Shown one piece after another: positions 1-64,000 of a DNA stretch of 64,000 nucleotides (within the stretch, counting starts at the first letter, position 1; each line of letters starts with the position of its first letter). The notes under the pieces were generated by a model, which was not told the DNA's origin, searched no databases, and saw only the letters and a program-made list of their open reading frames with translations. Made by a program: the position numbers and the translations under genes. Origin of the DNA: Arenicellales bacterium (GTDB lineage: Bacteria > Pseudomonadota > Gammaproteobacteria > Arenicellales > JAJDZL01). The stretch lies in assembly GCA_965205205.1 (NCBI GenBank), contig CBDBFX010000002.1, positions 1,053,475-1,117,474 of the forward strand, given 5' to 3'.

Positions 1-1
1 G

Positions 2-460
2 CTGGTTTATAGCGGGAACTACGTCTACCCCGCACGCCGGCCTCGGACCTACCTCACTTCAACGACCGGTTACGGTACGCTCGGTTACGCCCTGCCTGCC
101 GCAATCGGCGCTCAGCTGGGCAAGCCCGAGTTCCCGGTCGTGTGTGTCATCGGCGATGGCGGTCTGATGTTTACGATTCAGGAATTGGCGACCGCAGTCG
201 AGCACCAGCTGCCAATCGTCATCGTGCTTTGGCACAACGATGGTTATGGCGAGATCAGAGACTGTTTCAAACGCAGTAATATTCAAACGATTGGAGTTGA
301 TCTCACCATGCCAGATTTTCTGACGGTCGCCAAAGGATTCGGCTGCCATGCAACACGGGTGAACGATATCGATGAACTGCCCGGATTGCTGCGGCAGGGT
401 TTCGCCGCCGATCGGCCGACTCTACTTGAAATTCACGAAGATTGCGTGCTCATAACCTGA
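2..460 (+). CDS. Thiamine-diphosphate-dependent enzyme, C-terminal PP-binding domain (acetolactate-synthase-like family). The 5' end lies outside the window.
   Basis: Frame 2 is open from base 2. The translation TGYGTLGYALPAAIGAQLG...VCVIGDGGLMFTIQELATAV...VIVLWHNDGYGEI carries the GDG...N ThDP/Mg-binding signature. Stop is at 458-460. Confidence 0.8.
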   Translation: MVYSGNYVYPARRPRTYLTSTTGYGTLGYALPAAIGAQLGKPEFPVVCVIGDGGLMFTIQELATAVEHQLPIVIVLWHNDGYGEIRDCFKRSNIQTIGVDLTMPDFLTVAKGFGCHATRVNDIDELPGLLRQGFAADRPTLLEIHEDCVLIT

Positions 461-588
461 CATCGGCAACCAACACCGATCCAGTCTATCCTCGAAACCA
501 AGGATCCATCTTAACCGAATGAATTGGCAGAAGGCTGAAAGAACTCAGTAAAAATATCTGAACGGCTGGAATACGATCGACTTCGCAA

Positions 589-1629
589 TCAAAGGTTGCC
601 GTCGACTTTGAGTCGTTCATGCATCAGCGTGCTAGTCGTCGTAAACTGAACTCGCTGCTTGATTTCAGGGTACAGATAATGTTGGACTCCGAATGCCGCC
701 ATCGCCGCCTCATGGAATCCGCTCAGGATCAATTTCTTTTTCCCGGTATACGAGACGATATCGCCAATTGCGAAAATCCCCGGCTCACTGGTCTGGCAGT
801 TCGCCGTATCAACCTGAATGAGTTTTCGATCCAGCTGCAGCCCCCACTGAGCAATCGGACCCAAATTTGGGGACAGACCGAAAAAAACCAGCAGCTCGTC
901 GAATTCAACGTCAATCTTGATTGGCTCATCGTCAAAGGTAACCACCCGAATGCCTGTCAGTTTCTTTCCATCTTCAATGATGCTTTCAACTCGACCGATG
1001 TGATAGGTCAGCGTACCGTCGCCGCGGGCGGCGATCCGTTTCATTTTCTCGACTGATGCGGGCTGGGCGCGAAAGGCCTCGCGCCGATGGATCAGAGTAA
1101 CGCTTTTGGCAATTCCATGCAGTTCCAACGTCCAGTCCAGTGCTGAATCCCCTCCCCCCAGGATGGTGACCGCGCGATCCCTGAATCGTTGCTTATCGTC
1201 TATATGATAATTCAGATTTGCTCCCACGTAATTCTCGGCTCCCGCCGTTCTGAGCGGGCGCGCGTCGAAAGCGCCGAGACCTCCTGCGATAACTAGAGAA
1301 CCTGCGTCGAATTCAGTTCCAGCTGATGTTTTTACATAAAATCCACCCTCTTCCTTTTTTTTCACATGCGTAACCTGCTGACTGAGCTGATACTGCGGTT
1401 CAAACGGCGACGCCTGTTCCATAAGACGATCGATGAGTTCCTGGGCACCTACAACTGGGTAACCCGGAATATCGTAAATCGGTTTGTCAGCATACAGTGT
1501 CGAGCACTGACCGCCCGTGCGCGGCAGGGAATCAACAACATGGCATTTAATATCCAAAAGTCCCAGTTCAAAGATCTGAAAGAGCCCGCAGGGACCCGCG
1601 CCAACAACTACAACTTCCGTATTAATCAT
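589..1629 (-). CDS. Ferredoxin-NADP+ reductase, thioredoxin-reductase-like type
   Basis: MINTEVVVVGAGPCGLF is a dinucleotide-binding GxGxxG motif. It is followed by ...TGGQCSTLYADKPIYDIPGYP, GGGDSALDW and FAIGD motifs typical of TrxR-like FNR. I chose the ATG at 1629 rather than the upstream extension to 1707. Confidence 0.85.
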   Translation of the reverse strand: MINTEVVVVGAGPCGLFQIFELGLLDIKCHVVDSLPRTGGQCSTLYADKPIYDIPGYPVVGAQELIDRLMEQASPFEPQYQLSQQVTHVKKKEEGGFYVKTSAGTEFDAGSLVIAGGLGAFDARPLRTAGAENYVGANLNYHIDDKQRFRDRAVTILGGGDSALDWTLELHGIAKSVTLIHRREAFRAQPASVEKMKRIAARGDGTLTYHIGRVESIIEDGKKLTGIRVVTFDDEPIKIDVEFDELLVFFGLSPNLGPIAQWGLQLDRKLIQVDTANCQTSEPGIFAIGDIVSYTGKKKLILSGFHEAAMAAFGVQHYLYPEIKQRVQFTTTSTLMHERLKVDGNL

Positions 1630-2897
1630 ATGTCTAAAACCACCGATCAGAACAAATTTGAGACAGCCATCACTTGGTAGCCACTTGAGAATTCCGCAAC
1701 ATGCCAATTCGATTATATCGTCAATTTGGAAGGCGAAATTCTGGGATATCAGGCCGCTTTTCTTAATCTCTTAAAAATGATCCGTTCAGGCAACATCAGT
1801 GAGTCTTTGCGACTGAAAGCGCGACGCAAAAATGACTGTCGCATCGGTGCGACCGACGGTACATTGCGCTGAGTGCCAGACCTGTACTCATCCGCAAACC
1901 GTTGCGAAAGTCCAAACTTGACGATCAGTCGAACCGACTTGATCTGCTATCCCTGTGGCAAGCGTGGCGAAGTGTCAGGGCTCGGTTACTGCACTCTTCG
2001 TTGCGAGGCGGTAAAACGCTGCGTACGGTCCCTCATTGTTATAGATTCGTTTTTCGTTCGTATAATGCCTGCCAGCCTACATTTTCATTGGTTGGTTCAA
2101 GCAATGTGAAAATGTTTATTGTGAGTGTTAGAGCCTGGCAGCATCAGAAATCGAACTCGCCCATGCTGTATGTTGGGTTACTGACACTTCTTTGATGGCT
2201 ATAAATGGATGGTCTGCGATTCAACAAATGATGTTGAGCGTATTGGAGGCGGGACAATCACCAGGTAACCCTGATTCTGAACCGAGAATACGAAGCGTGA
2301 AGGCGAAATCCAACGATAGGGAGCGCAACCCGTTTAAACCCGGTGCGGGGCCGCACCGCCGGTGCTCGGCGGGCGCGAGGAACTCAAATTCGAGGCTTTG
2401 AGCCGGCTGACCGACATTGCCGCCGGGGATTACGACCCGATTTCACTTCTGCTCACGGGACCCCGCGGCTGTGGCAAGACCGTTATGCTCGCCTGGATGG
2501 AGAAGCAGGCATTCAGTTCCTCGGATTTATTGGTCTCAATCCTGCGGCGACTGCGGCGGAACGTGTTTGGTCTGAACCGACTGAACCTGTATATGAATAC
2601 CAATTGGGAAGCCATGCCGGGGCTGTTTTCAGGGTCTGCCGGTGCCAGCGGCGGCAAGGAAGTGAATGGCGCGGCGGTTTCCATCACCGAAAGCCTAGAA
2701 GCGCTGGCCTGCCGGCGGCGACGATTACTGGTCATTGTTGATGAGGCGCATGACCTGCCGGCCGAAGTGAGCGGGCCTTGGTATGAGGCATTTCAGCTGG
2801 TGTCAAGGCGGCATCCCATTATGCTGGTGATTGCCGGTACGCCCGATCTGACAAGGGTGCTCGGCCGGGCGGATGCATCATTTACCGAACGGTTTAA

Positions 2898-4647
2898 CCC
2901 GCATTTTTCACCGATAGTTATGAAAAATGTGAAAAATGAGTTATAATGACAACTTAATCAATTAATTATGTCATTTAAAGAGGACTCATCCATGAATGCA
3001 CAGTGTTATCAGACGCAGTTGGAATTTCAACCCAGTGGCCGGCGCGCGGTGACCGCCAAATTCGACAGCGAACAGATCAGTTCCGATGGTGGCGCCCTGC
3101 TGCTGCGGGAGGTTGACCGGCGGATCGGTCTGACCGACCGTCTGGCCGATTGTTTCATCGACTACCGCAACCCGGCCAGCGTGCGACACCACGTTAAGGT
3201 CCTGCTGCGCCAGCGCATTTATGGCATTACGATGGGTTATGAAGATCTCAACGACCATGAGCACCTGAGCGACGACCGGTTGATGGGGGTGATGGTGGAT
3301 CGGCTGGAGCAGATGGTGGACCAGGGGCAGGCACTGGCCAGTCCGAGCACGCTGAACCGCCTGGAGTTGGGGCACCCGGACGAGGCGGCGAATGACCGCT
3401 ACAAACGCATCGTGGCCATCGGTGAGGCGATGGATCGGCTGTTGGCGGACCTGTTCATGGAGTCGTTCGAGGCGCCACCGAAGGAACTGTGGCTGGACCT
3501 GGATGCGACGGACGATCCGCTGCACGGGGAGCAGGAGGGTCGGTTCTTTCACGGCTACTATGACTGCTACTGCTATCTGCCACTGTACATTTTCTGTGGC
3601 GAGCAGCTGCTGTGCAGTCGGCTGCGCACGTCAGATCAGGATGGTGCGGCGGGCAGTGTGGAGGAGTTGGAACGGATCGTCGGACAGTTGCGGGCGCGCT
3701 GGCCAAAGGTTCGGGTGGTGATACGAGCCGATTCGGGGTTCTGCCGGGAAGACATCATGGCGTGGTGTGAGCAGGAGGAGGTGCAGGTGGATTATGTCCT
3801 TGGTTTGGCACGCAATTCGCGTCTGGAGGCGGCGCTGTCGGAGGAGATGGATGAGGCCGCTGAGGAGCATGAGCGCACGGGCGAGGCGGTGCGCCGGTTC
3901 GGCGAGTTCAGTTATCAGACGCGTAGCTCGTGGAGTCGGGCGCGGCGGGTGATTGGCAAGGCGGAACATCTGCGGCGGGGGGCCAATCCGCGGTTCGTGG
4001 TGACCAGCCTGTCGGCCGAGGAGGTGGATGCTCAGGAGCTGTATGAGGAGAAATACTGCGCCCGCGGCGACATGGAGAACCGCATCAAGGAGCAGCAGTT
4101 GGACCTGTTTGCGGACCGCACCAGTTCGCACCAGATGGCGGCCAATCAGCTGCGCCTGTACTTCGCCTCGTTCGCTTATGGGCTGCTCGAGGCGCTGCGT
4201 CGTCTGGGCGCCAAGGGCACCCGCCTGGCGCGGGCGCAGAGTGGCACGCTGCGGCTGAAGCTGATCAAGGTCGGGGTGCGCCTTCGGGTGACCACCCGCC
4301 GGGTGTGGCTGTCGATGTCGGCGGGTTATCCGCATGCCGAGGTGCTGGACAATCTGGGCCAGCTGCCACTGTGGAGGCCGCCGCCTGATTTCAACTAGGG
4401 TGTCATCGGGTCGGCTCGGGTGCCGACCGCCGGTTCGATCGCCGACTTTGTCAGGGGCGAGGATGGCACGCGCCCTGACCATGCCGCAACGGGCTGAACG
4501 GGCCTTGACGGGCCGGAAAAACGCGGTTTCCGCGGTGCGCTCGCCGGCCCTGTCACTGGCTGACGGCGGTTTTCTCATCCAACTGATGAAATCAACGCTT
4601 GGCGACGGCCATTTCAACCCAGAATACAAATCGGTGAAATATGCGGG
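2898..4647 (+). mobile_element. IS1380-family insertion sequence, 1,750 bp, apparently intact
   Basis: The terminal inverted repeats are CCCGCATTTTTCACCGA (2898-) and the reverse complement of TCGGTGAAATATGCGGG (-4647). A TTAA direct duplication flanks the element at 2894-2897 and 4648-4651. Removing the element and one TTAA restores the reading ...TERFNVWRIGRL of the host gene. Confidence 0.85.
2968..4398 (+). CDS. IS1380-family DDE transposase
   Basis: This is a 476-aa ORF. LEFQPSGRRAVTAKFDSEQISSDGGALLLREVDRRIGL...QRIYGITMGYEDLNDHEHL is the characteristic IS1380-family N-terminus. An alternative start exists at the ATG 24 nt downstream. Confidence 0.9.
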   Translation: MSFKEDSSMNAQCYQTQLEFQPSGRRAVTAKFDSEQISSDGGALLLREVDRRIGLTDRLADCFIDYRNPASVRHHVKVLLRQRIYGITMGYEDLNDHEHLSDDRLMGVMVDRLEQMVDQGQALASPSTLNRLELGHPDEAANDRYKRIVAIGEAMDRLLADLFMESFEAPPKELWLDLDATDDPLHGEQEGRFFHGYYDCYCYLPLYIFCGEQLLCSRLRTSDQDGAAGSVEELERIVGQLRARWPKVRVVIRADSGFCREDIMAWCEQEEVQVDYVLGLARNSRLEAALSEEMDEAAEEHERTGEAVRRFGEFSYQTRSSWSRARRVIGKAEHLRRGANPRFVVTSLSAEEVDAQELYEEKYCARGDMENRIKEQQLDLFADRTSSHQMAANQLRLYFASFAYGLLEALRRLGAKGTRLARAQSGTLRLKLIKVGVRLRVTTRRVWLSMSAGYPHAEVLDNLGQLPLWRPPPDFN

Positions 4648-5680
4648 TTAACGTCTGGCGGATTGGCCGACTCAGCCGCGAGGAGTCGATGCGGGCGCTC
4701 ACCGAGCCGTTCGGTGACCGGGGGCATTTTGAGGCCGATGCGCTGTCAATGGTTCTTGATCAGGCACAGGGTTATCCCTACTTCATACAGGTGTGGGGCG
4801 TGCGCTGTGGAACTTGATGGCCCGGTCTGTGAACAACTTGATTGGTCGGGCGGAAGTTGCGGCAGCGATGGCAACGGCGCAGCAAGCACGCCAGGAGCTG
4901 TATAGTCGCCGGATGGATGAGTTCATACAGAATGGCATGCTGACCGCCGTCGCCGAGATGACACTCCAGATCGAAAGCGGCGCTGATGCCGACGGCTCGT
5001 ACCTGACGATGGCGGCGGATAGAATAGCTGCCAGAGTGAGTGGCGACGCCACTGCGATTGAACAACGGCTGCTGCACACCGGTTTTTATTGGAACACGGA
5101 GCCCGATAAGTGGGAGTATGGTATTCCAAGCCTCGCCAACCATGCTCGCAGAAGGGCAATAAAAAACACCGTCACAGCCATTGCCAGCTCCAATACGAAT
5201 ACGGTATTGGCGAAACTGGTGGAAATGCTACCCAGCGGACGGATGGTTGCTGAGGAAGATTTGCAGAGCGCACTGGCGGTAGAAGTGGGAAACGATGTGG
5301 ATGTGGGGTTCGCGCTGGAACTGCTGAAAAATCTTGGGTATTTGATTCCAGCGTTTAAAAAAGGATCGACTCCAGATCGGCGCTCCATTGCTGGCCCGAC
5401 AGGTGCTGGCGGCCATGGAAAAAATGGAAGGCACTGAGGTCTATCACCGGATGAGCCCCTGAACTGGAATGAAACACAGCAACCGATAAGATGGGCCAGC
5501 CAATCTGCGGCACGTAATTTTGTAAAGCAACGGAATTCAAACGCTCCAATTACCGGCCCCTCTGCGACCTCATCCATATCCACATGAACGGATGTCGACA
5601 CCGTTCACAACAAAGTATGCACGTCCTACCAGCCGACTACGTCTATTGAGCGCGTAACAACTCACAGCGATATTTCCGAG

Positions 5681-6493
5681 TCAAACGCCTGGAGATGACT
5701 CAGAAGCCATTTCGTCTGGGAACACCTGAAAATACCCCTTTACAGATGCGACCTTAACGGGTGTGTCATAGAGATGACTGAGATTATCATCGGTGAAAAT
5801 CCACTTTTTTTCTCCAGTCGCGATTATGTTTCCCTTCTTCAGCAGTACGATGAAATCCACCTCTGGTGGGATCTCGTGAATGTGATGCGTAACCAGCACG
5901 ATCTGTTTGCCTTGAGCAATCAATCGGCGAACGGTTCGCAGATAGTGAAAAGTGGCATTAATGTCCAGCCCGCTGGTCGGTTCATCCAGTACCAGCGTCG
6001 ATGGTTCATTCACCAACGCGCGGGCCAGCAGAAAACGACGCTGCTCACCAGTCGACATGAGAGAATATGGCTTGTCGCCCAACTCCGAGATATCCAACTC
6101 ATTCATTATCCGACGCGCCGTTTCAATGGAATACGGATCAAAATCCTGATGATCATAGACCCCCACGCTTGAATGGAAACCTGATAGCACCACGGAAAGC
6201 CCATTTACGAAACCCAAATAGCGATTCTGTAAATCCTGCGAGATAAAACCCAGATTGCGGCGCAGTTCCCAGACGTTCCACTTTTCTTTTCCCAAAATTC
6301 TGACCCACGAATCATCGGTGCGAACGGGATAGAGTTCGCGCATGAGCACTTTAAGCAAAGTGGATTTGCCAGCGCCATTGGGGCCCAATATGGCAATGCT
6401 GCGCTGTAGCGGCAGCTGCAGCGAAAACCGGTCCAACACCTTTTGGCTGCCGCGATAAACGGTGGTATTATTTAAGTCAATGAGACTGGTCAT
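5681..6493 (-). CDS. ABC transporter ATP-binding protein (ModF-like, stand-alone ATPase)
   Basis: It has Walker A GPNGAGKSTLL, the ABC signature LSTGEQRR and Walker B LVLDEPTSGLD. I chose the start at ATG 6493 (MTSLIDL). Confidence 0.8.
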   Translation of the reverse strand: MTSLIDLNNTTVYRGSQKVLDRFSLQLPLQRSIAILGPNGAGKSTLLKVLMRELYPVRTDDSWVRILGKEKWNVWELRRNLGFISQDLQNRYLGFVNGLSVVLSGFHSSVGVYDHQDFDPYSIETARRIMNELDISELGDKPYSLMSTGEQRRFLLARALVNEPSTLVLDEPTSGLDINATFHYLRTVRRLIAQGKQIVLVTHHIHEIPPEVDFIVLLKKGNIIATGEKKWIFTDDNLSHLYDTPVKVASVKGYFQVFPDEMASESSPGV

Positions 6494-6648
6494 GGCAGGC
6501 AAACTGAATTGGCCACATATACGACGCTCCTGAAAAATCAATGCGCACCCATTTTAGCAGGGGATCGAATAAGACAGCCACCATCAATTCAGGCATAATA
6601 ACGGCTAGCTGTCGTTTCGTGGCGGCAGGCGATTGATTGACTGGTTGA

Positions 6649-6936
<288 letters not shown>

Positions 6937-6943
6937 TACCCGC

Positions 6944-7759
6944 TCAGGTCTGACACCGTTTGCAGTAATAGGTTGAGCGTCCCCCCAATACCCGTCGCGC
7001 AATCGGTTGTCCACACTCGAAGCACGGCTCGCCTTCTCGTCCATACACCTTCAGACTCCGGCTGAAATAACCGGGTGCTCCGGTTCCGTCGACGAAGTCT
7101 CTCAAAGTCGTTCCACCGGCGTCGATGGAATCCTGTAGAGTTTTGCGAATGGAAGTTACCAAACGGCCGTAGCGCGTCAATGAAATGCGTCTGGCGGCGC
7201 GGCAGGGATGAATCCCCGCGAAATGCAACGCCTCAGAAGCGTAAATATTCCCGATGCCAACCACAACACGGCTGTCCATTATGAAATGCTTTACTGCAAC
7301 CTTGCGGTGCCGAGCCACACGATGTAAATAACCGCCACCAAAATCTTCCTCCAGTGGTTCCATACCCAAATGCCGAAGCAGCGGATGATCGTTCGGGTCA
7401 CCCTCCACCCAAAGGACACAGCCGAACCGTCTCGGGTCGTGCAGCCGCAGTCGCTGTCCGCCCTCAATTTCCAATTCAACATGATCGTGCCGCGCCGGCG
7501 GCTCATCGGTCGGCGTAACACGCAGACTGCCAGACATGCCAAGATGCAGCATGAGGTGGCCGTGCGGCAGCTCGATGAGAATGTACTTGGCGCGCCGGCG
7601 TACTGAGAGGACAGGCTGTTCAAGCACCTGCCGTTCAAGTGTCGTTGGCACCGGCCACCGCAGCCTTGCGTTCCTGACAATGACCGAAGTGATCGTTCGG
7701 TCCACAAGATGCGGAGCGATCCCTCGAACGGTGGTTTCTACTTCAGGCAGTTCGGGCAT
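6944..7759 (-). CDS. mutM: Formamidopyrimidine-DNA glycosylase (Fpg/MutM)
   Basis: It has the invariant N-terminus MPELPEVET, the H2TH region and the C-terminal zinc finger CFECGQPI...YYCKRCQ. Confidence 0.95.
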   Translation of the reverse strand: MPELPEVETTVRGIAPHLVDRTITSVIVRNARLRWPVPTTLERQVLEQPVLSVRRRAKYILIELPHGHLMLHLGMSGSLRVTPTDEPPARHDHVELEIEGGQRLRLHDPRRFGCVLWVEGDPNDHPLLRHLGMEPLEEDFGGGYLHRVARHRKVAVKHFIMDSRVVVGIGNIYASEALHFAGIHPCRAARRISLTRYGRLVTSIRKTLQDSIDAGGTTLRDFVDGTGAPGYFSRSLKVYGREGEPCFECGQPIARRVLGGRSTYYCKRCQT

Positions 7760-7833
7760 AACATAAAATTGACTGCTGATTTATTTCCGGTCGCATCCAG
7801 CTTCTGGTTTCACTGCAGCATTCAACCCGCGAA

Positions 7834-8880
7834 ATGACTGAGTTTCAGGTTACCAATCAATCCACCGGCCACACATTCCAGGTCCGTGCCAACGAATCCG
7901 TACTGGACGCCCTTCTGCGGCAGGGTACGGCGGTCCCCTACAGCTGCAGAAACGGCACCTGTGCCGCCTGTAAATCCATTCTTGTGTCGGGACAGGTTGT
8001 CCATGACGATTATGATCGCGCCGCGTTGACCAATGAAGAAATTGAAAACGGCGCGGTGTTGCTGTGTCGCGCCCACCCTGTTGAAGATCTGGAAATTCGC
8101 GTTGACGAGATCGACATGCTATCGGGGGTATCAATTCAGAAGCTGCCGTGCCGGATTATCGAACTCAATCGGCTGTCGCATGATGTCATGGAAGTGAAGC
8201 TCGCCCTGCCACGCGATGTCACCTTTCATTTCATAGCCGGACAATATATAGACCTCATCACCCGCGACAACAGGCGCCGCGGATTTTCAATTGCCAGCGC
8301 TCCAGGGGAAGATTTTCTGAAGCTTCATGTCCGGCAAGTGCCCAATGGCCGATTCACCAGCCATGTTTTCCAGTCAATGAAAATCCGCGACATCCTGCGA
8401 TTTGAGGGTCCGCTCGGTACATTCTTTCTTCGCAACAACTCCATTCTGCCAATCATCATGATCGCTGGCGGCACTGGATTCGCACCGCTCAAATCCATTC
8501 TTGACAACCATTTTGCAAGTACTGATGACAACCGTCCAATTCACCTGTTTTGGGGGGCGCGTGCATTACGCGACCTTTATCGTCTCGAGCTCATAAGACA
8601 ATGGTCGGCTGAACATCGGAATCGATTCAGTTTTACCGCGGTGCTGTCCGAGCCAGACCCAAATGACGATTGGACCGGGCCGACCGGCTGGGTACACGAA
8701 TCCGTGCTTCGACACTACCCGAATCTTACCTATCATGAAGTTTACGCCAGTGGACCGCCACCAATGATCGAAGCGATTCGCAACACCTTCCCCAGTCACG
8801 GCCTGTCAGCCGACCGACTGTTTTACGATTCCTTTGAATTCTCGTCAGATACGCTGTATCCGTCCGCTTCCGACGGATGA
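7834..8880 (+). CDS. 2Fe-2S ferredoxin fused to an FNR-family FAD/NAD(P) oxidoreductase (CDP-6-deoxy-delta-3,4-glucoseen reductase-like)
   Basis: It has the plant-type 2Fe-2S motif SCRNGTCAACK...LLC. It also has the flavin-binding RGFSIAS motif and the NAD-binding MIAGGTGFAPL motif. Confidence 0.8.
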   Translation: MTEFQVTNQSTGHTFQVRANESVLDALLRQGTAVPYSCRNGTCAACKSILVSGQVVHDDYDRAALTNEEIENGAVLLCRAHPVEDLEIRVDEIDMLSGVSIQKLPCRIIELNRLSHDVMEVKLALPRDVTFHFIAGQYIDLITRDNRRRGFSIASAPGEDFLKLHVRQVPNGRFTSHVFQSMKIRDILRFEGPLGTFFLRNNSILPIIMIAGGTGFAPLKSILDNHFASTDDNRPIHLFWGARALRDLYRLELIRQWSAEHRNRFSFTAVLSEPDPNDDWTGPTGWVHESVLRHYPNLTYHEVYASGPPPMIEAIRNTFPSHGLSADRLFYDSFEFSSDTLYPSASDG

Positions 8881-10073
8881 GTTGATTCATCGTTCAACAA
8901 CACCGGCCGCTCCTCGATGCCCGCCCGGTAAACGGCAAGAGCCAGATCATGCTCATTCTGCTCTTCGAGTAAATTGCCTAGTTCTTCGTAAGCGTCCCGT
9001 TTACCGCCGAGGTCAATCGCCCGCAGGAGGCGCTTTCTGGCAATTTCTGGCAGCTCGACCCGGCGCGCCAGCCGACCCACGGTCAGCAACAGGTTCGGAT
9101 CATCCGAATGAAGATCAAGCCATTTGGCCGCCGTATCGTACAATCGGCGGTCTTTCACGTGCCCATCAATTAGACCATAGAAATAAACCAGCTCGGAGTT
9201 CCAATGTCGGTCCAAAGCGCTACGGGTGATTTTCTCAGCCTCCAGGTGACAATCGAATTCCAACAGTTTTCGCACAAAGACGGCAAGCAGCTCTGGATTT
9301 TTTTGTGCAGACCCCGTTGCCTTTCTCCAGATTGACTGAAGCTCGACCGACTGCTGGGCACCCTGCAGGCGATGCCGCACTATTTTCTCTGCCAGCTCTT
9401 TAAGCTCGGAAGTGGCGCGAGCCTGCGATTTCTGCAGATGCGGCAACAGCTGTTCCAGAGCCGCCCAATCACCATTCACCTCGTATGCGTCGGCCAACAT
9501 TCCAAATGCCTGTGCATTTTTCGGCATTTTCGCGCACAGTTTTTTCAACTCATCGATCGCCGCTAAAATCTCGCCACTATCCATCTGCAGCCGACAGGCA
9601 ATAATCGATACCAATTCCTGATTCTGAGCGCCTAGCGCACGCGCCTTATTCAGATACCGGTCGCGCCGGGTCAAATTTTTCTGCTGCTGCGCGGCATAGG
9701 CGGCGGCCAGATAAACGATGACCGGCTGCGACAGATAACGAGCTGAACCATCCAGCAGCTGCTCGGCCTTCGCCCAGTTCCCCAACAACAGCTGCCGCAG
9801 ACCTCTGATTGATGCCGCGTACTTTTTCTGCTCCCGATATTCCCGATAGGAGCGACCCAATCTGCCAGGAATTCTGACGATACCAGATAAGACCTCAATG
9901 GCGACGAAGATGAAAAGCGCGGCCAGAACGACCAGCAAAACTCCAAGAACCAGTGACAGCTCCACCTGCCACAGGCCCCATTGCAGCATGACATATCCTG
10001 GCTCGTCAACGACGTAGACCGTCGCGACCGATACGATGCCAATCAGAATGAACAGAATCAGAATGTAGAACAT
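8823..10073 (-). CDS. hemY: HemY protein (membrane-anchored TPR protein of the hem cluster)
   Basis: It has two N-terminal TM helices (MFYILILFILIGIVSV..., LSLVLGVLLVVLAALFIFVAI) followed by a TPR-like helical region. It is the last gene of hemC-D-X-Y. Its 3' end overlaps the convergent upstream gene by 58 nt. Confidence 0.8.
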   Translation of the reverse strand: MFYILILFILIGIVSVATVYVVDEPGYVMLQWGLWQVELSLVLGVLLVVLAALFIFVAIEVLSGIVRIPGRLGRSYREYREQKKYAASIRGLRQLLLGNWAKAEQLLDGSARYLSQPVIVYLAAAYAAQQQKNLTRRDRYLNKARALGAQNQELVSIIACRLQMDSGEILAAIDELKKLCAKMPKNAQAFGMLADAYEVNGDWAALEQLLPHLQKSQARATSELKELAEKIVRHRLQGAQQSVELQSIWRKATGSAQKNPELLAVFVRKLLEFDCHLEAEKITRSALDRHWNSELVYFYGLIDGHVKDRRLYDTAAKWLDLHSDDPNLLLTVGRLARRVELPEIARKRLLRAIDLGGKRDAYEELGNLLEEQNEHDLALAVYRAGIEERPVLLNDESTHPSEADGYSVSDENSKES

Positions 10074-10076
10074 GAA

Positions 10077-11258
10077 CTATTCGATCGGCGGACGATTCAG
10101 AATTTCCTGAAGCAGCTGGTAGGAACCGGAAAGGTCTGGCACCTGTGCCACCAAGGGCGACGACAGCAGATCATCCAACGCGAGTGAGAATTGAGTGACG
10201 GACGATGCCTCGACATCAAACTGATCATCGATCACAGTCTTTACAAACTCCAGATTCGCCCGGTAAACTTCTGACTGTTCTCTTAATGCGGCCATCTGCG
10301 CGGCGGCCAATGACAGTTTGAGATGTTGAACGAGGTCATCGTGAAGATTCGGATTGATCGGCAGGGCGGCCGTATCTGAAATGCGCCTGATGCGAATCAG
10401 CGATTTCACATCCAGCCAGACCGCATCAAGCGTCGCGCCAATCGCTGTCGCCGGTTCGGAATCGGACTCGTCCATCGTGTGAGCAGGTGTATCGGCCGGC
10501 AGTACCGGAAGTTGCGTGCGAATCGGCAACTTACCGATTGTGTCGATCAACTCCAGCAGTCGGGTTGAAATGCTGCCAAGATCAACCGTCTGCATCGTTT
10601 TCAGCAATTCGATTTCTCTGTTCAGCTGAGCGCGGACGATCAGCAGCTGCGGGTCGGAAACCCGCCCAACCTGATCGGCGACGGTTTTCCAGACCGGCAG
10701 GACCACCGTCGGGTCACCGGTCAGCTGCAGCTGTTTGGCACCAATCAGCAGCAGCAGGGAAACATCATCCAGCTCCCAATCATCGGGGCGCGATGCATGG
10801 TTCTGGAAAATAGCTGACGCCGATTCAATGACGGCATTGAGTTTTTCGTCGAATTCAGCATTTGACGCGGTCAGTCTGGAATCCAGCTCACCCAGCTGGT
10901 CGGATTGATGCTGCAGCTGCGACTGCAGTTCCTGGGTCTCCGAATGCTGCTGTGCAGTCTGTCGTTTTTCACTTTCCTGAATCGACTGAACCGCGTCGAC
11001 GAGGCTCGCAATCGCAGCGCGATTACTTTGAATCTGTGGCACAGTTTGCAACTCAAGCCGATACCCAAGATAGCCGCCGCCACCCACTGCAATCAGTGCG
11101 AGCAGAACCACAGCCGCAATGCCCCGGCGTCTGCGGGGAGCGGGTGTTTTGCGTTCCGCCTTCGTTTTACCTGTCGGTGCGGCTTCTTCGGCCGGCACAG
11201 ATTGTTCGGCTGACGGCTGGACCGGCTCCTGAGCCGTCTGATTTTCCGGTTCTGCCAT
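10077..11258 (-). CDS. hemX: HemX family protein (uroporphyrinogen-III C-methyltransferase-like membrane protein)
   Basis: It lies between hemD and hemY. It has a Pro/Glu/Ala-rich N-terminus, one TM helix (IAAVVLLALIAVGGGGYLGY) and a coiled-coil-like Q-rich region typical of HemX. Confidence 0.7.
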   Translation of the reverse strand: MAEPENQTAQEPVQPSAEQSVPAEEAAPTGKTKAERKTPAPRRRRGIAAVVLLALIAVGGGGYLGYRLELQTVPQIQSNRAAIASLVDAVQSIQESEKRQTAQQHSETQELQSQLQHQSDQLGELDSRLTASNAEFDEKLNAVIESASAIFQNHASRPDDWELDDVSLLLLIGAKQLQLTGDPTVVLPVWKTVADQVGRVSDPQLLIVRAQLNREIELLKTMQTVDLGSISTRLLELIDTIGKLPIRTQLPVLPADTPAHTMDESDSEPATAIGATLDAVWLDVKSLIRIRRISDTAALPINPNLHDDLVQHLKLSLAAAQMAALREQSEVYRANLEFVKTVIDDQFDVEASSVTQFSLALDDLLSSPLVAQVPDLSGSYQLLQEILNRPPIE

Positions 11259-11294
11259 GTCAAATAACCTCGGTTCAGTGAAATTTCTCCAATA

Positions 11295-12107
11295 TCAGCA
11301 ACTGTCAGCTATGTTATTCGAGTCGCGATTCCGCAGATCATTCTGCTTCCACAATCTTGTCATCAATTCAATTACAGTCTCGTCTGAAGGCACATCGGAT
11401 ACGAAGATGTTTTCGAATCCTCTTGGCTGCAGTGCTTTCTGAATGCGCCTGCTATATGCGATAACAGAAGCATGTCTGAGCTCATTGATGAACGCTTTGT
11501 CTAGCATATCAAACAGATTATCCGCCGCTTCCACGCTGGTAAGAACGATAAAATCCACACCACGACTCCGCAGAGCGTCTTTCAGCTCACTTGCATCTGA
11601 CTGCGGACGCACCCGATTGTATACCACCGCATGTGTTACAACCTCACAACCTTTGTCTTCCAGCATACGTACCAGTAACACACTGCGCGCACCCCCACCA
11701 TCGAAAAATATCACTTTCTCACCCGCAATTTTCTGCATGGACGGGTGATCCATCAGTGCAGACGCACCATAATTCTCGGTCGGCGCAATGACCTTCCTGG
11801 CACCGAATTCGCGACGCAGCGCAGCCGCCGTTCTACCGCCAACCGCCGCACATCGAAGCGACTCCGGCCACTGACCACCGGTCCGCTTAAAATATTCGGC
11901 CACCGCCGCTACCGCGTTGCGGCTGATGAAAATGGCGAGATCGTGCTCGGTAAAACTCCCATCATCCAGACCTTGAGTGCAATGTTCAATGCCCAAAGTT
12001 GGAAAGACAATGGGCCGCCCACCCAGACGGCAGACTTCATCTCTAAGACAATCCGCATACGCCTGCGGCCGCGTGATTAAGACCGCCGCTCCATTCAGCC
12101 CTGCCAT
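11295..12107 (-). CDS. hemD: Uroporphyrinogen-III synthase
   Basis: This 270-aa HEM4-like protein sits immediately downstream of hemC. The N-terminus reads VLITRPQAYADCLRDEVCRLGGRPIVFPTLGIE. Confidence 0.8.
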   Translation of the reverse strand: MAGLNGAAVLITRPQAYADCLRDEVCRLGGRPIVFPTLGIEHCTQGLDDGSFTEHDLAIFISRNAVAAVAEYFKRTGGQWPESLRCAAVGGRTAAALRREFGARKVIAPTENYGASALMDHPSMQKIAGEKVIFFDGGGARSVLLVRMLEDKGCEVVTHAVVYNRVRPQSDASELKDALRSRGVDFIVLTSVEAADNLFDMLDKAFINELRHASVIAYSRRIQKALQPRGFENIFVSDVPSDETVIELMTRLWKQNDLRNRDSNNIADSC

Positions 12108-12122
12108 GCGAACGATTCCAAA

Positions 12123-13037
12123 TCAGACTCCAGCGAGGATTTTCTGAGCGCCGCGTTGATGCAGTTTCTCCACCATCACCTCAATGCCGGATGACAGACG
12201 GTCAATGCTGCCGCTCAGCTTTTCGATGATGGTCTGCCGCGCATCGACTCGACCGACATAGGCCGACAGCTCGTAACGGTCGGCCTGACAATTTGCCAGA
12301 ACACCAATCGGAACATGGCAGCTACCGCCGAGACCGGCATTCACCATTCTTTCAGCTTCTACCTCAACATGGCTTGGTTCGTGATCAAGCATTTTCAAAT
12401 CCTCGATCAACTGCCGGTCACTTAGTCGACACTCGACACCCAATGCGCCTTGACCTGGGGAGGGAATATGTGGCAGCTGATGGAGAATTTCCGTGATTCG
12501 CTTTTCCAATCCGAGTCGGCGCAATCCGGAAACCGCCAGAACGATTGCATCGCACCCTCCATCATCCAGACGTTTAAGCCGGGTTGTTACGTTACCCCGA
12601 AGTGGAACAATGGTGAGGTCCGGTCGAATTGAAAGCAGTTGACTCTGTCGGCGTAAACTGCATGTACCGATTATGGCATTGGGTGGTAGATCTGTCAGTG
12701 ATTGATATTTTGAAGAAACGAGTGCATCGTAAGGATTTTCTCGCGGTAGAATGGCGGCAATATGAAACTCTTCACGCAGATCGACGGTTACGTCTTTCAT
12801 GGAGTGAACTGCGATATCAATTCGATGGTCCAACAACGCCCGTTCCAGTTCCTTGATAAACAGACCCTTGCCACCTAGTTCAGCGAGGAGAACGTCCTGC
12901 CGTAAATCCGCTTCGGTTTTGATTGGAACAATCTCAGTTTCAACTCCCGGCATCCGGGAATTGATGCGACCGGCGATATGATGAGCCTGCCACAGAGCGA
13001 GCTGACTGTCCCTGGTGCCGATTCGAACGACTGACAT
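12123..13037 (-). CDS. hemC: Hydroxymethylbilane synthase (porphobilinogen deaminase)
   Basis: MSVVRIGTRDSQLALWQA...GGKGLFIKELE...VHSMKDV...RGNVTTRL matches canonical HemC motifs. I chose the start at ATG 13037 rather than the extension to 13082. Confidence 0.95.
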   Translation of the reverse strand: MSVVRIGTRDSQLALWQAHHIAGRINSRMPGVETEIVPIKTEADLRQDVLLAELGGKGLFIKELERALLDHRIDIAVHSMKDVTVDLREEFHIAAILPRENPYDALVSSKYQSLTDLPPNAIIGTCSLRRQSQLLSIRPDLTIVPLRGNVTTRLKRLDDGGCDAIVLAVSGLRRLGLEKRITEILHQLPHIPSPGQGALGVECRLSDRQLIEDLKMLDHEPSHVEVEAERMVNAGLGGSCHVPIGVLANCQADRYELSAYVGRVDARQTIIEKLSGSIDRLSSGIEVMVEKLHQRGAQKILAGV

Positions 13038-13234
13038 TTCGTTAACGCCGGCCGCCAACCGTCTGGCGGCACAAGTCGACATTTTCAGTCATTTTTGAGT
13101 GCTGGGTGGACTAGTTGAAATGGTAAGGCGATCACGATTTTAATGAAATGGCAAGCTTAATGTGAAAACGCTGGGCAAATGATTCGAACGACTGAGCCTA
13201 CGAAATTGAACGGTCACTTTAGATCAAATGTGAA

Positions 13235-14266
13235 CCTAATTACCGTTTATATTAAGCCTAACTTTAGCAGTCTGTCGGGCATGGGTGGCGTTCTGAGTGC
13301 CACATAAGCCAAGCGTGGAATCAGATCGGGCAGTTGGAACCGGCGGTTGAACCGGTACTCGAACGCCGCCAGATACCGGTGCGCGTATTTGCCGCTGACC
13401 GAGTGATGGGTGCTGCGGATGGCCGACTTGACGTTGCCGAGCATGGTGTTCACCTAGTGAAACTCAGGCTTCTGGACACTGGCTTTGCCACCGCCGGTGA
13501 CCACCACCTGATGATCGAAACCAGCCTCGCTCAGGGCGTTGAAACAGGGCAGTCCGTCGGAACAGACCCAGGTGCCGTCCGCCAGATGCCGCCTCGCCCA
13601 GGCGGCGACCTCCGAGCTCCTGAAACCTTTGATCACGCTCAACTTCATGCGGAGCGGATGCCCCTGGTCGTTGGTCTGCACGGCCGCCAGGAACGGAGTC
13701 TCGGCGGCCGCCCCGCGGCCGCGTTTGCCACCGCTTCGCTCACCGCCGAGATACGCGTCGTCGATTTGCACCAGACCCTCCAGCTGATGTTTGTCATCGC
13801 GTTCCATCATCACCTGCATCAGCTTGTGCTTGATCCGCCAGGCCGCATCGTAGGAAATGCCCAGCTCGCGGTGCAGCTGCATCGCCGAGACGCCCTTTTT
13901 GCTCTGCGTCAGCAGGTAGATGGCCAGAAACCACACCGTCAGCGGCAGTTTGGTGGAACTGAAGATGGTGCCCGCCGTCACCGAGGTCTGGCGGTGGCAC
14001 CGATAGCACTGCTGCAGCCGGCGGGTGGTCAGCAGACAGGCCCGGTCATGTCCGCAGTGCGGACAGACAAAGCCCTTCGACCATCGCCACTCGAACAGCG
14101 CCTGAAAGCACTGTTCTTCGGTGCCGTAGGCTTTTAGAAAATCGGTCAGACTGATGCCTTTCTGAAACTGTATTGCGTTGCGAGCCATTGAATATCTCCC
14201 CATTATCAGTAAATTATGATATTATTAGTATATCACAAGTGCCGCTTATTATTCACGGTAATTAGG
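13235..14266 (-). mobile_element. IS1595-family insertion sequence (~1,032 bp) with an inactivated transposase
   Basis: The terminal inverted repeats are CCTAATTACCGT (13235-13246) and ACGGTAATTAGG (14255-14266). The 8-bp flanks are nearly identical: AATGTGAA on the left and AATGGAAT on the right. Confidence 0.8.
13247..14203 (-). pseudogene. IS1595-family (ISXO2-like) transposase interrupted by an in-frame TAG
   Basis: It has an N-terminal zinc ribbon (CPHCGH...CYRCHRQ) and a DDE domain. The reading ...KPEFH-TAG-VNTMLGNVK has its stop at 13454-13456. The related copy near 59.6 kb reads KPEFHWVNTMLGNVK, so TGG became TAG. Confidence 0.8.
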
Positions 14267-14338
14267 AATGGAATGTATTCGCTGAGAGTCACATCATAAA
14301 ATGTTAAAAAATGTGTAAAAAAACGGAGGTGACTCAAG

Positions 14339-14623
14339 ATGTTGAAGAAACGGTATTCGGAAGAATTCAAACAGATGGTTTGTGAGAAGATGCGGCAGGG
14401 GGTGGCGCCCTCGCAGTTGGCCCGCGAGTATGAGCCGCGGCTGCAGACGCTGTATCGGTGGAAGCGGGCGATGCTGCACGAGGGGCCGGACGCGGCGGCG
14501 GAAAGTGCCGCGAAGATACGGCAGTTGGAAAAGCAGGTTCGCCAGTTGAAGGAGGATAGGGAAATATTGGAAAAAGCGGCGACCTGGTTCGCAAGGGCAC
14601 ACGGACAAGGGCTGAGCAGGTAA
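14339..14623 (+). CDS. IS3-family transposase OrfA (HTH plus leucine-zipper part)
   Basis: MLKKRYSEEFKQMVCEKMRQGVAPSQLAREYEPRLQTLYRWKR followed by ...IRQLEKQVRQLKEDREILEKAATWFA is a typical IS3 OrfA. Confidence 0.85.
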   Translation: MLKKRYSEEFKQMVCEKMRQGVAPSQLAREYEPRLQTLYRWKRAMLHEGPDAAAESAAKIRQLEKQVRQLKEDREILEKAATWFARAHGQGLSR

Positions 14624-14625
14624 GC

Positions 14626-15501
14626 GTGTATCAGTTCATGTTGGCGAATCAGGTCTGTCATACGGTGGTGGCGATGTGTCGGGTGCTGCGCGTGTGTCGG
14701 CGCTCGTATTACAAATGGAAGCGTGCGGGGACGTCGGTGCGGGAGCGGCAGGATGACGGTCTGCGGCTGCGGATGCGCACCGTTCATACGGGTGCCAAGA
14801 GCAGTTATGGGGTGCGTCGGATGGCGATGGAGCTGCGCAAGCAGGAATGGCCGCTGTTGGGCTGTCGGCGGGTGCATCGGCTGATGCGTGCGGACGGACT
14901 GGTGGGTCGCACCTGGAAGAAGAAGGTGTTCACCACCACCCGTGCGGGTGATGGGGTGGCGGTGCCGGCGGATCTGGTGGGCCGACAGTTCGCCCGCGAG
15001 CGGCTCAATGAGCTGTGGGTGGCGGACTCGACTTACATCCGCGTGCGGGAGGGCTTCGGCTATCTGGCGCTGGTGACGGACGCCTGCTCTCGGCGCATCA
15101 TCGGCCGTCAGTTCGGTCTGTGCCATGATACCGAGCTGATGCTGGGTGCGCTGGGTCAGGCGGTGTGCAGTCGGCCGTGCGACGGCGTGGTCCATCATTC
15201 GGACCGCGGGGTGCAGTATCTGAGCGAGCGGTATCGGTCGTACTGTGCGCGGCACGGGGTGGTGCAGTCGGTGGGTCGGACTGGCAACAGTTATGACAAT
15301 GCGATGGCTGAATCGGTGTTTGCGACGCTCAAGCGGGAGTTGCTGATGGAGGATGACGGTGGTCTGGGTTTTGAGGACATGCGGCGGTGGCTGTATGACT
15401 ACATCGATGGCTTTTACAACGCCGAGCGTATGCATTCGAAGTTGGGGTGGAAGAGCCCGATCGAGTATGAGCGTGAAATTTTGGCACTCAGCATTTCGTG
15501 A
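14626..15501 (+). CDS. IS3-family transposase OrfB (DDE/rve integrase core), probably expressed as an OrfAB fusion by -1 frameshifting
   Basis: It has DSTYIRV...LALVTDACSRRIIG, HSDRGVQY, NSYDNAMAESVFATLKREL and YNAERMHSKLGWKSP. The orfB frame is open from 14560, overlapping orfA across the run GGAAAAAG (14569-14576). Confidence 0.85.
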   Translation: MYQFMLANQVCHTVVAMCRVLRVCRRSYYKWKRAGTSVRERQDDGLRLRMRTVHTGAKSSYGVRRMAMELRKQEWPLLGCRRVHRLMRADGLVGRTWKKKVFTTTRAGDGVAVPADLVGRQFARERLNELWVADSTYIRVREGFGYLALVTDACSRRIIGRQFGLCHDTELMLGALGQAVCSRPCDGVVHHSDRGVQYLSERYRSYCARHGVVQSVGRTGNSYDNAMAESVFATLKRELLMEDDGGLGFEDMRRWLYDYIDGFYNAERMHSKLGWKSPIEYEREILALSIS

Positions 15502-15522
15502 CATGTCACGAAATGCTGAGTG
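15485..15522. repeat. Perfect 38-bp palindrome (19-bp arms) spanning the IS3 orfB stop codon
   Basis: The sequence CACTCAGCATTTCGTGACA|TGTCACGAAATGCTGAGTG was read directly. It is followed by the duplicated octamer GATCCAGT at 15522-15529 and 15536-15543, so the first octamer shares base 15522 with the palindrome. Confidence 0.9.
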
Positions 15523-16056
15523 ATCCAGTGACCGGGATCCAGTAAGGGGTAGTGACTAACATTATTAACTGTGACCGAAACCGAATACAGTACAGGAAAT
15601 GTGAATGTTCAGTGGGTTGCTTTCATCACTACCGTCTTTACCGATGGCTCCTGCTTCAGCGACTAAAAAATGACGCCGACACTGATTCAATTCGAAAGGC
15701 ACAAATATCAAACGGTAATGGTTAATTTTGGATATTTGCTCATTATAGTTTGCTACGTGCGCCAATTAACCCGCTAGCTGAGGCGCTACGCCCTGCCGCG
15801 GACCGCTCAGCTCCAATACTGACTTCAGTCGGTGCGTCTGAAAACCGATCCAAACACCTCGCAACACAGCCAGCAGTCCCATCGGCACCAGAGTAACCGC
15901 CCTAGATATCCCTGATTTCGAAAACCGCTACATTTCCGTCTCTAATTCATGCTTTAATTGCGATCTAATCTCAAAATATTGTTTTTCAGGCATCATTCAC
16001 CCTGGAACAGAAATTGCCCAGACTCCAATTTCATTGGGTACAAAGAGGATATTACG

Positions 16057-18390
16057 TTGAAAAACTACACTGCAAAAGAATGGTTTGAAATATACGAACA
16101 GCATGTTGAAGACGCTGGAGATGGAAAGTGGCTAGAGCATTTAGTGTGCGATCTGGGGCACAAAATTCCTGAATGGGATTTTCATCAAGTTGTTGGTTGG
16201 GCGGACTGGAGTGACAGGGAGACTTACTTTCCGGGTACGAAAGGAAACGATATTGGGATTGATAATGTGGGCATTCGTCCAGATGGGTCTTTGGTTGCAA
16301 TTCAATGTAAAGCTCGAACAGAGTGCGGACACATCGTAAAGAGAGATGTTGAGTCGTTCCTCTCTGCTGTGGGAGATGACATATGGGTTGAACGATGGAT
16401 AGTATCCAACGTGCAACCTTCCAATAACGTTGCACAATTGCAAAATTTACATACGACTCATCCAGTTAAATTTATTGATTTTGTGAATCCCGTTCGACAG
16501 CTTGTGCATCTGGAACTTAATCCGATCGAAGATGATCCAGAATTGACAGCTATGCAAAATGAAGCCGTCAATAGTATCGTTAGGCTATTGAAAGAACATG
16601 GATCTACTAGTCGTCCTGAATGGAATGAGGGCGAGTCTAGAGGATACATGGTGCTACCTTGTGGAACCGGCAAAACCCGAATCAGCTATCGTGTAATGAA
16701 AGAGTTGGTTAATGCAGGTGAAATTGCAGTCGTACTGGTCCCATCAATTGCTTTGGTTTCACAAATTAAGGGAGTGTATCAGTCGCTCGCAAGGAGAGAC
16801 AATCTCAATATCAGGTCATTAGCGATTTGCTCTGATGCTACCGCAGGTATGGCACCTCAAGACGAGAACAGAATTAATCTTGAAAGAGACCGAACAATTG
16901 ATGCTGGTTTTATTCGAACCAATGAAGTTGTTGGAGAGACTGCACTGAACGAAGGCCAAGTTAAAACATGGTTGAAAAAACATAAAGGCTCCAAAGCTAG
17001 AATTGTATTGTTCTCCACATACCAATCCGCACACAACACAGCAAAAGGATTGCTTGATCTCGGTCTGAAAGCAAAGCTGATGATTGGGGATGAAGCACAT
17101 CGCACTGCCGGAATTCGCAAGGTAAGAAATACTGAAAGGCAACTTAGTGAACGAATTCGAAATTTTACCCTTTGCCATGATAAGGATAAATTTCCGGCAA
17201 AGTATCGGCTGTACCAAACTGCCACCCCACGAATTTATACGAAAAAGCCGTTGGATGAAACAAATCGCTCGCTTTGGGAAGTACGGTCTATGAACGATGA
17301 GTCAACGTTCGGCTATGAGCTGTTCAGGCTCCAATACAGCGAAGCTGTTGATCGTAATCTTTTGTCGGATTATCGGATTATCGCTTGGGCAATGGGAGAT
17401 GAGGAAACCGATACCGCTCATAAACTTGCAAACGAATTAAATGAGAATACGGATGAGAAAAACTGGACGACAAGTCGTGCATTACGAGCCCTAGGATTGG
17501 TAGTGCTACTAGCAGGTGGAGTTCCATCAGTCAATATTCGCTCAGTGATTGCGTTTTGTAACAGAATAAGAAATTCATCTGAACTCACTGAAGCTGTTAA
17601 ATCTGAAACTGTTCGTAAGTGGCTAAAAAACTATTTGAACGAGAAAAAACCCAAGGCCTACAGAATTGCGCATGTGGATGCAAGCCATCGAATTAACTTC
17701 CGGAATGATCTGCTCAACGAGTTAGCCGCGGCATCAGAAGAAAAACCATATTGCATTTCAAATGTAGGGATATTTGGTGAAGGGACCGATAGTCCAGATT
17801 TGAGTGCGGTAGCATTTCTTGAACCGAGGAAGAGCCCTGTTGACGTTGTGCAGGCCGTTGGCAGAATCATGCGAAAATCTAGTAGGAAACGACTTGGGTA
17901 TATTTTCGTTCCGATCGTAATCCCACCATCTACAAATGCTGAACACTTTTTGAAGCATAGTACACCGGATGAAGGATGGAAAGAACTAGGCCAAATATTA
18001 CAAGCCCTTCGAGCACACGATTGTAGAATCGAAGATCAGCTGTCTGAGCTTATGGAAATTTATTTGCCCTCGCAGTCTGATGATGCAAAAGATCACTTCT
18101 TAGTAATTCAGGAACCAAGAAAGAAGAGTCAAATTATTGTCAAAACTACACGCCAAAATATAGAAAACGTAGTTGCAGGAAAAGGCGGTGATGACAATCG
18201 CTCAATTCTTGAACGATTAACGCAACACTCGGGTAAGCTCGTTCAAGTTTCTAGTGCAGAGGCATTGGTGGGAACACCACAGCCATATGATGTACATGCA
18301 GTTCGAAGAAAACTTGATGGTACTATTCTTATTGGCGGATATTCAACACAATTTTCTGAAACTTATGCAAGGGGGGGGGGGATTGCATAG
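16057..18390 (+). CDS. Mrr-like PD-(D/E)xK nuclease fused to an SF2 (DEAH) helicase/translocase, resembling the N-terminal two-thirds of a Type ISP restriction enzyme
   Basis: The nuclease motif is GNDIGIDNVGIRPDGSLVAIQCKAR. The helicase motifs are I LPCGTGKT, II GDEAHRTAG, III YQTATPR, V FGEGTDSPDLSAVAFL and VI QAVGRIMRK, followed by ILQALRAHDCRIED. There is no in-frame ATG near the 5' end. I chose TTG 16057, 7 nt after the SD-like AGAGGA (16044-16049); the track ORF starts at TTG 15958. The ORF ends 7 nt after a G11 tract. Confidence 0.85.
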   Translation: MKNYTAKEWFEIYEQHVEDAGDGKWLEHLVCDLGHKIPEWDFHQVVGWADWSDRETYFPGTKGNDIGIDNVGIRPDGSLVAIQCKARTECGHIVKRDVESFLSAVGDDIWVERWIVSNVQPSNNVAQLQNLHTTHPVKFIDFVNPVRQLVHLELNPIEDDPELTAMQNEAVNSIVRLLKEHGSTSRPEWNEGESRGYMVLPCGTGKTRISYRVMKELVNAGEIAVVLVPSIALVSQIKGVYQSLARRDNLNIRSLAICSDATAGMAPQDENRINLERDRTIDAGFIRTNEVVGETALNEGQVKTWLKKHKGSKARIVLFSTYQSAHNTAKGLLDLGLKAKLMIGDEAHRTAGIRKVRNTERQLSERIRNFTLCHDKDKFPAKYRLYQTATPRIYTKKPLDETNRSLWEVRSMNDESTFGYELFRLQYSEAVDRNLLSDYRIIAWAMGDEETDTAHKLANELNENTDEKNWTTSRALRALGLVVLLAGGVPSVNIRSVIAFCNRIRNSSELTEAVKSETVRKWLKNYLNEKKPKAYRIAHVDASHRINFRNDLLNELAAASEEKPYCISNVGIFGEGTDSPDLSAVAFLEPRKSPVDVVQAVGRIMRKSSRKRLGYIFVPIVIPPSTNAEHFLKHSTPDEGWKELGQILQALRAHDCRIEDQLSELMEIYLPSQSDDAKDHFLVIQEPRKKSQIIVKTTRQNIENVVAGKGGDDNRSILERLTQHSGKLVQVSSAEALVGTPQPYDVHAVRRKLDGTILIGGYSTQFSETYARGGGIA
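18371..18381. repeat. Homopolymeric G11 tract at the nuclease-helicase/methyltransferase junction
   Basis: I counted 11 consecutive G directly in ...TATGCAA-GGGGGGGGGGG-ATTGCATAG. Confidence 0.95.
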
Positions 18391-18464
18391 AGTGGGACCC
18401 TATTTCCACAAATAAAAAAGGCACTCAAATCATCAACGACGACAAGAAAGGTAAAAAAAGTCTG

Positions 18465-20342
18465 ATGAAGGAGGCAAAACGTACGCCTCCAAAAAAAACT
18501 CCCACCAGTCCAAATATTATTCAAGAGGAGCTCGGCTTAAAGCTCGTTCGGTTGGGAGGTGATGCACTTCATCAAAGCGGGATCCACTTGAATCTCCTTG
18601 AAAAATCTGGAATCCTGTCCGGCCCAAAGAGAGATGTGAACTTAATTCGAATAACTGTAGAAGCGATTTCTCAGTTGTTAAGGGAAGAAGGGCTAGAGAC
18701 AATTCTAGCAAAAAAGCTTGAAATGGACCAATTCAGTCAAACCGATGACAATTCGGCCGATGCCTGCACTGTAACAGCAGTGATCTGGACTAATGCGGCA
18801 ATCATGCACGCACGGTTAGATGAAGCAAATTTACCAATATTGCGAAATGTGCCTACTCTCAAAACAGCTGTAGCTGATCCCAATCCAGCCAGTGGGATTG
18901 CAGAAGCTTGGCAGAAAGTTCTGACGAAAGACTATGTGCCAATTTTCGAAGTAGCACAAGACCTATTACTCAAAGTAGCGTTCGAAAATCGAGTGGGGGT
19001 TTTCGAAGCTTTAAGGCGTATGGCAAAGGATGCCATAGAAATCGCAGATACGTATGCGGACTTGGGCATGGATCATGCCGGAGAACTGTTCAATAAAGTG
19101 ATGGGGAATCAAAAATCAGACGGAGCATTTTTTACTCGACCAATCGCGGCCTCATTACTCTCAGAATTGGCTCTTCATGCGACTGGCGAATCTGATTGGT
19201 CTAATCCAAATGTTTGGGATCGCCTAAGATGTTTTGATCCCGCTTGTGGCAGTGGTACGCTATTGGTCGCAATGATTACAGCAATTAAACTTCGAATAGA
19301 AAAGTCAGGTGGTAATAAGGAACAATTATTGGATTTTCATCAACGAGCTGTAGAAGATTTGATTATGGGCACCGACATTAATCCCGTATCACTTCAAATT
19401 GCTGGTTGTCAATTGACACTCGGTAATGTTAAGGTGCATTATGAAAGAATAAATCTATGGTCAATGGACTATGGTTTGATTTCCAGTGGAGCAGTGGATA
19501 TTGATAAGGTTAGAACGGGTTCGCCGGAACTTCTGGTTGATCCTAGATTTTGGGTAGATAAGCCGGCTCAACTTCAGCTAAACCATACAGATCATGCAGA
19601 TAGCAAATTAAGTTTGCATAGTTGGGATAAACTTGATAGTAATGATGAAATAGTTGGGCATCTAGAACGTAACCCTCCTCGAATTATTATGGTGAATCCT
19701 CCATACACCCCATGGAAAAATATTGGACTGAAGTTTGAAAACAATATTCAGAATGCAGTAAGGGAACGTTTAAGAAGAATTTGGGATTCGGTTAGCGAAA
19801 AGGATGAAATGCTGCAAATGAGAAAAACCTCAATCGCACCACTATTTGAATCGATTGCGATTGAACTAGCACGTAGAAGCAATGGAGTCGTCGCTCTCGT
19901 GCTACCACTTGTATTTATAACTATGGCCTCAGCAAAAAATCAAAGAGCATTAATTGCTCAGAAGATACATGTGGACTATATCCTTGCTTGTCACGACCCG
20001 TCTAACATAAACATGAGCTGGGATACCAGCATTAATGAATGCCTGATTGTCGGGACTTACGATGAAAAAAGAATAGGAATTCCCACGAAGTTTATCAGCG
20101 TTGACAGAATGCCATCCGATCCAAATGAGGCGCATGAATTAATTTCAGCAGCACTATCTGGCACTCAGTTTGATGGTTCAGTCTTAGAATGGGATTATGA
20201 TTACATGATGAATGGTGATTGGTTGCCTGGTGCATTCAGAGATACAAAATTGGCAGGTTTACTTGCAGAAATTGTTGCCAGTAATTCCAACATAGCTGAA
20301 AATTGGGGGGGGGTATGGAAGGTTTCAAGATTCGATATTTAG
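18465..20342 (+). CDS. Gamma-class N6-adenine DNA methyltransferase module (Type ISP/IIG-like)
   Basis: Motif X-like is DGAFFTRPIAASLL, motif I is CFDPACGSGTLLVAM, the following motif is GTDINPVSLQIAGCQL and motif IV is MVNPPYTPW. The frame is open upstream all the way back to the G11 tract, and the SD before ATG 18465 is weak. The ORF ends 27 nt after a G9 tract. Confidence 0.85.
   Translation: MKEAKRTPPKKTPTSPNIIQEELGLKLVRLGGDALHQSGIHLNLLEKSGILSGPKRDVNLIRITVEAISQLLREEGLETILAKKLEMDQFSQTDDNSADACTVTAVIWTNAAIMHARLDEANLPILRNVPTLKTAVADPNPASGIAEAWQKVLTKDYVPIFEVAQDLLLKVAFENRVGVFEALRRMAKDAIEIADTYADLGMDHAGELFNKVMGNQKSDGAFFTRPIAASLLSELALHATGESDWSNPNVWDRLRCFDPACGSGTLLVAMITAIKLRIEKSGGNKEQLLDFHQRAVEDLIMGTDINPVSLQIAGCQLTLGNVKVHYERINLWSMDYGLISSGAVDIDKVRTGSPELLVDPRFWVDKPAQLQLNHTDHADSKLSLHSWDKLDSNDEIVGHLERNPPRIIMVNPPYTPWKNIGLKFENNIQNAVRERLRRIWDSVSEKDEMLQMRKTSIAPLFESIAIELARRSNGVVALVLPLVFITMASAKNQRALIAQKIHVDYILACHDPSNINMSWDTSINECLIVGTYDEKRIGIPTKFISVDRMPSDPNEAHELISAALSGTQFDGSVLEWDYDYMMNGDWLPGAFRDTKLAGLLAEIVASNSNIAENWGGVWKVSRFDI
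20305..20313. repeat. Homopolymeric G9 tract at the methyltransferase/TRD-like junction
   Basis: I counted 9 consecutive G directly in ...GAAAATT-GGGGGGGGG-TATGGAAGG. Confidence 0.95.
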
Positions 20343-20388
20343 AGGTTCTTTTGACTTCCAAGTTAATTTAAGTGGAGGTGATTGGAGA

Positions 20389-21069
20389 ATGACTGGACAA
20401 AAAAAATATGAGCATTTTGAGGTCGCAACACCGTTATCTGAACCTGTAATTAGTGGGGTAGGAAAAAATCATCAAAAATACCTCATTGGAAAAGTATATA
20501 AGTGGGTTCGCCTGTCCAAGAAAGACGGCGAACCGGATGATGATTACAAATCTAGAATTTCTCAAGATAATCAACAAATGGAGAAATTTCGATCTCATTT
20601 GCTTGTGAGTAAGTCATTTGATTCAGCCGCATCTCGATTGACGTGTGTTGTAAGTATTGAACCCCATATCGGCTATGGTTGGATGCCTGTTACTGGAGAC
20701 TATCCATTGCCATTGAGTTCTGCTAAAGCACTAGCAATTTGGTACAACTCTACGATTGGACGAATGCTGTTAAGAACTGTAGGTGGAAGAAAATTGGCTT
20801 ATCCTATGTACAATCCTGACAGTTGGCATCAGCTACCCGTTCCAAATCTAAATGATGAATTCGTGCTAAAAACACTGGAAGGTAGTTTTAATGAAACTTG
20901 TACCACGGAAGTACCGTCATTCAGGTCCGGTCGGTGTAAAATACGAGAATTGTGGGATGATGCAGTTTCTTTCGGTCTAGGCATTGACAGAAATTCAATT
21001 GCAATGTTGGCAGATGGTCTTGCCTGTGAACCATCCGTATCGAAAGATTCGTTTTACGATAGTGTATAA
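20389..21069 (+). CDS. Putative target-recognition (TRD-like) C-terminal module of the restriction-modification system; otherwise hypothetical
   Basis: This is a 226-aa ORF. AKALAIWYNSTIGRMLLRTVGGRKLAYPMYNPDSWHQLPVPNLNDE resembles the LNS...f.....lPiP segment of Type IIG/ISP specificity domains, matched from memory only. A strong SD, GGAGGTGA (20374-20381), lies 7 nt before the ATG. The frame is also open upstream back to the G9 tract. Confidence 0.6.
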   Translation: MTGQKKYEHFEVATPLSEPVISGVGKNHQKYLIGKVYKWVRLSKKDGEPDDDYKSRISQDNQQMEKFRSHLLVSKSFDSAASRLTCVVSIEPHIGYGWMPVTGDYPLPLSSAKALAIWYNSTIGRMLLRTVGGRKLAYPMYNPDSWHQLPVPNLNDEFVLKTLEGSFNETCTTEVPSFRSGRCKIRELWDDAVSFGLGIDRNSIAMLADGLACEPSVSKDSFYDSV

Positions 21070-21631
21070 TCTGTAATTGAATTCGGTCTACCTCATTGAA
21101 CTTGCGTTTTTACTGATGAGTGCCTAGCAGAACCTCCCATTTTCGCATGAATTATCCAGCGATGTTGCTTTTTTGAAGGCTCGGTTCGAAGAGGTTTTTT
21201 TAAAAATTCAACCGCCTTCCGCCGAATTCGTACATCCATCTCATCAGCTGGTCGGCTAAGACCGAATTCTGCCACAGTCTTCCATCCAAACCCCTCGGCG
21301 GAACTGGTTCACTACTCCTTCACCCCTTTGACAACTCGTTGCGGCAGGCGGTACGATTCAGCTTCCGCCGCTCCCAGTCAAGCAGACCGTTGCACACCAG
21401 AGCACAGACCGATGCAGGTTTTACGCCAACACCGACATCGCCACAATAATTCGGCATCTAACCACTAGTATGTTCTGTCAATATAATGAAGTCTTCACAT
21501 CGGGCAAATAAAGTGAAAATCCGTATCTGGTGGTACACCGGGAACGCACTGGCTACGGATAATGGTTGTCGATCCCTTATCGACTGATATAGCTCCATCA
21601 CTCAACAACCCGCTCATACCAAGGAAACGAA

Positions 21632-23035
21632 TTGTCAATCGAATGTTCAATGAGTTCTGAATCAAAAAAATTGTGGGGTGGACGGTTCAACCAGCCGACC
21701 GACGAACTGGTTGAACAGTTCAGCGCTTCGGTCTCATTTGACCGGCGCCTGTATCGTCAGGATATTGCCGGTTCAATCGCACACGCGCGCATGTTGAACA
21801 AGGTTGGCGTGCTGAGCGATACTGAATTTGATGAAATTCAAGCCGGATTGGACAATATTCTGCAGCAGATCGAAGCGGGAACCTTTGAGTGGTCCGAACA
21901 GCTGGAAGATGTTCACATGAACATTGAAAAAAGGCTGACGGATGACATAGGTGCGACGGGCAAAAAACTGCACAGCGGTCGGTCCAGAAACGATCAGGTC
22001 GCAACCGACCTTAGACTCTATACCCGCGAAGCGATTGATCGAATCATCGAAGATATCCGGGCTTTTCAGTCGACACTGCTTGGTCTCGCCGAAGCGGAAG
22101 CCGAAACCATCATTCCGGGCTATACGCATCTCCAGCCCGCGCAGCCGATCACTCTTGGCCATCACCTGATGGCTTGGTTTGAAATGCTCGATCGGGACCG
22201 AACGCGCTTCATCGATGCGCGCAAAAGGTTGAATCAGTCGCCATTGGGGGCGGCCGCGTTGGCCGGTACCAGTTTTCCGATCGACCGGCAGATGACGGCA
22301 ACCGAGCTGCAGTTTGACGGTGTCATGTCAAACTCAGTCGATGCGGTCTCTGACCGGGATTTTGCCATCGAATTCGCCGCTCACGCGGCCTTAGCGATGG
22401 TTCATCTCTCGCGCATTGGCGAGGAGTTGGTCCTGTGGACCTCAGATGGCTACCAGTTTGTCGCTCTACCTGACCAGTTCACCACGGGGTCCAGCATCAT
22501 GCCGCAGAAAAAAAATCCAGATATTGCCGAACTTGTGCGCGGTAAAAGCGCGCGGACAATCGGCAATCTGCAGACGCTTCTGGTGCTCATGAAAGCACAG
22601 CCGCTGGCGTACAATCGCGATAACCAGGAGGATAAGGAAGCCCTGTTTGATATCATTGATACTACGGTAGCCTGCGTTAACATCATGCACCGCATGATTC
22701 AAAACATGGAGCCGAACCGCGGGCGGATGGAAGCGGCCGCCTCAGCGGGCTATTCGACCGCAACCGATCTGGCAGATTATCTCGTTCTAAGAAATGTTCC
22801 GTTTCGAGATGCCCACGCCGTCGTCGGACAGATCGTGCGCTACTGTATTGACAATCAACTTACTCTCGAATCGCTCAGTCTGCATGACATGAAGGAATTT
22901 CATACCGCTTTTGATGAAAATGCCCTGCGCGTACTGAAACCTGCCGGTTCGGTCGCATCCAGAGATCATTTGGGCGGGACGGCTCCCCGCCAGGTTCGAC
23001 TCGCCGTTCAGACGGGCAGGAAAAGGTTGGGCTGA
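21632..23035 (+). CDS. argH: Argininosuccinate lyase
   Basis: [13 protein letters not shown]...[16 protein letters not shown]...[12 protein letters not shown] are fumarate-lyase family signatures. TTG 21632 follows AAGGAA with 5-nt spacing. An alternative ATG start lies at 21650. Confidence 0.95.
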
Positions 23036-23074
23036 TTCGTCCCATTCCCAATTGAAATGCAATGACCGATTGAA

Positions 23075-23260
23075 ATGATGCGAAAACTGAACTCCAGAAT
23101 CATCGTGGTATCAATGGTGCTCGCACTTGCGTTGGCACCATCCGCCTGTGGCAAAAAAGGTCCCTTGATCAGACCGACCGAAGACGCGGTTCAATCGTCG
23201 ACGCTGGAGACTGAATCCACAAGGCCGACACAAAGTTTCGCAATGCGCGAGAGATATTGA
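23075..23260 (+). CDS. lptM: Small lipoprotein, LptM (YifL/LppL)-like
   Basis: It has a signal peptide with lipobox LAPSAC followed by GKKGPL, the hallmark CG.KGPL. It sits in the conserved position immediately upstream of lysA. Confidence 0.6.
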   Translation: MMRKLNSRIIVVSMVLALALAPSACGKKGPLIRPTEDAVQSSTLETESTRPTQSFAMRERY

Positions 23261-23380
23261 GCGGTAGCGGAAACTAGACCCGACATACGCGTCATCACCG
23301 ATTGTTTTTCTGAAATCAATTACGGTGCTATTGACCGGTCACCGAAGTCAAATCAACAGGATCAATTTTCACTGACCACA

Positions 23381-24655
23381 ATGAACCCATTTCTCTTTCG
23401 AAATGGTCTGCTACACGCGGAAAATGTTCCGCTTGATCAGATTGCGGACCGAATCGGTACGCCAACTTATATTTATTCGCGAGCGGCGCTGGAACACCGC
23501 TGGCGAGAGTTCGAACGAGGACTGTCGGCCTGTGATGCGACGATTCGCTATTCCGTCAAATCCAATTCCAATCTTGCGGTACTGGCACTGATGGCACAGC
23601 TTGGTTCTGGATTCGATGTCGTTTCCGCAGGCGAACTTGAGCGGGTGATCCGAGCTGGTGGCAAACCCGAAAAAACAGTTTTTTCCGGGGTGGGTAAAAC
23701 AGCAGAGGAGATCCGCTTGGCTATCGAATCAGGGATTTTTTCGCTAAACCTTGAATCCCATCCAGAATTGATTCGAATTTGCGAAACAGCACGCGCTCTG
23801 CATCGGGTGGCGCCAATCAGCGTGCGCGTAAACCCCGATATCGACGCCAACACCCATCCCCATATATCAACAGGTCTTCGTCAGGCGAAATTCGGTGTTG
23901 ATTTCAAGGAGGCCCTGGAAATCTTTCAATTCGCATCACAGAATAGACATCTGAACATTATTGGCATTGCGATTCACATCGGTTCACAGATGACCTCACT
24001 CGAGCCAATTGTTGACGCGCTGGAACGGATGATTGACTTCACGAAACGGCTGGCAACGAAAGGCATTGCCATCGGACACCTCGACCTGGGTGGCGGATTG
24101 GGCGTACGGTACGGAACCGAAGAGCCACCGACCATCGCTGAATACTGTGATGCCATTCAAGAAGTGCTACATCGGCGTAACTGTAAGCTGCCGCTTTCTA
24201 TAGAACCGGGTCGCGCGATCTCCGCCAACGCCGGTGTGCTGCTGAGCAGAATTGAGTACATCAAGTCAACTGCAGCAAAGAATTTCGCCCTGATCGATGG
24301 TGGTATGAATGACCTGTTGAGACCCGTACTCTATGATGCCTGGATGGACATCGTGTCAGTTCAGCAGCACTCTGCGAAAGAAAGAATTTATGACGTGGTG
24401 GGGCCCGTTTGTGAAACAGGTGATTTTTTAGGTAAAGACCGGAAACTCGCTATCGAAGCAGGCGACCTCATTGCAGTACTTGGAGCAGGAGCCTACGGTG
24501 CAGTGATGTCTTCCAACTACAACACTCGCTCCCGGCCTGCCGAAGTGCTGGTGGATGGCAGTGACTTTTATGAGATCAGATCAAGGGAAACCATGGATCA
24601 GATGTTGGCGCTGGAACGCATTCCGACTCGATTGTCGTCAGATCACCGGACATAG
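23381..24655 (+). CDS. lysA: Diaminopimelate decarboxylase
   Basis: GTPTYIYS...YSVKSNSNLAVL (PLP-binding Lys)...DLGGGLGV...EPGRAISANAG...GPVCETGD match fold-type III decarboxylase motifs. Confidence 0.95.
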   Translation: MNPFLFRNGLLHAENVPLDQIADRIGTPTYIYSRAALEHRWREFERGLSACDATIRYSVKSNSNLAVLALMAQLGSGFDVVSAGELERVIRAGGKPEKTVFSGVGKTAEEIRLAIESGIFSLNLESHPELIRICETARALHRVAPISVRVNPDIDANTHPHISTGLRQAKFGVDFKEALEIFQFASQNRHLNIIGIAIHIGSQMTSLEPIVDALERMIDFTKRLATKGIAIGHLDLGGGLGVRYGTEEPPTIAEYCDAIQEVLHRRNCKLPLSIEPGRAISANAGVLLSRIEYIKSTAAKNFALIDGGMNDLLRPVLYDAWMDIVSVQQHSAKERIYDVVGPVCETGDFLGKDRKLAIEAGDLIAVLGAGAYGAVMSSNYNTRSRPAEVLVDGSDFYEIRSRETMDQMLALERIPTRLSSDHRT

Positions 24656-24685
24656 ACGCGCCCGGTACAATCCTTTCGAAAGACC

Positions 24686-25264
24686 TCAATCAAAAACGCG
24701 GGCCATGCCGTAGAACTCGGCGTTGGGTTCCATTCCAAGCACATTCGCCAGCCGGTTGCTCAGGCCAAAAAATGCGGTGATCGCCGTAATATCCCAAATG
24801 TCTTCGTCGCTGAATCCCGCATCTTTCAGTAACTTCAGATCGGCTTCACCAACCGCCCACGACTCATTGCAGACCTTGATTGCAAAATCCAGCATCGCCT
24901 GCTGTCTTGGTGTGATGTCAGCTTTACGGTAATTGACCGCAATCTGATCCGCCACCAACGGATGTTTCGCGCGGATGCGCAGAACGGCGCCATGGGCGAC
25001 AACGCAGTACTGACAGTTGTTTTCGCCCGATGTCGCAACAACGATCATTTCCCTTTCCGCCTTGCTCAATCCTCCTTCTTTTTCCATCAGTGCATCGTGA
25101 TAGTCGAAGAATGCGCGGAATTCTTTAGGGCGATGTGCGAGCGCGAGGAATACGTTCGGCACGAATCCCGCCTTCTCCTGTACCGCGAGAATACGTTCCT
25201 GAATGTCCGTCGGTAGATCTTCAAATTCAGGGACTGGATAACTGCTGGCAGATGGTGTCTTCAT
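24686..25264 (-). CDS. Peroxidase-related enzyme, carboxymuconolactone decarboxylase (AhpD-like) family
   Basis: It has the CMD-domain motif SGENNCQYCVVAHGA, and the 192-aa size is typical of the uncharacterised peroxidase-related subgroup. Confidence 0.8.
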   Translation of the reverse strand: MKTPSASSYPVPEFEDLPTDIQERILAVQEKAGFVPNVFLALAHRPKEFRAFFDYHDALMEKEGGLSKAEREMIVVATSGENNCQYCVVAHGAVLRIRAKHPLVADQIAVNYRKADITPRQQAMLDFAIKVCNESWAVGEADLKLLKDAGFSDEDIWDITAITAFFGLSNRLANVLGMEPNAEFYGMARVFD

Positions 25265-25309
25265 AACTCGGCGACTTCGAAAATTGAACTTGATGGTGAC
25301 GGGTCTGCT

Positions 25310-27736
25310 TCAACCGCGCATTTTCAACCCGCTGGGATCAACCAGGGGTTCGGTAATGATTCTGGCCTCTTTAGCCTCGCCAATTATCTCAATTTTAATA
25401 TCCCTGCTATCTTGTTTCGCAGGTGGAATATAGCCGAGTGCGATGCTTCGACCGGTCGTGTGTCCGAAAGATGCCGAAGTTACAATGCCCGACACTTCGC
25501 CATCACACAGTATCGGTTCACCACCGACCGCGTCCTGCTCATCCACATCCACGGTAAAAGAGGTCAGCAGCCACCTGGGAGTTCTGGCAGCTGACTTGAG
25601 CAGCGTCTCACGGCCGATGAACTCGCCCTTATCAAACTTCACAAATCGATCAAGCCGGGACTCAAGAGGCGTATATTCCGGCGAGTACTCCCGTCCCCAG
25701 CTGCCATAGTTCTTTTCCAGCCGGAGTGACAGCAGCGCGCGCGAGCCGATCTGTCGAATGCCATACGGCTGTCCCTCATCCATAACCATCTGCAGCACTT
25801 CGAGTTGATGCGCGGCAGGAAAATACAGCTCATAGCCGAGTTCGCCCGTAAATGCGACCCGCAGCACCCAAGCCAGTGCCGGGCCCACACGAACCTGACG
25901 GACCGAGAGGAACCGCTGCGCCTCGTTGGCAAAGTCTTCCCCCGTCAGCGCGGTCATCAGCGCTCTGGAATTGGGTCCTGAAACCGACAGACCGACCCAG
26001 TCGGCCGACATGCTGACGACGTCAACCCCGGAGGCCAGGCCATTTTTTCGAAACCACCGCAAATGGCTGTTTTCCGCCACTCCGGCCCCGATCAGTAAAA
26101 ATTCATCCGCTTCCAGACGGGCGATGGTGAAATCGGCAACGACGCCGCCTGCGCCATGCACCATCGGCGCCAATGACATCCGACGATATTGTGGCAGCGT
26201 ATTCGTCGTCAGCTGATCCAGCCATTCGGCCGCTCTGGCGCCTTTAACAATGAATTTGGCATAGGCCGAGGTGTCAAGCAATCCCGCAGCCGATCGAACG
26301 GTGCGGCATTCCTCCCCAACCGGTGCAAACGATTCAGTTCTGCGAAATGAAAAGGTTTCAACCGGTTCCATGCCGTCAGGTGCAAACCACATTGGTACTT
26401 CCCAGCCATACTGAGCGCCAAACATGGCCCCATTGGTTTTCTGGTATGCATAGGCAGGTCGGGTTCTGAGCGGTCTACCCGCCGTCCGCTCCTCGTATGG
26501 AAAGAAAATTCTGAAGCGGGATTCGTAATTGTCCGCAGTCGTCTCCAGCACATAGTCCGGCGTAACCCAGTCGCCGAATCGGGCGACATCAATCGACCAA
26601 AGATCCAGACTCGGCTGGCCGTCCAGAATCCATTCCGCCATCATCAGTCCGAGACCACCACCCATGCTGAAGCCAGGAATCAGACCGCCAATCAGATAAT
26701 AGTTGCTGAGCTGCGGCACCGCCCCGAACAGCGGCAGAAGATCCGGCGTCCAGATCATCGGGCCATTGACAATTCGCTTGATGCCGGCGGTTTCAAGGCA
26801 CGGCATCCGATGCATCGCCCGGGCGACATTGTCCAGCATCCGATCAAGATCGTTCGGCAGCAGATCATGGCCGAAATCCAACGGCGTGCCGTCAACGGCC
26901 CAATGTATTCCACCTTTTTCATAGGCACCGACCAACAGTCCCTTGCCTTCCTGGCGCATGTAGTACTCACTGTCATTGTCGTGGAGCAGCGGAATTTCTC
27001 TGTCAAGCGCCTCAATTTCCGGAATGTTCTCGGTAACCAGATACTGATGCTCCATCGGCATCAGCGGTAAGTTCAATCCGGCCAGCCGTCCCACTTCCCG
27101 ACCCCACAGTCCGGCGCAGTTGACCAGATGCCTGGTCGTAATTTTTCCCTGTGGCGTTTCCACCAGCCAGCCGCCGCCTGGCTGTTGAGTGGTGGCGGTG
27201 ACCGGTGCGTTTCTGTGAATTCTGACGCCATGCATGCGGGCGCCGGCGGCATAGGCGTTGGCAACGCCGCTGGGATCAATATGCGCCTCATTGCGTTCGA
27301 ACATTGCACTGATCACGCCGTCAAGATTGAGCAGGGGATTCATTTCATGCACGGTTTCCAGCGAAATCGTCTCAAACTCCAGACCCAGATATTTCGCTTT
27401 GGACGCCTGAATCCGTATCTGATCGTGACGCTCAGGCGTCGTTGCAAGATAGATGCCGCCGACCGGATGAATGCCACAGGACTGGCCGGTTTCCTCTTCG
27501 AGCTGGGGGTACAGTTTGATCGTATAGTAATGCAGCTTGGAAAGGTTGGCATTGTCCTGAAGCACGTGGGTGTTGCCCGCCGCATGCCAGGTCGAACCGG
27601 AGGTCAATTCGGACCGCTCCAGCAACACCACATCTTTACAACCTCTTTTTCCAAGATGATAGGCCACGCTGCATCCTGCAACTCCACCGCCAATAATCAA
27701 GACCTCAGCTGTCTTCTGCATTTCTACATACTCCAA
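25310..27736 (-). CDS. FAD-dependent oxidoreductase fused to a GcvT-like aminomethyltransferase (folate-binding) domain, dimethylglycine/sarcosine dehydrogenase-like
   Basis: The N-terminus VLIIGGGVAGCSVAYHLGKRG is a DAO fold. The C-terminal ~400 aa carry GcvT-type motifs (FTGELGYELY..., GREYSPEYTPLE). Total length is 808 aa. Confidence 0.85.
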   Translation of the reverse strand: MEYVEMQKTAEVLIIGGGVAGCSVAYHLGKRGCKDVVLLERSELTSGSTWHAAGNTHVLQDNANLSKLHYYTIKLYPQLEEETGQSCGIHPVGGIYLATTPERHDQIRIQASKAKYLGLEFETISLETVHEMNPLLNLDGVISAMFERNEAHIDPSGVANAYAAGARMHGVRIHRNAPVTATTQQPGGGWLVETPQGKITTRHLVNCAGLWGREVGRLAGLNLPLMPMEHQYLVTENIPEIEALDREIPLLHDNDSEYYMRQEGKGLLVGAYEKGGIHWAVDGTPLDFGHDLLPNDLDRMLDNVARAMHRMPCLETAGIKRIVNGPMIWTPDLLPLFGAVPQLSNYYLIGGLIPGFSMGGGLGLMMAEWILDGQPSLDLWSIDVARFGDWVTPDYVLETTADNYESRFRIFFPYEERTAGRPLRTRPAYAYQKTNGAMFGAQYGWEVPMWFAPDGMEPVETFSFRRTESFAPVGEECRTVRSAAGLLDTSAYAKFIVKGARAAEWLDQLTTNTLPQYRRMSLAPMVHGAGGVVADFTIARLEADEFLLIGAGVAENSHLRWFRKNGLASGVDVVSMSADWVGLSVSGPNSRALMTALTGEDFANEAQRFLSVRQVRVGPALAWVLRVAFTGELGYELYFPAAHQLEVLQMVMDEGQPYGIRQIGSRALLSLRLEKNYGSWGREYSPEYTPLESRLDRFVKFDKGEFIGRETLLKSAARTPRWLLTSFTVDVDEQDAVGGEPILCDGEVSGIVTSASFGHTTGRSIALGYIPPAKQDSRDIKIEIIGEAKEARIITEPLVDPSGLKMRG

Positions 27737-27742
27737 TTTGGA

Positions 27743-29281
27743 TCAGACGGTGGCTTTATGCCGTTCCCGCCGGGTTTTTTCAATAAATTCATCAAGTTCC
27801 TGTAATATCGCCAAATCGACTTCTGGCTCCTGATATTCTTTCAGCAGCTGTCGATAGACTCGATTGGCGCGTGCCGTTGCGTCAAGTGCGCCTGCTTCTG
27901 ACCAGGTTTCGTAGTTGCGCCAGTCAGAAAGAATCGGTTCATAAAACTCAGTTTTATAACGCTGCATGGTCTGTCGTGCGGAAAAGAAGTGCCCGCCAGG
28001 ACCGACTTCTCGAATCGCATCCAGACCAAGCGTGTCGTCGTCAACGATAACGGGCTTTAGGACTTCCACCATCCCCTGCAGCATTTCAGCATCAATGACG
28101 AATTTCTCGAACGATGCACAAAGTCCGCCTTCCAGCCAGCCCAGTGCATGGTGTACCAGATTGGCGCGGGCCATGACTGCGCTCCAGATGGCCATTTGTG
28201 ATTCATAGACGGCCTGTGCGTCGGGAGCATTTGATGCATTGACATTTGAGGAACGATAGGGCAGATTGTAGAACCTGGCGAACTGCCCGCCCATCAGTGT
28301 CGCCTTGACATATTCTGGTGTGCCAAATGCGGGGGAACCGGTTTTCATGTCGACATTTGAAGTAAAGCCCCCGTAAACAACCGGTGCGCCTGGATTGACC
28401 AGCTGGGAAAACGCCAGTCCTGCCAGGGCTTCTGCATTCTGCTGGGTAATGGCACCGGCCAGAGTGATGGGCGCCATGGCGCCAGCCAGTGTGAACGGAG
28501 TAATGACAACCGCCTGATTCATCCTGGACAGTTCGATGATGCCCCATAGCATCGGGACATCATACTGCAGGGGGGAATTGACATTGACGACCGTATAAAG
28601 ACTGGGCTGCTGCTTCAGCTCTTCCCGAGTCAGGTTGCGGGCGATACGGGCGATCTCCAATACATCCAATACGCGGTCGCGACCCAGTGAATAAACCCTG
28701 CAGACTTTGTCCGTCAGCGTCAGATTCACTCTGGCCGTATCCAGGTGACGTGTTTTCGGATCGAGGTCAAGCGGCTCAACGGGGTGACCGGATATCGCAT
28801 GAACCACATTGGTACTCTGAGCAAGTCGAATGAAATTGCCGTAGTCTTTAAAGTTCCCGGAACGTCGGCCACCCTCAAGATCACTGGCATTGGGTGGACC
28901 GGCAACGGTGGAAAATGTAAGCCATCGTCCGCCGACTGCCAGATTTCGCTGTGGATTTCTGGCATAAATCGTAAACTCCGACGGAGCTTTTGCAATGGAA
29001 TCCAGAATCAGGTTGCGGTCAAAACGTACGCGGCTTCCATCCTTTTCGACGTCAGCACCAGCAGCCTTCAGAAGATCGCGCGCTTCGGTCAGTAGAAAGT
29101 TGATGCCGATGTCTTCCAGTACGGTGAGCGACGCGTCATGAATCTGATGAAGCTGTTCTGCAGACAGAATGTCAATCGGTGGAAATGGATTTTGCACCTG
29201 CCCAAACGGCAGTTGATCAATGGTCACCTGCGAACGCCGGTCTCTGCGCTGTCGATCTCTGCGCGACTTTTCTGCCATCAT
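27743..29281 (-). CDS. MttB-superfamily methyltransferase (trimethylamine methyltransferase family), uninterrupted and so non-pyrrolysine type
   Basis: It is 512 aa. The N-terminal region ILSAEQLHQIHDASLTVLEDIGINF and the overall length match the MttB family. There is no in-frame TAG. Confidence 0.8.
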   Translation of the reverse strand: MMAEKSRRDRQRRDRRSQVTIDQLPFGQVQNPFPPIDILSAEQLHQIHDASLTVLEDIGINFLLTEARDLLKAAGADVEKDGSRVRFDRNLILDSIAKAPSEFTIYARNPQRNLAVGGRWLTFSTVAGPPNASDLEGGRRSGNFKDYGNFIRLAQSTNVVHAISGHPVEPLDLDPKTRHLDTARVNLTLTDKVCRVYSLGRDRVLDVLEIARIARNLTREELKQQPSLYTVVNVNSPLQYDVPMLWGIIELSRMNQAVVITPFTLAGAMAPITLAGAITQQNAEALAGLAFSQLVNPGAPVVYGGFTSNVDMKTGSPAFGTPEYVKATLMGGQFARFYNLPYRSSNVNASNAPDAQAVYESQMAIWSAVMARANLVHHALGWLEGGLCASFEKFVIDAEMLQGMVEVLKPVIVDDDTLGLDAIREVGPGGHFFSARQTMQRYKTEFYEPILSDWRNYETWSEAGALDATARANRVYRQLLKEYQEPEVDLAILQELDEFIEKTRRERHKATV

Positions 29282-29544
29282 GGGGGACCTTTCGAAGCGT
29301 CCTACCTTGGATGTTGATCGGTAAACTGTTGGCCGGCGGACCGGGTAACACTCAATTCAATCATTCTGCACCTGCGTCCATCATTTCTTCTAAAATGGCA
29401 CATTCGCCGACTGTACCGAGCGACAAAGGCGATGCCACTGATGTTGAGAAGTCATTTTCCAGACAGCAGATAATATGAAAGAGATAAATATAACTTTTTT
29501 ATAGTGCGAATTGGGACATTCCTTTCCCAGAAACAACGAAACTG

Positions 29545-31587
29545 ATGAATCACCCAAAAGACCCTCTGCTTCAGCCATTCAGACTTCGGCATCTGGAACT
29601 GAAGAATAGAATCATCAGTACCAGTCATGAGCCGGCCTATTCCGAAGATAGGCTACCTAAACTTCGCTATCAGCTCTATCATGAGGAAAAGGCAAAAGGT
29701 GGCATCGCACTGACGATGTTCGGTGGCTCGACCCTGGTGGACCGGGACTCGCCACCCGCATTTGGCAATCTGTACGCGGGTACCGACCATATCGTACCCT
29801 ATTTCCAACAGCTGTCGGAACGAGTCCACCGATACGGGTCGACGCTGATGTGTCAAATCACCCACCTGGGTCGACGCACCTCACCTTATGTCGATGACTG
29901 GCTGCCAACCATCGCCGCATCGTGCGTGCGGGAACCGGCGCATCGCGCCTTTCCGAAGGAAATGGAACGCGAGGACATGCTGCGTATTGCGAAAGCCTAT
30001 GGTGCGGCGGCCAGACGCTGTCTTGAAGGCAATCTTGATGGTGTTGAAATCGAGGGCTACGGTCATCTGCTGGACGGTTTCTGGTCACCGCTGACCAACC
30101 GTCGAACCGACGAGTATGGCGGCAGTCTGGAAAATCGCCTCCGCTTCACCCGAGAGGTCATTGATGAGGTCCGAAACCAAGTCGGCCGCGATTACATTGT
30201 CGGTATTCGGATGGTCATTGACGAAGATCTGCATGGTGGCATCGATTTCGATGAAGGCATGACCATCGCGAAACAGCTCACGGACACCGGTCAGCTGGAT
30301 TTCATTAATGTAATCAAAGGACACGTCGATACTGACGAGGGCCTGTCTCATGTCATTCCGAACATGGGAACGCCTGCAGGACCTCATCTGGAATTTACCG
30401 CGGCCGTCCGTTCTGAACTGAAGCTGCCGATTTTTCATGCGGCGAGGATTGTGGACGTCGCCACCGCCAGACATGCGGTGGGGAGTGGCTGTGTTGATTT
30501 GATCGGGATGACCCGGGCGCACATGGCAGACCCTCACATCGTCAGAAAAATTGAGAACAGGCAGGAAGATCAGATACGACCCTGCGTCGGGGCCGGGTAC
30601 TGCATCGATCGAATCTATGTCGGGCAGGAAGCGCTTTGCGTTCACAATCCATCAACCGGCCGCGAGGCGAGCGCACCACACGTTGTTGCGCCAGCGAGTA
30701 AGTCAAAAAGAGTAGTGGTCATCGGTGCCGGTCCGGCCGGACTGGAAGCGGCGCGGGTCGCGGCTGAGCGGGGGCATGAAGTTCTGCTGTTCGAAGCCGG
30801 GGACCGGCCTGGCGGTCAGGTCGCCATCGCAGCGAAGGTCGAACGAAGAAGAGAAATTCTCGGCATTGTCGATTGGCGCTATGCCCAGCTGCAGCGGCTG
30901 AGTGTGAGTATGCGTTTCAATCGGTTTGCTGAAGTGGCTGATATCATCAGCGAGGAGCCGGATGTGGTGATTGTGGCGACGGGTGGGCTGCCAAACCTGT
31001 CTTTTCTGCAAGCTGGCAGTGAGTATGCAACCACGACTTGGGACGTACTGTCTGGCATCGCTTCTCTTGAAACGGATGTACTGGTCTACGATGACAACGG
31101 GCAGCACCAGGGCATTTCCTGCGCCGAGTTCATCTCACTGAGGGGATCTGCAGTCAGAATCGTTACTCCAGACCGCAGCATTGGTCAGGAAGTCGGCGGC
31201 ACCAATTATCCAATTTATCTGAAACTGTTCTATCAGCAGGGCGTTGAAATGCTTCCCAATCAGCGACTCATCGACATTACCCGGGACAATGGCGCGCTTA
31301 TCGGACGGTTCTACAACGAATATGACCGACGTACCACCTCTATTTCAGCATCGCAGATCGTCGTCGAGCACGGTACACTGCCGAATGATGAACTGTATTT
31401 TGAGCTCAAACCCCAGTCCATCAATCACGGAACGGTAGACATCGAATCACTTGTTGCGGGCAAGCCGCAGAAATGTGCGCCGAACCCAGACGGAACCTTC
31501 CAGCTGTTCAGAGTTGGGGATGCGGTTGCCAGTCGCAATATCCATGCCGCCATCTACGATTCACTACGTCTTTGCCAGCATCTGTAA
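29545..31587 (+). CDS. Old-yellow-enzyme-type NADH:flavin oxidoreductase with a C-terminal FAD/NAD(P) domain (N-methylproline demethylase / 2,4-dienoyl-CoA reductase family)
   Basis: The OYE TIM-barrel N-terminus is LRHLELKNRIISTSH...GGIALTM. There is a Cys cluster RPCVGAGYCIDRI...ALCVHNP. The second Rossmann motif is VVVIGAGPAGLEAA. Confidence 0.8.
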   Translation: MNHPKDPLLQPFRLRHLELKNRIISTSHEPAYSEDRLPKLRYQLYHEEKAKGGIALTMFGGSTLVDRDSPPAFGNLYAGTDHIVPYFQQLSERVHRYGSTLMCQITHLGRRTSPYVDDWLPTIAASCVREPAHRAFPKEMEREDMLRIAKAYGAAARRCLEGNLDGVEIEGYGHLLDGFWSPLTNRRTDEYGGSLENRLRFTREVIDEVRNQVGRDYIVGIRMVIDEDLHGGIDFDEGMTIAKQLTDTGQLDFINVIKGHVDTDEGLSHVIPNMGTPAGPHLEFTAAVRSELKLPIFHAARIVDVATARHAVGSGCVDLIGMTRAHMADPHIVRKIENRQEDQIRPCVGAGYCIDRIYVGQEALCVHNPSTGREASAPHVVAPASKSKRVVVIGAGPAGLEAARVAAERGHEVLLFEAGDRPGGQVAIAAKVERRREILGIVDWRYAQLQRLSVSMRFNRFAEVADIISEEPDVVIVATGGLPNLSFLQAGSEYATTTWDVLSGIASLETDVLVYDDNGQHQGISCAEFISLRGSAVRIVTPDRSIGQEVGGTNYPIYLKLFYQQGVEMLPNQRLIDITRDNGALIGRFYNEYDRRTTSISASQIVVEHGTLPNDELYFELKPQSINHGTVDIESLVAGKPQKCAPNPDGTFQLFRVGDAVASRNIHAAIYDSLRLCQHL

Positions 31588-32733
31588 GTGAACTCAGGAA
31601 ATCAATTCGATGCGCTGGTTGTGGGTGGTGGGATCGCCGGAGCGTCCGTTGCCGCTTTTATGGCCGACGACGGGTTGAACGTCGCACTGTTGGAAAGGGA
31701 AAATTCACTCGCTTACCACACGACCGGACGAAGCGCGGCACTTTTTACGCCGTATTACGGACCCGATTCAATGCGCGCATTCGGCTCGCTCAGCCGTTCG
31801 TTTCTTGAATCACCAACATTTGACAGGGAGGTGTCGGTACTCAGCCATCGTCTGACCATCACGCTGGTTGACCAGCATCTTGTCACCACTGCCGATCGGC
31901 CACCCAAAAGCATCTGGCTGGATGAAAAAGAATGTCTTGAGAAAATCCCGTTTCTCAGATCTGGAAAATATGTCGGTGGAATACTTGACACGCAGGTTGC
32001 CGCCATTGATGTCCATGCGCTGCACAGTCTTTTCGTCAAGGCTTTGACAGGCCGTGGCGGGAAGGTGTTTACCGGTGCTGAGGTAACCAAGGCGACCTGT
32101 TCCTCCACCGGAACTTGGGAAATCACTGCCGGTGGTGATTCGTATGTGTCACCAATTCTGGTGAATGCCGCCGGCGCGTGGGGCGATGAATTGGCCAAGC
32201 TGGCTGGCATCAGCCCGGTCGGACTGGTGCCGAAACGCAGAACCATCGTCGTCATCGGCAATGATCAGTTCGAAGGTGTCCGTTTCGACGACCTGCCATT
32301 CGTCATCGTTGAACCGGACTACATTTATTTTCAGCAGTTTGGTGTCGGGCAGCTGATGATGTCGCCGATTGACGAAACACCGAGCATCCCCTGTGATGCA
32401 CAGCCCGAAGAGCTTGACAAGGCGATCACCGTGGCGCGGTTTGAATCCGTCTCGACACTTGAAGTCAAACGCATCGACCACGCTTGGGCGGGACTTCGTA
32501 CGTTTACTCAGGACGGCGACCCGGTGATTGGATGCGAACCTGAGCAACAGGGGTTTTTCTGGCTGGTTGGACAAGGTGGCTATGGCGTTTTCACGTCACC
32601 TGCCATCGGTCAATATGCGGCGTCGCTCATCTCTGGCAACCAACTCCCGCCATCTTTTGATAGTTGCAAATTCCCATTTGCCACGCTATCACCCAATCGC
32701 TTTCGATTGACTGAGCCGACCGTGGCGTCATAA
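31588..32733 (+). CDS. FAD-dependent oxidoreductase (DAO / glycine-oxidase-like family)
   Basis: It has FDALVVGGGIAGASVAAFMA. The GTG start directly abuts the stop of the upstream flavoenzyme, which suggests translational coupling. Confidence 0.75.
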   Translation: MNSGNQFDALVVGGGIAGASVAAFMADDGLNVALLERENSLAYHTTGRSAALFTPYYGPDSMRAFGSLSRSFLESPTFDREVSVLSHRLTITLVDQHLVTTADRPPKSIWLDEKECLEKIPFLRSGKYVGGILDTQVAAIDVHALHSLFVKALTGRGGKVFTGAEVTKATCSSTGTWEITAGGDSYVSPILVNAAGAWGDELAKLAGISPVGLVPKRRTIVVIGNDQFEGVRFDDLPFVIVEPDYIYFQQFGVGQLMMSPIDETPSIPCDAQPEELDKAITVARFESVSTLEVKRIDHAWAGLRTFTQDGDPVIGCEPEQQGFFWLVGQGGYGVFTSPAIGQYAASLISGNQLPPSFDSCKFPFATLSPNRFRLTEPTVAS

Positions 32734-32894
32734 CGTGAAATTTTGAGGCTTATATGTGCAGTTTTAGCTGAATCTCGCACTTTCAAAAGTTCCAAAAATC
32801 TCCCCCTATTCGAATTCATAAGTGGCGTGGATCATCCGAATGATACCAATCCAGCCAAGGCAATTACAAGGCATATTATTGAGAATCTATTGCC

Positions 32895-33608
32895 ATGTCT
32901 ACGCAGTCAAAAATTGAATGGACCGATATCACCTGGAACCCGGTAACCGGTTGCACCAAGATCAGTCATGGCTGCAAAAACTGTTACGCCGAACGCATGG
33001 CCAAGCGGCTACAGCTGATGAAATCGAAAAAGTACCAGCAGGGCTTTTCTGTCACCGTACACGAGTCCGCGCTTTTTGATCCGTTGGCCTGGAAGCATCC
33101 GAAGCTTATTTTTGTCAACTCCATGTCCGACCTCTTTCATCAGGCCGTTCCAAGTGAGTTCATTGTCAGCGTTTTTGATGTCATGAATCGTGCGCAACAT
33201 ACATTTCAAGTGCTTACCAAACGGCCACATCGTGCCGTGCGGATGAATGAACATCTTCACTGGTCATCAAACATCTGGTTTGGTGTCAGCATTGAATCGG
33301 AAAGATGGCTAGAACGATTGCAACTGTTGAAAAAAACTAGTGCCAATGTGAAGTTTCTCTCCTTGGAACCTTTGCTAGGGCCATTGTCAAACATAGATCT
33401 TTCAGATATTGATTGGGTAATTGTCGGTGGTGAATCGGGGCCTCGCGCGCGCCCGATGGAAGCTACGTGGGTGCGCGATATTCGCGACCAGTGCGTACTT
33501 AGTGACATCCCGTTCTTTTTCAAACAATGGGGAGGCGTATTCAAGAAGAAGACTGGCCGAGAACTAGATAATCAGGTGTGGGGGCAGATGCCAGAACCGG
33601 TCAAATGA
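32895..33608 (+). CDS. DUF5131 / phage Gp37-Gp68 family protein
   Basis: MSTQSKIEWTDITWNPVTGCTKISHGCKNCYAERMAKRL is the family-defining N-terminus with C-x6-C-x2-C. It also has SLEPLLGPL...DWVIVGGESGP...FFFKQWG. Confidence 0.8.
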   Translation: MSTQSKIEWTDITWNPVTGCTKISHGCKNCYAERMAKRLQLMKSKKYQQGFSVTVHESALFDPLAWKHPKLIFVNSMSDLFHQAVPSEFIVSVFDVMNRAQHTFQVLTKRPHRAVRMNEHLHWSSNIWFGVSIESERWLERLQLLKKTSANVKFLSLEPLLGPLSNIDLSDIDWVIVGGESGPRARPMEATWVRDIRDQCVLSDIPFFFKQWGGVFKKKTGRELDNQVWGQMPEPVK

Positions 33609-33843
33609 TGTGTTTTTAATTGGCCGAAACTGATGCAAGAAAACCTCGCATGAACATGTCATACTTCATTAATAGCGAAGTGCAGGCAACACAATGATCA
33701 GGATCAAACTTAGGATAAATTGATTTTGGCGCCACACCCCTACCCATCGTCATAATAACCAAGTGTACACAGGAAAGAATTCCAATTTATGCCGACGGGC
33801 GAACCAATCTAGTGGCAGAAAGTTTACATAGAAAGAACCAAAA

Positions 33844-34329
33844 ATGGGACCTCAACCACCATACGACAGTCGTAAGGTAGCCAATCGGTTGATACGCATC
33901 TCAAACCAGCAAGGTAAAGCCATGTCAATCATTCGGCTACTGAAACTCACCTTCATGGCGCACGGATGGACACTGGCCATTAAAGAAGTGCCACTTGTTA
34001 GTGAATACGTTCAGGCCTGGAGACATGGTCCTGTCATTACCAGTATCTATTATTCATATCGGCCGATGGGGGTCCATAAGATCAAGCCATTTCCCCTTCT
34101 TGGAAATACTGAAATCGACTCCGATACGGGTGAAATTTTGGAGAATGTTTATGATGCATATAAAAACATTTCAACAAATCAACTATCGGCTTTAACACAT
34201 ATGAAAGGCGGGCCCTGGCATCGGGCATATAAACCGAACAAACTCAACATAATCATTCCCAATGAATGGATCGCTGAACACTTCAAGGACAAACTCAAAC
34301 GGGCTCAGAATGAACAGTCGAATTCTTGA
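33844..34329 (+). CDS. Panacea-domain (DUF4065, SocA/PanA-like) putative antitoxin
   Basis: RLLKLTFMAHGWTLAIKEVPLVSEYVQAWRHGPVITSIYYSY matches the DUF4065 core (KL.Y.a.g..L......l....f.AW..GPV...vY), recalled from memory. Confidence 0.7.
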   Translation: MGPQPPYDSRKVANRLIRISNQQGKAMSIIRLLKLTFMAHGWTLAIKEVPLVSEYVQAWRHGPVITSIYYSYRPMGVHKIKPFPLLGNTEIDSDTGEILENVYDAYKNISTNQLSALTHMKGGPWHRAYKPNKLNIIIPNEWIAEHFKDKLKRAQNEQSNS

Positions 34330-34392
34330 ACCTGATGTTCCTTCTCTTGGTGCTGAAAGCGTTCAACAACTAAAGCAGACTGGAAAGACATC

Positions 34393-34671
34393 ATGTCACC
34401 CTTCGTTGGACGGCAATCTCAGTGGCTATTGTTGCCTTAGATTCTGGCGAGCGGCCTTGAATGGTGGATTCTTATCAATTTAAAATCATTTCAAGAGTTT
34501 GGTGAATGGCTTATTTTTCTGGCAATCGCTCCGATCGCATCAATCTCAATCATCGTGATGTTCATATTGATTGGCGCATTTAAAAAGTCTGAAGATTCTG
34601 ACGTAAAAATTCCTGGATTAGCCCGTGAAGTCGCGCAACATATTGCGGATAAATCAGAATCAAGCAACTAA
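34393..34671 (+). pseudogene. Speculative small transmembrane ORF downstream of the Panacea gene, interrupted by an in-frame TAG (34438-34440)
   Basis: Hand translation of frame 1 gives MSPFVGRQSQWLLLP-TAG-ILASGLEWWILINLKSFQEFGEWLIFLAIAPIASISIIVMFILIGAFKKSEDSDVKIPGLAREVAQHIADKSESSN. After the TAG there is no ATG/GTG/TTG until late in the ORF. One clear TM helix is present. Confidence 0.25.
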
Positions 34672-35799
34672 TACCGCAAGAGCCTGACGCAAGTCGTCGA
34701 GCAGATCATCAAGATTCTCAATCCCGACCGAAATTCGAATCAGATTGACCGGCACTTCACTGTGTGCACCCTCGACCGTTCTTCGGTGCTCGATAAGACT
34801 CTCGACACCACCCAGGGAAGTCGCTCTGACAAATAATTTCGTTTGAGATGCCAATTGGTGCGCAGCCGTCTCACCACCTTTCATCTGCAGCGACATCATC
34901 CCTCCGAAGCCATTGGTCATCTGCCGTTTGGCCAACTCGTGCGAGGGATGACTCGGCAGGCCCGGATACAAGACGCTTTCTACGGCCGGATGGGATTCCA
35001 GAAACTGTGCAATCTTCATGGCATTTTGAGAACATCGTTCCCAGCGCAGAGCCAATGTTCTCATGCCGCGCAGCAAAAGCCAGGCTTCAAAAGATCCCAG
35101 AATGCCACCGGTCAGCCGTCGCACCTCATCAATCTCTTCCCAACGAGCGTTCGCCTCACCGGTTACCAATACCCCGGCATTGAGATCGCTGTGACCGTTC
35201 AGGTATTTTGTTGCGGAGTGAAAGACGATATCCGCACCGAGTGTCAATGCCTGTGTCGAGATCGGAGATGCTGCAGTACAGTCAACGCCCAAAATCGCAC
35301 CCGCGGCATGAGCATCCCCAGCCGCCCGCTCAATATCAATCACGTCCCAGGATGGATTGATCGGTGATTCGATCCAGACAACCGATGTTTGACCGGGGAT
35401 CACGGAACGGGTTAAACCCTCTGGATCAGACGGATCAAACAACGTCAATCCGATATTGCGTTTCTCAGAAATACGCTTCAGCCAGTCAACCGTACCATGG
35501 TACATGACTCTTGGTGCAACGATATGCTCACCCATATTCACGGTTTCAAATAGCGCCGCAATGGCTGCGAGTCCTGAGGCGAAGAAAAGCGCATTCCTGC
35601 CTCCCTCCAGATCGCAGATGACTGTCTCAAGCTGCTCATAAGTCGGATTGGCGTAGCGTCCATACACATAGTTGCCAATCAGCCTTAGATCTTCATCGCG
35701 GGCGAAGGTAACGGAAGGATCAATTGGCGGAACAATGCCCCCACTTGATGGATTGATGTAGTGATTGGCTTGTGCCAGTATGGTATTGGGATCTTTCAT
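34660..35799 (-). CDS. Cys/Met-metabolism PLP-dependent enzyme (cystathionine gamma-synthase/beta-lyase family)
   Basis: It has the PLP-lysine motif FHSATKYLNGHSD and YGRYANPT, and its 379 aa are typical of the MetB/MetC/MetZ family. Confidence 0.85.
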   Translation of the reverse strand: MKDPNTILAQANHYINPSSGGIVPPIDPSVTFARDEDLRLIGNYVYGRYANPTYEQLETVICDLEGGRNALFFASGLAAIAALFETVNMGEHIVAPRVMYHGTVDWLKRISEKRNIGLTLFDPSDPEGLTRSVIPGQTSVVWIESPINPSWDVIDIERAAGDAHAAGAILGVDCTAASPISTQALTLGADIVFHSATKYLNGHSDLNAGVLVTGEANARWEEIDEVRRLTGGILGSFEAWLLLRGMRTLALRWERCSQNAMKIAQFLESHPAVESVLYPGLPSHPSHELAKRQMTNGFGGMMSLQMKGGETAAHQLASQTKLFVRATSLGGVESLIEHRRTVEGAHSEVPVNLIRISVGIENLDDLLDDLRQALAVLVA

Positions 35800-35837
35800 G
35801 CAAGTTCAATCCGCTCCGTGTATCAGGGTGTTGGATG

Positions 35838-36485
35838 TCAGATGTTAGCCAGCAGAGACTCTTTCACGATGTCAATCAAGTCCTCTGGATGATGAGCTTC
35901 GTAATCCGGCTGAGTATTTCGAATCCATTCAATGGCGTGCCACCCCCAACTCACTGCGATCGTCACGACCCCTGCCGCCTGGCCCTGCTCCATGTCACTG
36001 ACCGTATCGCCAATCATGCAGGACTGGGATTCGCTTGATTCGTTCTTTCGAATGATCGTCTGAATTTTTTCGGATTTGGTACCCGGCATATCTCCACCGA
36101 CAATGTCATCGAAATACTGTCGAATCCCTTCCCTATTCAAAACTTGAGTGATCACCTGTCTGGATGTCGCCGAAACAACGCCAAGTGTTCCAAGTTTACG
36201 CATTCGCTCAACAACCCGCCCGATCCTTGGAAACAGGCGAATCTGGTTGGATCGACTGTATAACGCCCGATCAATTTCGGCGACGAACTTCTTCGAGAGT
36301 TTCGGATCGACATTCGCTGCCGCCACGATTTCGGGAATTGACATGCGCCTGATGCTTCGTAAATCATCGGAATTAAAACGAACCGGCTGCTCTAATTTTC
36401 GGCCAGCAATGTTGACCGCTTCCGAAAAGATTTCGATGGAATCAACGAGTACTCCGTCAAAATCAAACAATATGGTCGCGGTCAT
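35838..36485 (-). CDS. HAD-superfamily hydrolase (phosphoglycolate-phosphatase-like)
   Basis: Motif I is ILFDFDGVLVDS, with VVSATSR and a GDTVSDM motif IV. Confidence 0.8.
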   Translation of the reverse strand: MTATILFDFDGVLVDSIEIFSEAVNIAGRKLEQPVRFNSDDLRSIRRMSIPEIVAAANVDPKLSKKFVAEIDRALYSRSNQIRLFPRIGRVVERMRKLGTLGVVSATSRQVITQVLNREGIRQYFDDIVGGDMPGTKSEKIQTIIRKNESSESQSCMIGDTVSDMEQGQAAGVVTIAVSWGWHAIEWIRNTQPDYEAHHPEDLIDIVKESLLANI

Positions 36486-36499
36486 TTTAAAATCTCGAC

Positions 36500-37060
36500 T
36501 TAAATGGACTTCGAATCAGTTTCAGTGACTGTATGGGTTTCGAATAAGGTCGGATGCAGTTTCAATCCACAGACATTCATGCGTCGCCAGACATAATGCA
36601 GATAACTGCGTTCGACATATACCGAGCAGGAATTCACCTCACCTCGAATCACGATTCCCGCCTGTGAAAACACGGCTGTCGAAGTTCCGCTACCTGGCGG
36701 AAATTCATACAGATTGATTGGAACCACATGGGCCAGCACTTCCAACATGTCAACACCAATTATTTTAATGCCGGCAAATTGATCAGAAATATTGACGACG
36801 CTCAGTTCCTTGGTGTACTTAAAATGACGGTTCAATCGCTGCTCAATCTGGCTTTCATTTTCGAGTACTGACTTGATTAGCGTTCGTCTCGGGCCCAGTC
36901 TGAGAATCTCCAGACTTTCAAATACAGTCAGCTGATTTTTCTCAATCTTCTCCTCAACACCAAGACTGAGGAAAAATTGATCCAATTCCGCGCCAATGCA
37001 GCGCAAATCAAACATGGCTTCCTGATTCAGCTGAGTGAACTCTACCGCATATGCCATCAC
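36500..37060 (-). CDS. soxG: Sarcosine oxidase gamma subunit
   Basis: This 186-aa ORF lies immediately after soxA (its start overlaps the soxA stop), matching the position and size of SoxG in the soxBDAG operon. The sequence-level assignment is weaker than for the other subunits. Confidence 0.7.
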   Translation of the reverse strand: MMAYAVEFTQLNQEAMFDLRCIGAELDQFFLSLGVEEKIEKNQLTVFESLEILRLGPRRTLIKSVLENESQIEQRLNRHFKYTKELSVVNISDQFAGIKIIGVDMLEVLAHVVPINLYEFPPGSGTSTAVFSQAGIVIRGEVNSCSVYVERSYLHYVWRRMNVCGLKLHPTLFETHTVTETDSKSI

Positions 37061-40029
37061 TACGCCCTCATTCTCTCGCCTTTTCTGTCGTAGAAAATCG
37101 GCTGTGTAACCATCGCTGGAACCGGTTCTCCACCATCCCAGGCAAAAACCGTATCACCGATCCTGGAGCCGCCACTGGCAAGCAGTCCAAGCGCGATCGT
37201 ACGATTGCAGGAACCACTCCATACACAGGCTGAAACAAACCCCTCTGATGGTGCCTGTTCATCGTGCGGTGCGATGGGTGCACCTTCCGCAATGATCCGT
37301 TTCGAATCCTGTGGCAAAAGCCCAACCAGTTCCTGTCGGATGGGGTGACTTCTTCTTCGTATTTCCATTGCCTTTTTTCCGATGAAATCCATCTTGCTAC
37401 GACTCACCATCCATCCAAGCCCGAGATCAAACGGATCAACCGTCCCGTCAACTTCGTGCGCCAGAGACAGAAAACCCTTTTCAACTCGCAGAACATGATT
37501 GGCTTCAGACCCAACGGGACAGATATCCCATGCCAGCCCAATTGCCATCAGGTGGTTCCAGAGCTTCAGTCCATACCTTGATGGCACATTGATCTCAAAA
37601 CTGAGTTCTCCGGTGAAACTCACTCGAAAAACTCGGGCGGGAATACCAGCAACTGTTCCTTCTCGCATGTGCATGAATGGCAGCGCCTCGCGCGACCAGT
37701 CGAAATCCGAGTCGAGCGATTCGAGCATTGACCTCGACAGTGGACCGCAGACTGTCGCATTCGCCCATTGGGAGGTCACCGGCGTTACGATCACATCCAA
37801 CTCGGGGCATTCAACATTGATCAGTTTGTCGAGTTTTCGCTCGACTGCTGGCGCACCGCCGGTCGAACAGGAGAGCAGGTACTGTTCCTCATCAATCCGA
37901 AAAGTCACCCCATCATCGAAGATCAGTCCCTCTTCGTTCAGCATCAGACCGTAGCGGCCCTGCCCCGGGCGCAGGCTGTCAAATCTGTTGACGTAAACGA
38001 GATTCAGAAGTTTCACCACATCCATACCTCGAAGCACAAACTTACCGAGCGGTGACCCGTCATATAGGCCGACCCGCTGACGCACCGCAATACACTCGCG
38101 TTTGACTGCATCGTTCATCGATTCGCCAGTCTGGGGGTAATATCCCGGTCGCCGCCACCTGGCGCCGGCTTCATACATGACCGCACCCCGTGCCTGATGC
38201 CATTCCGTCATCGGGGTATGTCGGTAAGGCAACACGACATCGCCTCTCTGACTGCCGGCAATTGAACCGAATTCAACGGGTGTATAGGGTGGACGAAAAG
38301 TCGTCGTACCAATTTCAGTCGGATGACAATTCCGCTGGTCGGCGATGATTCCAATCGCACTGACATTCGCGGATTTACCTTGATCAAGTCCCATGCCGGT
38401 GGTTGTGTAGCGTTTCAAATGCTCAATCTCCGTGAATCCTTCCCGCAGTGCCAGCATCAGATCAAAAACGGTCACGTCACCTGCCAGATCGACGAATGCT
38501 TTAGTTCGACGTCGCCCCGCGGTAGAACTCCAGAACGCCTCGATCCGATATTCAGATTCGGCATCATCAGACAGCGCTGGAACCGTCATCGGCCTCGCCT
38601 GCTTACCAATCTCAGATACGACTTTCAAACCCGTTCGCACACCTGCCGCAAGGCAGGCACTCAACGACATTTCACCGGCAACCGCCCCAGCGCAGTGGGT
38701 ACCCTGCAGCGGACGGTCTGGTACGAATCCCGCGATACTGTCGTCAAAACGAACCGTTCCGCGGGATTGAGAGAACAGGTGCACACAGGGGTTCCACCCT
38801 CCAGATACGCAGATGAGGTCGCATTCGATGGTGCGTCCGTCCTTCTCCCCTGAACCTTCTGGTGCACCAACGACAGCGCCCTTAACCCGATTGCGAGCAT
38901 GAATCGCCTTGTGAACGACCCGGCCCGGCAGGATCTCAGCCGCCGAATGCTCAGCCGACATCAAAGATCTCAAATGGGTGGAATGACGCGTATCGACCAC
39001 GGCCGCAAGTTCAATTCCGGCCTTCTGCAGATGCGGCAGAAGCTGGTACGCACCGTCATTATTGGTGAAAATGACCGCCTTCTTTCCGGGTACCACCGCG
39101 TATGACTCAATCAATTCCATCACGGCGGAACAAAGCATGACGCCTGGCACATCATTGTTTTCAAATACGATCGGTCGCTCAATTGCCCCGGTCGCCAGAA
39201 TGACCCGTTTCGCCCATATTTTCCAGCCGCGGCCGGCAACCGCCGCTGGCCGCGGATTTCGCTCCAATACACAGACCATGTTGCCTTCCTGGTAACCCCA
39301 GGCCGTCGCATTCCAAAGGCATGACACATGATCCATGGCGGTTAGTTCGCCGACCACCTGCCTCACCCAACTGTGTGCCGACCGCCCCTCAATTCGCCTG
39401 TTGCTATGGCAGAGGCCGCCACCAGGTCGGGTCATTTCATCGACAATAATCGTCCGCGCACCGGACCGGGCCGCCGTCAGTGCGGCCATCAGCCCTGCAG
39501 GACCCGCACCCACCACTAAAACATCGCAATGTTCAAATCGACTGAGATGGCACTCTGACGGTGGATGCTCAGGCGCTTTTCCAAAACCGGCGGCGCGTCG
39601 GATCATCGGCTCAAAGAGACGCCAGCCGGGCCACATGAATGTCTTGTAATAAAAACCGGCCGGAAGAATCGGCGAGAATGCACCCAGCAGCGAACCGAAG
39701 TCACATTGAACACTCGGCCAACAGTTGACACTGCGTGCGACAAGACCTTCGTAAAGCGGTTGGGTGCTTGCAAGAATGTTCGGAGATTCGGATGCTCCAC
39801 CAATCTGAACCAGAGACGTCACATCGGCAAAGCCGCGATTCTGTACCCCGCGCGGCCGATGGTATTTGAAACTTCTGGATAAAACACCCACCCCATTTGC
39901 CAGCAGTGCGGAAGCCAGCGTATCGCCTTTGAATCCAACATGACTCCGGCCGTTGAACTGAAAGCGATACGGCTGATCTCGATCGACATGACCACCCTGA
40001 GACAGTCTATGAAGGTTTGAATCTTTCAA
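37060..40029 (-). CDS. soxA: Sarcosine oxidase alpha subunit
   Basis: RLSQGGHVDRDQPYRFQFNGRSHVGFKGDTLASALLANGV is the typical SoxA N-terminus. It also has VLVVGAGPAGLMAAL and a C-terminal GcvT-like domain. I prefer TTG 40029, which overlaps the soxD TGA as cTTGA. The track ORF extends to ATG 40113, running 88 nt into soxD. Confidence 0.9.
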   Translation of the reverse strand: MKDSNLHRLSQGGHVDRDQPYRFQFNGRSHVGFKGDTLASALLANGVGVLSRSFKYHRPRGVQNRGFADVTSLVQIGGASESPNILASTQPLYEGLVARSVNCWPSVQCDFGSLLGAFSPILPAGFYYKTFMWPGWRLFEPMIRRAAGFGKAPEHPPSECHLSRFEHCDVLVVGAGPAGLMAALTAARSGARTIIVDEMTRPGGGLCHSNRRIEGRSAHSWVRQVVGELTAMDHVSCLWNATAWGYQEGNMVCVLERNPRPAAVAGRGWKIWAKRVILATGAIERPIVFENNDVPGVMLCSAVMELIESYAVVPGKKAVIFTNNDGAYQLLPHLQKAGIELAAVVDTRHSTHLRSLMSAEHSAAEILPGRVVHKAIHARNRVKGAVVGAPEGSGEKDGRTIECDLICVSGGWNPCVHLFSQSRGTVRFDDSIAGFVPDRPLQGTHCAGAVAGEMSLSACLAAGVRTGLKVVSEIGKQARPMTVPALSDDAESEYRIEAFWSSTAGRRRTKAFVDLAGDVTVFDLMLALREGFTEIEHLKRYTTTGMGLDQGKSANVSAIGIIADQRNCHPTEIGTTTFRPPYTPVEFGSIAGSQRGDVVLPYRHTPMTEWHQARGAVMYEAGARWRRPGYYPQTGESMNDAVKRECIAVRQRVGLYDGSPLGKFVLRGMDVVKLLNLVYVNRFDSLRPGQGRYGLMLNEEGLIFDDGVTFRIDEEQYLLSCSTGGAPAVERKLDKLINVECPELDVIVTPVTSQWANATVCGPLSRSMLESLDSDFDWSREALPFMHMREGTVAGIPARVFRVSFTGELSFEINVPSRYGLKLWNHLMAIGLAWDICPVGSEANHVLRVEKGFLSLAHEVDGTVDPFDLGLGWMVSRSKMDFIGKKAMEIRRRSHPIRQELVGLLPQDSKRIIAEGAPIAPHDEQAPSEGFVSACVWSGSCNRTIALGLLASGGSRIGDTVFAWDGGEPVPAMVTQPIFYDRKGERMRA

Positions 40030-40280
40030 GACTCGCCATCCGGATCTGCGAACTGATGCGTTTCGGTGTGACGTTTCAGCGTGAACCATTCGCCACAGCC
40101 CTTTTCGTGACACCAGTTTTCTTCTAAAAATCCGCGTCGATTATCCGTCTGATACAGGTATTCGAGCCAAACCGCATCGTTTTGATCGAGCAGCTCGCGA
40201 CGGGGCGGCTTCACCTGTCCAGCACACCTGAACTCCGTTTCCGCACGCGTCCCACACCAGGGACAGGGGACTAGCAGCAT
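40026..40280 (-). CDS. soxD: Sarcosine oxidase delta subunit
   Basis: MLLVPCPWCGTRAETEFRCAGQ... and ...WCHEKGCGEWF are the zinc-binding SoxD motifs. Length is 84 aa. Confidence 0.85.
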   Translation of the reverse strand: MLLVPCPWCGTRAETEFRCAGQVKPPRRELLDQNDAVWLEYLYQTDNRRGFLEENWCHEKGCGEWFTLKRHTETHQFADPDGES

Positions 40281-40364
40281 GAGTCAAGCGCTCCAATCTG
40301 AACGAATGACTGGCTTGTCATGTGTTTGCATCGCGGCATTCAACTGGTTTTCGCATCACATAGT

Positions 40365-41636
40365 TTAGTCGGTCGGTACAGTCGTCCCACCTTCCAACTG
40401 ATAGTTCAGAGTCGAAAATCGCTTCATTGCGAATCCAGCCGCCAGTGGATGCGGCTCATCGCGGGCAATCAGATGGGCAAATGTCAGCCCGCCCGCCGGT
40501 ATTGCCTTGAATCCTCCCCACCAGCCGGCGCTGATGTAAAATCCCTTCACCGGTGTCGCGGAAATGATGGGACTGCCGTCCTGTGCGAACTCCAGTGCAC
40601 CGCCCCACTGTCGCAGGAGTTTAAGCCTTCTGAATGTCGGAAAAAGTTCAAGCAGTCCGGCGACGGTTTCTTCCATCGTAACGAACTTGCCGCCTTTCCG
40701 AAATGAGACCTGCTGCGCGTCGGTTGCCCCACCGATCACCAGTTCACCCTTGTCGGAATGACTGAGATACACCCCCAGATCCGGACAGTTGACCACGACA
40801 TCCAGTACCGGTTTAATTGGCTCTGACACAAAGGCCTGCAGATTGAAACAGCACAGCGGCAGGCGCAGATCGACCAGACTCGCCATCGCGGCATTTTCGT
40901 TACCGGTCGCAATGGCGACTTTCGCGGCGCGTATCCGCCCGCGGCTGGTCTCGACTTCACCAACCGCTCCATCGTCACCACGGCGAATCGCCGTTACTTC
41001 GGCATTCTGAATGATATCGACGCCATAGGCATCCGCTCCGCGTGCATATCCCCAGACGATGGCATCGTGTCTGGCAATACCGGCGCGTTCCTGGACGGAC
41101 CCGCCGAGTATTGGCAGTCGGCACTTTTCCATTGGCGCGAGAATCGGAATCCGCCGTCTCACCTCGGCGGCGGTCAGCATTTTGAAATCAATGCCCAGGC
41201 GGTTCATGTTCAACGCTCGCCTTCGCATCGTACGCATGCTCGTGGTGGTCAGCAGCACATCCACTTCACTGCGCTGGCTCAACATGATGTTGTAGTTGAG
41301 TTCTCGGCTGAGTCCCTCGTAGAGCTGCAGAGACCGGTCGAAAAAACGAATGCTCGCATCGCGCAGGTAGTTGGAGCGAACGACCGCGGTATTTCGACCG
41401 CTGTTGCCACCACCGATCCAATTTTTCTCAATGACCGCAACGCGGCGAATGCCGTGATTCTTTGCCAGATAGTAAGCGGTTGCGAGACCATGGCCACCAC
41501 CCCCGATGATGACAACATCATAGTGGGACTTGGGCTGCGGAGCACGCCAGGCGGGCCGCCAGTTCTGATGACGGCTCAGCGCACCGCCAATCAGACTGAA
41601 AATTGAATATCGCTGCTGCGGTTTCACAGCAGTCAA
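40365..41636 (-). CDS. soxB: Sarcosine oxidase beta subunit
   Basis: [24 protein letters not shown], plus a 423-aa length and the operon context with soxD, soxA and soxG. Confidence 0.9.
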
Positions 41637-42409
41637 TGCTGTAGGATCTGACTGAGAAAAAGTTCGGTTCGCTCACTCTTTGGCTGGGTGAAGAAATCAT
41701 TGGGCGACGCAATCTCCACAAGCTCGCCATGATCCATGAACACCATGGTATCCGCGACCTGTTTCGCAAATCCCATCTCATGCGTTACCACCATCATGGT
41801 CATGCCACCTTCGGCGAGTTCCACCATGATATCCAGCACGCCGGAAATCATCTCCGGGTCCAGTGCGGAAGTGGGCTCGTCAAACAGCATGACTTCAGGA
41901 TGCATGCAAAGTGAACGGGCGATGGCAACTCTCTGCTGCTGGCCACCGGACAGCTGACTCGGATACTTGTCGGCCTGCTCGGCAATCCGCACTTTTTCGA
42001 GGTAATGCATTGCGGATTCCTCCGCTTCCTTTTTCGAGACCTTTAAGTTGCGAATCGGTCCCAACATCAGATTCTGGCGAACTGTGATGTGCGGAAAGAG
42101 GTTGAAATTCTGAAAAACCATACCCACTTTGCGGCGGATCACCTGCAGTGACTTCGGGGCTTTCTTCACCGGTTCGCCATCAATCAGAATTTCACCGGCT
42201 TCAAACGTCTCAAGTAAGTTGACGCATCGGATCATCGTTGATTTCCCGGAACCGGACGGCCCGCAGACGACCATGCGCTCGCCCGCATGAACGGTCAGGT
42301 TGATGTCCCATAGCGCACAGAACTGTCCGTACCATTTGCCGACGCCACAGAACTTCAGCAGCTCCCTGCTGTCGGGAGGTAAATGACGTGAGTTGACCGT
42401 ATCCATCAA
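41633..42409 (-). CDS. Polar amino-acid ABC transporter ATP-binding protein
   Basis: It has [22 protein letters not shown] and [13 protein letters not shown]. Confidence 0.9.
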
Positions 42410-42419
42410 TGCAATGCTC

Positions 42420-43331
42420 CTAGTGTCGCTGGATGCCCGAGCCGAACCGCTCGAATCTTCTGAACAGGACCGCCAGCGGAAAGCACATCATAAAGTACAA
42501 CGCCGCGGTAATCATCCAGGCTTCGAAAAAGTGAGTGGTCGTATTGGACACATCCTGAGTGAGAAATGTCAGTTCCTGAACCGAAATCAACGATACGATA
42601 CTCGAATCTTTAACCAAGGTGATGAACTGTCCGGCGAGCGGGGGCAGAATGGTTTTCAGTGCCTGCGGCATGATGACATCGCGCAGCACATGATAGCGTG
42701 ACAGTCCAATCGCCCGCGCCGCCTCCCATTGACCTTTACCAATGGACTGAATGCCCGCTCTGACAATTTCGGTGATGTAAGCGCCTTCAAAAACCGCCAG
42801 GCAGATGAGGCCGGCAAGAAAATTGGTGAATAGATCGATCGGCCCGAACAGCCATTCCAGGACCACCAGCGTTCCCGGAGAGACCGTATTCTTCAGTTGA
42901 TCAAGCCCGAGCAGAGGAATGATCTGACTGCTGATGAAGAAGTAGAAAACAAAAATGAAGACCACGGGAGGCATGTTGCGGATGAGTTCGACATACAGTC
43001 GACTGCCCAATTTCAGAAACAGACTGCCACTGACCCGGCACAGCCCCATGACGATGCCAATCACAGCCGCAATCAGGGTGCCCCAGAAAGCCAGCCGCAG
43101 TGTCATCGCAACGCCTTTCAGAAAGAGGTTCGGAAATATTTCTCCGGTCACCTCGTCGATGCGAATCACGTATTGGAAAACAAGCGCCCAGTCCCACTGA
43201 TACACCAGAACATGCTCAACCCGGTAGTACACGTAGACCAGAGCCACGATCAGCGTACCAATGATCGCCAGGTCAAGCAGGGTTACGCGCCTGACTTCAG
43301 CAATCGATGGCGGCGGTCTGTTTTCGTTCAT
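42420..43331 (-). CDS. Amino-acid ABC transporter permease (HisM/GlnP family)
   Basis: It has multiple TM helices and the EAA-type loop [24 protein letters not shown]. Confidence 0.85.
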
Positions 43332-43398
43332 GCTGCGCGGCTATTTCCGTAAACGGGTTTCCCCAGCCGAAGCCGGGGAAACACTTCAATGCGAGGTC

Positions 43399-44226
43399 TT
43401 ACTGCTCCTCGACCTGATCGCGCCAAGTCTGCGCCTGAAACCAGAAATCGTGGCGCTCTTTCAGCCAGCCGTTGCTGGTGTGAACCAGGATCCAGTTGCT
43501 GAAGAAGTTGAGCGCATCCGGATCGCCTTTGCGAAGCGCAAACGCTTCGTCGCCAGTTGTGAGATTTTCTTCCGTCGGCATGAACAGCTTACCTGGATAG
43601 TTGCTCATCCAGAATCGAGGCTTCGGCGCTGAAGAGATCATGGCGTGCGCATTGCCATTGACGACTTCCTGAAACGCCTGGGCATCATCATCAAAGCGGG
43701 CCAAACTGGCTTTCGGAAAGATTTTCTGCGCCGCATTGCAGGGCGTCGCGCCGCGGCGACAGGCAATGGTCACGTCCGCGGCATTGAAGTCCGCAACCGC
43801 AAAACCCTCCGCCAGCGCTTTGTTGGCAACCATCTGCTGACCCGAGTGTGCGTAGGGTGCAGTGAAATTGACCGTCAGATTGCGACCCGGTGTGATGGAC
43901 ATTCCACCGATGATCACGTCGAATTTTCTCGCGATCAGCGCCGGAATGATTCCCGACCAGGCCGTCGGCACGAACTCGATCTCGACGCCCATATCTGCGG
44001 CGACTTTGGTCGCCACATCAATTTCAAACCCAATCAGGTTACCCTGCTTGTCCCGCATCGCCCAAGGCACGAAAGTGGACATGCCGACCCGCAGCGCGCC
44101 GCGCTTTTTGATCTCCTCCAGTACGCTTTCGCTGGCCAGTTCCTGAGAAACGGCACCCGCCAGTGCTGAAAATGCAATTGCAGAAGCAGCAACCGCAGAC
44201 ACGAAAATGTTTTTAATTTTCATCAT
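43399..44226 (-). CDS. Periplasmic amino-acid-binding protein (ABC substrate-binding family 3)
   Basis: It has the signal peptide MMKIKNIFVSAVAASAIAFSALAGA and the motif GFEIDVATKVAADMGVEIEFVP. I chose the start at ATG 44226. Confidence 0.85.
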   Translation of the reverse strand: MMKIKNIFVSAVAASAIAFSALAGAVSQELASESVLEEIKKRGALRVGMSTFVPWAMRDKQGNLIGFEIDVATKVAADMGVEIEFVPTAWSGIIPALIARKFDVIIGGMSITPGRNLTVNFTAPYAHSGQQMVANKALAEGFAVADFNAADVTIACRRGATPCNAAQKIFPKASLARFDDDAQAFQEVVNGNAHAMISSAPKPRFWMSNYPGKLFMPTEENLTTGDEAFALRKGDPDALNFFSNWILVHTSNGWLKERHDFWFQAQTWRDQVEEQ

Positions 44227-44254
44227 AAAAATTCTCCTTAATTGTAAGTAGGCG

Positions 44255-45103
44255 TTATCTTCCGCGCATGGCTTTGGATTCCATCCACGAAACAAATAAC
44301 GAAAGTGAAACAGTCACAACAAGATAAATCCCGGCGACTGTAAACCAAATCTCGAATGCCATAAAGGTTTCCGAAATAATGTTCAGACCTTCCGTGGTCA
44401 GATCGGCAACCGCAATCACGCTGACGATTGCCGAGTGCTTGATCAGATTGATGATCAGACCCGTCATGGGTGGCAGAATGATGGGCACCGCCTGGGGGAG
44501 GACCACGTCCCGATACATGTTGAAGCGGCTGAACCCGAGCGCCTTGGCCGCTTCCTGCTGACCGCGCGCGACCGACTGGATCCCAGCGCGGATGATTTCT
44601 GCGGCAAATGAGCCCTCGAAAAAACTCAAACACAGCACTCCAGTCCAAAACCGGTCAATTCCTGCGATTGGCGCAACAATGAAATAGAACAGAAAAAGCT
44701 GCACCAGCAGCGGCGTATTGCGAATCAGTTCAAGATAGAAATTTGCAATCAGTTTGCCGGAAAACGAATTCGACATGCGCAGCAGCGCCGTAACCAGTCC
44801 GATGATGACCGATAACACCATACTGACGGCGGTGATTTGGAACGTCACCATGAGACCTTTCATCAGTGGTCCCCAAATGAGTTCTCCGTCGATGATTCGG
44901 TAGATGAACCGATCGACCCTGTACCACTGCCAGTTGTACTGCATGGCCTGCGCCCCTTCAAAGATCAGCCAGGCAATCAGACCACCAAGCAATAACAGTT
45001 GCGCGATATCGATCAGGGGGGACTTGCGGGTCAACAGCAGGCTCTGCTTCGGCGGACGAATCCTGTGTTGCGTATTGCCCTGATCAATTCGATTCAACAT
45101 CAT
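44255..45103 (-). CDS. Amino-acid ABC transporter permease (second membrane subunit)
   Basis: It has TM helices and the loop EIIRAGIQSVARGQQEAAKALGFS. Confidence 0.85.
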   Translation of the reverse strand: MMLNRIDQGNTQHRIRPPKQSLLLTRKSPLIDIAQLLLLGGLIAWLIFEGAQAMQYNWQWYRVDRFIYRIIDGELIWGPLMKGLMVTFQITAVSMVLSVIIGLVTALLRMSNSFSGKLIANFYLELIRNTPLLVQLFLFYFIVAPIAGIDRFWTGVLCLSFFEGSFAAEIIRAGIQSVARGQQEAAKALGFSRFNMYRDVVLPQAVPIILPPMTGLIINLIKHSAIVSVIAVADLTTEGLNIISETFMAFEIWFTVAGIYLVVTVSLSLFVSWMESKAMRGR

Positions 45104-45226
45104 TGATCGCGTTCAAGCGGGGTAGAGTAGCTCATCTGATACAGTCGCGGCGATTTTGAATCCCGTAACAGGTGACTGATCGGTCCTATAGTTTCACAAT
45201 ACATCATCCTACGCCTACGCGCCAAA

Positions 45227-45814
45227 TCAACTTGATCGCTTTGATTGTAATCGACTCTGCAGAGCGTTTCGAAACACGGCTCGGGTTTCATGGCTGTGAA
45301 GTGCGACGTAATCGTGCGGATAGAATGCACCGGGCTCGACATGCATGCAGACGAAGACCGGGCCTTCGAGGTTCAGAATGCCTTCAATTTCAGCCTCAAA
45401 TCGGGTGATGTCATGAAATGAGAACGAATGCCGATACCCGGCCGCCAAGGCAACCTGATCGAATCGGATCAACGCGGCACCAGGAATCGGGTATTTTCCG
45501 TTGACCTCGTACATGTTGTTCTGACTTACAAAATGAAAAAAATTGGGTGGCGCCATATTGGCGACCGTTACCAGCGAACCCAAATTCATAAGCAGGCTTC
45601 CGTCGCCATCCAACACCACCACCTTTTCGTTCGGCGCACCGAGTGCCAGACCCAGTCCATGAGACGAAGCCTGACCCATCGCGCCGGTACACAGATAGTT
45701 CAGCGCGTGGGGTCTGATATGCATCCAGTCGAATGCAGTCTGAAAGACGGCGACGGCAATTCCGTCCGGATATGCTCGAGCCAGTGAATCCAGTGCCTGG
45801 TCGCGCTTCATCAT
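45227..45814 (-). CDS. ThDP-dependent decarboxylase beta subunit (sulfopyruvate/phosphonopyruvate decarboxylase ComE-like)
   Basis: GAMGQASSHGLGLALG...VVVLDGDGSLLMNLGSLVTVA is a PP-binding GDG motif. It is 195 aa and paired with a separate 168-aa PYR-domain subunit. Confidence 0.7.
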   Translation of the reverse strand: MMKRDQALDSLARAYPDGIAVAVFQTAFDWMHIRPHALNYLCTGAMGQASSHGLGLALGAPNEKVVVLDGDGSLLMNLGSLVTVANMAPPNFFHFVSQNNMYEVNGKYPIPGAALIRFDQVALAAGYRHSFSFHDITRFEAEIEGILNLEGPVFVCMHVEPGAFYPHDYVALHSHETRAVFRNALQSRLQSKRSS

Positions 45815-45821
45815 GGTTACA

Positions 45822-46328
45822 TCAGCGCGGTGAACGGGGAAGAAACATCACACAAGGCGACGACTCTTCATAGGCGACTTGAATCAGTTCGCGGATGAAT
45901 CCCGCATTGGCGTCATCGACGATCACCTCATTGCGAAGCCCGAAGGCATCACAGATCGGTCCGAGCGAGCGAATTCCAACGTGTCTGGACTGGCTGGGGT
46001 GAATCTCAGGCTCTGCGCCCTGCAGGCCAACCACCATAACGACTGGCAGCTGATAGTCCACGGCGATGGCTCGAATGGCGTTGACTGAATCAAGGAATCC
46101 AGTGTGCTGCATCAACAGAATCGCGCGATGATTGCAGTAGGAAAGCGCCGCACAGATTGATACCCCTTCGTCTTCTTTACAGACGGGTACGAGCTGAAAT
46201 TTTGGATGTTCGGATAATGGCCACAGAAGCGTATCACAGGTTACGATGTCCGGTAATGCAACAACCGTTTCTATAGCAGCATCCTCCAATGCGCCAATTA
46301 TGGAAGTTCCCCGGATGGGCGGAAGCAT
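45822..46328 (-). CDS. ThDP-dependent decarboxylase alpha subunit (ComD-like, pyrimidine-binding domain)
   Basis: At 168 aa it carries the ThDP N-terminal domain motifs (VPVCKEDEGVSICAAL...), and it lies directly upstream of the beta subunit. Confidence 0.7.
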   Translation of the reverse strand: MLPPIRGTSIIGALEDAAIETVVALPDIVTCDTLLWPLSEHPKFQLVPVCKEDEGVSICAALSYCNHRAILLMQHTGFLDSVNAIRAIAVDYQLPVVMVVGLQGAEPEIHPSQSRHVGIRSLGPICDAFGLRNEVIVDDANAGFIRELIQVAYEESSPCVMFLPRSPR

Positions 46329-46339
46329 GACCGTCTCGG

Positions 46340-47446
46340 TTATCGGGTGGCGGCTCTTGGTGACCGATTCAGCAGGTTCTGGAGATGGTGCATCACCTCT
46401 TCCATTTCCTGCTCCAGGCCAATCGTAAATCGAATGCAGTCGCGGAACGCCGAAGACGCCAGGCGGCGGGTAAAGATTCCCTGTGCCAGCAGGTTCCGGT
46501 GCAGCTCAGACGCCGCCATTCGTTCCGCTGGGAACTGCGCCAGAACGAAGTTGGTCTGAGAGGGAAAGGCACGGACGCCCAACTGTTCCAACCTCTCGAT
46601 AAACTGTCGTCGACCGGTACGATTGCGTTCAAATACATCACGCGAGTGCTGACGGTCCGCCAGCGCCGCTTTGCCACACTCGAATGCGACATTGGATATG
46701 GGATAGGTCAGGCCGATTTTTCGAATCGCATCAGCAATCTGTGGCGGCGCGTACATCCAGCCGAGTCGGAGTCCAGCCAGTCCATGAATCTTGGAAAATG
46801 TTCTCGTCATGATAACGTTCTCATTGTCCTCAACGAGCGCAGCTGGATCGCCAAAATCTACTTCGTCGACGTACTCCAGATAGGCAGAATCCAGAATCAG
46901 CAGGATTTCAGGAGACAATTGCGCCTGCAGCCGCGCGATATCCTGACCGTTGATCCAAGTGCCAGACGGATTGTCTGGATTCGCAATCATTACGATTCGG
47001 GTTCTGGGGGTGATGCAATTGAGAATTTCGTCGACCGCAACCGTAAAGTCGCGATCTTTCGCGCGTACGGGAGTTGCATCATTGGCATAAGCGTAGTTGG
47101 GAAACTTCTGGTAGCCATTAACGCTGCATATCAGCTCCTCGCCGGGCCGTAGGAATGCGCGGGCCAGCCGCGCTAGAAGATCATCTGAACCGTTGCCACA
47201 GACGACTCCGGCAGGGTCAAGGGCTTTCTGATCGGCGATCAATTCGGACAGTTCCATTTCAGCCCCTTCAGCATATCGTTCCATACGTCTGACGGCTGGG
47301 GCGGCGGCGGAAATGGCCCGTTCACTCGCACCGAATGCACTTTCATTTGAAGCGATGTTGATGCGCACTCCGGCCAGTGCGCTGCGGTCAGCCACAACCA
47401 TGTGCGGCTTGATGTGCTGAAGTCCTGATCGCAAGTTGGGCATCAT
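46340..47446 (-). CDS. Class-II PLP aminotransferase (histidinol-phosphate aminotransferase family)
   Basis: It has NPDNPSGT, TFSKIHGLAGLRLGW (PLP lysine) and ASNESAFG. Confidence 0.8.
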   Translation of the reverse strand: MMPNLRSGLQHIKPHMVVADRSALAGVRINIASNESAFGASERAISAAAPAVRRMERYAEGAEMELSELIADQKALDPAGVVCGNGSDDLLARLARAFLRPGEELICSVNGYQKFPNYAYANDATPVRAKDRDFTVAVDEILNCITPRTRIVMIANPDNPSGTWINGQDIARLQAQLSPEILLILDSAYLEYVDEVDFGDPAALVEDNENVIMTRTFSKIHGLAGLRLGWMYAPPQIADAIRKIGLTYPISNVAFECGKAALADRQHSRDVFERNRTGRRQFIERLEQLGVRAFPSQTNFVLAQFPAERMAASELHRNLLAQGIFTRRLASSAFRDCIRFTIGLEQEMEEVMHHLQNLLNRSPRAATR

Positions 47447-47569
47447 ATGAAAGTTCGCTGCGAGTAATGGTCAGTCGAGTCTGCGATCACTCATTTTGCC
47501 AGAGTTGACATCCAAAATTCAGTGTTTGTGCTGGAACTGGCATGGACTGGTCATTGATGGATTCTGTCA

Positions 47570-48727
47570 TCAATATGATCGGGGCAATCCCAAGACATGT
47601 TCCGAGAGATAACTCAGAATCAGATTGGTGGAGACGGGGGCCACCTGATAGAGACGCGTTTCGCGAAATTTTCTCTCGATGTCGAAGGATTCGGCAAAGC
47701 CAAATCCACCGTGTGTCTGTAAACAGGCTTCGGCGGCCGCCCAGGATGCTGCAGCCGCCAGATATTTGGCCAGATTCGCTTCCTCTCCCGGATTGGCACC
47801 GTCATCGAACAGCCTCGCAGCCTCCCGGAGCATCAGCTCTGCGGCGCGCATATCGGCATAGGCTCTGGCCAATGGAAACTGAATCCCCTGATTTTTACCA
47901 ATTGGGCGATCGAAAACCACGCGATCATTCGCATAGGCGGTCGCTTTCTCAATAAACCATTTCGCATCCCCGATGCACTCTGCCGCGATCAGAATCCGTT
48001 CGGCGTTCATGCCTGCCAGAATATAACGAAAGCCCTGACCTTCCTCACCGATCAAGGCATCCGCCGGAACTTCCATATTCTCGAAAAAAACCTCGGCTGC
48101 TGAGTGGTTGATCATGGTTCGGACCGGCCGAACGATCAACTGAGATGCCGGTATCTTTCGAATGTCAATCAATAACACGGACAGTCCATCCGTTCGCCGA
48201 CTAACCTGACTGAGCGGCGTTGTACGACACAGAAGCAGCATCAGGTCGGAGTGTTCAATCCGCGAAATCCAGATTTTCTGACCATTGACGACATACCGAT
48301 CACCGGCGCGGACCGCCGTAGTATGTAGCGACAGTGTATCGGATCCACTGGTCGGTTCGGTCACGCCGAAGGCCTGGAGTCGGATGGAACCCGCTGCGAT
48401 ACCGGGCAGGTATTTTTCCTTCTGTTCATCAGACCCGTGCCGCAGCACCGTCCCCATCACATACATCTGCGCATGACAGGCGGCGGCGTTGCCACCAGAA
48501 CGATGAATCTCTTCGAGTATCGCAACGGCGGCGGCAACCGGCAGCTCACCGCCTCCGTAGCGGCGCGGAATCAGCGCACTGAGAAATCCAGCGCGGGTCA
48601 ATTGGTCTACGAATTCTGTCGGATATAGACGGTTGCGATCGCAGTTCTGCCAGTAATCGGAACTGAAATTAAGGCAGATTTTCCGGACGGCATCTCGGAT
48701 GTCCTGGTGATCAGATTGATGATTCAT
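47570..48727 (-). CDS. Acyl-CoA dehydrogenase family protein
   Basis: It has FGVTEPTSGSD, QKIWISR and the C-terminal motifs QTHGGFGF...ERKFRETRLYQVAP. Confidence 0.85.
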   Translation of the reverse strand: MNHQSDHQDIRDAVRKICLNFSSDYWQNCDRNRLYPTEFVDQLTRAGFLSALIPRRYGGGELPVAAAVAILEEIHRSGGNAAACHAQMYVMGTVLRHGSDEQKEKYLPGIAAGSIRLQAFGVTEPTSGSDTLSLHTTAVRAGDRYVVNGQKIWISRIEHSDLMLLLCRTTPLSQVSRRTDGLSVLLIDIRKIPASQLIVRPVRTMINHSAAEVFFENMEVPADALIGEEGQGFRYILAGMNAERILIAAECIGDAKWFIEKATAYANDRVVFDRPIGKNQGIQFPLARAYADMRAAELMLREAARLFDDGANPGEEANLAKYLAAAASWAAAEACLQTHGGFGFAESFDIERKFRETRLYQVAPVSTNLILSYLSEHVLGLPRSY

Positions 48728-49183
48728 TCTGTATTGGGGAGTGGATGTTCAACTGAAATTCGAATGCCAGACATTTTTATCGGCAATGTTGAATCGTCGA
48801 ATCAATTATCAGACAAGCCGACTGATTCAGACAGAACTCAATTGTGTTCCGTTCAGCGCAAAAGGCAAAACACCTACCGACATTTTCTACCCCAGATCAG
48901 GAAGTGGCGACAGTTAATGATGGTGCCGCAGATCGTATTCATGCAGGCCATGGTCATCTGCTCATCTGCTCCGTCGTCTTTCTCGAAGTCCATTACTCGC
49001 TCAGTCAGGCGTTCAGATCGCGTCCGCTCACATGGGCGGTCGTATCCACTGGATGGAAAGATCGGACACCGAACAGCTCCCGACACGCAGTCCTTCACCG
49101 CCCTTGCAACGTCTCGACCACGATAGTCGAATGATTGATTATGCTACAAACTGATCAAACGGTTCACTGATTAATGAAAAAAA

Positions 49184-49198
49184 GGCGGCTACGCTGCC
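49184..49198. terminator. Orphan hairpin flanked by an A-run and a T-run (possible bidirectional intrinsic terminator, stronger on the minus strand)
   Basis: The sequence is AAAAAAA-GGCGGC-TAC-GCTGCC-TCTATTTT, a 6-bp stem with one G-U pair. On the minus strand a T7 run follows the stem. Confidence 0.35.
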
Positions 49199-49230
49199 TC
49201 TATTTTGATCAATTCGAGAGCAATTAATGC

Positions 49231-49528
49231 ATGTGGGTCAGAGACGGGAATGTGCGGTTTTCGAAATCAAAGGCGTCTTGGGCGGTGATGCTGGCACCGA
49301 TGGGCATGGCTGCCATTGTCTTCCAGACACTCATTGACCGATGGGGTATGGACGACGCATCCGACGCGGTGGCAGGAGGAAGCGTTCAGACTGTTGGGAT
49401 GGCGTCATGCTCGAACGGTCCTTGAACCTGGTCCCGATGAGCGGGCTTTGCCGGGATGAAAAACGCGGCTTCAGCCTCGCGGTCGCCGGCCATTTCAACC
49501 CAGAATCCAAATCGGTGAAGTATGCGGG
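49231..49528 (+). mobile_element. Orphan 3' end of an IS1380-family element (truncated remnant)
   Basis: The last ~75 bp are GCCGGCCATTTCAACCCAGAATCCAAATCGGTGAAGTATGCGGG. This matches the right end of the intact IS at 4604-4647 (CGGCCATTTCAACCCAGAATACAAATCGGTGAAATATGCGGG). The upstream part is weakly similar to the transposase C-terminus. The left boundary is uncertain. Confidence 0.55.
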
Positions 49529-49732
49529 CTAAAGGAGTCTTTGGTCATCAACATCCTTTGAAGCCAGGGATGGCCGCTGATGGCCGCCTGAGCGGAAAGC
49601 ACCGGTGAACGATCAATCAAAACGACCTTTCAATTTCGATTATTCTAAATGGAACACGGGTGCCAATCAACCGAGTCTGTCTGATTGCTGAGCTGATCAG
49701 TCGCGGCAATACTGAAACCACATCTTCCGAAA

Positions 49733-50530
49733 ATGAAATCCACCAAGTTTCAAACACTACTCATTCGCCCGATCGACGAACACGTCTCGGTTGTAACACT
49801 GAATCGCCCAGAAGTTTCAAATGCATTCAATTCCGAAATGGTGCGTGAACTCTATCAGTTGTTTGAGGGGGTAACAGAACACCTGGACGACTGCCGGTGC
49901 ATCATTCTGACAGGCGCCGGCCGGAGAGCCTTCTGTTCCGGCGCCGATCTCAAGGAACGTCGTGGAATGAGCGATTCACAATGGCAGCGTCAGCACCTGG
50001 ACATCGAAAGGATGGTTCGAGCCATCTGGAACTGTCCGGTACCGACAATCGGAGCGGTCAATGGCGCCGCCTATGGCGGCGGTTGTGAAATCGCCTGTCT
50101 TTTGGATTTTCTCTACGCTGCCGAGACTGCAAGCTTTGCAATGCCTGAAACCGGACTCGGAATCATTCCAGGAGCTGGAGGAACGCAGACTCTACCTCGA
50201 TCACTGGGTGAGCGGCGAGCCAAGGAGGTCATCCTGTCCGGCCGATCTTTCACGGCAACCGAAGCCCTTAAGTGGGGGCTTGTCAATCGAGTGCTACCTT
50301 CCAAACAACTTCTGAACGCGACCATTGAAACAGCGGGAAAAATCGCTGCCAACGCACCCATCGCCATTCAACAGGCCAAACAGTCCATACAGAGAGGCCT
50401 GCAGATGAGCTTTTCTGATGCGTTGGCATTCGAAATTGAGGCTTACAATCGTACCATTCCAACGCGCGATCGTCGAGAAGGTGTCCGCGCCTTCAATGAA
50501 AAACGCAAACCGAAATTTGAAGGCTATTGA
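49733..50530 (+). CDS. Enoyl-CoA hydratase/isomerase (crotonase) family protein
   Basis: It has ILTGAGRRAFCSGADLKER and PTIGAVNGAAYGGGCEIA (oxyanion-hole segments) plus ETGLGIIPGAGGTQ. Confidence 0.85.
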   Translation: MKSTKFQTLLIRPIDEHVSVVTLNRPEVSNAFNSEMVRELYQLFEGVTEHLDDCRCIILTGAGRRAFCSGADLKERRGMSDSQWQRQHLDIERMVRAIWNCPVPTIGAVNGAAYGGGCEIACLLDFLYAAETASFAMPETGLGIIPGAGGTQTLPRSLGERRAKEVILSGRSFTATEALKWGLVNRVLPSKQLLNATIETAGKIAANAPIAIQQAKQSIQRGLQMSFSDALAFEIEAYNRTIPTRDRREGVRAFNEKRKPKFEGY

Positions 50531-50596
50531 ACAGACGGCTTCGGTAAACGACCTGAAAACAAGTGACAGACATCCCGACTGCTGACCGATCGCAGC

Positions 50597-53545
50597 CTAT
50601 AAGGTGGATTGCATCAGGCGGGCGACGTGCATCGCTTTCCTACCGGCACCCAGTTCTATCTGATGTCTGCAGGACACCCCATCCGCAATAATCGCGACAT
50701 CTTCTTCAGCTCGGCGAATCGCCGGCAGCAGATCGAGTTCCGCCATTTTCTCTGAGACGCGCCAGGTCCGCCGACCATAACCAAAGGCACCGGCCATTCC
50801 GCAACAGCCGGATTCCACCACGTTGAATGTCAAATCAGGTATGCGCGCAAGCACGCTCTCCACGAATTTCATTTGGTCAAAAGATTTCTGATGACAATGA
50901 CCATGAATCAATGCGCGACGGTTTAAAGGTTTAAATCGAATTTCTGGATCATCTCGCTGCAGAAATTCCTCAAACAGATAGGAGTGTTGCTGGAGCAGTT
51001 CGGCGCTTTTGTTTCGCATCAACAGTGGCACCTCATCACGTAGGCCAAGCATACAGCTGGGCTCCAGTCCCACGATGGGTATTTCTTGATTCAGAAAAGG
51101 TTCCGCGGCGGTCAATAGCCGCCCGACTTCCTTTTTGGCTTCCCCAATCATTCCATTGGTAAGATATGTGCGCCCGCAGCAGAGTGGATGCCTCCTGTCA
51201 CTTCCAGTGAGAAAATAAATACGGTATCCCGCCGCTTCCAACACGGCCTGTGCCGCGTACAGATTTTCCGGTTCAAACCATCGGTTGAATGTATCGGCGA
51301 ACAAAACCACTGGCCTGCCTGAAGGCGAACCGACCGGTTTGGTATTCAGAAACGGCTGTTGATGCCATTCAGGTAAGGAACGATTGCGGGTCAAGCCCGT
51401 GATGGGTTCGAAGATTGCTCGCAGCCACGCCGATTTCGAATAACGATTGCTGAACCACGACAGGCGACTGGCATAAGGGGCGAATCTCGGCAGGTGCGCA
51501 ACCAATTTCTGATGGGTGGTCGCACCAGTGGCATCAAACCGCGCGGCGGCAACTTCAATTTTCATTTTTGCCATATCGACGCCAGTCGGACATTCGCGCC
51601 GGCAGGCCTTGCAGCTGATGCAAAGCTGCATGGCCTCCTGCATCGCATCCGAAGTCATGGCCTCCCGACCAAGCTGGTTGGAAATGGCGAGACGCAGAAC
51701 ATTCGCCCTACCCCGCGTAACGTGGCGCTCGTCCCGTGTTACGCGATAGGAAGGACACATCAGGCCGCCATTGAGCTTACGACAGGCGCCATTATTGTTG
51801 CACATTTCAACGGCGCCCTGAAATCCGCCACCCTGCCCGGTCCATCCCTGCCAGTCCAGTGCCATATGCATTTCAGGTACGGCATATTCAGGTGGAAAAC
51901 GAAAAAGGCGCGCGTCATCCATTTTTGGCGCGTCAACGATCTTGCCTGGATTCATAATCCCGTATGGGTCAAACAACCGCTTCACTTCCGTAAACGCGCT
52001 GACCATTCGTTCGCCAAACATCTTCCCATGGAACTCAGAACGGCACAGACCATCTCCATGTTCACCGGAGTGCGACCCTTTGTATTGCAGAACCAAATCG
52101 AAGCACTCTTCTGCAATGGCTCGCATGGCCTTGATATCCCGTTCCTCACGCAGGTTCAATACGGGTCGTACATGCAGACAGCCGACCGAAGCATGAGCAT
52201 ACCAAGTCCCGCGGGTACCATGCCGGCTGAATATTTCGGTCAGTTTTGCCGTGTATTCCGCCAAATCCTTGAGCTCGACGGCGCAGTCCTCAACGAACGA
52301 AACTGGCTTTCGATCATCACGCATCGACATCATGATGTTCAGTCCGGCCTTGCGAACCTCAAATACGGATGCCTGAAAGGTTCGATCAATGGCTTCAACA
52401 ACACCCCCTCTGGACTTTACTGGATTGGTGAATTGAAATCCCAGATCGTTCATTAATTCATGCAGGGCTTGAAGTCGGCATAAATTCTCGCGCTGATCAC
52501 TCTCGGCAAATTCGACCAGCAGCAAGGCTTCCGGCGCACCATCAATCATCTTTTCAACCGTGCTTCGATACAATGCGATTTCTCGAGACAGGTCGATCAT
52601 TGTCCGATCAATCAGTTCAACGGCAACGGGACCCAGTTCGACGATATGTTGAGCTGATTCCATCGCCGCATGAAAACTCGGGAAGTGGCAGATACCGAGC
52701 ACCTTGTTCTGTGGCAGCGGGGAGAGTTTGAGATCAATCGTGCGGCTGAGTGCCAGGGTGCCTTCCGAACCGACCAGCAGATGTGCGAGATTGGCCGATT
52801 TGTCCTGTGGGACCAGCGCATCAATGTTGTATCCACCGACCCGACGCATCACCTTTGGAAAACGCCTGTCGATTTCGTCTCGTTCGCGCCGGCCGAGTTT
52901 GAGCAGGCGTTGCTGCAGAGAGTGCAAACCGCTGGAGTTCGGATCTGTCTCGTTGAAATTCAGCGTTTCACCACTGGGTAACAGAGCATCGATGGCAAGC
53001 ACATTGTCTCGCATCAGACCATAACGAATGGATCGACTCCCGCAGGAATTGTTTCCCGCCATACCTCCGATCGTTGCCTGACTCGAGGTGGATACATCAA
53101 CGGGAAACCATAAACCGTGAGACTTGAGAGATCGATTGAGCTCGTCAAGCACCAGGCCACCTTCAACTTGACAGCGAAAATTCTTGAAGTCGACGCCAAT
53201 GACTCGATTCATGTGTCTGCTGTAATCCAGCACGATCGCCTGATTAACCGTCTGCCCACACTGGGATGTCCCACCACCCCGCGGCAGCAGCGGGATCGAC
53301 TGCCGTCTGGCATAAGCGACTGTTTCTGCGACATCCTGCTCATTCATCGGCAGCACGACCGCCAATGGCATCATCTGGTAACTCGAGGCATCGGTCGCAT
53401 ATTGCCCGCGATCAAAACCACCGGTTCGCACCTCTCCGGTAATTCGACCGGCCAAGTCATTTTTTATGGCCAATGTTTCAGGCGAGATCTGGTTCAAGAA
53501 AGTATCGGTTTGGTTCAAAGACGGTTCAGAGCAGCCGTATCTCAA
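50597..53545 (-). CDS. FAD-binding (GlcD-like) oxidase fused to 4Fe-4S and CCG domains (GlcF-like), YdiJ-type large oxidoreductase
   Basis: It has an FAD_binding_4 region (PRGGGTSQCGQ), ferredoxin motifs CISCKACRRECP and CNNNGACRKLNGGLMCP, and C-terminal CCG repeats (CCG...HGHCHQK...GCCGMAG). Confidence 0.85.
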   Translation of the reverse strand: MRYGCSEPSLNQTDTFLNQISPETLAIKNDLAGRITGEVRTGGFDRGQYATDASSYQMMPLAVVLPMNEQDVAETVAYARRQSIPLLPRGGGTSQCGQTVNQAIVLDYSRHMNRVIGVDFKNFRCQVEGGLVLDELNRSLKSHGLWFPVDVSTSSQATIGGMAGNNSCGSRSIRYGLMRDNVLAIDALLPSGETLNFNETDPNSSGLHSLQQRLLKLGRRERDEIDRRFPKVMRRVGGYNIDALVPQDKSANLAHLLVGSEGTLALSRTIDLKLSPLPQNKVLGICHFPSFHAAMESAQHIVELGPVAVELIDRTMIDLSREIALYRSTVEKMIDGAPEALLLVEFAESDQRENLCRLQALHELMNDLGFQFTNPVKSRGGVVEAIDRTFQASVFEVRKAGLNIMMSMRDDRKPVSFVEDCAVELKDLAEYTAKLTEIFSRHGTRGTWYAHASVGCLHVRPVLNLREERDIKAMRAIAEECFDLVLQYKGSHSGEHGDGLCRSEFHGKMFGERMVSAFTEVKRLFDPYGIMNPGKIVDAPKMDDARLFRFPPEYAVPEMHMALDWQGWTGQGGGFQGAVEMCNNNGACRKLNGGLMCPSYRVTRDERHVTRGRANVLRLAISNQLGREAMTSDAMQEAMQLCISCKACRRECPTGVDMAKMKIEVAAARFDATGATTHQKLVAHLPRFAPYASRLSWFSNRYSKSAWLRAIFEPITGLTRNRSLPEWHQQPFLNTKPVGSPSGRPVVLFADTFNRWFEPENLYAAQAVLEAAGYRIYFLTGSDRRHPLCCGRTYLTNGMIGEAKKEVGRLLTAAEPFLNQEIPIVGLEPSCMLGLRDEVPLLMRNKSAELLQQHSYLFEEFLQRDDPEIRFKPLNRRALIHGHCHQKSFDQMKFVESVLARIPDLTFNVVESGCCGMAGAFGYGRRTWRVSEKMAELDLLPAIRRAEEDVAIIADGVSCRHQIELGAGRKAMHVARLMQSTL

Positions 53546-53624
53546 TCAAAAAACTGTCAATCAGCAAACAAAGTATACTTTGCTGTTTCATTACAGAACA
53601 CCATGTCCCAATCCCATACGACCC

Positions 53625-54554
53625 ATGACAAAAATACCGATCATCGACATTTCTCCGCTGCAGAACGAATCTGCGACGGCTCTGGCGAGCGTTGGAAAAC
53701 AGCTGCGGAAAGCATCAGAATCCGACGGCTTTTTCTATGTTGCCGGGCACGGTGTTGATCCAGATGTCATCCGCTCAGCATTTGAGATGGCCAGGCAGTT
53801 CTTCACAATGCCTGCAGAAAAAAAATCTGCCATACAAATGTCTGGCAGTCATCGCGGTTTTCTACCGATTGGCGAATCAACGATGGAGGGATACAACAGT
53901 GCCGATCAGAAGGAAAGCTTTGTCTGGGGACTTGACGAAGAGCTGGGGGAAAGCCTGACGGGCGATGAAAATCAACTGCTCGTACCCAATCGCTGGCCGA
54001 ATGAACCGGTCCGGATGCGCGAGGTACTTAATGCATTTTTCGATAGCGTCCACCAGTGCTCCTGGGGCATTCTCCAGGCACTGGCCATATCGTTGGGAGA
54101 GTCTGCTGGTTTTTTCACCCGAAATTTCAACCGCCCGACTTCCAGAGGGTCGTTAATCTACTACCCGGCAGATGAGAAAGCCAACGGTACGTACGGCGTA
54201 TCACCCCATTCTGATTTTGGGTGCCTGACCATGCTTCTGCAGGGCGGTCCGGGTCTCAGTGCCCAAAACGTCAAAGGACACTGGTACGAGGTTGACCCGA
54301 TTCCAGGTACGTTCGTTGTCAATATCGGCGACCTGCTGTCCCGCTGGACGAATGGACGTTTTCGTTCTGTTCCACATTTCGTCGTCAACAAAGGTGGTGA
54401 AGCGCGCTATTCGCTGGTCGTCTTTGTCGACCCCGATTCTCAGACCGTCATTGATCCCATTCTCGACAATGGCGAAGTCGCACGATTCGAACCGGTTACC
54501 TGCGATGCCTACATCAGCGGGCGATTCAATCGTTCTTTCGCCTATCGCAACTGA
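53625..54554 (+). CDS. 2-oxoglutarate/Fe(II)-dependent oxygenase (isopenicillin-N-synthase-like family)
   Basis: It has MTKIPIIDISPL..., GFFYVAGHGV, the facial triad region GVSPHSDFGCLTMLLQ and SVPHFV. I chose ATG 53625 because the track ORF start at 53466 overlaps the divergent gene. Confidence 0.8.
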   Translation: MTKIPIIDISPLQNESATALASVGKQLRKASESDGFFYVAGHGVDPDVIRSAFEMARQFFTMPAEKKSAIQMSGSHRGFLPIGESTMEGYNSADQKESFVWGLDEELGESLTGDENQLLVPNRWPNEPVRMREVLNAFFDSVHQCSWGILQALAISLGESAGFFTRNFNRPTSRGSLIYYPADEKANGTYGVSPHSDFGCLTMLLQGGPGLSAQNVKGHWYEVDPIPGTFVVNIGDLLSRWTNGRFRSVPHFVVNKGGEARYSLVVFVDPDSQTVIDPILDNGEVARFEPVTCDAYISGRFNRSFAYRN

Positions 54555-54571
54555 AATCCGCAAGCTTGAGA

Positions 54572-55141
54572 ATGACCGCCTGGATTCGCATGCTATCCGA
54601 CGAAGAAGCGTCCGGAGAGGCGAAAGAAGCCTTGGAAACGGCCCGCACACCACATGGGACTGTGGATAATGTGATGCGAATTCACAGCCTCAGACCGAAA
54701 ACGATGCACGGGCACGTTTCACTTTATCGAAGTGTTCTCCATAGCAGCGACAACTCGCTTCCGTTCTGGTTTCTTGAAACGGCTGGTACCTACACCAGTG
54801 TCTTAAACCGATGTGATTACAGCGTCGCCCATCACAGTTCGAATTTGAGAAAACTGCTGAACGATGATCAGCGCTATGATCAGATCATGTCAGCCTTAAA
54901 GGTCCACAGACCGGAACAGGCTTTCCAGGGTAAGGAACTGGCGATGCTGCGATATGTCAAAAGACTGACAGTGTCCGTCGAAGATATTGCCAAAACGGAT
55001 ATTGAGGCCCTGTTCGACGCTGGCTGCGATGACGGTGAAATATTGGAACTGAACCAGGTGGTGGGCTATTTCTGTTATGTGAATCGTCTGCTCAACGGGT
55101 TGGGCGTCACCACAGAAGGTGACATCATCGGTTACTATTGA
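54572..55141 (+). CDS. CMD-domain (AhpD-like) peroxidase-related protein, paralogue of 24686-25264
   Basis: It has WIRMLSDEEASGEAKEALE...VDNVMRIHSLRP and VLNRCDYSVAHH, and the same size class as the other CMD protein. Confidence 0.75.
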   Translation: MTAWIRMLSDEEASGEAKEALETARTPHGTVDNVMRIHSLRPKTMHGHVSLYRSVLHSSDNSLPFWFLETAGTYTSVLNRCDYSVAHHSSNLRKLLNDDQRYDQIMSALKVHRPEQAFQGKELAMLRYVKRLTVSVEDIAKTDIEALFDAGCDDGEILELNQVVGYFCYVNRLLNGLGVTTEGDIIGYY

Positions 55142-55311
55142 TGTGGATCTTTACAGGTGGATGATATTTCGAACAGGCATCAAATCCATACCAGAGTCCA
55201 TCAAAATCTGCCAATTTCACGGAACAATGAAATTCAACAAAAACCGAAACAGGCGGGCTCTGGGACGACGAATACGACTGCAGTCGCCCGGACGGTTCGC
55301 GAGGAGAACCG

Positions 55312-56370
55312 ATGAGTAAGCACTATTCCAGTCTGTTGTGGAATCAAACTCGAATCCAGTCAGACGTCGACTTTACCACCCCAGGCAAACGCTCCGGCGA
55401 CCTGCGACTCAGGTATTCCGATAACCGTACTGCATTGGGGTACATTCCTATCCCTGCAGGAGTGATCATCAATGGTGCCGGTCCAACCGTGCTTCTAACG
55501 GGTGGGGTGCACGGTGATGAATTCGAAGGCCCGGTTTCGCTTGTCAAATTCCTGCGCGAAACCAATGTCGAAGACGTTCAAGGTCGGATCATTGTTTTTC
55601 CGGCTCTGAATGCCCCAGCGCTCAATGCTTCCGCCCGGGTCTCACCACTTGATGATGGCAACCTCAATCGCGCCTTCCCGGGTGACCCCAATGGCACCCC
55701 AACCCAGATCATCGCGCATTTTGTCGAAAGTGCAGTGATGCCAGTATGTGATGTTGTCATCGACCTGCACGCTGGTGGCCAGGCCTACTGGTTTTCACCA
55801 TGTGCCATGGCAACCTATGATGACAACCCGAAGCGTCGGGAAACGATTTTTCAACTGGCCGATGTATTCGGTTGCCCACTGATTTGGATGATGGGAATTT
55901 TCAATGACGACCGTAGCGTGAACGGTGCGGCGACTCGGAACAAAATACCTTCGATTGCGGCTGAACTTGGTGGCGACGGACGCGTTTCCCCGGAAACACT
56001 GCTACTCGGTGAAAAGGGCATTCGAAACTGTCTGCGCCACCTGAAAGTGTTATCCGGTGAAGTTCAACCGCGGCAGGAACCGGCGACCTATTTCGAGATC
56101 ATCAATATGAATCAACACATCCACGCGACACATCGCGGGCTGTTCGAGCCCGCATTCACCCCCGGTATCCGCGTCTCAGCTGGCGAACCGGTGGGATACA
56201 TTCATAGCATCAGCCACCTCGACACACCACCTGTGCGTATTGATTTTCCAGTTGACGGCATCGCGTTCGTCAGATGTCATCGGGGTATGGTTGAACAGGG
56301 CGAGGCGCTTGCTGTTGTCGGTGTTGAATCTGCCCTGCCCAACTCAAAAGTCACGTCCAGTTTCTATTGA
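55312..56370 (+). CDS. Succinylglutamate desuccinylase/aspartoacylase (AstE/AspA) family zinc hydrolase
   Basis: It has the zinc motif GGVHGDEFEGP, then LNRAFPG and DLHAGG. Confidence 0.8.
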   Translation: MSKHYSSLLWNQTRIQSDVDFTTPGKRSGDLRLRYSDNRTALGYIPIPAGVIINGAGPTVLLTGGVHGDEFEGPVSLVKFLRETNVEDVQGRIIVFPALNAPALNASARVSPLDDGNLNRAFPGDPNGTPTQIIAHFVESAVMPVCDVVIDLHAGGQAYWFSPCAMATYDDNPKRRETIFQLADVFGCPLIWMMGIFNDDRSVNGAATRNKIPSIAAELGGDGRVSPETLLLGEKGIRNCLRHLKVLSGEVQPRQEPATYFEIINMNQHIHATHRGLFEPAFTPGIRVSAGEPVGYIHSISHLDTPPVRIDFPVDGIAFVRCHRGMVEQGEALAVVGVESALPNSKVTSSFY

Positions 56371-56409
56371 TACCGGCACCGAACGGCAATACGGACCGTC
56401 TGTACTGAG

Positions 56410-57732
56410 TCACTGGGCGTCAGCTCGCTGGTAGACTCGACGCCCCATGCTCCAGGTCTCCCTGACATTCGTCGCATCACCCAGTATGATGTAAGAAAAC
56501 AGCTTTTCAGCGAGCGACTGCGAGTTCTCAATTTTCCGCTCCATCAGCTTTCGCCCACCGGCGTCCAGGATGACGAAATCAGCCTCTCTACCACTTTCGA
56601 AATTACCCACATGATGGTCAATCCGCAGTGCCTTCGCACCACCGAGTGTTGCGAGATAAAACAGGTCCAATGCATCAATGCCCTGATCATCTCCAAGCTG
56701 CACCACTTTGTACATTTCGTGCATGGTCTGCAGCATTGAAAAACTGGTTCCACCACCAATATCGGTACCCATGGATAAGCCAATGCCATGATCGGCCAAT
56801 TGGTTCAGTGGCACCAAACCACTGCCCAGAAAAGAGTTGGATGTCGGACAGAGTGCAACTGTCGCTCCAGCATCTGTCAACCGCTGTTTTTCAGATTCGC
56901 TTAAATGGATGCAGTGAGCGAAGACCGAATGATCCGTGACGACGCCATAGTGTTCATAGACTGCCAAGTAGTCTGGACAGTCGGGATAAATTCGCAGGGT
57001 CCATGCTATTTCTGCAAGTGTTTCGGCAAGGTGGGTGTGAAACAGCAGTTCTGGATACTTCTGCACCAATCGTCTGCATAATTCCATCTGATCATGGGTT
57101 GAAGTGCCTGCAAACCGTAGGGTGATTGAGTAAGTCTGGCGACCATTTTCATGCCATTTGCGAATGAGTTTCTCAGTCGCTTTTTCACCACAGTCGCTTC
57201 CATCCATCAGCCCAGCAGGCGCATTTCTGTCCATCAGCACCTTGCCGCCGATCATTCTCAGGCCGCGGGACTGCGCCTCTTCAAAAAAAACATCGGTTGA
57301 AATTTCGTGCACTGTCGGATAAACCTGCGCACTCGTCGTTCCGTTGCGTACCAGTTCGTCAAAAAATTCATTGGCGACCAACGCACAGTATTGCGAATCA
57401 TTGAATCGCAGTTCTTCAGGAAATGTATATTTTTCAAGCCATTCCAAAAGGCCTGATGCAGGTGAGCCGATAATTCGGGTTTGCGAATAGTGAAGGTGAG
57501 TGTCAATAAATCCAGGACAGATCAGACAGTCGGAATAGTCGAGAATTGGACAATCGCCCATTGGACCATGAATACTCTGAGGGAACGCAGCGATGGATTC
57601 CACCCGTCCTGAGGAGATGATGATGAGCCCATCTTCAAAATATCGCAACGCGTTGGATTCTTCGCGCGGATTGGCAACAAAGTCAAAAAATGTGCCGCGA
57701 ATACCAAACCTTTTCGCATCTACAGACATCAT
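56410..57732 (-). CDS. guaD: Guanine deaminase (amidohydrolase superfamily)
   Basis: It has PGFIDTHLHYSQ, LLEWLEKYTFPEE, NGTTSAQVY, HTHLAE and GTDIGGG, which match the guanine deaminase pattern as I recall it. Confidence 0.75.
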   Translation of the reverse strand: MMSVDAKRFGIRGTFFDFVANPREESNALRYFEDGLIIISSGRVESIAAFPQSIHGPMGDCPILDYSDCLICPGFIDTHLHYSQTRIIGSPASGLLEWLEKYTFPEELRFNDSQYCALVANEFFDELVRNGTTSAQVYPTVHEISTDVFFEEAQSRGLRMIGGKVLMDRNAPAGLMDGSDCGEKATEKLIRKWHENGRQTYSITLRFAGTSTHDQMELCRRLVQKYPELLFHTHLAETLAEIAWTLRIYPDCPDYLAVYEHYGVVTDHSVFAHCIHLSESEKQRLTDAGATVALCPTSNSFLGSGLVPLNQLADHGIGLSMGTDIGGGTSFSMLQTMHEMYKVVQLGDDQGIDALDLFYLATLGGAKALRIDHHVGNFESGREADFVILDAGGRKLMERKIENSQSLAEKLFSYIILGDATNVRETWSMGRRVYQRADAQ

Positions 57733-57899
57733 TACTCAGTTCGTTTAAGGATTATTCGGCAGGAGATTCGAGTGAGTGGTCTTATTCCATCCAATTGAGC
57801 GGATGCGGTGTCTGCTTGGAAAGTTCAGCTGGATAAAACCACTTGGTCGAATCATGGCATTGATATGGATTCAGATTCCTCAACCATTTACTATGGGTC

Positions 57900-59105
57900 T
57901 CATTGTCGCAGGTACCCGTCGCGCGTCTGCGGCGCTTTGATGCCCAGTAACCGACTGCCAACCTGAGTTTTCAGTATCTGTGCGGTCCCACCACCGATTG
58001 TGAACATTCGCACATCGCGGTACATCCGTTCAAGTGGCTCCTGATCACCATAGCCTCGAGCACCGAACATCTGCAACGCATCGCTGACAACCCGGATGGC
58101 TGTTTCCGATGCAAATATCTTCGCTCTAGCGGCCAGCAACGCGTCAGGAAACGGTTGGTCCCGTCCGCCAGCTGATCGCGCCGCTTCATACAGCAGCAAC
58201 CGAGAAGCATGTACCGATGTATCCATTTCAGCTATCATCCACTGCAGCCCTTGGAATTCAGCAAGCGGTCGACCGAACTGACGTCTGGCAAGCAGATGGC
58301 GTTTTGCATGTTCAAGCGCTCCTGCTGCGATACCCATTGCGATCGTTCCCGCACCAACCCGTTGACTGTTGTATGCGCTCATCAGATCGGCAAAACCTCG
58401 GCGAAGTCCAGACGGAGTGGGAAGTAAAAAAGACTCGTCAACCTCGAGATCGCAGAAATGCAGTTCAGCTTCAGGCATGCCACACAAACCCAGTGTTCGC
58501 TCCCGACGGGCAACCGTGAATCCCCGTGGCTCGATATCGGCGGATGGATCACAGTGAACGATGAATCCACCAATACCCAGATCATCGCCTTGTTCATTCA
58601 ACACTCTGGCGAATATCAAATGAAGCTTGGATACACCACCACCGGTAATCCAGTGCTTCACGCCGTTGATCGCGTATTTTGACCCCTTTTTTCGGGCGAC
58701 TGTTTTCATTTCAGTCGCGGCGCTGCCAGCTTCTGGTTCAGTAATGCAAATCGCGGGTTTGTCACCAGCTATGACCAATGGGGCGCAGAATCGCTTCTGA
58801 TGATCGGTGCCATAAGCCATGATCGCACTGATCGCTCCCATGTTCGATTCTACCATGATGCGCGCACTCAGCGCACAGCTACGGGCAATTTCCTCAATCA
58901 CCAGCACCGTTTCATAAAAAGACGCCGATCGGCCACCATACTCCTTCGGAATGGTCATGCCCATTAGACCGGCACTGGCCAAATCTTCGACATTTTCCCA
59001 ACAATACTCTCTACACCGATCCCATGTAGACGCCTTTGTTGCGAATTTCTCAGCCAACTCCCTGGCAATCGACCCATAGTGGCTGCAGTGATCAGATTCG
59101 CTCAT
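57900..59105 (-). CDS. Acyl-CoA dehydrogenase family protein
   Basis: It has ITEPEAGSAATEM, KHWITGGG, QMFGARGY and RDVRMFTIGGGTAQI. Confidence 0.85.
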   Translation of the reverse strand: MSESDHCSHYGSIARELAEKFATKASTWDRCREYCWENVEDLASAGLMGMTIPKEYGGRSASFYETVLVIEEIARSCALSARIMVESNMGAISAIMAYGTDHQKRFCAPLVIAGDKPAICITEPEAGSAATEMKTVARKKGSKYAINGVKHWITGGGVSKLHLIFARVLNEQGDDLGIGGFIVHCDPSADIEPRGFTVARRERTLGLCGMPEAELHFCDLEVDESFLLPTPSGLRRGFADLMSAYNSQRVGAGTIAMGIAAGALEHAKRHLLARRQFGRPLAEFQGLQWMIAEMDTSVHASRLLLYEAARSAGGRDQPFPDALLAARAKIFASETAIRVVSDALQMFGARGYGDQEPLERMYRDVRMFTIGGGTAQILKTQVGSRLLGIKAPQTRDGYLRQ

Positions 59106-59278
59106 CTCATGGAGAACAATAATCAGGACACATCAGAGGCAGGAAGGGACCAATACCCGTCAATCACCTAGCGAGGCGTTTGCGATGGTCCTAAGCAATT
59201 GATATTGTGCGGATTGATTCCATCGTGACAAAATCGTTTCGCCCAACCTGACCTCCTATTATCAGACACTTACGTTTT

Positions 59279-59797
59279 CCAATCCCGTCAATAATCATCA
59301 AACTCTCCCACTTAAACAAATGAATGATATATTCATTTCATCATATTCTTTTCATTATCATATACTACAATCATACATACTCTATTCCATACCCCATCAA
59401 GGCACCCATCATGAGCCTGAAACAGACCTGCCTGTTCGACGAATCCGACTCCCCGCGCCGCCAAGACGATGAACAGTTCGCGCACCATTCAGGGCTTGGT
59501 CAACGCCCTGAGCGAGACCGGTTTCGATCCTCAAGCGGTGTGGTCACCGGCGGTGGCAAAGCCAGTGTTCACAAGCCTGAGTTTCACTGGGTGAACACGA
59601 TGCTCGGTAACGTCAAGTCGGCCATCCGCAGTACTCATCATTCGGTCAGCAGCAAATTCGCACTCCGGTATCTGGCGGCGTTCAAGTACCGGTCCAACCT
59701 GCCCAATCCGATTCCCCGGTTGGCTTATGCGACCCTCAGGACACCACCCATGCCCAACAGACTGCTAAAGTTAGGCTGAATACAATCGGCAATTAGG
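59279..59797 (+). mobile_element. Internally deleted, frameshifted IS1595-family derivative (~519 bp, MITE-like)
   Basis: The left end CCAATCCCGTCAATAATCATC resembles the reverse complement of the intact copy's other terminus at 14244-14266, CCTAATTACCGTGAATAATAAGC. The right end ...AAGTTAGGCTGAATACAATCGGCAATTAGG mirrors the terminus at 13235. The interior encodes NALSETGFD...(frameshift)...TGGGKASVHKPEFHWVNTMLGNVKSAIRSTHHSV..., homologous to the C-terminal quarter of the 13.2-14.2 kb transposase. Confidence 0.6.
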
Positions 59798-59826
59798 AAC
59801 GCTTATCGTCTATTTCCATCCAGAAC

Positions 59827-60253
59827 TTCAGTTTAACCGATCACCTTTCATATGCAGCTGATGAGAACTTTAAAAGCCTTCTGTTCTTGACGCGTACATG
59901 ACCTTTCGATATGGCATCAATGCTGACTTCGACTGGATTCGACCGCATCAGGCATTCTGGTTGCTGTTTACCAGGTAAACACCTCAAAATCGACAGCTCA
60001 TCGTCCCATATCGGCAGGTAAACTGACCAATCAATGACAGATGGTCTGAATTCGATGCGATGGCGATCAGTTCAGTCGATCTCTGGCAAGTTGGAATGAT
60101 TTGACAGGGGTCCTCGAAACGCTCCGGCCATCACCCCCTGCCATCCGGCCGACCCGTGCGTTCTTCCCTGAAAACAGACACCGGGAAAGAATGCCAATGT
60201 CCTCACCCGCAGCTGAATCACAGACCACCGTTCCTCAGCTTCGCAATCTCCTC
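59827..60253. repeat. Direct repeat copy A (~427 bp) covering the last 12 codons of rpn plus ~390 bp downstream of it
   Basis: I hand-aligned it to 62375-62800. The right-hand ~310 bp are about 95 percent identical and the left-hand ~115 bp are much more diverged. It contains the 15-bp palindrome GTTTACCAGGTAAAC (59966-59980). Confidence 0.85.
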
Positions 60254-61216
60254 CCTGCTGAACTGCGTCACCGTTTCAACATCCCGGTCCGAATATCCCG
60301 CACGAATCATGCGCTCGGCCGTCTCGCACCTATTCTCCTGAACGCCTTTCTCATGACCCTTCTCCAGTCCCGTATCATGACCGAGCTGCCATGCTTCGGC
60401 AACCGAATCCGGCTGCAGCTCCTCCCATATCCTTATCACGTCCTGCATGTTCTTATCTCCTAGCATCGCCGCCAGCTGTTCATATAGCATTTTCTTAGTC
60501 TTCGAAATTATAACTGACCGTCTCACTCCTGACAGGTATTTCACCAGACTGCTGATGAATGGCCGGCGCAGCGCCTCTGTCAGCCGCCGCGCCCGCGCCA
60601 CCCAGTCGGCACACCGCCGCTCATCCGCCACCCAGATGTCGGCCATCACCTCCAGCACCAGGGACTCCTTGAGCGGCAGCTGCCGCAGCCGGTGCCGAAC
60701 CGCCGCTTCGCGCAGATTCACGAAGATGGCCTCGAAGTCCAGCAGACGGTGGCGGTTGAGCTGCAGAAAACCTGCCTCCAGCTCGGCGTGCCGCCAGTCG
60801 GAGAAGGACTTCCGGCCACACCACTCGGCACGCCCATGATAGACGATGACCGGCAGGACCGCATGGCTGCCATTCTTATACAGCAGGGTGATGTAGTTGA
60901 GCAGCTGCTCCATCGCCCGCCCGTCCTTGGAACTTTTGTGTTCGAAGATGAGGTGGACGCGGCTGTGCGCGTCGTGTCGGAGGCGGACCTCGACGATCAG
61001 GTCGGCCTGATAGCCGCGCAGGTCCGGCTCGTCGAACAGTGTGCCGGGCACGAGGCGGATGGTGCGCAGGTCATACAGTTTCAGTTCGGCCGGCGGCAGG
61101 GCGAGTTTGAGCAGGGTGCGCACCGCTCGGAGCTGTTGAAAATGGGCTCTGAAAAACAGATCGTGCCAGGAATCGGACGGCCGGTCCTGGACTGGGGAAG
61201 AAATTGTGCTTGACAT
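60218..61216 (-). CDS. Rpn-family (YhgA-like) recombination-promoting nuclease / putative transposase, PD-(D/E)xK fold
   Basis: DLFFRAHFQQ...YQADLIVEVRL...VHLIFEHKSSKDGRAMEQLLNY is the characteristic D...EhKS core of the Transposase_31/Rpn family. The C-terminal helical tail ends ...SREEIAKLRNGGL. Confidence 0.8.
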   Translation of the reverse strand: MSSTISSPVQDRPSDSWHDLFFRAHFQQLRAVRTLLKLALPPAELKLYDLRTIRLVPGTLFDEPDLRGYQADLIVEVRLRHDAHSRVHLIFEHKSSKDGRAMEQLLNYITLLYKNGSHAVLPVIVYHGRAEWCGRKSFSDWRHAELEAGFLQLNRHRLLDFEAIFVNLREAAVRHRLRQLPLKESLVLEVMADIWVADERRCADWVARARRLTEALRRPFISSLVKYLSGVRRSVIISKTKKMLYEQLAAMLGDKNMQDVIRIWEELQPDSVAEAWQLGHDTGLEKGHEKGVQENRCETAERMIRAGYSDRDVETVTQFSREEIAKLRNGGL

Positions 61217-61772
61217 CTGGATTCACCTCGCATAAAAGTGTGGCATACTGAACGGCCGCCGCGCGCAGCCGACCGGTCGGGCAGCTGGCGAGTTGGCATG
61301 AACGGCGTCTTGTACCTCGTTTCGGGAGCGTTTTCAACAGAAAACTGAAAATCCGTCACAGATCAATTAATCGGCCGCTGATGTCGAGCCGATATTGCTG
61401 AATGTTGGAGGTCTCTGCTGGGAAAGGTTCGGAGGCGCTCGCCTGGAACGGTTGCGGGTAAGAATGATGAACGCCGCGGCTCAAAAGGATGTCAACTGCC
61501 GGTTTCAACCGGTCTCTAAGCCTCGAATCTCAACAGATGCCACCCACGCCCGATTCGAAGTGCAAGCGGGCAGAGAGTGTGGAATCGGCGGCATTACAAT
61601 AACCTGTCGCGGTGCGTCGACCGTTGGCAATATGGAATCACCCGCAAACTTAACTTCATGGAGGCCGTACTCCTGCGACAGTTTTAACCCGAAGTTCTGG
61701 AAGCAAATAAACGATAGGTATTTGTTAATTCAATGATACTTTGACTATCCAATGCTCAGTTTCTGACCACGT

Positions 61773-62160
61773 TTAGATTTTCACCTGCAACAGGTCAAAG
61801 GCGGTACGCTGCAGCTCAGTCTGTTCCGCCAACTGACTGAACCGCTGCTGAAACTGTTCGATGACAACAGTGTTGCGACACAAGGTGCCCAAGTGTCCGA
61901 GCAGGCCGCGGAAGTGATGGGTCGGATGACCGTGCGCCGCGCGCCGCTTTGCGCCGGGCACTGGCCGAAGGAACGCTGGAGCGCACCGGCGAGCCGCGCC
62001 GCCTCCTGGCGGTCATCCTCGGCGAACAGCAGTGGCGCCCAGGCCCGTCTCATGTGCCATTCCACATGGGGCCCGCCTCAGCCGGCCGAGACCAGCTCGC
62101 CGAAGCGAAGCCGCGGTTGATGCCCACCGATGTCTGGCCACCCGGGTACAGGAGTTACTC
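61773..62160 (-). pseudogene. Frameshifted C-terminal remnant of a DDE transposase (IS4/IS1634-like; family assignment tentative)
   Basis: The two overlapping minus-strand frames read ...HVEWHMRRAWAPLLFAEDDRQEAARLAG... and ...PGAKRRAAHGHPTHHFRGLLGHLGTLCRNTVV...TELQRTAFDLLQVKI. This recalls transposase C-termini, with no intact upstream part. Confidence 0.4.
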
Positions 62161-62374
62161 ACCATGAAGTCGGACACCTCCTGGTGCCAACCAAACTGAT
62201 AGGACCACTACCGTCGAGTCCACTACACTTCAGATTCGCACCCTTGAACCGACTGATGGCAGACCGGCATCAACTGCTTCCATATGTACGCCTGATTGTG
62301 GCCACCCTTCTCGGTCCAGATAGCGTCTATCGTCATAAATTGCAGAACACTCACCGCCCTTTCGCCTCGGAGTG

Positions 62375-62800
62375 TTCAGTTTATCCGATCACCATTCGGC
62401 TGCCGCTGATGAGAACTTTGAAAGCCTTGTGTTCTCGACGCGGGCAGGACCCTTCAATATGGCACCAATATTGACTGCGACTGGCTTCGACCGCATCAGG
62501 CATTGAGGTTGCTGTTTACCAGGTAAACACCTCAAAATCGACAGCTCATCGTCCCATATTGGAAGGTAAACTGACCAATCAATGACAGATGGTCTGAATT
62601 CGATGCGACGGCGATCAGTTCAGTCGCTCTCTGGCAAGCTGGAATGATTTGACAGGGCCCTCGAAACGCTCCGTCCATCACCCTCTGCCATCCGGCCGAC
62701 CCGTGCGTTCTTCCCTGAAAACAGACACCAGGGAAGAATGCCAATGTCCTCACCCGCAGCTGAATCACAGACCACCGTTCCTCAGCTTCGCAATCTCCTC
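62375..62800. repeat. Direct repeat copy B (~426 bp), including an orphan copy of the last 12 rpn codons
   Basis: It ends with TCACAGACCACCGTTCCTCAGCTTCGCAATCTCCTC, identical to 60218-60253, after which the similarity stops. It contains the same palindrome GTTTACCAGGTAAAC (62514-62528). Confidence 0.85.
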
Positions 62801-62966
62801 ATAGCAAATGCGATGACGAAGGCGGTCATCAGCCCGATCCAAGTTCAGACGAACAGCAGCATCCATTGCAGACTGGATAGCGGAAGAATTGGCTGAGTTG
62901 GTCATTACAGGATACCTTCTTCAAAACAGACGGCCGGATGCCGACAAAAAAAGTATCGGTACGTTT

Positions 62967-62994
62967 CAGGGGCGCCGTTGGTCAAACGCCCCTG
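62967..62994 (-). terminator. Possible intrinsic terminator downstream of the BMP-family binding-protein gene
   Basis: On the minus strand it reads CAGGGGCG-tttgaccaacgg-CGCCCCTG, an 8-bp GC-rich stem. A T7 run follows only ~14 nt later, so it is non-canonical. Confidence 0.35.
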
Positions 62995-63026
62995 ATTTCA
63001 ATTGGGATCAGTTTCCTCTGCCTCGA

Positions 63027-64000
63027 TTACTTCGGCAGGGCTCCTTCCACACCCATCACATAATAGTCCATGCCTAGCAGATCACCGTCGCTCAACATGG
63101 CACCCGCTCCGACCACCTCATTGCCAGCCTGATCCATGATCGGCCCGGCAAATGGATGAATCGTTCCTGAACGAATGCCGGCAACGGTCGCATGAGCGTC
63201 TGCGACAACCTCGGCAGGTAACGACTTCGGATTGAATTCCGCTAGTTTGATCATGTCGGCATCAATGCCGCCCCAGACGTCTCCCGAGGTCCAGTTACCG
63301 TCCATTGCCGCTTGCGTACGCGCCACGTAATATGGGCCCCAATTGTTGACAATGGCCGTCAGATGAGCCCGCGGACCGAATGCGACCATGTCTGATGCCT
63401 GACCAAAAGCCCACACGCCACGCTCTTCTGCAACCTGCAGCGGAGCCGGTGAATCCGTATGCTGAACGATGATATCAGCGCCCTGATCAATCAGTGCTTT
63501 CGCCGCGTCTCCTTCCAAACCCGGGTCAAACCAGCTGCTGACCCAGACAACCTTGACGGTCGCATCTGGATTGACACTGCGCAGTCCCAGAGTGAATGCA
63601 TTGATTCCCCGCACAACTTCTGGAATGGGGAATGAAGCGATGTAACCAATCGTGTTGGACTGGGTAACAGCACCGGCAATCCGACCGATGACATAGCGCC
63701 CTTCGTAGAAACGCGCCAGGTAGGTGGCAACGTTGTCTGCGCGCTTGTATCCGGAACAATGTTCAAAATAAGTATCCGGAAAATTCTTTGCAACCTTGAT
63801 GGTTGGGTTCATATATCCGAATGAGGTGGTAAAGATCAACTGGTGACCATCAGCGGCCAACTGTCGGATGACCCTCTCGGCGTCCTGACCCTCAGGAACG
63901 AATTCGACAAAGGTCGTCTGCACTTTATCGCCGAACGCCTCCTCAACCGCAAGGCGCCCTTCGTTGTGCTGATACGTCCATCCGTGATCGCCGACAGGAC
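63027..64000 (-). CDS. BMP-family (Med/PnrA-like) ABC transporter substrate-binding protein. The 5' end lies outside the window.
   Basis: The minus-strand frame is open to the window edge. The translation reads ...VGDHGWTYQHNEGRLAVEEAFGDKVQTTFVEFVPEGQDAERVIRQLAADGHQLIFTTSFGYM...GYIASFPIPEVVRGINAFTLG. Confidence 0.85.
   Translation of the reverse strand, partial: PVGDHGWTYQHNEGRLAVEEAFGDKVQTTFVEFVPEGQDAERVIRQLAADGHQLIFTTSFGYMNPTIKVAKNFPDTYFEHCSGYKRADNVATYLARFYEGRYVIGRIAGAVTQSNTIGYIASFPIPEVVRGINAFTLGLRSVNPDATVKVVWVSSWFDPGLEGDAAKALIDQGADIIVQHTDSPAPLQVAEERGVWAFGQASDMVAFGPRAHLTAIVNNWGPYYVARTQAAMDGNWTSGDVWGGIDADMIKLAEFNPKSLPAEVVADAHATVAGIRSGTIHPFAGPIMDQAGNEVVGAGAMLSDGDLLGMDYYVMGVEGALPK

Follow-up and report, generated by a model that had tools for sequence, protein, structure and literature searches.

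Anatomy of the rpn locus

The window (the whole 64-kb stretch of DNA analysed here) contains an intact rpn gene on the minus strand, bracketed by two long direct repeats and by remnants of IS1595- and IS1634-family insertion sequences (Table 1). The N-terminal domain of the encoded protein matches Pfam PF04754 above the cut-off (E 3.9e-21). The protein is also matched by the TIGR01784 and RpnA models and aligns with its paralogs, among which the residues of the catalytic D...E-x-K motif (D72, E92 and K94) are invariant. The C-terminus scores 40 bits against TIGR01784, below the cut-off of 52, and carries 4-residue repeats whose number differs between rpn paralogs. The genome encodes at least eight Rpn proteins (that of the window and seven further ones) plus a 75-aa fragment, every one of them on a contig equal in length to that of the window's protein, and the sequences of these paralogs look mosaic. 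Rpn loci from an Arenicellales MAG are more distant relatives, with about 39% protein identity to the window's rpn.

Within rpn, a promoter-like site precedes Met243, a candidate start for a predicted 90-aa internal protein of the RpnS type (Met243–Leu332); the gene call of the paralog fragment P0018 begins at the equivalent Met. The RpnS-type function that this protein may have is suggested by published work on rpn genes (Zhong et al. 2023, PMC10400941). According to the same work, tandem direct duplication gives rise to rpn arrays, mobile elements carry rpn genes along as hitchhikers, and terminal repeats are not found around these genes.

Table 1. Features of the rpn locus, in window coordinates.
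Feature	Position	Strand	Details
IS1595-family remnant, 3' part	59500–59797	+	outer tip 59797 (..GGCAATTAGG)
IS1634-family end stub (ISy-a), 39 nt	59798–59836	-	terminal inverted repeat 59804–59836; tip 59836 adjoins tail A
Repeat copy A	59827–60253		10 nt IS tip + 381-nt tail + final 36 nt of rpn
Tail A	59837–60217	-	381 nt, from rpn stop codon to IS tip
Perfect palindrome GTTTACC-A-GGTAAAC	59966–59980 (tail A); 62514–62528 (tail B)
Extra half-site AGGTAAAC	60016–60023 (tail A); 62564–62571 (tail B)		43 nt beyond palindrome
rpn, intact, 332 aa	60218–61216	-	N-terminal PD-(D/E)XK / Transposase_31; variable C-terminal domain
Promoter-like site in rpn	60488–60535	-	CTGTCA-17-TATAAT, then ATG of Met243
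rpn upstream region	61217–61683	-	467 nt; reaches IS tip
IS1634-family remnant (ISy-b)	61684–62068	-	terminal repeat 61684–61716; tip 61684
Decayed IS1634-family transposase	61776–62068	-	last ~100 codons; frameshifts
Repeat copy B	62375–62800
IS tip TTCAGTTTAT	62375–62384	-	9/10 match to outer 10 nt of IS1634-type tip beside tail A
Tail B	62385–62764	-	380 nt; contains palindrome and half-site
Orphan rpn 3' stub	62765–62800	-	11 codons + stop, same as intact gene; similarity stops at 62800/62801

Alignment of the repeats bears out the description given in an earlier note on this DNA: two ~427-bp copies lie in the same orientation, their starts separated by 2,548 bp (an offset that falls to 2547 past the single 1-nt indel, at 60107), and 395 of the 427 aligned columns are identical. 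The indel disrupts, in copy A, the 78-aa open reading frame of copy B, which had also been reported not to be preserved there. Both copies end in the same 36 nt, previously described as the last 12 codons of rpn; these 36 nt encode 11 codons and the stop codon, and the count of 12 is reached only if the stop is included. In copy B they form, as had been recognized, an orphan stub. The right edge of similarity is abrupt, at 60253 in copy A and 62800 in copy B.

The differences between the copies are unevenly distributed. Identity is 84% in the distal tail (59837–59958; 20 differences in 122 nt) versus 96% in the rpn-proximal part (59959–60253; 11 differences in 295 nt; Fisher p = 4e-5), and the final 67 nt are free of any difference. 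Given the identical runs of 45–67 nt within the repeats, it is sound to suppose that, as was proposed, recombination between the copies could excise rpn.

Insertion-sequence ends around rpn

To the left of copy A lies the 3' part of an IS1595-family element. The open reading frame at 59324–59779 matches Pfam DDE_Tnp_IS1595, and the remnant shares 85% DNA identity with a near-complete IS at 13235–14266, the similarity ending at 59797. This reference copy fixes the end of the IS1595 element, and thus identifies the adjoining 39-nt stub, ISy-a, as a truncated IS1634-family end whose inner side was cut by the IS1595 element. The tip motif of ISy-a, TTAAACTGAAGTT, can be aligned with terminal repeats from annotated members of the IS1634 family.

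A second IS1634-family remnant, ISy-b, has the upstream region of the intact rpn on one side and tail B on the other. Its decayed transposase is recognizable by comparison with annotated IS1634-family transposases (tblastn E 6e-12), a similarity that ends at 62068. In its terminal repeat, ISy-b has TAACCCGAAGTT in common with an IS1634-family element of M. riyadhense, and the TTAACCCGAAGTT at 61684 is the terminal repeat of that element; the distance from transposase stop codon to tip is 89 nt in ISy-b versus 82 nt in the reference element. IS1634-type transposase fragments are seemingly rare in this genome, with one other in its protein set. Together, ISy-a and ISy-b contribute a 33-nt inverted repeat (59804–59836 and 61684–61716; 28 of 33 positions match), the arms of which enclose precisely the stretch from tail A through rpn to its upstream region. 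These arms are two IS1634-family ends, with their tips facing the rpn segment; the IS1595 reference copy shows that they do not belong to that family.

A further IS end is found at copy B. Both repeat copies open with the same 9–10 nt of IS tip, joined to the tail at the same nucleotide—that is, the junctions 59836/59837 and 62384/62385 are of the same type. The tip variant TAAACTGAA occurs beside copies A and B, while the opposite IS end carries a different one, TAACCCGAA. The sharing of a variant that is unlike the other end indicates that the IS copies were directly oriented, and that the junction was inherited by copying. At copy B, the recognizable part of the IS end is 10 nt long, and the 306 nt between it and ISy-b (62069–62374) match neither IS1595 nor IS1634 sequences significantly, nor any Pfam family. 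A motif-like pattern (THH..FRF..NR..KL) had raised the idea that another, diverged remnant of IS1595 lies to the left of copy B; this was rejected, as Pfam, BLASTP and alignment of the DNA all fail to support it.

To the right of 62800 lie unrelated sequence and a gene for a BMP-type binding protein; no IS end, and hence no third IS copy, is seen at 62801 or beyond. IS1634-family elements generate target-site duplications that are either 5–6 bp and AT-rich, or long and variable. None is visible at any junction (compare CAGTTT at 61678–61683 with CCGATC at 62385–62390).

Origin of the repeats

Read along the minus strand, the order of features is (i) rpn stub, tail B and IS, followed by (ii) upstream region, rpn, tail A and IS stub. 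These are two head-to-tail units, the first of which is cut 36 nt before the rpn stop codon. By this layout, the earlier suggestion of tandem rpn cassettes, one of them mostly lost, is essentially right, with the addition that the unit also contains an IS1634-family element. The other part of that suggestion, that a transposase remnant took the place of the second rpn body, does not fit: this body would be expected beyond the right edge of copy B (62800), a place now taken by unrelated DNA. On the sequence, the second rpn appears to have been lost by truncation against that DNA. Since an IS1634-family element is part of the repeated unit, the duplication was probably IS-mediated. The reading that we favour, with a probability of roughly 0.6, is that the repeats are the leftover of an IS-associated head-to-tail duplication of the rpn segment.

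Under this IS-associated duplication, each repeat copy would consist of an IS1634-family tip, the 381-nt rpn 3' flank and the rpn 3' end, and the duplicated unit would have run, on the minus strand, from the upstream region through rpn and the tail to the IS. We infer an order of events in which the most likely route begins with an rpn segment lying between two directly oriented IS copies. Unequal homologous recombination between these IS copies, or an equivalent IS-associated event, would give rise to an IS-segment-IS-segment arrangement. Later deletions and IS insertions would then have reduced one rpn to its last 36 nt, removed most of the middle IS, and trimmed the outer IS to 39 nt. The tail would have been kept alike by copying rather than by constraint. 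We also infer a step of gene conversion involving further rpn genes of this large family, which would best explain the uneven divergence of the copies; such heterogeneity is not what one neutral duplication would be expected to produce, and it counts against the duplication reading. So does the missing third IS copy, which is expected from unequal crossing-over. Further points against are the lack of target-site duplications, the mere 10 nt of IS end at copy B, the unexplained stretch at 62069–62374, and the rarity of IS1634-type fragments.

In another reading, copy B was brought in from elsewhere. It would have come either as a transposition unit (IS, tail and 36 nt of rpn) with one true IS end and a surrogate end inside rpn, or as what is left of another of the genome's rpn-IS units, which arrived at this place by insertion or recombination. 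The left junction of such a unit is the exact IS tip at 61684 and its right junction the abrupt edge at 62800 against unrelated DNA, and with 16% divergence in the distal tail, B does not look like a recent copy of A. Nevertheless, by eye, 60225–60253 bears no convincing likeness to an IS terminal repeat, no 5–6 bp target duplication is present at 61683 and 62801, and we judge such an import to be rather unlikely. IS1634 and IS1549 have been reported to make direct repeats of 8–514 bp (PMC2266710), a range into which ~417 nt falls, and an IS1634-family element does lie between the copies. That the repeat is itself a long target-site duplication is contradicted by the layout, since the two copies do not abut the opposite tips of one element: such a duplication must touch both IS tips, yet copy A lies 1.4 kb from the tip at 61684, separated from it by rpn and the region upstream of the gene, and the IS tip that precedes each copy is of the same type, where one copy on each side of the IS is expected. 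This makes a long target duplication very improbable. Least credible is an autonomous transposon consisting of rpn and its tail, bounded by 33-bp terminal inverted repeats (59804–61716). The exact bracketing of the segment by the inverted repeat, the naming of the rpn family as Transposase_31 and the many copies in the genome would all suit it. The proposal was rejected because the arms are inward-facing IS1634-family ends, the right arm being continuous with the IS1634 transposase remnant. In addition, no consistent common terminal repeats occur across three Arenicellales rpn units, the published analysis mentioned above (PMC10400941) finds none around rpn genes, and we give this idea almost no credence.

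The remaining alternative concerns function rather than descent; with two copies in one window, the two are not rigorously separable. The tail could serve this rpn subfamily as a functional 3' module and would then be kept alongside each copy of the gene. It might act as a site for protein binding, through the palindrome and half-site, as a site of recombination, or as an RNA that is antisense or derives from the 3' UTR. The rpn-proximal 295 nt, conserved while the distal part drifted, would be in line with this. The palindrome and the further half-site pointed out earlier are indeed found in both copies, and the 8-mer AGGTAAAC is restricted to the two tails within the 64-kb window; on the other hand, the motif is missing from the rpn upstream region, and perfect palindromes with 7-nt arms and spacers of 0–3 nt are not rare, with 26 in the window. 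Of three compensatory pairs found by RNAalifold, two belong to a single hairpin (59852–59858 with 59892–59899), but three or more are reached in 4–9% of null simulations, making the covariation borderline. Distant rpn paralogs at the loci of the Arenicellales MAG share 3' flanks of their own, of 50–330 nt and with a conserved hairpin, which speaks for a module; these flanks are unrelated in sequence to the window's tail.

No functional signal emerged from the searches of the tail. Rfam returns nothing at E<=1 inside tails A and B, and the fold is not unusual (z = -0.5 for tail A, with further z-scores of -1.9 and -1.7). The tail shows no coding signal, no similarity to the Rpn C-terminal domain, and no promoter-like or terminator-like site. 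Protein relatives are absent from a set of 5.8 billion sequences searched in six frames with a query from copy B, as are DNA relatives from metagenome and viral pattern scans and from BLAST against E. coli genomes, plasmids and phages. The earlier idea of a conserved 3' module that travels with Rpn genes is thus left unsupported by Rfam, fold, covariation, the collections searched and the fetched Arenicellales rpn 3' flanks, and a functional module of this kind strikes us as unlikely. We are still more doubtful of the specific version in which the tail is a cis-acting module of a rare rpn lineage—an operator-like cluster bound by the Rpn/RpnS C-terminal domain, or a site at which IS1634-family elements prefer to insert—that accompanies every rpn copy and aids its spread or regulation.

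Several identities proposed for parts of the tail were discarded. A decayed RpnS-like cassette was sought with an HMM of 13 C-terminal domains against six-frame translations, which matched only the 11-codon stub. A hammerhead ribozyme (CUGAUGAG followed by a short stem) lacks the GAAA core and has no Rfam match. The palindrome is presumably neither a LexA nor a TyrR box, given that its spacing and half-sites do not match.

Relation to known systems and significance

The IS-associated duplication has much in common with published tandem rpn duplications (Zhong et al. 2023, PMC10400941): the gene is one of a family with many copies, part of it is contained in the direct repeats together with its flank, rpn is without terminal repeats or target duplications of its own, and partial copies result from later deletion. 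It differs from them in that the unit includes an IS1634-family element and that the second copy, at 36 nt, is too short for a small RpnS. The locus also resembles the amplification of IS-flanked segments, in which an arrangement like that of a composite transposon undergoes unequal crossing-over, with directly oriented IS ends around a 1.85-kb segment, a duplicated IS-segment junction, and a middle IS joined to the segment end on one side and to the segment start on the other. Unlike in such amplifications, all IS copies have decayed, the third is missing, and no target duplications are left. With the long direct repeats (8–514 bp) of IS1634 and IS1549, the locus agrees in IS family and length; here, however, the IS does not have one copy on each side, and the two copies adjoin the same type of IS end. 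Finally, the partial 3' rpn duplication recalls free-standing rpnSs genes such as ypaA, in which the C-terminal domain is duplicated downstream, but the window's stub has only 11 codons and lies upstream of the intact rpn, and the tail is unlike the C-terminal domain. True free-standing rpnSs are seen at the Arenicellales MAG loci L002 and L003.

If the IS-associated duplication is the correct reading, the locus would be another case in which rpn toxin-antitoxin/defence genes multiply via insertion sequences and then erode, without being autonomously mobile. An IS-carried rpn duplication agrees with published views and adds little to them; to this extent, the finding is largely ordinary. If, instead, the tail accompanied all of the genome's rpn copies, it would constitute an unrecognised cis element of Rpn systems, with a bearing on how rpn genes move and on how the toxic nuclease is controlled.

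The repeat pair around rpn

The rpn nuclease gene is bracketed by two direct repeats, copy A (59827–60253) and copy B (62375–62800), which lie 2,548 bp apart in the same orientation. A repeat search, MAFFT and blastn all agree that these repeats, first proposed in the earlier note, are real. The copies are identical at 395 of 427 aligned columns and contain a single indel, of 1 nt, at 60107; in copy A this interrupts the 78-aa ORF of copy B, which, as the earlier note stated, is not kept there. Identity is unevenly distributed: 84% over 59837–59958 versus 96% over 59959–60253 (Fisher p = 4e-5), with no differences in the final 67 nt. The right boundary is abrupt, falling 36 nt into rpn (its 11 terminal codons and the stop). 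In copy B these 36 nt form an orphan, the rpn stub; the part of each copy between the rpn stop codon and the IS1634-family tip is referred to as tail A or tail B.

Features of the rpn locus and the IS1595-family element used for comparison (window positions)
Feature	Position	Strand	Details
IS1595-family element, near-complete	13235–14266	minus	1,032 bp; 30-nt terminal repeats, CCTAATTACCG...
IS1595 remnant	ends 59797
IS1634 end stub	59798–59836
Tail A	59837–60217
rpn ORF	60218–61216	minus	332 aa, Rpn/YhgA-like; Pfam PF04754 E 3.9e-21; TIGR01784 and RpnA models match
rpn upstream region	61217–61683
IS1634 remnant	from 61684
Sequence between IS1634 remnant and tip	62069–62374		306 nt, relatively high G+C
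IS1634 tip at copy B	62375–62384		10 nt
Tail B	62385–62764
rpn stub	62765–62800		36 nt
Unrelated DNA, then BMP-type binding-protein gene	right of rpn stub

Both copies carry the palindrome GTTTACC-A-GGTAAAC and, 43 nt beyond it, the further half-site AGGTAAAC, as originally described. Within the 64-kb window the 8-mer AGGTAAAC is confined to the two copies; perfect palindromes with 7-nt arms and spacers of 0–3 nt number 26, so such a palindrome is not unusual here. The window holds two more short repeat pairs, one direct (4603–4651 and 49484–49532; 49 nt, 92%) and one inverted (15878–15978 and 49304–49201; about 105 nt, 76%). A 46-aa ORF ends in the rpn stub; its 35 initial codons (62801–62905, minus strand), preceded by a plausible ribosome-binding site, are unrelated, and the protein database contains no homolog of them. 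They may come from the start of a gene that the rearrangement truncated, or form a chance ORF.

Insertion sequences and the probable origin of the repeats

A 33-nt inverted repeat (59804–59836 and 61684–61716, 28/33 matched) lies at the locus. Alignment of the transposase remnant left of copy A with the near-complete IS1595-family element places the remnant's end ahead of this repeat, which is therefore not part of IS1595. (An in-frame stop divides the transposase of the near-complete element between ORFs of 249 aa and 68 aa; beside the element lies a plus-strand ORF, 14339–14623, which may be IS3-family OrfA-like.) The affiliation of the arms is indicated by (i) the minus strand of 61776–62068, which encodes the C-terminal ~100 residues of a transposase of the IS1634 family (E 6e-12 in tblastn against annotated elements), (ii) the terminal repeats of annotated IS1634-family elements, which start TAACCCGAAGTT, the same 12 nt as 61685–61696, and (iii) the stop-to-tip distance, 89 nt here versus 82 nt in annotated elements. 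Together these identify both arms as IS1634-family ends, with their tips, at 59836 and 61684, facing the rpn segment. The inverted repeat had suggested a transposon made of rpn between terminal repeats, a reading dropped because these ends point inward. The left end is a 39-nt stub, the IS1595 element having truncated it. The two repeat copies open with 10 nt each, TTCAGTTTAA and TTCAGTTTAT, that form the outer tip of an IS1634-family end; both copies have the TAAACTGAA tip variant, while TAACCCGAA is found at 61684 instead.

Read on the minus strand, the locus consists of two head-to-tail units (upstream region, rpn, tail, IS), in the first of which everything before the last 36 coding nt is gone. 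The idea of tandem rpn cassettes was broadly right, except that it left out the IS; the proposed replacement of the second rpn body by a transposase remnant does not hold, since the remnant belongs to the repeat unit. No source was found for 62069–62374, whose motif-like likeness to the IS1595 transposase C-terminus lacks statistical support.

The most likely mechanism, judging from this arrangement, is IS-associated duplication followed by decay. The rpn segment between directly oriented IS copies would have been duplicated by unequal homologous recombination or an equivalent IS-associated event, with deletions and more IS insertions presumably following. This agrees with the published picture of rpn genes, which have no terminal repeats or target duplications of their own, form arrays by tandem direct duplication and hitchhike with mobile elements (PMC10400941). 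No target duplication was seen at the IS junctions of the locus, and a third IS copy is missing from it. IS1634 and IS1549 are known to produce direct repeats of 8–514 bp (PMC2266710), a range that would accommodate a long target duplication of an IS1634-type element; this reading is ruled out by the geometry, however, because copy A lies away from the left IS tip and the same kind of tip precedes both copies. IS-associated duplication alone accounts neither for the uneven divergence of the two tail parts nor for the lack of target duplications and of a third IS copy. In a less probable variant reading, the IS came in together with tail and stub as one unit, or copy B stems from another rpn–IS unit of the genome; this would explain why the distal tail has diverged by 16%.

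The Rpn lineage and its relatives

The window's Rpn belongs to a rare lineage, with only 12 relatives among 5.8 billion proteins. Four cluster representatives (77–83% identity) lie on a 3,805,514-bp contig, equal in length to the contig that carries the window's own Rpn; with other cluster members included, the genome's Rpn set amounts to 8 proteins (one N-terminally truncated) and a 75-aa fragment. The paralog sequences look mosaic and vary in the number of a 4-residue repeat, variation of the same kind as that described for RpnS dimer interfaces. These repeats, of GREE/GHEK type, lie just before the last helices (columns 288–303 of the paralog alignment); their number differs, for instance, between paralog P0004 and the window's Rpn. 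Inside rpn (60488–60535, minus strand), a sigma-70-like site, CTGTCA-17-TATAAT, stands 16 nt ahead of the Met243 ATG. A start there would yield a predicted 90-aa C-terminal protein resembling the intragenic RpnS antitoxins of E. coli; the 75-aa fragment, P0018 in the protein database, starts at the equivalent Met.

The next relatives are three paralogs from an Arenicellales MAG (about 39% identity; loci L001–L003). In this MAG (OZ219781.1), free-standing C-terminal-domain-only ORFs follow rpn at L002 (7024–8005; 114, 69 and 92 aa) and L003 (7152–7436; 94 aa), as tandem ~330-bp repeats of the rpn 3' end. They look like the rpnSs-type downstream copies reported in E. coli, arranged here in an array.

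Function of the tail

These tests gave no positive evidence for tail function. Rfam had no match inside the tails at E<=1, and fold z-scores on the minus strand were -0.5 for A and -1.9 for B; the plus strand of A scored -1.7. RNAalifold found three compensatory pairs, two within one hairpin; at least three arose in 4–9% of trials with randomly re-placed substitutions. No promoter-like or terminator-like sites occur inside the tail, the positions at which A and B differ follow no codon periodicity (p = 0.15), and six-frame products of copy B have no protein relative. A decayed Rpn C-terminal cassette was ruled out by a search for C-terminal-domain similarity. Relatives of the tail DNA were absent from E. 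coli genomes, plasmids, phages, JGI metagenomes and IMG/VR. A conserved 3' module travelling with rpn is unsupported by these results.

The three Arenicellales paralogs share 240–300 nt upstream and 50–330 nt downstream, which have no sequence relation to the window's tail. The shared part includes a small conserved hairpin, GTTGAATA..TATTCAAC (L001 7025–7050, L002 8025–8050, L003 7455–7480), about 25 nt past the last stop codon of each rpn unit; L003 has one compensatory change in it, C-G to T-A. No T-run follows the hairpin. Such shared flanks keep the module idea open, although duplication of regions predicts them anyway.

The locus is a further case of an already known kind of event. A tail accompanying all rpn copies, if true, would make the finding interesting.
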